A stretch of DNA of 32,000 nucleotides from Candidatus Heimdallarchaeota archaeon (GTDB lineage Archaea; Asgardarchaeota; Heimdallarchaeia; JABLTI01), in the NCBI GenBank assembly GCA_030614005.1, contig JAUWKS010000006.1:58213-90212 (forward strand), written 5' to 3'. The notes under the pieces were generated by a model. It saw only the letters and a list, made by a program, of their open reading frames with translations. It searched no databases and was not told where the DNA came from. Below are positions 1 to 32,000 of the stretch, one piece after another (positions within the stretch are counted from its first letter, which is position 1; the number at the start of each line of letters is the position of its first letter). Both the position numbers and the translations under genes were made by a program.

Positions 1-536
1 TTGCTGGTCGTTATGAATGGGCTAGTGGAGAAATTGCTTACGGATACGTTGCAATTAAAGTGATTATGGGGTTTAAACCTATACCAACCAAAATTACTGT
101 TGATAATAAAATCATAAGAGAAACAAATCTTTCAACATTTGCAGTTTCATTAACTGATTGCATCAGTGGTTTTGAATTTATTCCTGGAAATCATCCGAGA
201 CTTGATGATTTTGGAATTATATTCTCTCATAAAAAAGGATTGAAACTTATTAAACTGTTGTTGAAAGCGGTAAGTGGAAATCATTTAAAAAATACTGATG
301 ATTTTGAGATTCTTCGAGGAAAACATGTTATCATTGAAAGTGAAATTCCACACACTTGGGAAAGTGAAGGGGAAATCCCATCAAGAAATGCTACTCGTAT
401 TGAAGTTACCCACATCCCTGATGCTGTTAACCTCATTATTCCAGAAGGGTGGAAATATGGCAAAACTTCAAAAGAAAGAAATAAAGCTAAAAAACGTGTA
501 TTGAAGCATCAACAACCATTTCCAGAGGATGATTAA
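1..536 (+). CDS. Diacylglycerol/sphingosine kinase family (YegS/BmrU-like) lipid kinase, C-terminal part; 5' end outside the window
   Basis: The frame of ORF 60..536 is open back to position 3 (AGRYEWASGEIAYGYVAIKV...). It carries the family's C-terminal motifs: GFEFIPGNHPRLDDFGII (cf. GGGFxIxPxAxLDDG) and WESEGEIPSRNATRIEVTHIPDAVNLIIP (cf. xQxDGE...PxxIEVxPxALxVIVP). The N-terminal GGDGT motif is not in the window. Confidence 0.7.
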   Translation, partial: AGRYEWASGEIAYGYVAIKVIMGFKPIPTKITVDNKIIRETNLSTFAVSLTDCISGFEFIPGNHPRLDDFGIIFSHKKGLKLIKLLLKAVSGNHLKNTDDFEILRGKHVIIESEIPHTWESEGEIPSRNATRIEVTHIPDAVNLIIPEGWKYGKTSKERNKAKKRVLKHQQPFPEDD

Positions 537-537
537 A

Positions 538-2238
538 TTAGGTTAATTTTGAGGAAGTTTTCACTCTTCCTCCCATTATTTCTATTAAGAAAAATGACAA
601 ATAAGACATAACGAGTAATATTGCTCCAACAGCACTTGCTTGACCAAATTGTCTTCCATCTCTTAGTTTGTATAATGCAACTGTTAAGGTAGCTATTGAA
701 TTATCTGATCTATAGAAGAAATTTGCAATGGTAAATTCTCCTATACTCAATCCGACTGCAAAAGCTAATCCTGCAACAAGTGCTGGAATTAGCAAAGGAG
801 CATAGATTTTTCTAAATTTGAACCACCAGTTTGCTCCTAGTGTTTTGGCTGATTCTTCCATTTCAGGATCAATAGCATTTAATCCATTCATTAATGCTCT
901 AGTGACAAATGGATATCCAAGAAGACCGTGACTAATTATAATAAATAACCACGGATAATTAATATAAAACTGTGAATCACCGACAATTCGATAAATACCC
1001 AGAGAAATGGTCATTGCTGATACTGCAAGTGGAAGATAGCTAATCATTTCGTAAGTAACCGATTTTTTCTCTTTTCTATGTTTTCCTAAAACAGCAACAG
1101 TGATAATTGCTAATATTGTTGCAAAACAAGCGCCACCGAAAGCAAAAAGAAAAGTATTCAAAATTGCTTGTGGAATCGAGGTGTTAACATAGTTAATACT
1201 TTCAAGGGAGAATATTCCGGCATAATTTTCAAATGTAAATTGACCTGTATATGACCCAATGAAAGAGTTTACAAGAATGCTGATCATGGGAGCTAATTCT
1301 AATGCCAAACCAGCTAAGAAACAGAAAGCTAGTAACCAACTACTAATTTTGCTAAAGAATTTTTTAAACTCTAATTGTGTTCGTGGGAAAACTGCCGTAG
1401 TAATTGTTTTCTTTTGTTTTGCATTGCGACGCATTAGAAGCAAATAACCAATAACATATGCAACTGTAACAATTAATTGCATAATTGCTAAAGCTGCTGC
1501 AAGATTTGTTTCTCCGGTATAGTAACTCGAGTTAATTTCAACTTCGACACTTCGATAATTACCTGGTGTGCCTAACATTAAGATAATGCCAAAACTCAGA
1601 AAACAAAAATTGAACGTGAGCATTGCTGCAGTTAAAATTGGCTGCAAAAATAATGGCAAATAGACTCTAAAAAAAGAATGGATGGAATTGCTCTTCATTG
1701 TTTTTGCAGCATCAATAAGGTCGCGGTCGAAATTACGGTAATAAGCAACAAAATAATGGATAACTAATGGAATGTTATAGAATGCATGAGCCAAGATAAT
1801 GGAAAGTAGTGGGATGCCAAACAAACCATTTTCAGAAAAGATATTCAAGAAACCCATTCCTACTAACACAGAAGGGAGAACAAATGGAACAGTGAAAATT
1901 GCAAGAAGGACCTTTCTCCCTGTAAATTCATACTTTCCGAAGAAATAGCCTAATGGAATGCCAATCAAAAGTGATGCAATTGTACTAAGTAAAGCTTGAG
2001 AAAGAGTAAATGCAAATAATTTGTAATAATAACCATTTGAGAAGACTTCTCCTAGATATTGTAAGGTAAAACCAGAATCATCTACAAAACCAAAAACTAG
2101 AACGGAAAAAACTGGGAATAGAAGAAATAGTGCAATAAGCAAAACTGGTGTTAGAAAACCTAATACTCTAACAATTTTCTTACCAGAATATTCAATCGCC
2201 ATCCATTTTTCACCTGTTAGTAAAATACTATAACCCAT
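538..2238 (-). CDS. ABC importer permease with two fused TM domains, ThiP/FbpB (thiamine/Fe3+) type
   Basis: 566 aa with about 12 hydrophobic segments, two EAA loops (DRDLIDAAKTMKS, DPEMEESAKTLGA), and PFVLPS and IILAHAFYNIPLV motifs typical of ThiP-like permeases. Confidence 0.9.
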   Translation of the reverse strand: MGYSILLTGEKWMAIEYSGKKIVRVLGFLTPVLLIALFLLFPVFSVLVFGFVDDSGFTLQYLGEVFSNGYYYKLFAFTLSQALLSTIASLLIGIPLGYFFGKYEFTGRKVLLAIFTVPFVLPSVLVGMGFLNIFSENGLFGIPLLSIILAHAFYNIPLVIHYFVAYYRNFDRDLIDAAKTMKSNSIHSFFRVYLPLFLQPILTAAMLTFNFCFLSFGIILMLGTPGNYRSVEVEINSSYYTGETNLAAALAIMQLIVTVAYVIGYLLLMRRNAKQKKTITTAVFPRTQLEFKKFFSKISSWLLAFCFLAGLALELAPMISILVNSFIGSYTGQFTFENYAGIFSLESINYVNTSIPQAILNTFLFAFGGACFATILAIITVAVLGKHRKEKKSVTYEMISYLPLAVSAMTISLGIYRIVGDSQFYINYPWLFIIISHGLLGYPFVTRALMNGLNAIDPEMEESAKTLGANWWFKFRKIYAPLLIPALVAGLAFAVGLSIGEFTIANFFYRSDNSIATLTVALYKLRDGRQFGQASAVGAILLVMSYLSFFLIEIMGGRVKTSSKLT

Positions 2239-2437
2239 TTATATAAGTCCATTATAAAATAGTTTAGTCATTACAGAAGAATAAAAATTTATTGACTTGT
2301 ATTTACAAGCTAAAAGAGTAATGTGAATTCCAAGCAATTTCAAAGATTTTTGATAGACTTTAATACGAGGAAAATAATCTTTACCAAAAATTTCGAATGA
2401 AATAATAAGTAAAAATTAAAAAAAGAGAGAATAATGT

Positions 2438-3349
2438 TCATTCCAATGGGTGAATGAAAGAATCGAAATCAACAATAGTATCAAAATTTACAATAGCTTT
2501 GCCTGGAATAAAGAGCATTTCAAATTCCTTGTAATCCCCAAGCTCAGGATATAATTCTAGTAAATCAAACAGAATACTTCTAGTAACATTTTCAGAAGAT
2601 CTGGATAACCGTGCTAATGTATTCAAATTTACTGTTTCTCCAAGTTTGAGGTCTTTGAAAATAATTTTAAAAGATAGTACAACATTAGATCGAACAAAGT
2701 GTTCAATTGAATCAAAGCCAAGGAGACGGTACAATACTTTCATTGTATAAGCTCCTTTTCTTTGTATGTATGAATAAGAAGTTTGACCATATGTCTGTGG
2801 AATGTCATATTCATAATAATACGCTTTCTGCAAATTCAGGATTGCGTTAAACAAATAATCATACATTTGTTTCTGTTCTTCAGTAGTTTGGTATTTTTTC
2901 AAATATTTGATATATTCAGAATTACAAATCCCATTATTGAAATCTTCTTCCAACTTAATGCATAATTGATTCATTGTTTTTACTGGTGCAGTTTCAAATA
3001 GAATCAAAAAGGCGTATTCTTTTAGACTACTACGATAGTTAACACTCTTTTGATCAGCAAATAGAATGTCTTGCAAATCTACTAAATCACTTTTTTCTAT
3101 AATTGACATTATTTCACTATATTTCTTCTTGGAAGAATTGTTGATGGCAAGTATAATTAATAGAGGTATCATAGTGCCTATTGTAACTAATCCAATAAAT
3201 ACCGGATAAATTATTAGAAAACCCAAAAAACCCCACAATAGAGATAGTGTTAATATTATTATTCCATAAATAGTTGAAAGGAATGTTATCGCTTGCCTGA
3301 GTGATTTTTGTTTTCTATTCGCTTCACTTTCAAAAAGGGTTGTTTTCAA
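2438..3349 (-). CDS. Hypothetical membrane-anchored protein (2 N-terminal TM helices, cytoplasmic domain with a possible C-terminal winged helix)
   Basis: 303-aa ORF with TTG start. Two hydrophobic helices at about aa 21-70. The C-terminal pattern LKLGETVNLNTLARLSRSSENVTRSILFDLLELYPELGDY...LFI resembles a wHTH/PCI-like module. Confidence 0.65.
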   Translation of the reverse strand: MKTTLFESEANRKQKSLRQAITFLSTIYGIIILTLSLLWGFLGFLIIYPVFIGLVTIGTMIPLLIILAINNSSKKKYSEIMSIIEKSDLVDLQDILFADQKSVNYRSSLKEYAFLILFETAPVKTMNQLCIKLEEDFNNGICNSEYIKYLKKYQTTEEQKQMYDYLFNAILNLQKAYYYEYDIPQTYGQTSYSYIQRKGAYTMKVLYRLLGFDSIEHFVRSNVVLSFKIIFKDLKLGETVNLNTLARLSRSSENVTRSILFDLLELYPELGDYKEFEMLFIPGKAIVNFDTIVDFDSFIHPLE

Positions 3350-3514
3350 TTTAGCTCTCTCAATGATTAAAAGGATTTTTCTCTTTTTAAATATTTAGAA
3401 TTCTAAATTGTTGTTTTTAATTTATTGAACCGAATAAGAACACTAAAGTTTAAAGAATACAAATGTTAAAATGAGTGGCAAATATTAAGAATTAAGCTCA
3501 AAAAGGTTAGAATT

Positions 3515-4576
3515 ATGCCATCAATTGAAGTAAAAAACATCTCGAAAAAGTTCGAGGATTCAATAGCAATTCAGGATATTAGCTTCAAATTAGAAGAAGG
3601 CAAATTACTCACTTTGTTAGGGCCAAGTGGAAGTGGAAAAACAACTATCCTTCGACTAATTGCTGGGCTAATCGAACTTGATACTGGGGAGATATATTTC
3701 GATAGTATTGATGTAGCGAAAGTACCTACTGAGGAACGAAATATTGGCTTTGTTTTCCAATCCTATGCTCTTTTTCCCCACTTGCCAGTCTCTGAGAACA
3801 TTGCCTTTGGTCTTGAAACAAGGAAATGGGCAAAAGAGGATATAATAATTAAAGTAAAAGAAATGCTAGCTTTAGTTGGACTCACAGGTAAAGGAAGAAG
3901 ATACCCTCGAGAGCTGAGTGGAGGAGAAAAATCCCGAGTAGCACTAGCTCGTGCTTTAGCACCGAACCCCTCTCTCCTTTTATTAGATGAACCACTATCT
4001 GCTTTAGATATGTCACTAAAAGAGAGTCTGAGAAAAACAATAAGAGATATTCAGCAAAAAATTGGTGTTTCAACTATCTATGTAACTCACGATCAAGCCG
4101 AAGCAATGGAAATTTCAGATCAAATTTTAGTTCTTAATCATGGTCAAATTGTTGAGAGTGGGTCACCACAAGAATTGTACTTGACACCGAGGAAGAAATT
4201 CACTGCAGAATTTTTTGGCGTAACAAATATTTTGACTGGAAAAGTGATTACAAAGTATGAACGCTTTTACTTGGACCACCCTTTAGGATGTATTCTCTTG
4301 CCAAAAAATTGCCCTTCAAAAATCGACGAAAAAATAACTATCGCAATTTTCCCACAACATATTATTCTCTCTAACAAAACTCAAAAGTTAGACAATGAAT
4401 TTCCCGCTATCGTTGTTAGTTCTTCTTTTGGAGGGTCCATCGTTTCCGTAACTGTCGAAGTTAAAGGTTTTCCAATAGAAATTCATTTTACAAGTTCTCG
4501 AACAAAAAGTAAATTCACAGAAGGAGAAAAGATTTACCTTTCTATTCCTGAATCTTCAATTCTCTTTCTTGAATAG
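3515..4576 (+). CDS. ABC importer ATP-binding subunit (PotA/FbpC/ThiQ-like) with C-terminal TOBE domain
   Basis: Walker A GPSGSGKTT, Q-loop VFQSYALFPHL, signature LSGGE, Walker B LLLDEP, H-loop VTHD, beta-rich C-terminal extension. Confidence 0.95.
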   Translation: MPSIEVKNISKKFEDSIAIQDISFKLEEGKLLTLLGPSGSGKTTILRLIAGLIELDTGEIYFDSIDVAKVPTEERNIGFVFQSYALFPHLPVSENIAFGLETRKWAKEDIIIKVKEMLALVGLTGKGRRYPRELSGGEKSRVALARALAPNPSLLLLDEPLSALDMSLKESLRKTIRDIQQKIGVSTIYVTHDQAEAMEISDQILVLNHGQIVESGSPQELYLTPRKKFTAEFFGVTNILTGKVITKYERFYLDHPLGCILLPKNCPSKIDEKITIAIFPQHIILSNKTQKLDNEFPAIVVSSSFGGSIVSVTVEVKGFPIEIHFTSSRTKSKFTEGEKIYLSIPESSILFLE

Positions 4577-4643
4577 AAATAAAATAAATAAGAAATAGAA
4601 GTAGGTGGATAGAAACCAACCACTTAATAATCAAACATTTAAC

Positions 4644-4931
4644 TTACAATCTAAATAATTGCAAAGCTTCGATTTCACTTACACCTTCTACTTTCTCTAA
4701 AATTGATTCAAGGTGATCTTGTAAACCGTCTTGTTCTTCAAAGTTGATATCAACAACTAGTGCTACCATGCCAAAAGCAATTGGTCTTTCACCGGAAGCA
4801 GTAACTTTCATATCTTCAGGTAATGCTTTAATTATTCTTTCTTTTATTGTTGCTGGTTTTATGCTGACATCTTCTGGTAAAATTTTATATGTGCCTACTA
4901 TTCTGGTACTCTTTTTTGTCATTTCTTTCAT
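4644..4931 (-). CDS. ef1b: Archaeal translation elongation factor 1-beta
   Basis: YKILPED...RPIAFGMVALVVD...DHLESILEKVEGVSEIE matches the aEF-1beta pattern. The true start may be the ATG at 4922. Confidence 0.92.
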   Translation of the reverse strand: MKEMTKKSTRIVGTYKILPEDVSIKPATIKERIIKALPEDMKVTASGERPIAFGMVALVVDINFEEQDGLQDHLESILEKVEGVSEIEALQLFRL

Positions 4932-5018
4932 CTCGTATTTTTTTTAAGTAAATGATTTTTAATTATCTAAGTTTTTTGGGCTAGTATTTGCTTTTTCTTC
5001 TTTTCGGTTAGGTTGAGA

Positions 5019-8000
5019 TTACTTCTTATTTTCTAGTGGAACAATCGTTAGTGTTATTTTTGTTCCGTCTATATCCCAATCTGATGAAACACCATCTTTC
5101 TTTGAACCTGCTTTGATTACTGTAGACAATGTTTCTGTTTTAATATAATCTACCCACTTATTCATAGCATCAGTAATTTTCTCATCACCTTTGAAGTAAA
5201 GTTCAATATTTTGTGTATATTCAAGGTCTGCTTCTTTTCTCATAGTTTGGATTCGACGAACAATATCTCGGACAAGTCCTTCTTGGATTAGCTTTGCCGT
5301 TAACTTTGTTTTAATGAAAATTTGTCCACCATCAAAAGAAGCATCTGCATATCCTTCTTTACCACTAGAAATTATGTCCAAATATTCTTCACTAACATCA
5401 AATTCTCCATCCTCTGTTTCAAGTTTGAAGGAATGTTTTTCTTTTAATTTAGTAACTGCTTTCTGAGCTTTTTCGCCTGAAAGATTTTTAATTGCATCTC
5501 CGACAACTGGAGCATTTTGCTTAAAAGCAGGTCCCAGTAGTTTGAATTTTGGTTTTAATTGATAATTGACCATTTCCGAAAGCTCTTCTTGGAAGGTAAT
5601 CTTTTTTACATTGAGTTCTTCTTTGATTTCAATTAAAAATTGTTTAGCCATATTTTGATGAGCTTCAGGACAAACAATAATTAACTCTTGTAAAGGTAAC
5701 CTTATTTTTATGTTGGCTTTTCCTCTTGCTGCTCTTCCTGCTTCAACTATAGCAATGGAATAATCCATAGCTTCCTCAAGATGGGGGTTGATTACTTTAG
5801 GATTTTTCTTTGGAAATGCTTCATAATGAACACTCAACATTTCTTTCTTCTTCTTACCTTTCTCCAATCTTCTAACTAGGTTTTGATATAATTCCTCAGC
5901 AACAAATGGGATAAATGGAGCAGTAATCTTTGTTATCGTTACAAGAGTTTCATACAATGTAGCTAGAGCATCTTTTTTATCCTTAGTAATTTCTGTGTTC
6001 CAAAATCTTCTTCGTGATCTTCTGATATACCAATTGCTCAAATCTTCAACAATGAATCTATCAATTGCTGCAGCTGCTTTGTGTGATTGGAATTCATCTA
6101 AGTTTTCACTTACAATAACAATTAAAGAATTCAATTTAGAGATTAACCATTGATCTAAAACTGATCTCTCATCTAATTTACTCTCAATAGTTCTTGGATC
6201 AATACTATCAATATTGATATTTGTTACAAAGAAGGAATAAACGTTCCAGAGAGTGTTGAAAAATCTTCGTTTTGTATCTTCGATAACTTCATTTGAGAAG
6301 CGAGTAGGGTTCCAAACTGGTGAAGAAAAGAAATACCACCTCATTGGATCTGCCCCCAAAGTATCATAAACTGAAGAAGGATTCACAACATTTCCAATAT
6401 GTTTACTCATTTTGATTCCTTTTTTGTCAAGAACATGTCCCATGGTTAAGCAATTAAGATAAGCTGGTTTGTTGAAAACTGCTGTGCTAATTGCTAATAA
6501 AGTATAGAACCATCCCCTGGTTTGATCAATAGCTTCTGTAATAAAATCTATAGGATAATGCTCTTCGAATTTCTCTTTATTCTCGAATGGATAATGCCAT
6601 TGAGCAAATTGAGAAGCACCAGATTCATACCAGCAATCAATAACGAAGGGTTCTCTCTTCATCTTTTTGCTACATTTGGGACAGAACAAGTCAATTTCAT
6701 CTATCCATGGTTGATGTAACTCAAAATCTTCTGGAAGCTCTTTTTTCATATACGATTTTAATTCATCTATTCCACCAATACAAACTGTGTTATCACAAGA
6801 ACACACCCAAATTGGCAAAGGTGACCCCCAGAAACGTTCACGACTGAGAGCCCAATCAACAATATTATCTAAGAAGTCACCGAAACGACCATGTTTCAAA
6901 TGAGCTGGAACCCAGTTGATTTGTTCGTTTGTGGCTAGAATTTGTTCGCGCAATGTACTCATTCTAATTAACCAAGCTTCTCGAGCATAATACATAGTTG
7001 GTGTTTTGCATCTCCAGCAAAAACCACTGGTATGCCTTGCTGTTTTTTCTGTTATTAAACGCTCGTCATCTCTAAGAGCTTTAATGATTTTTTTATCTGC
7101 ATCTTTGATGAACATTCCAGCCCAAGGAGTAATTTCTTCAGTAAAGGTTCCATTAGTTTTGACTGGTTGTAAGAATGGAAGATTTTTTTGTAACGCTAAC
7201 TCATAATCATCAGGACCAAAGGCAGGTGCTGTATGAACAATTCCAGTTCCATCTTCTGTACTAACAAAATCAGCAGTAACTACTCTAAACCCTTTCTTTG
7301 CTTCTTTTGCAGGAAGTTTTGCATATGGGATTAATTGTTCATATCGCATTTCTTCCAAATCTTTTCCTTTCATTTTTTCTAGTACTTTATACTCCTTGTC
7401 AGGAAACACTGCAGCAAGTCTATCTTTTGCGAGAATATACTTTTCATTTCCACGCTGGATTTTGACATAGTTGATATCTTTACCAACAGCGAGACCAACA
7501 TTGGAAATTAGTGTCCACGGAGTTGTTGTCCACGCTAACAAGAAGGTATTTTCTTCTCCTGCTTTAGTAAACTTAACAGTAATTGATGGATCACTTGTCT
7601 CCTTCAACCCTTGTGAATATTCATGACTACTGAGAGTTACTTCACATCTCGGACACGATGGTATTACTTTGTATCCTTTAATCAGGAGGCCTTTATCCCA
7701 TAAATCTTTCAAACTCCACCAAACTGATTCGATATAGTTATCTTCCATAGTTATGTAAGCATTTTCCATATCAATCCAGAAACCAACTCGTTTGGTCATC
7801 TCTTCCCAGTCGTGTACGTATTTCATAACTGATTTTCTACATCTTTGATTGAATTTTTTGATCCCGTAATCAACAATTTCAGTTTTGGAATTTAACCCTA
7901 ATTCTTTCTCAATTTCAATTTCTACTGGTAGTCCATGACAATCCCATCCTCCAATAAGAGGAGAGACAAAATAACCATTCATAGTTTTATAACGTATATA

Positions 8001-8207
8001 GAGATCTTTCAAACATCTAGTTAAAACATGTCCGACATGAGGTAACCCATTTGCAGTAGGAGGTCCTTCTAAGAAAATGAATTTTTCCTTCTCCTTTCGG
8101 TTATCTCTTAATTTATGATAAACATCTTCTTTTTTCCAGAATTTGAGAATTTTCTTTTCGATTTTTGGAAATTCAACGAATGTTTTTACTTCTTTGAAGA
8201 CAGCCAT
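5019..8207 (-). CDS. ileS: Isoleucine--tRNA ligase (type 2)
   Basis: GPPTANGLPHVGH (HIGH), WTTTPWT and GTGIVHTAPAFGPDD (editing domain), DWALSRERFWG, DQTRGWF, KMSKH (KMSKS), NWYIRRSRRRFW, and the type-2 C-terminal EGLVRDIVRRIQTMRK. Confidence 0.97.
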   Translation of the reverse strand: MAVFKEVKTFVEFPKIEKKILKFWKKEDVYHKLRDNRKEKEKFIFLEGPPTANGLPHVGHVLTRCLKDLYIRYKTMNGYFVSPLIGGWDCHGLPVEIEIEKELGLNSKTEIVDYGIKKFNQRCRKSVMKYVHDWEEMTKRVGFWIDMENAYITMEDNYIESVWWSLKDLWDKGLLIKGYKVIPSCPRCEVTLSSHEYSQGLKETSDPSITVKFTKAGEENTFLLAWTTTPWTLISNVGLAVGKDINYVKIQRGNEKYILAKDRLAAVFPDKEYKVLEKMKGKDLEEMRYEQLIPYAKLPAKEAKKGFRVVTADFVSTEDGTGIVHTAPAFGPDDYELALQKNLPFLQPVKTNGTFTEEITPWAGMFIKDADKKIIKALRDDERLITEKTARHTSGFCWRCKTPTMYYAREAWLIRMSTLREQILATNEQINWVPAHLKHGRFGDFLDNIVDWALSRERFWGSPLPIWVCSCDNTVCIGGIDELKSYMKKELPEDFELHQPWIDEIDLFCPKCSKKMKREPFVIDCWYESGASQFAQWHYPFENKEKFEEHYPIDFITEAIDQTRGWFYTLLAISTAVFNKPAYLNCLTMGHVLDKKGIKMSKHIGNVVNPSSVYDTLGADPMRWYFFSSPVWNPTRFSNEVIEDTKRRFFNTLWNVYSFFVTNINIDSIDPRTIESKLDERSVLDQWLISKLNSLIVIVSENLDEFQSHKAAAAIDRFIVEDLSNWYIRRSRRRFWNTEITKDKKDALATLYETLVTITKITAPFIPFVAEELYQNLVRRLEKGKKKKEMLSVHYEAFPKKNPKVINPHLEEAMDYSIAIVEAGRAARGKANIKIRLPLQELIIVCPEAHQNMAKQFLIEIKEELNVKKITFQEELSEMVNYQLKPKFKLLGPAFKQNAPVVGDAIKNLSGEKAQKAVTKLKEKHSFKLETEDGEFDVSEEYLDIISSGKEGYADASFDGGQIFIKTKLTAKLIQEGLVRDIVRRIQTMRKEADLEYTQNIELYFKGDEKITDAMNKWVDYIKTETLSTVIKAGSKKDGVSSDWDIDGTKITLTIVPLENKK

Positions 8208-8426
8208 AGTTTATTGACCTCAATTTAAAATGAATTGCAATGTAAATTTCTGTTATTTCTAGTTTTTGAAAAACTCTCTCGTCATTTTAAAGGTTTTTTG
8301 ATATTATGATTTTCTACTAAACAGTGAAAACACTCTTCTTATTTGTACTTTTGACTTAAAGTAAGTATCATTAGACTTGCAATATAATCGAAAGTGTTAT
8401 TTGTAGTATGAACATATAATTAGTTT

Positions 8427-8756
8427 ATGCCAGAAGAAAACAATCAGATACCGGTTGATGAACTTTCTACAGAAGAAGATGAAATAACGATTCAAGAGTT
8501 TGATGAAGAAAATATGCTTATCGAAGAAGAAATTTTTGTGGATTCACCAAGAAAATTCACATTTCGCTCCTTTCTCAAGATGAGCGGCATAACAATCATT
8601 TTCCTATTAGTCTCTGCAATAATTATGCTTGTTGGCTTGATTGTATTCTATTATACCATCGCTGATCCTGTAAAAAATGTTGGTTTCTGGTTGATCATTG
8701 CAGGAGTAATTGTTTTTCTTCTGACAATTATTTTCGGATTTGAAAGAATAGAATAG
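8427..8756 (+). CDS. Hypothetical small membrane protein with acidic N-terminus and 2 TM helices
   Basis: 109 aa. The first ~40 aa are very Glu/Asp-rich, followed by two hydrophobic stretches. Confidence 0.7.
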   Translation: MPEENNQIPVDELSTEEDEITIQEFDEENMLIEEEIFVDSPRKFTFRSFLKMSGITIIFLLVSAIIMLVGLIVFYYTIADPVKNVGFWLIIAGVIVFLLTIIFGFERIE

Positions 8757-8775
8757 CAACAGATTCATGAATTTT

Positions 8776-8994
8776 CTATTTATTATAATCCTTTTCAGAC
8801 CAAGACGAGAGTCTAATTTGTTCACTTTTACATTTGGGACAAACAGTTCTCTGGAAAATAATGCCATCTTCTTCTTTTTGGATATATTCCGCTTCCGCGA
8901 AGCGATGTCCACAATCATTACAAATATACACATCTGGTCGCCATACATCTGCTTGTTCTTTTTTCTTGGGCAAATTTTTCACCTTTAGGATCAA
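8776..8994 (-). CDS. Small Cys4 zinc-ribbon protein
   Basis: 72 aa with YICNDCGHRF...TVCPKCKSEQI (two CxxC pairs). Confidence 0.75.
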   Translation of the reverse strand: MILKVKNLPKKKEQADVWRPDVYICNDCGHRFAEAEYIQKEEDGIIFQRTVCPKCKSEQIRLSSWSEKDYNK

Positions 8995-9182
8995 TGATAT
9001 ACACTAGTATTAGTGTTTCATTTAAAATATAACATATTACTATAAAATAAGATTATCCTATTAATATTTAATCACTAAGAAAAACAAAACTTTAATAATG
9101 AACATATTTTTAAAACAAGAAAGAATTGAAAAAGTAGTTCAAAGAGCTTTATCAGTAAGCTGTTCGGAGTTGCTCAAATACA

Positions 9183-9611
9183 ATGTCATCATTATGGAGA
9201 AATAAAACTAATAGAACAATATTGATTTCATCAATATTTCTAGCGCTTGCTTTAGCCTTAATTATTTTCATAGCTGTTTACGATGTAGAGAATAAACCAT
9301 TAACTGGTTTAATGTGGTTATTTAGTGATGCTGGTGCAATAATAATTGTTGGACTATTGTTCTGGATAATATATTTCGGTCTTTTACTCCTCGTTGGAAG
9401 TATCCGCGAAAAGATGGATGCGCTCCCAGGTTGGACTGAAGTAATCATTTGTGCACTCATTACATTATTACCTGCAATATTCCTTGGCAATTTAGACAAC
9501 TTTTGGAAACCTTGGATTGTTTTTGGTATTGCTGCTTTAGGTGTAATTCTAATTTCACTATGGTTCTTAATGAGTTCAACACCAAGAGAAGAAACATCCG
9601 CAAAATCATAA
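9183..9611 (+). CDS. Hypothetical 4-TM membrane protein
   Basis: 142 aa with four hydrophobic segments, followed by a terminator-like hairpin. Confidence 0.75.
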   Translation: MSSLWRNKTNRTILISSIFLALALALIIFIAVYDVENKPLTGLMWLFSDAGAIIIVGLLFWIIYFGLLLLVGSIREKMDALPGWTEVIICALITLLPAIFLGNLDNFWKPWIVFGIAALGVILISLWFLMSSTPREETSAKS

Positions 9612-9637
9612 GAGATTCACTTTTGAATCTTTTTTTT
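9610..9637 (+). terminator. Hairpin plus T-tract, probable terminator of 9183..9611
   Basis: AGATTCA (9613-9619) pairs with TGAATCT (9624-9630). The stem extends to 9610-9633 with one G-U pair and is followed by a T run. Confidence 0.6.
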
Positions 9638-9716
9638 ACTATTTTTAATATTGGCAAGTACCTATCATACGTAATTCCTTTGTTTCTATTCACTCTTTAG
9701 GTAAAATTTATTTACT

Positions 9717-9957
9717 AATAGATTTCTCAGTTCTCTTGTAAGGCAAAAACCACCTAAATATCGGTCTTCACACTGAACTGAAAATCGCGCTGCGGTATTC
9801 ATCTTGCTCTTTAGATTAGACCGAGTCCCAAATCCTTAATCATCTATTCGCTCATTCGGATTGGATCTTTATGGAATAAACTTTTCATTGGAAAGCTTTA
9901 AGGGATTCCATGGAAGATTTTTGCTGAAAGATAATTCAATAAGAAAAAAAATCAGCA
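9717..9957 (+). ncRNA. Candidate structured RNA (5' leader or independent ncRNA) upstream of the sdo1-exosome operon
   Basis: No credible ORF found by manual translation. Pairings: 9721-9733/9775-9786 (12 bp, 1 bulge); 9761-9767/9818-9824 (7 bp, crosses the first stem); hairpins 9842-9866, 9865-9918 and 9922-9957. The G-U pairs favour the + strand. No family recognised. Confidence 0.45.
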
Positions 9958-9988
9958 TAAAAGTTGATTAAAAAGGAAAGGTGTCAAA

Positions 9989-10726
9989 ATGTCCCACGAT
10001 TCCGGTGAAAGAAGACAATTTATTGATTTAGAGAAGAAAGCTCTTGTTAGATATGTCTATCGAAACCAAAAGTTTGAGATCATTGTTGATCCGGAACTGG
10101 CTTTAGATTATAAGAAAGGAAAGGAGATTCTTCTTTCCGATATAGTTGAAAGCTTTGTTGTTTTTCACAATGCATCCAAAGGCGCGAAAGCTTCAGAAAT
10201 TATTTTAGAACAAATATTTGAAACGAATAACGCTGAAGAAATAGCCAAAATTATTCTCACAAAAGGTGCTTTACAACTTACACAAGCTCAACGAAAGCGT
10301 TTACTTAAAGACAAAGAAGATGAAATCATTAATTTCATTCATATCCATTGTGTGAATCCACAAACAAATAAACCTCATCCCCCCGCAAGAATTGAGGCTG
10401 CAATGGATGAAGCTGGAGTACATATCGATTATAATCTAGCCCCTGAAATACAAGCAAAAGAGGTTATCAAACTTATTCAAACTATCATTCCAATAAGATT
10501 GGAATCCGTAGTTTTAGCAGTCAAAGTAACCCCTGATTTTACGGGACCAGCTTATGGTATAGTTGCTGGTGCAGGCGAACTCATTGAAGACCAATGGGGT
10601 GATGATGGAGTTTGGTATGCAAAAGTAGAAATGCCATCCGGTAAACAAGCAGACTTTCTTGATAAGATAAACACTTTAACAAAAGGTAAAGCTGAAGTGA
10701 AGATAGTAGAACGAAAGAGTGAGTGA
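9989..10726 (+). CDS. sdo1: Ribosome maturation protein SBDS/Sdo1
   Basis: KFEIIVDP, VFHNASKGAKAS, INFIHIHCVNPQTNKPHPPARIEAAMDEAGVHID, and C-terminal EMPSGKQADF; canonical position before rrp4. Confidence 0.96.
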   Translation: MSHDSGERRQFIDLEKKALVRYVYRNQKFEIIVDPELALDYKKGKEILLSDIVESFVVFHNASKGAKASEIILEQIFETNNAEEIAKIILTKGALQLTQAQRKRLLKDKEDEIINFIHIHCVNPQTNKPHPPARIEAAMDEAGVHIDYNLAPEIQAKEVIKLIQTIIPIRLESVVLAVKVTPDFTGPAYGIVAGAGELIEDQWGDDGVWYAKVEMPSGKQADFLDKINTLTKGKAEVKIVERKSE

Positions 10727-10775
10727 AAAAATACAATCACAATTATTAATTATTTAATGTAAGGAGAAAAAAAAA

Positions 10776-11549
10776 ATGCCTATATTAATTAAAGATAGAT
10801 CCATGGTTACTCCTCGCGAAGCTATCGCTGAAGGAGATTTTTCTATTGGATCCAATGTCTATAGAAGAGAAAAGAAAGTTGTTTCTCAAGTAATAGGTCT
10901 CGTAACAATAAAGGATAACTTTGTAAGCGTTGTTCCTCTCAAAGGAAAATACTTACCAAGAGTTGGAGATCTCGTTATTGGAAAAGTAACTGATGTTTCT
11001 CTAAGTACTTGGATAGTGGATATCGCAAGTCCATATCCTGGTGTAATGAGAACCTCAACGTCATTAGCAAGACGATTCGATCCAATTAAAGACAAAACAA
11101 GAAAAATCTTTGATGTTGGTGAAGTAATTGTTGCTAAAGTTTTCTCATTCGATCGAACACGCGATCCGATGTTAACTGTTAGATCAGACAATCGTGGTGG
11201 TGGAAATAGCCCATACCTCGGTAAACTTGTAGGTGGCAGAGTAATTGATGTTAGCCCCTCCAAAATTCCTCGTTTAATTGGTAGAAGAGGAAGTATGATA
11301 TCAACAATCAAGCATTACACAAATTGTAAAATGATTGTTGGACAAAACGGACGTGTCTGGTTTAAAGGAAACAACTTTGAAGATGAGTTATTAGTTTTAC
11401 GAGCAATCCAGAAGATTGATCGAGAAGCTCACACAACTGGGTTAACTGATCGAATTAAGAACTTCTTAGAAGAAGCAAAAAAGAATATGCCCACACCTTC
11501 TAAGGAAAAACAATCCGATAAGGAGAAAAGATCAGAAAAAAAAAGTTAA
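10776..11549 (+). CDS. rrp4: Exosome RNA-binding cap subunit Rrp4
   Basis: VPLKGKYLPRVGDLVIGKV (S1 domain) and PSKIPRLIGRRGSMI...VGQNGRVW (KH domain); synteny. Confidence 0.96.
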   Translation: MPILIKDRSMVTPREAIAEGDFSIGSNVYRREKKVVSQVIGLVTIKDNFVSVVPLKGKYLPRVGDLVIGKVTDVSLSTWIVDIASPYPGVMRTSTSLARRFDPIKDKTRKIFDVGEVIVAKVFSFDRTRDPMLTVRSDNRGGGNSPYLGKLVGGRVIDVSPSKIPRLIGRRGSMISTIKHYTNCKMIVGQNGRVWFKGNNFEDELLVLRAIQKIDREAHTTGLTDRIKNFLEEAKKNMPTPSKEKQSDKEKRSEKKS

Positions 11550-11568
11550 GCTAATTAGGTGAAATTAA

Positions 11569-12528
11569 ATGGCCAAAAATAAAGAAGAAACTGTGTTAAT
11601 AACCAAAGATGGTATACGACATGATGGTCGTAAAAGAGAAGACTTACGAGAAATTTCATTTGATGTAGGTGTCTTAGATAGAGCAGATGGCTCATGTCTA
11701 ATCCAATGGGGACGAAATAAAATATTAGCAGCTGTATATGGACCTCGTGAATTGCATCCAAAACATATGCAAATGCCTGGTCAAGCATATATTCGATGTG
11801 AATATAGGATGGCAACATTCTCTGTTCCTGACAGAAAAAGCCCAGCACCAAAGAGAAGAGAGAAAGAAATTTCCAAATTACTTGGTGAAGCTTTGAATCC
11901 AGCATTATTTACTTATCTCTATCCTCGCTCAGTAATCGATGTATTTATTGAAGTATTACAAGCAGATGGTGGTACACGATGTGCAGCAATTACTGCCGCA
12001 TCTCTAGCATTAGCAGACGCTGGCATACCTATGAGAGATTTAGTCACAGGAGTTGCTGCTGGCAATCTATCTGATAAAATAGTTTTGGATCTTGATGATG
12101 TTGAAGACAAAGAAGGACTAGGCGACTTGCCCATTGCTTATCTGCCAAACTTAGAGAAGGTTGTTCTTTTACAATCTGATGGAATATTCACTCCAGATCA
12201 ATATAAAGAAGCCTTAGATATGCTTGTTCCTGCCTGTAAGAAAATCTATCAATTGCAGCGAAAGGCTATTACTGACAAATACTCTCAAATAAATGAGGCG
12301 GTCCAGAAAGACATAGAGGCAGAAGAAAAAGATAAACCAGCAAAAGACAAGAAGAAAGCTGAAGACTCTAAAGCTAAAGACGATAAGAAAGCAAAGAAAG
12401 CAGATGATGGAAAGAAATCAAAAGCTTCTGACAAGGAAGAGAAAAAGAAGAAAGGCTTAAAGAAATCTTCCAAAAAGAAAGATGATAAAAAACAAGCTTC
12501 TAAAGAAAAAGAAGCTAAGAAGGACTAA
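11569..12528 (+). CDS. rrp41: Exosome phosphorolytic subunit Rrp41 with a long charged C-terminal tail
   Basis: RHDGRK...ADGSCLIQWG, AVYGPRE, FSVPDRK, QADGGTR, and acidic catalytic region DLDDVEDKEGLGDLP. SD AGGTGA upstream. Confidence 0.97.
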   Translation: MAKNKEETVLITKDGIRHDGRKREDLREISFDVGVLDRADGSCLIQWGRNKILAAVYGPRELHPKHMQMPGQAYIRCEYRMATFSVPDRKSPAPKRREKEISKLLGEALNPALFTYLYPRSVIDVFIEVLQADGGTRCAAITAASLALADAGIPMRDLVTGVAAGNLSDKIVLDLDDVEDKEGLGDLPIAYLPNLEKVVLLQSDGIFTPDQYKEALDMLVPACKKIYQLQRKAITDKYSQINEAVQKDIEAEEKDKPAKDKKKAEDSKAKDDKKAKKADDGKKSKASDKEEKKKKGLKKSSKKKDDKKQASKEKEAKKD

Positions 12529-12545
12529 TTAGGGAGGCAAAAAAT

Positions 12546-13400
12546 ATGGCAAAAAAAGGTCTCATTAGTGTAGTAGAACGTGAACACATTCTCTCATTAC
12601 TTAATCATGGTAAAAGAACCGATGGACGATCCTTCAATGAATTCAGAAAGATAACTATTATCCCTGGATATATCCAGAAAGCAGAAGGATCAGCAATCGC
12701 TAAAATTGGCAAAAGCAAAGTTATTGCAGGTGTAAAAGCACAAATGGGAACTCCATTCCCTGATTCACCAAACAAAGGAGTAATTACTACAACTGTAGAA
12801 TTAGTTCCAGTAGCAGCCCCTGAATTTGAATCAGGTCCTCCTCGTGAATTTGCCATTGAACTCGCAAGAGTTGCAGATAGAGCAATACGTGAATCTGAAG
12901 CAGTTTCAAATGAAGATTTAGTAATAATTCCAGGTAAATTTGTTTGGATACTCTTCATTGATATCTATGTATTAGATCATGATGGAAATCTCTATGATGC
13001 TTGTGAACTTGCTGCATTAGGTGCATTATTAAATACACAAATCCCGGATATCAAAATAGTTACAAACGAAAAAGGCGAAGAAGTGGTCGAAGTTCTAGAA
13101 ACAACTCATCCACTAGTAATGAAACATACACCAATTAGCTGTACATTCTCAAAAATTGGTGACAATATCATTGTTGATCCAAATTATGACGAAGAAACCA
13201 TACAAGACACTCGGCTAACACTTGCTTTTACAGAAGAAAACAAGATTTGCTCCACACAAAAAGGTGAAGCTGGAACCTTTACTGTAGAAGAAATTAAAAA
13301 GTGTATAGATATTGCAGCAGAAAGAACGAAAGACATAAGAAGTCAACTAGATAAAATCGTTGACCCACAAGGATACCCTTGGTCTGAGGAATCATCCTAA
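12546..13400 (+). CDS. rrp42: Exosome core subunit Rrp42
   Basis: GKRTDGRSFNEFR, KAEGSA, GTPFPDSPNKG, FESGPP, ELARVADRAIRES, VLDHDGNLYDA, IVDPNYDEE. SD GGGAGG upstream. Confidence 0.97.
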   Translation: MAKKGLISVVEREHILSLLNHGKRTDGRSFNEFRKITIIPGYIQKAEGSAIAKIGKSKVIAGVKAQMGTPFPDSPNKGVITTTVELVPVAAPEFESGPPREFAIELARVADRAIRESEAVSNEDLVIIPGKFVWILFIDIYVLDHDGNLYDACELAALGALLNTQIPDIKIVTNEKGEEVVEVLETTHPLVMKHTPISCTFSKIGDNIIVDPNYDEETIQDTRLTLAFTEENKICSTQKGEAGTFTVEEIKKCIDIAAERTKDIRSQLDKIVDPQGYPWSEESS

Positions 13401-13441
13401 GACCAAATTATTCCATAAATAAAACCAAGAGGGTAAAAACA

Positions 13442-13732
13442 ATGGCACGAAAAACAAAGAAAGTCGGTTCAACAGGTCGTTTCGGACCTAGATATGGTTC
13501 ACAACTCAAGAAACGTGTCCTAAAAATAGAGCGAGGCATGCATGCTGCTCATAAATGTCCTAACTGTGCAAGTCCTAATGTAAAAAGGAAATCAGTAGGC
13601 ATTTGGATCTGTAAAAAGTGTAAAGTAAGCTTTGCAGGTGGCGCATGGTTACCAATAACTCCAACTGGAAAATCGGCTTCAAGAACAACAATTAGTTTAG
13701 AAGAACAACGACTCGAGAAATCCAAGAAATGA
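13442..13732 (+). CDS. rpl37ae: 50S ribosomal protein L37Ae (eL43)
   Basis: KKVGSTGRFGPRYG, CPNC...GIWICKKC...FAGGAW. Confidence 0.98.
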   Translation: MARKTKKVGSTGRFGPRYGSQLKKRVLKIERGMHAAHKCPNCASPNVKRKSVGIWICKKCKVSFAGGAWLPITPTGKSASRTTISLEEQRLEKSKK

Positions 13733-14382
13733 ACGAACGAGAAATTTCCCCCTATGAAAAATTTATGTTAACAACCTCTAGGAAACCTAGCCATAGAACG
13801 CGCTCTTTTGCTCGTGATTTGGTTACGGTCATTCCTTGGTGTTTTCATTTTACCAGAGGTTCATGCAGTCTGAAAGACTTAGCTGAAGAGCTAACTAGCT
13901 TAGGTATCAATAGGTTGTTAATTCTACACGAGAAAAAAGGAAATCCTAGTCTCATTAAATTCTACAAACTAGTAGATGAGAAAATAGAAGAAAGAGATTA
14001 TCGTGTGAGAATTAAAGGGATTAGTCTTGGTCGAGAACTAAGAAATGTTAGATCGATTTTTACTTCTGAATCCAAATTTAGTGTAATCAATCAATCAAAA
14101 TCAGATTTTGGTGAACAGCTTTACACTATGTTATCATTATTCTTTGAATTTGAGCGTACAAGAGAGCTGCCCCTGGACCCAAATTTTAAGGGAATAGCCA
14201 TTCTATATTCAGATACAACCGAAGGCCACATCAATCTAGTTTTCCAACAAATAGAAACGAAGAAGATGATTGGCCCAAGAATAACTATATCAGATGTTTA
14301 TTTAGGTAAGAAAGGTGAAGCTATTAGATCATTGATAGATCTAATCGGTATTGGAAAGAGAAGAAGACAATCAAAGAATTAA
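13729..14382 (+). CDS. Brix-domain (Imp4-like) ribosome biogenesis protein
   Basis: LTTSRKPSHRTRSFARDL...RGSCSL...HEKKGNPS...IGPRI pattern; 4-nt ATGA overlap with rpl37ae. Confidence 0.9.
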   Translation: MNEREISPYEKFMLTTSRKPSHRTRSFARDLVTVIPWCFHFTRGSCSLKDLAEELTSLGINRLLILHEKKGNPSLIKFYKLVDEKIEERDYRVRIKGISLGRELRNVRSIFTSESKFSVINQSKSDFGEQLYTMLSLFFEFERTRELPLDPNFKGIAILYSDTTEGHINLVFQQIETKKMIGPRITISDVYLGKKGEAIRSLIDLIGIGKRRRQSKN

Positions 14383-14422
14383 TTGTTATACTTCTCTCTC
14401 ATTAAAATTTTACAACTGTGGG

Positions 14423-14710
14423 ATGAATTTGGTTGATAATCGAACGAATAAACATTCATTTGATTTCACTTCTGAATTGGTAATAAAATCATTATCTAAC
14501 AAAGAAATTACAGCCATTCATTCTGCAATATATCCTGAAACAACTGTTGAAATTAGTTCAAGAGGAAAAGCAGAGATTTTTATTGAAGAAGATAATTGCT
14601 TGCGGATGGTTTTTTCTGCGATAGATTTTATTTCTCTTCGTGCAATGGTAAGTTCATATTTGAGATGGATAGATGCAGCAATCTCTTCACTAAATGTTGT
14701 TGAGATGTAA
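14423..14710 (+). CDS. pcc1: KEOPS complex subunit Pcc1
   Basis: SAIYPE...SRGKAEI...FSAIDFISLRAMVSSYLRWI; canonical position after Brix. The ATG at 14423 is preferred over the track start 14351, which overlaps Brix. Confidence 0.88.
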   Translation: MNLVDNRTNKHSFDFTSELVIKSLSNKEITAIHSAIYPETTVEISSRGKAEIFIEEDNCLRMVFSAIDFISLRAMVSSYLRWIDAAISSLNVVEM

Positions 14711-14843
14711 GAAAAAGAAATCACAAATAGAAATCTCATAGAATACTGTTCAACCCAACAGAGTAAAAAGATTTTTAATATAAACGAAATCAAAACACTC
14801 AAAAAGAAAGCCATTCTTAATTAAATATATAGAAGGAATTACA

Positions 14844-15026
14844 TTGACTCACGGTTCAGTACAAAAAGCCGGAAAAGTTAGAAACTCTACTCCAAAAGTA
14901 GAACAAAAACATCATGTTTCTAGACATCCCCGGACAAGAAACAAACACAATTACTTAAAACGAAATATTAAGGGTATCCCAACAGGACAACCATCAGGCG
15001 CAAAGCGCAGAAGAAGAAGAAGATAA
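14844..15026 (+). CDS. rps30e: 30S ribosomal protein S30e (eS30)
   Basis: THGSVQKAGKVRNSTPKV...PRTRNKHNY; TTG start. Confidence 0.93.
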   Translation: MTHGSVQKAGKVRNSTPKVEQKHHVSRHPRTRNKHNYLKRNIKGIPTGQPSGAKRRRRRR

Positions 15027-15164
15027 TTTCTTCCCTTCTTTTATCCTATCAATTTTTACCCTTTTACTTTCAATCTTAACCTAATTTTAAAAAGATTTAG
15101 AGCAACCATAAAAGTAGATTTGTTAGTAAAATTTTAAGTGTAATCTAAGTTATTTTAATACGTA

Positions 15165-16769
15165 ATGGATGGTTCATTCTTGGAAAAAGAAAAAATATAT
15201 CGCGAAATATTAGAACAAATTATTGCTACTCCACCAAAAAACGAAAAAGGGTTAGCGAAAATTAAACGGGCTGCTTGCAAAAAGTATTCTCTAGATCATT
15301 TTCCAAGAAATAGCGATATCTTAGAATGTGCTACAGAAAAGGAACGACCAATAGTTCTTCCCATTCTAATTAAGAAACCAAGTAGAACTCTATCTGGTGT
15401 TGCTGTAGTTGCTGTAATGAGCAAACCAATGGCGTGTCCCCATGGAAAATGTACAATGTGTCCTGGTGGACCGGAACAAGATAGCCCACAATCTTACACT
15501 GGGTTTGAACCAGCTGCTATGCGTGGAAAAATGTTTGATTATGATCCTAAAAAACAAGTAACAACTAGATTACAACAATTAGAAGCAATAGGTCACAATA
15601 CTAGTAAGATTGATTTAATTTTAATGGGTGGAACATTACCTGCTGCACCTTTGGAATACCAAGAATTTTTCATTAAGGGTTGCTTGGATGGAGTTACAAA
15701 AAGAGATTCCAAAACAATTGAGGAAGCAATAGAATTTGCAGAATCAAGTGAAAGACGTTGTGTTGGCATAACAGTAGAAACGCGACCTGATACTTGTTCG
15801 ATTGAGAATTTAAAACAACAGCTAAATTGGGGGGTTACTCGAGTAGAAGTTGGTGTGCAAATAGTAAACGACAAAGTTTACAAAAGAATCAATCGTGGAC
15901 ATACAGTAGAAGACGTGACTAATGCTTTCAAAACACTAAGAGATTTAGGTTTAAAAGTAACAGCACATATGATGGTTGGATTGCCAGGTGTTACGTGGGA
16001 AAAGGAACTTGAAAGCTTCAAAACCTTTATGCATGATTCAAGATTCATCCCAGATGAATTGAAAATTTATCCTATGATGTTAATGGAAAATACCAAACTT
16101 TATCAAGAATATTTAGCCGGTGATTATGAACCATTAACTCATGATGAAACAGTTAAGAAAGTCGCAGAATTTAAAGTCAATATTTTACCGAGTATCCGCT
16201 TGAAAAGAGTATTGCGAGATATTCCTGCTACAAAGATTTTTGCTGGGCCGAAGAAGAGTGATTTGAGAGAATATGCACAAAGACATTTGATAGAATCTGG
16301 AAGAAAATGTCGCTGTATTCGTTGTAGAGAAGTTGGTCATCAAATTAGAAAAGGCATACACCCCTCAATCGATGATATAGAATTAGTTAGAAGAGAATAT
16401 GATGCTTCTGGAGGAAAAGAAATCTTCCTATCATATGAAGATACTTCTCAAGATATTATTTTGGGATTCTTACGCCTTCGACATCCATCAAAGGATAGAC
16501 TCATATCTGGTGTTGAAGAAAAACCATTTTCTATCATTAGAGAGCTACATATTTATGGATCCATAGTAGGAATCGGTTTTAATGCTCAACAAGCTTCAGA
16601 TTGGCAACATAAAGGATATGGTTCAAAGTTAATAGAAGAAGCTGTTACAATATCTCGAGATGAAGCTGGAAGTGAGTTGTTGTTAGTAACAAGTGGCATT
16701 GGCGTTAGAGAATATTATGCAAAAAGAGGATTCAATAAACTCAATCCCTATATGTCTCGAGTTTTATGA
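15165..16769 (+). CDS. elp3: tRNA uridine(34) acetyltransferase Elp3 (radical SAM + KAT)
   Basis: RTLSGVAVVAVM, CPHGKCTMCPGG cluster motif, ETRPD, ELKIYP, RDIP, CRCIRCREVG, RELHIYG, QHKGYG, SGIGVREYY. Confidence 0.97.
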   Translation: MDGSFLEKEKIYREILEQIIATPPKNEKGLAKIKRAACKKYSLDHFPRNSDILECATEKERPIVLPILIKKPSRTLSGVAVVAVMSKPMACPHGKCTMCPGGPEQDSPQSYTGFEPAAMRGKMFDYDPKKQVTTRLQQLEAIGHNTSKIDLILMGGTLPAAPLEYQEFFIKGCLDGVTKRDSKTIEEAIEFAESSERRCVGITVETRPDTCSIENLKQQLNWGVTRVEVGVQIVNDKVYKRINRGHTVEDVTNAFKTLRDLGLKVTAHMMVGLPGVTWEKELESFKTFMHDSRFIPDELKIYPMMLMENTKLYQEYLAGDYEPLTHDETVKKVAEFKVNILPSIRLKRVLRDIPATKIFAGPKKSDLREYAQRHLIESGRKCRCIRCREVGHQIRKGIHPSIDDIELVRREYDASGGKEIFLSYEDTSQDIILGFLRLRHPSKDRLISGVEEKPFSIIRELHIYGSIVGIGFNAQQASDWQHKGYGSKLIEEAVTISRDEAGSELLLVTSGIGVREYYAKRGFNKLNPYMSRVL

Positions 16770-16771
16770 AC

Positions 16772-18460
16772 TCATTTGAATAGTAGTAAACTCTCTCTGT
16801 ATTTCTCAGGCTTTTCAAATCCAAGGAGATTCAATACAGTTGAAGCTACGTTGCTTAATCCTGGTTCACTTACTTTGGGATTTATTTCATATTCTCCTTG
16901 CCAATTTTTATCTACAATCCAAAAACCAACTGGGTTTAGTGAATGAGCTGTCTTAGTTTTACCATCTTTGAATTTCATATCATCACAATTACCATGATCA
17001 GCAGTAATTATTGTAATACCATTTAGTTCATTAACAACATCAATTAAACTCTCAAGACATTTATCAACAATTTTAACAGCTTTTACAGATGCTTCAATTG
17101 ATCCTGTATGTCCAACCATATCACCATTAGCAAAATTTACTCTAATGAATTTGAATTTATTATTCTTTAAAATTTCAATAATTCTATCGCGTACTTCTAC
17201 TGCTTTCATTTCAGGATGAACTGCAATCATCTCATTCGGTTCAGAATGTATTTCAACATATTCTTCTTGCTCTTTGCACACATAACCTGAACGATTCCCA
17301 TTCCAAAAATAGGTTACATGACCAAATTTATGCGTTTCAGCAATTGCAAATGAGGTGATCCCATTTGAACAACAATAATCAGAGAGAATGTCTTTGATAT
17401 CAGGAGGAGTAACCAAAAATTGTTTTGGAATAAATTTATCCCCATCATATTGCATTAACCCTGCATATTCTACATGTGGAAAAATGACGCGATCAAATTT
17501 ATCAAAATCCTCATCTTCAAATGCTTTAGTAATCTGGATTGCTCTATCTCCTCTGAAATTAAAATTAACAACTAAATCATCATCAACGATTTTTCCCACC
17601 GGTTGTCCTTTTTCGTCTATAATTACAAAGGGTGGGAGTGTTTGATCATTTTTATTTGGAAAACATTTGCGTGCATGTGTTATAGCTTTCTCTGCAGATT
17701 TGTAATAACCTTTGTACCCGTGGACAAGTTCTTCATCTTCAATAATACCTCGAACATGAGCATTCCAACCCCTTTGAACAATTTTCCAATCTGACTCATA
17801 CCTATCCATAGTAACTTGCATTCTTCCTCCACCGGAAGCAATTCTATAATCATACTTTTGATTAGAATATTTGTTATTCATTTCTGCTAATTTTGCTTCT
17901 AAAAGACCAATAAACTCTAGAGCAGAGTGAGCAGGAACATCTCGTCCATCAGTAAGAACATGCACTCTTAACTTTTGTATTGTTGCTAAGGCAAATCCTT
18001 CAATTAAACTACTTAGTTGGGATAAATTGCTGTGAACATTCCCATCAGATAATAGTCCAATTAGATGAACAGTGCTGTTTTTAGTTAGTACTCTTTTCGT
18101 CAATTTTTTCCAGATGTCAGTTTGAAAAATAGCTTTGGTTTTAATAGACGCACTGACAAGTTTAGCCCCTTGAACAATTATTTGTCCAGAGCCTAAAGCA
18201 TTATGTCCGACTTCACTATTCCCCATATCTTTATCGGATACTAACCCAACAGCTAGTCCATGAGCATTTAATGAACAGTATAACTTCTTCTCTGAGCACT
18301 CTGCAGTTATTTTTAGTAGCGTTTTTGGTTTAGCCAAGTATACAGCATTTCCATCATCTTCTTTGCCTAAACCGATGCCATCCATGATGATTAATAGAAG
18401 AGGTCCCGTTCTACCAGTGAACGAATGTAATTTTTCTAATTTATACATAGGATTGTCCAA
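16772..18460 (-). CDS. gpmI: 2,3-bisphosphoglycerate-independent phosphoglycerate mutase (alkaline phosphatase superfamily)
   Basis: IIMDGIG, MGNSEVGH (catalytic Ser), GLLSDGNVHS, DGRD, NFRGDR, AETHKFGHVT, NGDMVGHTG, TADHGN, TAH. Confidence 0.97.
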   Translation of the reverse strand: MDNPMYKLEKLHSFTGRTGPLLLIIMDGIGLGKEDDGNAVYLAKPKTLLKITAECSEKKLYCSLNAHGLAVGLVSDKDMGNSEVGHNALGSGQIIVQGAKLVSASIKTKAIFQTDIWKKLTKRVLTKNSTVHLIGLLSDGNVHSNLSQLSSLIEGFALATIQKLRVHVLTDGRDVPAHSALEFIGLLEAKLAEMNNKYSNQKYDYRIASGGGRMQVTMDRYESDWKIVQRGWNAHVRGIIEDEELVHGYKGYYKSAEKAITHARKCFPNKNDQTLPPFVIIDEKGQPVGKIVDDDLVVNFNFRGDRAIQITKAFEDEDFDKFDRVIFPHVEYAGLMQYDGDKFIPKQFLVTPPDIKDILSDYCCSNGITSFAIAETHKFGHVTYFWNGNRSGYVCKEQEEYVEIHSEPNEMIAVHPEMKAVEVRDRIIEILKNNKFKFIRVNFANGDMVGHTGSIEASVKAVKIVDKCLESLIDVVNELNGITIITADHGNCDDMKFKDGKTKTAHSLNPVGFWIVDKNWQGEYEINPKVSEPGLSNVASTVLNLLGFEKPEKYRESLLLFK

Positions 18461-18656
18461 CTTATCAGCATTTTTTTTTATTCAAATCTTTTTACAATTA
18501 CAATGATGATTAAAAACATTTAAGAATATTGATTTTAATTCTAATAATCCCTTTAGCGGAAATAAATTGCATAAAAAAACAAACAAAACTGAAATAATGC
18601 CTCTAAAGAATAATTAATATCTAAGAATTCTTTAGTACTGATTAGGATTGTAAAAA

Positions 18657-20060
18657 TTGAGAGACAAAAGGAACAGCGAAAGAGATGAAACTATATCAGT
18701 TGAATCTAGAATGAAACCAACTGCTGTACCTGAAACAATTATTTTTGAAGAAAAAGAGAATCTTACACCAGAAAGTTCCGAAGAATCAGCTCTAACACTA
18801 CCAAAACTTTTACAAAAAAGCGTTGAGCTTTTCGTTAGGATAGAGACAAGAGATGATTTAGCTGGAGTAGCATTTTTTTCAAAAGAAGATGCAATTAAAC
18901 TTTCATTACAAGATAATGACTATGTAGAATTATATGATTCTGCTGTTGGAAAATCAGGAATAATAAAAGCACGTATTGATGATGATCTTTCGATAGGTTG
19001 GATATTAATTGATCAAAATATGTATACTCTCTATAATTTCACAAGCGAGTCATTAAGAGTGAAAGTTTTTCAACAAGAACCTCACACAGCGGATAAAGTA
19101 ACGCTTTCCATTAGCTCTTTGACTGGGGATGTTTTTGACCTAGTGAATGAATTCAGAGGTAATAGTAATTCGCTAAAGGAATTTCTGAAAGATTATGTTC
19201 TTAGAAAAGGTTTAGTGCTTTTGTGGAAAGAAAAAAATGCTAAAATAAAGATCACTGAAATTCTTCCTGAGATAACAGATGAAGAGGCGATAATTTTCGA
19301 TTTTAGTAAACCACGAGTTTTAGCTATTATCCCAGAAGGTGGGATAGAATTTAATGCTATTTTATTAATGGATATCTCAAAATCAATGATTGCTCGAGAT
19401 TTAGAAGTAATAAATGTCCAACCCGTTATTAAGGAAATTAAACAAGTATTTAGATCTACGAAAGTTGACGCATTTCTGAAAGACTTTAAAGAAGGTCATT
19501 ACGTTAAAAGACGATCTGGTGCTGCTTTTGCTGGATTGCTATTTTTAAAAGAAAAAGTGAAACGTGGATTAGATGAAACAATAGGAGTAATCACGTTTGC
19601 AGAAGAAGCAGAAGTATTGAAATTTGATTATAAACCATTTATCAATTCCAAAATAATGTCAAAGGGTGCTGCAGATAGATTCGCCAATATTATAATAGAA
19701 AATGTTGAAGATAAATCAGGTGTTTCAACAAATATGGCTAGCGCAATAGAAAAATGTACTAATATAATAAAACACCTCCCAATACTAAAACGACGAAATC
19801 CTCTACTGGTTATATTGCTCACAGATGGTTTTGATACAAGTAAAAGAGTGAGGGAAGCAGTTGAGAACACTCTTGTAGGGAAAAAGAATGTTGTTCTATA
19901 TTCAGTCGGAATTGGTCCCTACGTAAATAAACGTGAATTACAAGAGATAAGCGCATTGTGTGGAGGAGAAGTATTCTTACCTGAGAATTTAGAAGAATTG
20001 AGTAAATGGTACCAAAACATTGCTCGAGATTTAGCTATCCATCTCGTTGAGAATGATTAG
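18657..20060 (+). CDS. vWA-domain protein with N-terminal Cdc48/NSF-N-like region
   Basis: C-terminal vWA with intact MIDAS (LLMDISKSM; STNMASAI; ILLTDG; YSVGIG...NKRELQEIS...GGEVF). The N-terminal ~200 aa show the double-psi barrel plus Cdc48_2-like pattern. TTG start. Confidence 0.75.
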   Translation: MRDKRNSERDETISVESRMKPTAVPETIIFEEKENLTPESSEESALTLPKLLQKSVELFVRIETRDDLAGVAFFSKEDAIKLSLQDNDYVELYDSAVGKSGIIKARIDDDLSIGWILIDQNMYTLYNFTSESLRVKVFQQEPHTADKVTLSISSLTGDVFDLVNEFRGNSNSLKEFLKDYVLRKGLVLLWKEKNAKIKITEILPEITDEEAIIFDFSKPRVLAIIPEGGIEFNAILLMDISKSMIARDLEVINVQPVIKEIKQVFRSTKVDAFLKDFKEGHYVKRRSGAAFAGLLFLKEKVKRGLDETIGVITFAEEAEVLKFDYKPFINSKIMSKGAADRFANIIIENVEDKSGVSTNMASAIEKCTNIIKHLPILKRRNPLLVILLTDGFDTSKRVREAVENTLVGKKNVVLYSVGIGPYVNKRELQEISALCGGEVFLPENLEELSKWYQNIARDLAIHLVEND

Positions 20061-20163
20061 CAATACTATCTAGATATTCATTATTTTTATTTTTGAGTTC
20101 TACATTCTGTAATTTACATCTAACCTTACTGGAGATAAGGTTAGTACAAAGGATGATAGTCTA

Positions 20164-20325
20164 ATGCTTACCTTAACAACAGTAGGAGCAATTGTTACTG
20201 CTATACTGCTAAAAAAAACATTTGATAAAAAGAAGGAAAAGGAAAAACAGCAAAAGATAAACGAAACTGCTATCTCAACTGAAAATTGTGGTTGGTACAC
20301 AAAAGTTGAGATTGATGCTTCATGA
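20164..20325 (+). CDS. Possible 53-aa single-TM small protein (not in ORF track)
   Basis: MLTLTTVGAIVTAILLKKTFDKKKEKEKQQKINETAISTENCGWYTKVEIDAS*: a hydrophobic N-terminus followed by a Lys-rich stretch, filling an otherwise empty gap. Confidence 0.35.
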   Translation: MLTLTTVGAIVTAILLKKTFDKKKEKEKQQKINETAISTENCGWYTKVEIDAS

Positions 20326-20343
20326 ATTTCTTTTCAACTTTTG

Positions 20344-20667
20344 TTAATCAGTCCACACTTGAGCACCACAATTGGGGCATTCATCCAACCCATGTTTCAT
20401 TTTCTTTCCACAGAATTCACATTTAATTGGAGCTGTTTCTTTGCTTGCTTTTGCATACTTCTCATCAAATATATCCTCTGATTCTTTGTTGCGTCTTATT
20501 ATAAATCTAACAAAGAAAATGAATCCAATGGTACTTCCAACAATGATAAGTAATGTAATTCCAAAAATAACAATGAAAAATATCCAAAAGGTATTGAATA
20601 TGCCTGAAAAAGCATCAGGAACTTCAAGGGCATTAACAATAATAGAAAGTAAATTAGTAGTTATCAT
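20344..20667 (-). CDS. Membrane protein with C-terminal zinc ribbon
   Basis: Long hydrophobic segment, then IKCEFCGKKMKHGLDECPNCGAQ. Confidence 0.75.
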   Translation of the reverse strand: MITTNLLSIIVNALEVPDAFSGIFNTFWIFFIVIFGITLLIIVGSTIGFIFFVRFIIRRNKESEDIFDEKYAKASKETAPIKCEFCGKKMKHGLDECPNCGAQVWTD

Positions 20668-20824
20668 TTATATTAGTCCTTTCAATTACATTTTACGAAA
20701 CATGTGTTAAACTTTCTCTATTTTTTATTTTAGTATTTCGGTTTTATAAAGCTAACTAAAACAAAAAGCTTGAATTAAAGTCATTTACAAAAGATATTTA
20801 ATTGCTTATTTTTCTCCGATAGTA

Positions 20825-20942
20825 GGATCCGTAGCGCAGTTTGGATAGCGCATCTGCCTCCTAATGTATTAAAATAGGAGATATCTATAGAAAAACAGGA
20901 GAAAGCAGAGGGTCGTGGGTTCAAATCTCACCGGATCCGCCA
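20825..20942 (+). tRNA. tRNA-Arg(CCT) with 40-nt intron at 37/38 (20864-20903) and encoded CCA
   Basis: Acceptor GGATCCG/CGGATCC, D arm GCGC/GCGC, anticodon stem TCTGC/GCAGA with CCT at 20860-20862, T arm GTGGG-TTCAAAT-CTCAC. Strict BHB: CTCC/GGAG helix, bulges TAA and AAA, outer helix TGT/ACA. Confidence 0.96.
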
Positions 20943-20975
20943 TTATATCTTTCTTTCAATTGTATTTCGATTATC

Positions 20976-21617
20976 TTATTTCTTTTTTTTACCGATTAGT
21001 GGAATAAGCATACCAACTTCTTCTTGATACTCAATATACTCTTCACCAAACTCTTCAACTAAGATTCGCTCTTCATATATTGCTGTAAAATAATATCCAA
21101 TTATTCCTAACATTAGAGGGAATAGAAGATAATTGAACATTGCTAGTGGCAAACCTATGAAGTAATAACAATATGAAGCATACAATGGATGTCTCACAAA
21201 TCGGAACCCTCTATTCACGGTTAAGTTCTTAGGTACACCCCAAGAAATGGCTTTTGTACCACGAGATATCCTGCCAATAATTGCGATAATTGTTCCAAAG
21301 GATACTAAAATCAATCCTATTATCTGAAAGGGAATTCCCACAAAAGGAATCTCAAAGTTAAAGAATAGCATGAAATTATCCCAACCTAGAAAATGAAGTA
21401 AAGGCCATACTAGGAAGAATAACCAAAAAAACAAACTAGAAAATACTGTCACAATTTTGATAAAGTTTGATTTATCCCAAGGAGGATATTCTTTTGCTCC
21501 TTTTTTGAATTTTTCTTCCTTTGAATTATAAGTAATAATATCTAACGGAATGTGAACTAATAGATAAAGAAAAGCATTGGAACAAATGAAGATTGCCAAG
21601 AAATCATAGTCTAACAA
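20976..21617 (-). CDS. Isoprenylcysteine carboxyl methyltransferase / phospholipid methyltransferase (ICMT/PEMT) family membrane protein
   Basis: GFRFVRHPLYAS...YEERILVEEFGEEYIEYQEEVGMLIP motif; about 5 TM helices. Confidence 0.88.
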   Translation of the reverse strand: MLDYDFLAIFICSNAFLYLLVHIPLDIITYNSKEEKFKKGAKEYPPWDKSNFIKIVTVFSSLFFWLFFLVWPLLHFLGWDNFMLFFNFEIPFVGIPFQIIGLILVSFGTIIAIIGRISRGTKAISWGVPKNLTVNRGFRFVRHPLYASYCYYFIGLPLAMFNYLLFPLMLGIIGYYFTAIYEERILVEEFGEEYIEYQEEVGMLIPLIGKKKK

Positions 21618-21767
21618 ATTGGTGCACCAAATGAAAAAGCAATAATTTTCAAGTTAAATATAATTATTATTGCCATTAAATTTTACTACTCCTCAAACCA
21701 ATACTATAAAAATAGCTTCTGATACTATGTTAGTAGGAAAAATCTTCTCAACTATGAGGAAACAGAA

Positions 21768-23522
21768 TTGCATTCTGTAAAAATATTGTTAGTAGACGAT
21801 GAAGAAAATCTCTTACAGATCACTCAACTTTATTTAGAAAAAACTGATAGAAGATTTATAATATCTACTGCTAAATCAACAAAAGTCGCTTTGAATTTGT
21901 TAGTAAAGGAACCTTTTGATATTATCATATCTGATTATAAAATGCCTGAAATGGATGGGTTAGAATTTTTAGCAAAAGTCAAAGATCAAGGATATGATAT
22001 TCCTTTCATCATCTTCACTGGAAAAGGACGAGAAGAAGTTGCAATCCAAGCACTTAATCTTGGTGCAGATTATTATTTGCAAAAAGGTGGCGACCCGAAA
22101 AGTCAATTCCGAGAATTAATTAATTTGATTGAAAAATCTGTTGAAAAAAGAAAATCTGATATTTCTGTTAGAAAAAGTGAAGAGAAATTCTCGAAAGCAT
22201 TTCAATTTAGTTTAAATGGCATAGCTATTATCCGTTTCAGCGATCGAGTGTATTTAGATGTTAATGAGAATTTCATTAAAACTATGGGTTACTCAAAAGA
22301 AGAAATCATTGGCAAAAAGAGTAGTGAATTGAATATTTGGGCTAAGAAAGAAGACTATGATTTTTATTTTAAACAATTAATTGAAGTAGGAGAAATTTTT
22401 GATTTTGAAACATTGATAGTAGGAAAAAATGGAAGAATTATTCCCTTACAAATCTCTGCAACACTAATTGATATAGAAGGGGAATTATGTATACTCTCGA
22501 TTAGCAGAGATGTTCTTGAACTGACCCAAGCATTAGAAGATTCAAAAGAAAACGAAATCAAATACCGTTTATTATTTGAAGAATCTCACATCGCTATGTT
22601 TAATCTGAATATGTTCGATGTAAAGAAGCGCTTCGAAATGTTGAAGATTACTGATTCTTCCCAATTTTTTGGTGCAATTAGAAAACAGCCAAACCTTTTA
22701 ACAGAGCTAATTTCACTCATTAAGATTTTAGATGTAAATAAAACAGCTATTGAATTAGCAGGTGCAATTGATAGAAATAATCTTCACCAATACTTTACCC
22801 ATGAGTACACTATGAAGAATATTGATTTGTATTCAAAATTACTTCTGCAGTTGATTTTAGGTAATACTCATTTTGAGGACGAAATTTCAGTTATCAGTTT
22901 GAAAGATGAAATTGCTAAAATAATTCTTAGAGTGTCTTTAGCACCAGGATATGAGGAAACTTGGTCGAAAGTTTTTCTGTCAGCTATAAACGTCACCAAA
23001 AGAGCACAAGCGTTGATCAATTTAAGAAAAGAAAGAATAGCGTTCAAAACCATCGCAGAAGCTGCGGGTTCATCTGCAACTCCAAAAGTATTTTTTAGTA
23101 AAATTCTCAAAGGTTTAGCAGATGTATTAGAGTATGAATATGCGACAATTAGAATATTAAATACTAAAACGCAGCTGTTAGAACCTGTTTCAAGTTTTGG
23201 TTTAGACGAACGAAACAAGCAATATCTAAAGGCAATATCAATTGAAGACAAAAACCACAAATTGGTTTCAAACTTACTCAAAAAAGAAGTAGTTTTTATT
23301 CCCAATGCAAAAAAAAGTCCTATGAAGGACTCAGTATTTGTCAAAAAATTAAAAACAGTATCTTATGTTTTCTGCCCATTGTTAGATTCAAAGAATTCAA
23401 TCATGGGATCAATGCAATTTGGTTCTAAAGAAGCAAAGTTATTACAAGAAGACGATAAAATATTTTTTGAAACAATTGCAGATATGTTTTCTAATTTTTT
23501 GGACCACAAACTTAAAAATTAG
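21768..23522 (+). CDS. Response regulator with REC-PAS-PAS-GAF architecture and no kinase or DNA-binding output
   Basis: REC: ILLVDDE, IISDYKMPEMDG, IFTGKG, YLQKG. PAS1 at about aa 140-250, PAS2 at about aa 265-415, GAF at about aa 425-580. TTG start. Confidence 0.88.
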   Translation: MHSVKILLVDDEENLLQITQLYLEKTDRRFIISTAKSTKVALNLLVKEPFDIIISDYKMPEMDGLEFLAKVKDQGYDIPFIIFTGKGREEVAIQALNLGADYYLQKGGDPKSQFRELINLIEKSVEKRKSDISVRKSEEKFSKAFQFSLNGIAIIRFSDRVYLDVNENFIKTMGYSKEEIIGKKSSELNIWAKKEDYDFYFKQLIEVGEIFDFETLIVGKNGRIIPLQISATLIDIEGELCILSISRDVLELTQALEDSKENEIKYRLLFEESHIAMFNLNMFDVKKRFEMLKITDSSQFFGAIRKQPNLLTELISLIKILDVNKTAIELAGAIDRNNLHQYFTHEYTMKNIDLYSKLLLQLILGNTHFEDEISVISLKDEIAKIILRVSLAPGYEETWSKVFLSAINVTKRAQALINLRKERIAFKTIAEAAGSSATPKVFFSKILKGLADVLEYEYATIRILNTKTQLLEPVSSFGLDERNKQYLKAISIEDKNHKLVSNLLKKEVVFIPNAKKSPMKDSVFVKKLKTVSYVFCPLLDSKNSIMGSMQFGSKEAKLLQEDDKIFFETIADMFSNFLDHKLKN

Positions 23523-23623
23523 ATAGACTAATTACGCTTTTTTTCTGTGAAAAATGAATAAGTTATTCATTCGGAAATTTCTTAAAAGGAAGGTTGAGAA
23601 ATACTTTACTGTGGTGAAATTCT

Positions 23624-25654
23624 TTGACACAAAATCTGGAAACAATAATTATTGAAGACATCCAAAGTGGACTTGCAAAAGTATTCAAAAAATTGAATTT
23701 GACAGGAAAACCAATAATACAGGAAACATCTAAAAAATCATCTTTTGGTGATTATTGTACACCAATATTTCAAATTGCAAAAGAAAATAGGAAAAATCCA
23801 AATGATCTAGCAAAACTAATAATCGAAAATTTTCCAAAATTAAATTCTGTTGAAAAAGTTTCTGCCGAAGGCGGTTTTGTTAACTATGAACTAAATCGAG
23901 CCTTTTGTTCGCGTTTATTTTTATCACATATTCTGGCAAATGAAAAATTCTATCAAAGTGATTTATACAAAGGTCAAAGAATAATCGTTGAGCATACTTC
24001 TGCAAATCCAAATGGACCTATCCACATTGGTAATTTTAGAGGGTCTATTATTGGTGATACTTATGCTAGAATATTGAAAGCTGTAGGCGCAGAAGTCTTC
24101 ACTAATTTTTATGTGGATGATTTAGGACATCAAATCCCTGTTCTAGTAATAGGTTATGAATTATTGAAGAAATATGACACCATACCTACTGAAATAAAAA
24201 TCGATCACTTGCTAGGAAGAATTTATGCAATAACTCATACGATGTATGATATCCAAAAAATCAAGAAAAAGCTAAAGGAAAAATATAGTCTAGTATTAGG
24301 GAAGGATTGTAATTGGATAACAAAAGAAGAAGTTAAGCAATTGGAAGCTTTTCTAAAAAATAAGAACATTCCTGAAGATGAACAAAAGAAGCAATTAAAA
24401 CAAAGTAGTTTTATTCTTAACATTCAAACAGACATCTACAAAAAATTCGAAAATTTCTATAAAATATTGAAAACTTGTGTAGAGAAAGATGATATTGATC
24501 TAACTACTGCCGTTCCTGATTTGAATAGACGATATATGGATAATGAGGTTGATGCAGCAAAAAAAGTTCGAGCAACTTGTGAAGATGCCTTACGTGGACA
24601 AAGAGAGGAATTAGCAATTCTGGGCATTGAACATGATAATTATGATTGGGAAGCTGATCTTCAATGGTCCGGTAAAGTTGATACTGCCTTGAAAAATCTA
24701 AAGGAAAACGGTTTTCTAATTGAGGATGGTAAAGCAAGATTGTTTGATGCGAACAAAGCAGCAGACCTCAAAGGTGCAAGAGAATATCTCAAAATGAAAT
24801 CATCCTATGAAATCCCTAAACCAATACTTGTAACATCAACGGGTGACACATTATATCTCCTAAGGGATATTGCTTATTCTCTCAAAAAAGTAGATCATTA
24901 TTCAGCTGACAAAGTATTCAACGTTATTGGCAAAGGGCAAGAATTGTCACAACGCCAGTTAAATCTCGCTGTAAGAGCGGTAGGGAGAGAAGATGCAGCA
25001 AATAAGATGTGGCATTTAAATTATGAGTTTATAGAATTACAAGGTGCTCTTACAAGTATGAGTGCAAGAAGATTGCAATATATAACACCATTAGAACTCT
25101 ACGAAAAAACACGTGAAGCTGTTCTGGAGAATTTCCTACAAAATAGAGATTATCCTCAAAAGGAAAAAGATGAAATTGCCCACATTGTTACTGTCGGTGC
25201 AATAAAATATTCGATTATAGCAATTGGCTTGATGAGAAAACTATTATTTAACCCTCAAGAAGTAGTTTCGTTATCTAATAACACATCTCCCTTCATTCAA
25301 TATGCATATGTTCGTTCTCAAAATATTCTTGCAAAAACGGATTTCTCATGGGATAAAAAACACGAAAGCACTCTGGAGAGCTTACTTGAGGATGAAGAAT
25401 GGGCATTAGTACTATCCCTGATTAAATTACCAAATATAGTACAAAATGCTGCTGAGCAGATAAAACCAGAATTGATAAGTAGTTACCTTTTTGATTTAGC
25501 AAACCTTTTCAATAAATTCTATGATGCTCATCGTGTTCTAGATGCTGCTACAAAAGACCTCATTACTGCACGATTAGCACTTACTTACGCAACTGGGAAA
25601 CTTATTACGGAAGGTTTGAAATTACTCGGTATTGAATCACCAGCAAGGATGTAA
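23624..25654 (+). CDS. argS: Arginine--tRNA ligase
   Basis: FGDY, EHTSANPNGPIHIGNFRGSIIGD, GDTLYLLRDIAY, MSARR, GAIKY, PFIQYAYVR, FNKFY, RLAL...GLKLLGIESPARM C-terminus. Confidence 0.97.
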   Translation: MTQNLETIIIEDIQSGLAKVFKKLNLTGKPIIQETSKKSSFGDYCTPIFQIAKENRKNPNDLAKLIIENFPKLNSVEKVSAEGGFVNYELNRAFCSRLFLSHILANEKFYQSDLYKGQRIIVEHTSANPNGPIHIGNFRGSIIGDTYARILKAVGAEVFTNFYVDDLGHQIPVLVIGYELLKKYDTIPTEIKIDHLLGRIYAITHTMYDIQKIKKKLKEKYSLVLGKDCNWITKEEVKQLEAFLKNKNIPEDEQKKQLKQSSFILNIQTDIYKKFENFYKILKTCVEKDDIDLTTAVPDLNRRYMDNEVDAAKKVRATCEDALRGQREELAILGIEHDNYDWEADLQWSGKVDTALKNLKENGFLIEDGKARLFDANKAADLKGAREYLKMKSSYEIPKPILVTSTGDTLYLLRDIAYSLKKVDHYSADKVFNVIGKGQELSQRQLNLAVRAVGREDAANKMWHLNYEFIELQGALTSMSARRLQYITPLELYEKTREAVLENFLQNRDYPQKEKDEIAHIVTVGAIKYSIIAIGLMRKLLFNPQEVVSLSNNTSPFIQYAYVRSQNILAKTDFSWDKKHESTLESLLEDEEWALVLSLIKLPNIVQNAAEQIKPELISSYLFDLANLFNKFYDAHRVLDAATKDLITARLALTYATGKLITEGLKLLGIESPARM

Positions 25655-25846
25655 ACAAACCTTGACCACTTTTTTTCTTGCTAAGAATGTAATACCTTGA
25701 ACAGAATGTAGATAACACCATTCTTTTTTTATTATTTTTGAGCATTGTAATATAAGTGGAAAATTGGTTGAGGTATTACACACCATATTTTCCGATGAAA
25801 ACATGCCGAGGATTAGTATCAAATTAATTTAGATGGTGTTGCTGCA

Positions 25847-27142
25847 GTGCGTGGTCCGGGATTACCAAATAGAAACAACAAAGATCAATATGCTCTTAAT
25901 GATTTTGTCTCAAGACAAAGAGGAACAATGCAAAAAGAGATTCAGAAACCACTTGGAAAAACTAATTGTTATGTGGTAGGTGTAGGTGGCGGTGGAAATA
26001 ACACTGTAAACCGCTTAATGTCTACTGCAATACGTGATGCTTTATGCGTTTGTGTAAATACTGATCTTCAACATCTGAATTCTGTTAAATGTAATACTAC
26101 TTTGCTTATTGGTAAAAAGACCACAAGAGGATTAGGTTCTGGAGGAAAACCTGAGCTTGGAAAAGCTGCTGCAGAAGAATCCTACAGTGAAATTCAAGCA
26201 ATGTTAACAGATGCGGATATAGTCTTCGTAACTTGTGGTTTAGGCGGGGGAACAGGTACAGGAGCAGTGCCAATCATTGCTGAAATTGCAAAAAATTCTG
26301 GTGCAATAGTCATTGGTGTTGTTACAATTCCCTTCAGTATGGAAGGTGGCAGAAAAGAAAAAGCATACAAAGGATTGGAAGAGTTACAAAAACACACTGA
26401 CACTGTAGTAATAATTGAAAATGATAAATTGCTCGAGATAGTTCCTGATTTGCCAATTGAGGAAGCATTTGGTGTTGCAGATGAAGTGCTTGCAAAATAT
26501 ATCTACTCAATAATTTCAACGGTAACCCAGCCAAGCCTAATTAATGTTGATTTTGCTGACTTGAAAACCGTTATCACAAATGGAGGCGTAACTGTTTGTG
26601 GAATTGGTGAAGCAAAAGGAGATGACCGAGCGAAAATTGCTGTTCATAAAGCTCTGGAAAGTCCTTTGATAAATGTCGATTATAGTCAAGGCTCTGCTGC
26701 ACTAATTCATGTCACAGGTGGGTCAACAATGTCCTTAAAAGAAGCAAGTAGTGTAGTTGAAATAATAAGAGAAAAATTGCAACCAGATGCAGAAGTGATT
26801 TGGGGAACAAAGGTGGACCCAGAATTAAACGATTTACTCAGAATAACAATTGTAATCTCAGGCGTACAAAGTGACCAAATGATTGGTATGCGAAAGAAAA
26901 GTACAACAGCTTATGGAACTTCAATGCTCTATGATAGTGTTGGCCAAATAAAAGAACCAATTATGCCTCCTAGAGAAAAAGAAAATTGGTTGAGAAAAGA
27001 TAGACGACCAATATTCAAAGAATTAAGAAAGAAAGCTCAAGAAGCAAAAGAAGAGGTTCCAAAGAGAAAAGTACCAATAAAAGATAAAGAAAATGCAGAT
27101 GAATTTTGGGACGAGATAGGAGTATCAAAAGGTTTACAATAA
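25847..27142 (+). CDS. ftsZ: Cell division protein FtsZ (archaeal FtsZ1-like) with long C-terminal linker
   Basis: VVGVGGGGNN, NTD, TRGLGSGG, GGGTGTG tubulin signature, T7 loop INVDFAD. An alternative in-frame ATG at 25928 is preceded by GAGG. Confidence 0.96.
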   Translation: MRGPGLPNRNNKDQYALNDFVSRQRGTMQKEIQKPLGKTNCYVVGVGGGGNNTVNRLMSTAIRDALCVCVNTDLQHLNSVKCNTTLLIGKKTTRGLGSGGKPELGKAAAEESYSEIQAMLTDADIVFVTCGLGGGTGTGAVPIIAEIAKNSGAIVIGVVTIPFSMEGGRKEKAYKGLEELQKHTDTVVIIENDKLLEIVPDLPIEEAFGVADEVLAKYIYSIISTVTQPSLINVDFADLKTVITNGGVTVCGIGEAKGDDRAKIAVHKALESPLINVDYSQGSAALIHVTGGSTMSLKEASSVVEIIREKLQPDAEVIWGTKVDPELNDLLRITIVISGVQSDQMIGMRKKSTTAYGTSMLYDSVGQIKEPIMPPREKENWLRKDRRPIFKELRKKAQEAKEEVPKRKVPIKDKENADEFWDEIGVSKGLQ

Positions 27143-27225
27143 TTGACTAAATAATGGATTTCAAGTTCAAAGGTAAACCTTTTAAAAACAAATAAATGAT
27201 GATTTTTTGCTGTTAGAAGTAAATT

Positions 27226-27301
27226 AGACCCGTAGTGTAGTGGCCAATCATAGCAGTTTTTGGAATTGCTGACGGAGGTTCGAATCCTCCCGGGTCTACC
27301 A
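27226..27301 (+). tRNA. tRNA-Gln(TTG), encoded CCA
   Basis: Acceptor AGACCCG/CGGGTCT (A1-U72, typical of archaeal tRNA-Gln), anticodon stem GCAGT/ATTGC with TTG at 27260-27262, T arm GGAGG-TTCGAAT-CCTCC. Confidence 0.96.
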
Positions 27302-27336
27302 ATCTTCTTTTTAATGATTAATGGGTGCTTATTATT

Positions 27337-27903
27337 ATGTCTGTTAAAATTTTCATTGCAGGTGATTTACATATCCCCTCTCGAGCAGCTATGTTGCATC
27401 CCCATTTTGAAGACATTCTTCTTCAACAGCAATGGGACTATATTGTTTTAACAGGAGATTTAACGATTCCTTCTGTTCTTCATCGATTTGAAAAGCTAGT
27501 TTCCTCGCCAAAAAAATTAATTGTTGCCAAGGGAAATATGGATCAGATGACTCTTCCACTCAAACCTACTTTTGAAATTAATTCACTACGTTTGGGTGCT
27601 TATCATGGGACGGATATTAACCCGCGTGGAGATATTCTACAGCTTAAGATAGTTGCAGAAGAGATGGGTGTAAAAATCCTTTTCACAGGACATTCGCACA
27701 AAACTTTCATTCATTCCGATAATGAACACATTATCCTTAACCCAGGTACCTCTACAGGAGCTTCTGGTGGAACTTCATGGTCAGTTGATACAGCATTAAT
27801 TACAATGGAAATTAATTTTGATAAATCAGTTATTTCCCTAAACTGGCTGAAAGTTAATAATAAAGGAAAATTAGAGATTGAAAAAATAACGATCAATCTC
27901 TAA
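27337..27903 (+). CDS. Vps29-like / MJ0936-YfcE family metallophosphoesterase
   Basis: GDLHIPSR, LTGDL, KGNMD, YHGTDINPRGD, LFTGHSH, LNPGTSTGA. The ATG at 27337 is preferred over the GTG at 27325. Confidence 0.88.
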   Translation: MSVKIFIAGDLHIPSRAAMLHPHFEDILLQQQWDYIVLTGDLTIPSVLHRFEKLVSSPKKLIVAKGNMDQMTLPLKPTFEINSLRLGAYHGTDINPRGDILQLKIVAEEMGVKILFTGHSHKTFIHSDNEHIILNPGTSTGASGGTSWSVDTALITMEINFDKSVISLNWLKVNNKGKLEIEKITINL

Positions 27904-27927
27904 TAAATTATTACTTTTAGTGCAAGA

Positions 27928-29598
27928 TTATTTTCTTTTCTTCTGTCTTACTTTACTAACAATTGTTATTAGAGCCATTGCTGTTAAAGTAACTTCCAAT
28001 ATTGGTAAAGGAACAATGTTGGTATTTTCAGAACCAGTAAATTTGGGTGTGTAAATGCCTGCTATTGATGTAAAGTTAAGTGTTGCTGTTGTAACTTTAT
28101 TTAATGAAACATCAAATACTTCTACAAAATAATAGTAAAGATGTTCAATATTTTCATCATGCTCTACAGGGATAATGCCGGAAAAGGTTCTACCAGAAGG
28201 TGAAAATTGAATCATTTCCACCACTGAGAGAACATCATCACCTTTGTAATAATAGAGATAGGCAGTTAGATCATCATTATGCCAGTAATCATCTTCTATT
28301 CCAATAGTAATTGTTACTTCATTAACATCTAATGGAATGCCTTCTGGATACCAATCTGTAACATCAGTAATCCCGTAGATATTAGGAGGACGAGTATCTT
28401 CTATTTCAATTTCTTGCCAAAGAATTATTGGATCCTCATACATTGGAACAAAGGTAATAGTAATATTATTTGTACCTAATGGCATATCCAACTCATCATA
28501 GTAGAATAAAAAGCTCCATGCACCAGTTATCGAATTTATGGTTACACTAAACTCACAACCTGAACCATAGGTGTCATCCCAACCGGAACTATGGATCCGA
28601 ATATCGGTATTCTGAAAATCATCGTAGACTTTTCCAGTAATAAGCAATGACTCTGATATCGATTCTGGTATGGTGTTGAATGTTAATTCAGCGGGATCAT
28701 TTGCTATTGCAATTTTAAATGAGCTATAACCAAAGTAATCATATATTGTGTGATGATTATTTCTAATTCTTAGATAAAATGTTAATTCATCGCCAACAAA
28801 ATCTAAAGCATAATCATCCGTTTTGGAAGTATCTAATGGTCTCTTAAATTCCATTATATATTGTTCATTGCTATATGTCCAATTCATTGATACATCCGCT
28901 TGGCTCGCTGTTGGAGTGATCAATCCCTTATTGTACCATCCATCAATTAACGTGCTGTTTGGAATTGCTGCATAATCAACAATTGGGGACCAATTATTAT
29001 AATAAACAGGTTTTGCATTCCAATAAAGGGATTCTGTGTCATTAGAGTTAATCAAATAAGGAGTTAAGCCTGTGTCTGGATTTCCTTCATAATCACATTC
29101 ATGAACGTAGCCATCAGTGGTTCTATTAGATGCTGTCCAAATCCAGAAATCCCCTTTCGTTATGTTATCACTTGGAGCGAACCCCATATACGCCATGTCA
29201 TCTACTCCATCCATTGGATACCAAGCCGCATCGTCATCATCGACCATTCCTGTTTTATTCCAAGTAAATATTGTATCATTGAAAGAGATATCTTCCCAAG
29301 ATAAACCAACAAAAACATAATTAGTGTCATATGCAAGGTAAACATTTGCACCTGCTAGCAGCTCGCTTTCAATTCCTTCTGTCTCCCAATCACTAAGATT
29401 ACCATCTAAAATAAATTCCGCATTTGTAAATTGAGCTAATATCCCACTATCACCAATCGGATCACCTAAAGCATCACTAGAAATAGGTTTAGATTGGTCA
29501 CCCTTTTCTGCCCTTATGTAAATATTCTCATTTTTAAAACTCATAGAGAATATTACTAGTACAACCAATATACTCGAGATAATTGTTGTCTTTCGCAT
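27928..29598 (-). CDS. Cell-surface protein: signal peptide, DOMON/EB_dh-like domain, Ig-like repeats, C-terminal TM anchor
   Basis: N-terminal signal peptide; ILDGNLSDWE, DFWIWTASNRT..GY and YIMEFKRPLDT...DDY motifs; beta-rich C-terminal half; terminal hydrophobic helix followed by RQKKRK; many N-x-S/T sequons. Confidence 0.65.
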   Translation of the reverse strand: MRKTTIISSILVVLVIFSMSFKNENIYIRAEKGDQSKPISSDALGDPIGDSGILAQFTNAEFILDGNLSDWETEGIESELLAGANVYLAYDTNYVFVGLSWEDISFNDTIFTWNKTGMVDDDDAAWYPMDGVDDMAYMGFAPSDNITKGDFWIWTASNRTTDGYVHECDYEGNPDTGLTPYLINSNDTESLYWNAKPVYYNNWSPIVDYAAIPNSTLIDGWYNKGLITPTASQADVSMNWTYSNEQYIMEFKRPLDTSKTDDYALDFVGDELTFYLRIRNNHHTIYDYFGYSSFKIAIANDPAELTFNTIPESISESLLITGKVYDDFQNTDIRIHSSGWDDTYGSGCEFSVTINSITGAWSFLFYYDELDMPLGTNNITITFVPMYEDPIILWQEIEIEDTRPPNIYGITDVTDWYPEGIPLDVNEVTITIGIEDDYWHNDDLTAYLYYYKGDDVLSVVEMIQFSPSGRTFSGIIPVEHDENIEHLYYYFVEVFDVSLNKVTTATLNFTSIAGIYTPKFTGSENTNIVPLPILEVTLTAMALITIVSKVRQKKRK

Positions 29599-29865
29599 TT
29601 TTCTCTCTCCATAAATGCTTGAAATTAATCTATTGTTCTTTTGTTATTTAAAAAAATTGTTAAGTTGAGTATTTTTAAGCTAAAAACCATCCTCATAAGA
29701 TTTTTATGTGAAAAACACAGACTACTTTTCTATTGAACAAGGTCTCTCTATGTAATATCTCAATAGAGCTGAGAATATTCATTGTATTAAAGATAGCTTT
29801 CAGCTAATAATACTGTTAGATAGCATAAGTAATAATGCTGGAAGTATGCCGAGGTGAACAAATCT

Positions 29866-30369
29866 ATGAAAAACGAACATGCAGATTTAGATAGAGTCGC
29901 GAATACGCTGGATGCTAGTTCCACAATTGGATATTTCATGGGTTCTTACAAAGATGTTCTTGGAGTTGGTGTTTTCAATCTATTTGGTGGATCACTATTC
30001 TCAAGTGCAAAGGACTCTAATGGAGATCTTGGATTAGCTGCATTCAAATCTTTGTTGGGTTTAGTTGGAAGTCAAATTGATTATATCTTACCTGCAGAAG
30101 CTAATGTCCAATTTATCGCTCCAAATGATATTCTCGTTGGAGTTTCAAAAATCAGTACTGATAAAATTATGGCTGTTGTTCTCAGTCGAGAAGCACAATT
30201 GTCTGCTATTATTCCAAATTTGATTAAGATTGCCAAAATGCTTCAAGGTATGTCTATAAAAGTAAATGCTCTTTCCAATACAAAATGTATGGAATATTGT
30301 AATATGACTATGGCTTCACAATCTAATCCTAAACAACGCAAAAATCTTATCAAAAGATTTGGTGCTTAA
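29866..30369 (+). CDS. Roadblock/LC7- or longin/profilin-like fold protein
   Basis: Helix, beta-hairpin (VLGVGVFNLFGGSLFSS), helix, three strands (VQFIAPNDILVGVSKISTDKIMAVVL), helix. SD GAGGTGA at 29851-29857 supports the ATG at 29866. The fold is assigned by pattern only. Confidence 0.55.
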   Translation: MKNEHADLDRVANTLDASSTIGYFMGSYKDVLGVGVFNLFGGSLFSSAKDSNGDLGLAAFKSLLGLVGSQIDYILPAEANVQFIAPNDILVGVSKISTDKIMAVVLSREAQLSAIIPNLIKIAKMLQGMSIKVNALSNTKCMEYCNMTMASQSNPKQRKNLIKRFGA

Positions 30370-30577
30370 ACAAGGAAGGCACCATCTTTCATTCTTTTAG
30401 CGTTTTTTTTTAATTAGCAACGACTTTTTGAATATATATTAGTAAAAATTTAATCTCCGTATAACCAAAAAGATTTTAATGTTATGAAAAAAGAAAAGGA
30501 GAAGCAAAGATAGGTAAAAAGTTAAAAACAGTAAATATTGCTTATTATCTATACTGAAGTGAAAAAAGGTTATCATA

Positions 30578-32000
30578 ATGTCAAGTCGGAAAAGCAACGT
30601 GATTATCATCTTCACAATAATGCTAATCGCAATGAATCTAATCGCAGTAACGCAAATGATTGCCACAAACAACAACCAATTTGATGGCGATAGTAACCCA
30701 TACTCTTTGGCAGATACTTCAAATGAAGCAATCTTGCCCGAAAATCCCTCCTTGGAAGCAAATGAGATTCCATCTTTAAAAAACTGGGATTTATCGATAA
30801 ATACAACTCGTATAATAAGACATTACGATTTTGGATATTTAACAATTAATGATAATATTACACTTATCAACAATGATAATCTTTCTCTTCCAATATTCCG
30901 ATTTGCTATTCCACAACATTTGGTAGTAAATTTAGTTGAAATTTCTGCAGGTTCAATGTGGGTTGAGTCTAATGTTGAATTGAATTCTACAAATGTTGAG
31001 GTCGAATACCAAGATGGGAATTTCACCTATTATGTTATGGCACTCAATCCAGTAGTGAATAATGATTCTTTATATAAAATTCAAATTCACCAAACATATC
31101 TACGGCCATATGAAGTTTTTGTATTTGTATCTGATGCCTACGTTTACAATGGAATAAAAATGAATGTTAGTAGAATGCTATTTCTCTCTTTACCCATTCA
31201 AACTGCTAGGACCACTTTCTTAAAAGCAGATGAGACAGGACAAATAATTAGCTCACTAATCTATCCAAATGAACTTGCAACAATTGGTGATGCTTCCGTA
31301 ACTTTCAATCCAATCTATAATGTTCCTGCTTATAATTTTTCAAATGCGTATGAATCTAATTCAGATGATTACACATACAAAGTTCAAATCGCTGGACTTA
31401 CATCCTATACTACACCAATTGAAGCAACGAATTACAAAAGGACAATTACAATTGATAATTGGTATTATGCTCATATTCAAGAGGAAATTGAAATTGAGAA
31501 TTTTGGTGTCTTTCCTGATGGAGCTTTTTGGGATCTTACTGATAGTAGGATTTGGGCATCATTTGCATTGAAACAACTCTACATCGGTGTTGATAATGCA
31601 GAAAATGTCAAAGTATATGATGAGTATGGTTCATTACCTCCCAAAAGTACCTCTGATCCATTAGTACAATTGAATCGAATTAACATTTATCTCAGATATC
31701 CTGTTTATGGTGGCGGAAAAGTTTCCTTTAATATTGATTACACAATTAAGCTTGAAGATATGCTCCAATTCGAAAAGAATGAATTTATTTTAGATTATTC
31801 AGGAATACCCGAATTACCATTCCATGTGAGAAATTACGAATTAACAGTAAAGCTCCCACAGGGAAGTAATGTTCAATATGTTTTATTTGGAGACAGACCA
31901 ACAGATTATGAACACTATAAAACACCAGTATTCTTACGAATTGGTCAAAGAGAAACAATCTCTTTAACAAAAACCAATCTAACATCATTCGAAAATGTGA
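30578..32000 (+). CDS. Ribophorin I (OST1) homologue, oligosaccharyltransferase accessory subunit; 3' end outside the window
   Basis: Manual translation from ATG 30578 gives 474 codons with no stop. Signal peptide, then PIEATNYKRTITIDNWYYAHIQEEIEIEN, VYDEYGSL, LRYPVYGGGKVSFNIDY and LTVKLPQGS, matching the ribophorin I motifs RTIEVSHWGNIAVEE, YYRDEIGN, PRFPLFGGWKTHYIVGY and VKIILPEGA. Confidence 0.85.
   Translation, partial: MSSRKSNVIIIFTIMLIAMNLIAVTQMIATNNNQFDGDSNPYSLADTSNEAILPENPSLEANEIPSLKNWDLSINTTRIIRHYDFGYLTINDNITLINNDNLSLPIFRFAIPQHLVVNLVEISAGSMWVESNVELNSTNVEVEYQDGNFTYYVMALNPVVNNDSLYKIQIHQTYLRPYEVFVFVSDAYVYNGIKMNVSRMLFLSLPIQTARTTFLKADETGQIISSLIYPNELATIGDASVTFNPIYNVPAYNFSNAYESNSDDYTYKVQIAGLTSYTTPIEATNYKRTITIDNWYYAHIQEEIEIENFGVFPDGAFWDLTDSRIWASFALKQLYIGVDNAENVKVYDEYGSLPPKSTSDPLVQLNRINIYLRYPVYGGGKVSFNIDYTIKLEDMLQFEKNEFILDYSGIPELPFHVRNYELTVKLPQGSNVQYVLFGDRPTDYEHYKTPVFLRIGQRETISLTKTNLTSFENV

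What the first reader, a model, noticed from the sequence alone, without database searches (positions are those of the whole stretch)
9717..9957. Unassigned ~240-nt structured RNA with a pseudoknot upstream of the SBDS-exosome-Brix operon
This gap is non-coding yet less AT-rich than other intergenic DNA, and it is densely self-complementary (seen in sequence). P1 is 9721-9733/9775-9786 (12 bp, one bulge). 9761-9767, inside the P1 loop, pairs with 9818-9824 (7 bp Watson-Crick), giving a pseudoknot. Hairpins follow at 9842-9866, 9865-9918 and 9922-9957. There are mutually exclusive alternatives: 9831-9839 vs 9871-9877 competing for 9898-9911, and 9717-9723/9842-9848 vs the 9842-9866 hairpin. All G-U pairs in the hairpins fall on the + strand. 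The element ends ~30 nt before the sdo1 start, where psmA/rpp14/rpp30 sit in the canonical archaeal superoperon (established). It could be a switch-like leader that autoregulates RNA-decay and ribosome-maturation genes, or a new ncRNA class (inference). No RNase P, SRP or known riboswitch core was recognisable.
Basis: partly seen in the sequence, partly recalled or inferred. Interest (0 to 1): 0.7.

Follow-up and report, generated by a model that had tools for sequence, protein, structure and literature searches.

The report
New structured RNA upstream of SBDS-exosome operon
One family of Heimdall-group Asgard archaea carries a previously undescribed, roughly 190-base folded RNA with its own promoter just ahead of the genes for ribosome maturation (SBDS) and RNA decay (exosome); its fold is backed by compensatory mutations, but its function is still unknown.

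Summary
The element is window 9738-~9926 (+), about 189 nt. A conserved BRE/TATA (9700-9714) lies 23 nt upstream of its first base. A terminal helix P1 pairs the first transcribed bases with a U-rich 3' end.

A covariance model finds one full-length copy in 11 of 11 genomes of one Heimdallarchaeia family, always between a 142-aa membrane-protein gene and SBDS. It finds none in 70 other genomes of the class or in 150 Asgard genomes. On the 13-sequence alignment, 25 of 44 pairs show double changes and 91% of cells pair (35-55% when the register is slid). G-U pairs outnumber A-C 58 to 8, which favours the + strand.

The window copy alone folds no better than shuffles (z -1.2); homologues do (z -2.9, -4.3). 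No Rfam family matches, and RNase P RNA lies elsewhere.

Whether it acts in cis (a leader/attenuator of the SBDS-exosome operon, slightly favoured) or as a stand-alone RNA cannot be settled without RNA data.

The parts
9683..9699 (+). Conserved element upstream of the promoter (TTTCTATTCACTCTTTA); possibly a regulator-binding site
   Evidence: Nearly invariant in all clades of the family, while the flanking spacer cannot be aligned. Not found upstream of tRNA or RNase P RNA genes of the same genome.
9700..9714 (+). BRE (GGTAAAA) plus TATA box (TTTATTTA, 9707-9714)
   Evidence: GTAAAA(T/C)TTATTTA is conserved in 12 of 12 upstream sequences, with a fixed 22-23 nt spacer of non-conserved sequence to the RNA's first base. 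It resembles the tRNA and RNase P RNA promoters of this genome.
9738..9926 (+). The structured RNA (~189 nt). The start is predicted at G9738 (pyrimidine-purine step); the 3' end lies at or just after the U5-GCU at 9918-9925.
   Evidence: Full-length covariance-model matches in 11/11 family genomes, one per genome. Covariation; the independent lowest-energy (MFE) folds of homologues give the same architecture.
9742..9749 (+). P1 5' arm (GGCAAAAA); pairs with 9918-9925
   Evidence: 96% of cells paired. G010 carries GACAAAA/UUUUGUC, a double change that keeps the helix. In other clades the helix extends to bases 1-4 with GCUUU.
9918..9925 (+). P1 3' arm (UUUUUGCU). Its T5 run is as long as the terminators of this genome's tRNA and RNase P RNA genes.
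   Evidence: T4-T5 runs follow tRNA and RNase P RNA genes.
9750..9751 (+). Tentative P1 extension (CC) pairing with GG 9912-9913 across a 3' bulge
   Evidence: Seen in the lowest-energy (MFE) folds of homologues: ACCU/AGGU in G003, AACC/GGUU in G008 and CUAU/AUAG in G011, read. Not tested by column counts because the alignment is out of register there.
9761..9767 (+). P2 5' arm (UCGGUCU); pairs with 9818-9824 (AGACCGA)
   Evidence: 96.6% paired; 4 of 7 pairs have changes on both sides (UCGAUCU/AGAUCGA, UCAGCCU/GGGCUGA, UGGUC/GACCA).
9780..9800 (+). P2a hairpin (core 9785-9788/9792-9795, loop GCU)
   Evidence: A hairpin at this place in most clades (weak or absent in G009, none predicted in G011), with unrelated sequences: 8 bp in G004, 9 bp with a UUCG loop in the G003 group. 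4 of 4 core pairs covary.
9804..9817 (+). Invariant unpaired strand UU(R)CUCUUU(M)GAUU in the P2 internal loop
   Evidence: CTCTTT.GATT is invariant in all 13 sequences. No partner was established.
9818..9824 (+). P2 3' arm (AGACCGA)
   Evidence: See the P2 5' arm.
9826..9829 (+). P3 5' arm (UCCC); pairs with GGGA 9902-9905
   Evidence: 94% paired; 3 of 4 pairs have double changes (CCCC/GGGG in G009; CCCUUGA/UCAAGGG in G007).
9833..9875 (+).
   Evidence: Hairpins of different sequence at the same place in all clades. 13 of 15 modelled pairs have double changes. The loop motif CAnCCUUU is shared by four clades.
9881..9895 (+). P5 hairpin CUUUUC-AUU-GGAAAG; sequence nearly invariant (TTTTCATTGG invariant)
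   Evidence: 97% paired, but 4 of 6 pairs never vary. The conservation is therefore of sequence, pointing to a recognition site. In G011 the same strand can instead pair with a downstream CCAAUGAAA.
9902..9905 (+). P3 3' arm (GGGA)
9927..9988 (+). A-rich linker to SBDS with a Shine-Dalgarno (SD) sequence GGTG at about -12 to -9. It is 41-59 nt long in the family, measured from the covariance-model end (window 9929), and has no conserved motif other than the SD.
9989..10726 (+). SBDS gene, first gene of the SBDS-rrp4-rrp41-rrp42-rpl37ae cluster
   Evidence: Pfam SBDS_N, domain II and C; downstream genes.

Best explanation
Window 9738-~9926 (+) is a discrete, family-specific structured RNA. Transcription starts at its own conserved BRE/TATA promoter. 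The first bases pair with a U-rich 3' segment (P1), closing a three-way junction. One arm is P2 with P2a and an invariant 14-nt single strand. The other arm is P3, carrying the variable hairpin P4 and the invariant hairpin P5.

Most likely it is the 5' leader of the SBDS-rrp4-rrp41-rrp42-rpl37ae unit. On this reading the operon is read from this promoter, and the U5-6 tract inside the P1 3' arm acts as a partial, adjustable stop. A trans factor bound to the invariant loops would set how much transcript runs on into SBDS or stays stable. That factor is probably an RNA-binding protein of ribosome maturation or RNA decay, possibly one encoded downstream.

Shown: the RNA's existence, strand, limits to within a few bases, fold, promoter, distribution and synteny.
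Inferred: co-transcription with SBDS, attenuation at the U tract, and the nature of the bound factor.
For: - Promoter: it is conserved at a fixed distance from the first base of P1 in every clade.
- Distribution: one copy per genome in 11/11 family genomes, always on the same strand and 41-59 nt upstream of SBDS.
- Fold: supported by covariation, by homologue energies of z -2.9 and -4.3, and by the G-U excess on the + strand.
- Need for a promoter here: the upstream gene ends in its own hairpin plus T8 (9612-9640). SBDS therefore needs a promoter inside the gap, and the only strongly conserved promoter there is the RNA's.
- The linker to SBDS: SBDS has a conserved SD sequence, so it is not leaderless, yet the linker has no conserved BRE/TATA.
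- The stop signal: only T5-T6 (T4 in G009, broken in G011), and in the window's clade no further T run follows, so read-through is plausible.
- Other families: they lack the RNA, have only 72-217 nt upstream of SBDS, and place a promoter of similar sequence 62-70 nt before the ATG.
- Downstream genes: they encode RNA-binding proteins, including ribosomal protein L37Ae. That is the usual setting of autoregulatory leaders (established for bacterial and some archaeal r-protein operons).
Against: - No transcript data exist.
- The T5 run matches the stops of bona fide stable RNA genes in this genome, and P1 starts at the very first transcribed bases. Both features are typical of stand-alone stable RNAs.
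- No conserved alternative structure and no conserved pairing with the SD region was found.
- The purine block plus T run at the 3' end (AAAGG-TATTTTTGC in some clades) could itself be a BRE/TATA for a separate SBDS promoter, at the same distance from the ATG as in family f2.
- The similarity between the f1 RNA promoter and the f2 SBDS promoter needs indels and may be generic.
- No sequence mimicry of 23S rRNA longer than 10 nt.
Confidence: 0.42

Rival explanations
1. Stand-alone, trans-acting stable RNA. It is transcribed from its own promoter and ends at the UUUUUGCUUU stretch. It works as the scaffold of a family-specific ribonucleoprotein or as a base-pairing RNA, while SBDS has its own weak promoter overlapping or just after the RNA's 3' end.
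For: - P1 pairs the first transcribed bases with the 3' end, as in RNase P RNA, SRP RNA and 5S rRNA (established).
- The T5-T6 run, plus a second T3 in most clades, equals the stops of this genome's tRNA and RNase P RNA genes.
- It has six helices with strong covariation and two invariant sequence blocks.
- The 41-59 nt linker is just long enough for a TATA box, a 23-nt spacer and a short SD-bearing leader, and A/T-rich TATA-like words lie at the RNA's end.
- No expression platform was found.
Against: - It is restricted to one family and fixed at one locus.
- No partner protein is known.
- The linker has no conserved promoter.
- In the window's clade only T5 is present, and the GC after the T run is conserved and paired, so the RNA must run past the T run.
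- No extended complementarity to 23S rRNA, and exact complements of the invariant blocks occur at chance level in the genome.
Confidence: 0.36
2. Metabolite- or ion-sensing riboswitch. The three-way junction closed by P1 is an aptamer, and ligand binding stabilises P1 and changes termination at the U tract.
For: - The architecture (a P1-closed junction with invariant junction and loop bases, immediately 5' of an operon) is that of many riboswitch aptamers (established).
- The P1 3' arm contains the U tract.
Against: - The downstream genes are not metabolic or transport genes.
- No Rfam riboswitch matches.
- No conserved alternative structure was found.
- The very narrow distribution and single locus per genome are unusual for riboswitches.
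Confidence: 0.07
3. No functional RNA. The conservation would reflect DNA-level signals only (promoters, regulator sites), and the pairings would be chance in A/T-rich DNA.
For: - The window copy folds no better than shuffles.
- Parts of the conserved sequence are plausibly promoter DNA.
Against: - 25 of 44 pairs have compensatory double changes. 91% of cells pair against 80% in shuffles (0/500 reach it) and 35-55% when slid.
- Hairpins of unrelated sequence occupy the same positions.
- Homologues fold at z -2.9 and -4.3.
- G-U outnumbers A-C 58 to 8.
Confidence: 0.03

Closest known systems
Autoregulatory mRNA leaders of ribosomal-protein and RNA-binding-protein operons (bacterial r-protein leaders; archaeal L1 and L7Ae 5'-UTR sites)
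   Same: A structured RNA directly upstream of, and on the same strand as, an operon encoding RNA-binding proteins including a ribosomal protein (L37Ae). Lineage-restricted. Conserved loops suit protein recognition.
   Different: No known leader precedes SBDS or exosome genes. It is larger and more complex than the known archaeal examples. No K-turn and no sequence mimicry of 23S rRNA was found. Co-transcription and binding are untested.
Riboswitch aptamers built on a P1-closed three-way junction (e.g. TPP, purine classes)
   Same: A terminal P1 helix closes a multi-helix junction with invariant unpaired bases, the element lies 5' of an operon, and the P1 3' arm abuts a termination signal.
   Different: No Rfam match. 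The downstream genes are not metabolic. No conserved expression platform. One locus per genome, in one family only.
Stable RNAs with paired termini (archaeal RNase P RNA, SRP RNA)
   Same: Own strong promoter, a 5'/3' terminal helix, a short oligo-T stop, and a multi-helix fold with covariation.
   Different: It is not RNase P RNA; that gene is at another contig and scores 125 bits. It is not universal but confined to one family. No partner protein is known.
Orphan structured RNA motifs found by comparative genomics (e.g. Weinberg et al. 2010, PMC2864571)
   Same: Defined only by conserved sequence, covariation and gene context, with function unknown.
   Different: This one comes from Heimdall-group Asgard archaea and lies next to ribosome-maturation and RNA-decay genes.

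Membership tests
Any Rfam 15 family | Score at or above the family's gathering threshold | tested here: not met
   Only two tRNAs pass in the window. In E-value mode on 9550-10050 and on five homologous loci, nothing better than E 0.37 appears, and no match overlaps the element on its + strand.
Archaeal RNase P RNA | Match to RF00373 with its conserved regions; one copy per genome | tested here: not met
   The genome's RNase P RNA is at G000:C82:11342-11674 (125 bits). The element gives no RF00373 match at E up to 10.
C/D box sRNA | Conserved C box (RUGAUGA) and D box (CUGA) next to a terminal stem | tested here: not met
   No UGAUGA on the + strand. CUGA at 9924-9927 occurs only in the window's clade. 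Only minus-strand C/D matches were found, at E 5.8 and 8.5.
H/ACA sRNA | Hairpin with a pseudouridylation pocket followed by a conserved ACA triplet | tested here: not met
   No conserved ACA follows any hairpin in the 13-sequence alignment (read by eye).
Y RNA | Ro60 (TROVE) partner protein encoded in the genome | tested here: not met
   TROVE (PF05731) was not found in 12 of 12 family genomes, 64-92% complete.
Riboswitch (as a kind) | Aptamer: a P1-closed junction with conserved unpaired bases | tested here: met
   P1, P2 and P3 form a three-way junction, with invariant single strands and covariation.
Riboswitch (as a kind) | Conserved expression platform with a mutually exclusive structure | tested here: not met
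   No consistent pairing of the RNA with the SD region. The 9922-9957 hairpin and other alternatives are clade-specific.
Riboswitch (as a kind) | Specific small-molecule ligand | not testable with these tools
   Needs in-line probing or binding assays.
Autoregulatory leader of an RNA-binding-protein operon | Lies in the 5' UTR and is co-transcribed with the regulated genes | not testable with these tools
   No RNA run holds the locus. The context is compatible.
Autoregulatory leader of an RNA-binding-protein operon | Mimics the regulator's natural RNA site (e.g. on rRNA) | tested here: inconclusive
   Sequence comparison with the genome's 23S rRNA gives only 7-10-nt chance-level matches (one 12-nt match with a mismatch). 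16S is missing from the assembly, and structural mimicry was not tested.
Stand-alone stable ncRNA gene | Own promoter, paired termini, oligo-T stop | tested here: met
   BRE/TATA at a fixed distance; P1; a T5-T6 run like those after tRNA and RNase P RNA genes. Whether a discrete transcript exists was not testable.

The most novel reading that the evidence does not exclude
The RNA is a new functional class specific to Heimdall-group archaea, the closest known relatives of eukaryotes. One possibility is the RNA subunit or cofactor of a ribonucleoprotein acting in ribosome maturation or exosome-mediated RNA decay. The other is a new riboswitch or protein-sensing attenuator that ties expression of the SBDS-exosome-L37Ae cluster to a growth signal.
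Probability: 0.15. Interest if true: 0.85.

Novelty: new variant of a known kind. Interest (0 to 1): 0.58.

Why it matters
Very few structured RNAs other than tRNA, rRNA, RNase P RNA and SRP RNA are known from Asgard archaea, and I found none reported that is tied to the ribosome-maturation and RNA-decay superoperon. This one has unusually clear comparative support for an RNA known from only a dozen genomes. It also gives a defined promoter, defined limits and two invariant recognition-type motifs that can be tested directly. If it controls SBDS and exosome expression, it would be a rare case of RNA-based operon control in archaea. If it acts in trans, it is a new ribonucleoprotein RNA in the lineage closest to eukaryotes.

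Tried and rejected
- Rfam at gathering and E-value thresholds, on the window and on homologues: nothing.
- RNase P RNA: found elsewhere in the genome.
- Y RNA: no TROVE protein in the family.
- C/D and H/ACA sRNA: boxes absent.
- Small ORF: only 29-38-aa frames.
- Minus-strand RNA: rejected by the G-U/A-C ratio and the promoter direction.
- rRNA complementarity or mimicry: only chance-level matches to 23S, nearly all 7-10 nt; 16S is not in the assembly.
- Genome-wide complements of the invariant blocks: chance level.
- Pairing of the RNA with the SBDS Shine-Dalgarno (SD) region: best sites differ in every genome.
- Expression: no RNA holder was listed among public runs; only DNA runs from marine sediment and cold seeps appeared.
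- Metagenome pattern scan: 78 loci, of which 6 are true matches. Five are identical or at least 97% identical to lineages already held; the sixth is a 3'-truncated copy of the same lineage group.
- Wider search with a second model over 150 Asgard genomes: no credible hit. The best one lies inside a 682-aa protease ORF.
- Homology of the RNA's promoter to the family-f2 SBDS promoter: suggestive by eye, but MAFFT does not align the TATA boxes and indels are needed. I keep it as weak evidence only.
- Tertiary pairings (P4 loop or the CUCUUU strand with the purine block before the P1 3' arm): registers differ between clades, so nothing is claimed.
- Earlier notes of this scan: none on this element.

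Full report
**Setting**

The window is G000:C81:58213-90212. Near-identical SBDS loci in GenBank are titled 'Candidatus Heimdallarchaeota archaeon' MAGs. The DNA occurs in marine-sediment and cold-seep metagenomes.

The gap 9612-9988 lies between a 142-aa membrane-protein ORF with no Pfam match (9183-9611, +) and SBDS (9989-10726, +). Rrp4, Rrp41, Rrp42, L37Ae, a 217-aa ORF and a Pcc1-like gene follow. The upstream gene ends in a hairpin plus T8 at 9612-9640. No ORF over 38 aa lies in 9700-9988.

**First checks on the window alone**

- Rfam finds only two tRNAs in the window and nothing credible in the gap.
- G+C is higher here (0.34-0.43) than in neighbouring spacers (0.15-0.30).

**Conservation**

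BLAST against 40 relatives showed the whole gap at 85% identity in two close genomes, and a conserved core in four more distant ones. In all of them the order 142-aa gene - gap (330-385 nt) - SBDS is kept.

Aligning the gaps revealed discrete conserved blocks:
- a BRE/TATA-like block, GTAAAA(T/C)TTATTTA, at 9700-9714, preceded by a conserved 17-mer;
- then GTAAGGCAAAAA, TCGGTCT, CTCTTT(M)GATT-AGACCGAGTCCC, TTTTCATTGGAAAG, and GGAA...TTTTTGC.

The 22-23 nt between the TATA box and GTAAGG is not conserved in sequence but is fixed in length. That places the start at about G9738, on a pyrimidine-purine step.

**Fold**

Lowest-energy (MFE) folds of eight homologues, each computed separately, all pair the 5' GGCAAAAA with the 3' UUUUUGC(U). 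I built a covariance model from the four closest sequences with a hand-set structure.

- The model finds exactly one full-length match in each of the 11 other genomes of the same family (two genera; one assembly, G001, carries it on two contigs) and in the window's own genome.
- It finds none in 70 genomes of the six other families of the class.

The 13-sequence alignment gives these figures:
- 91.4% of cells are paired, against 80.4% in column shuffles (0 of 500 reach the observed value) and 35-55% when partners are slid by 1-3 columns.
- 25 of 44 pairs carry changes on both sides.
- P2 (9761-9767/9818-9824) reads UCGGUCU/AGACCGA, UCGAUCU/AGAUCGA, UCAGCCU/GGGCUGA and UGGUC/GACCA in different clades.
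- P3 (9826-9829/9902-9905) reads UCCC/GGGA, CCCC/GGGG and CCCUUGA/UCAAGGG.
- P2a and P4 are hairpins of unrelated sequence at the same positions.
- P5 (9881-9895) is invariant in sequence, so it is conserved as a motif rather than proven as a helix.
- P1 shows one clear double change, GACAAAA/UUUUGUC in G010.

A caveat applies: the alignment was fitted to the model, which favours the structure. The well-anchored helices P2 and P3 do not depend on that.

Two homologues fold far better than shuffles and reproduce the same architecture without any constraint: z -2.90 and -4.29, 0 of 200 shuffles each. They add a short P1 extension (CC with GG; CUAU/AUAG in G011). The window's own copy is marginal (z -1.18).

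G-U pairs outnumber A-C 58 to 8. Together with the promoter direction, this fixes the + strand.

- The 9761-9767/9818-9824 pairing and the 9842-9866 hairpin are real.
- The proposed P1 (9721-9733/9775-9786) pairs 12/12 in the window, 9/12 in the closest relative and 7/12 or fewer elsewhere. Its 5' arm lies upstream of the predicted start.
- There is therefore no pseudoknot.
- The 9922-9957 hairpin and the 'competing' pairings are specific to the window's clade.

**Distribution**

- A metagenome pattern scan added no new lineage.
- A second model built from all 13 sequences found no credible match in 150 Asgard genomes. The best hit lies inside a 682-aa protease ORF.
- In other Heimdallarchaeia families the space upstream of SBDS is only 72-217 nt and the neighbouring gene is mostly divergent. 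Their SBDS promoter (GAAAAATCTTATAAATC) sits 62-70 nt before the ATG.
- The RNA is thus an addition specific to this one family.

**What it is not**

- Not RNase P RNA; that gene is at C82:11342-11674 with 125 bits.
- Not any Rfam family, also when homologues are searched.
- Not a C/D or H/ACA sRNA; the boxes are absent.
- Not a Y RNA; no TROVE protein occurs in the family.
- Not coding.
- No complementarity or similarity to 23S rRNA beyond chance-level short matches, nearly all 7-10 nt.
- No enrichment of complements to the invariant blocks in the genome.

**Cis or trans?**

For a leader:
- The only strongly conserved promoter in the gap is the RNA's.
- SBDS has a conserved SD sequence but no conserved BRE/TATA in the 41-59-nt A-rich linker.
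- The stop signal is short and sits inside P1.
- The downstream genes encode RNA-binding proteins.

For a stand-alone RNA:
- P1 begins at the first transcribed bases.
- tRNA and RNase P RNA genes of this genome stop at T4-T5 runs no longer than the RNA's T5-T6.
- The purine block plus T run could double as an SBDS promoter at the distance seen in family f2.
- No conserved alternative structure or anti-SD pairing exists.

No RNA-seq run holds the locus. I put the leader/attenuator at 0.42, a stand-alone RNA at 0.36, a small-molecule riboswitch at 0.07 and 'no functional RNA' at 0.03. The remaining 0.12 is left for readings not listed.

**Verdict**

This is a genuine RNA family, supported by covariation and not described before as far as Rfam 15, the searched literature and this scan's notes show. 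It is confined to one Heimdallarchaeia family and fixed in front of the SBDS-exosome cluster.

Noticed in passing
window 9612-9640: Hairpin (AGATTCA...TGAATCT) followed by T8, directly after the stop of the 142-aa membrane-protein gene. It looks like that gene's terminator and is kept in the two closest relatives.
   Followed up: partly
window 20825-20939: A tRNA match of 115 nt (Rfam 51.6 bits), too long for a plain tRNA and so probably intron-bearing. My ARAGORN run on the genome did not list it.
   Followed up: no
L188-L191 (23S rRNA of G000, G009, G007, G005): 23S rRNA genes of the same genus span 3259, 3389, 4075 and 4282 nt. This suggests large insertions (expansion segments or introns) in some members.
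   Followed up: no
L003 and L011 (G001 contigs C36 and C465): Two contigs of one MAG overlap over the RNA but differ at several bases. The MAG therefore mixes two strains, and one contig ends inside the gap.
   Followed up: partly
L164-L180, about 62-70 nt upstream of SBDS: Family-f2 genomes share a strongly conserved SBDS promoter block (TTCTC.ATCTTGAAAAATCTTATAAATCTGG). It resembles the promoter block upstream of the RNA in family f1.
   Followed up: partly
G000:C71:90626: ARAGORN calls a 'tRNA-Pyl (cta)' in this genome. It may be a false call or a real suppressor-type tRNA.
   Followed up: no
clade of G008/G003/G006/G002, linker after the RNA (L019, L021-L023): A perfect 6-bp hairpin (CTTACT-AAA-AGTAAG) lies between the RNA's end and the SBDS SD sequence in this clade only. 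Its meaning is unknown.
   Followed up: no
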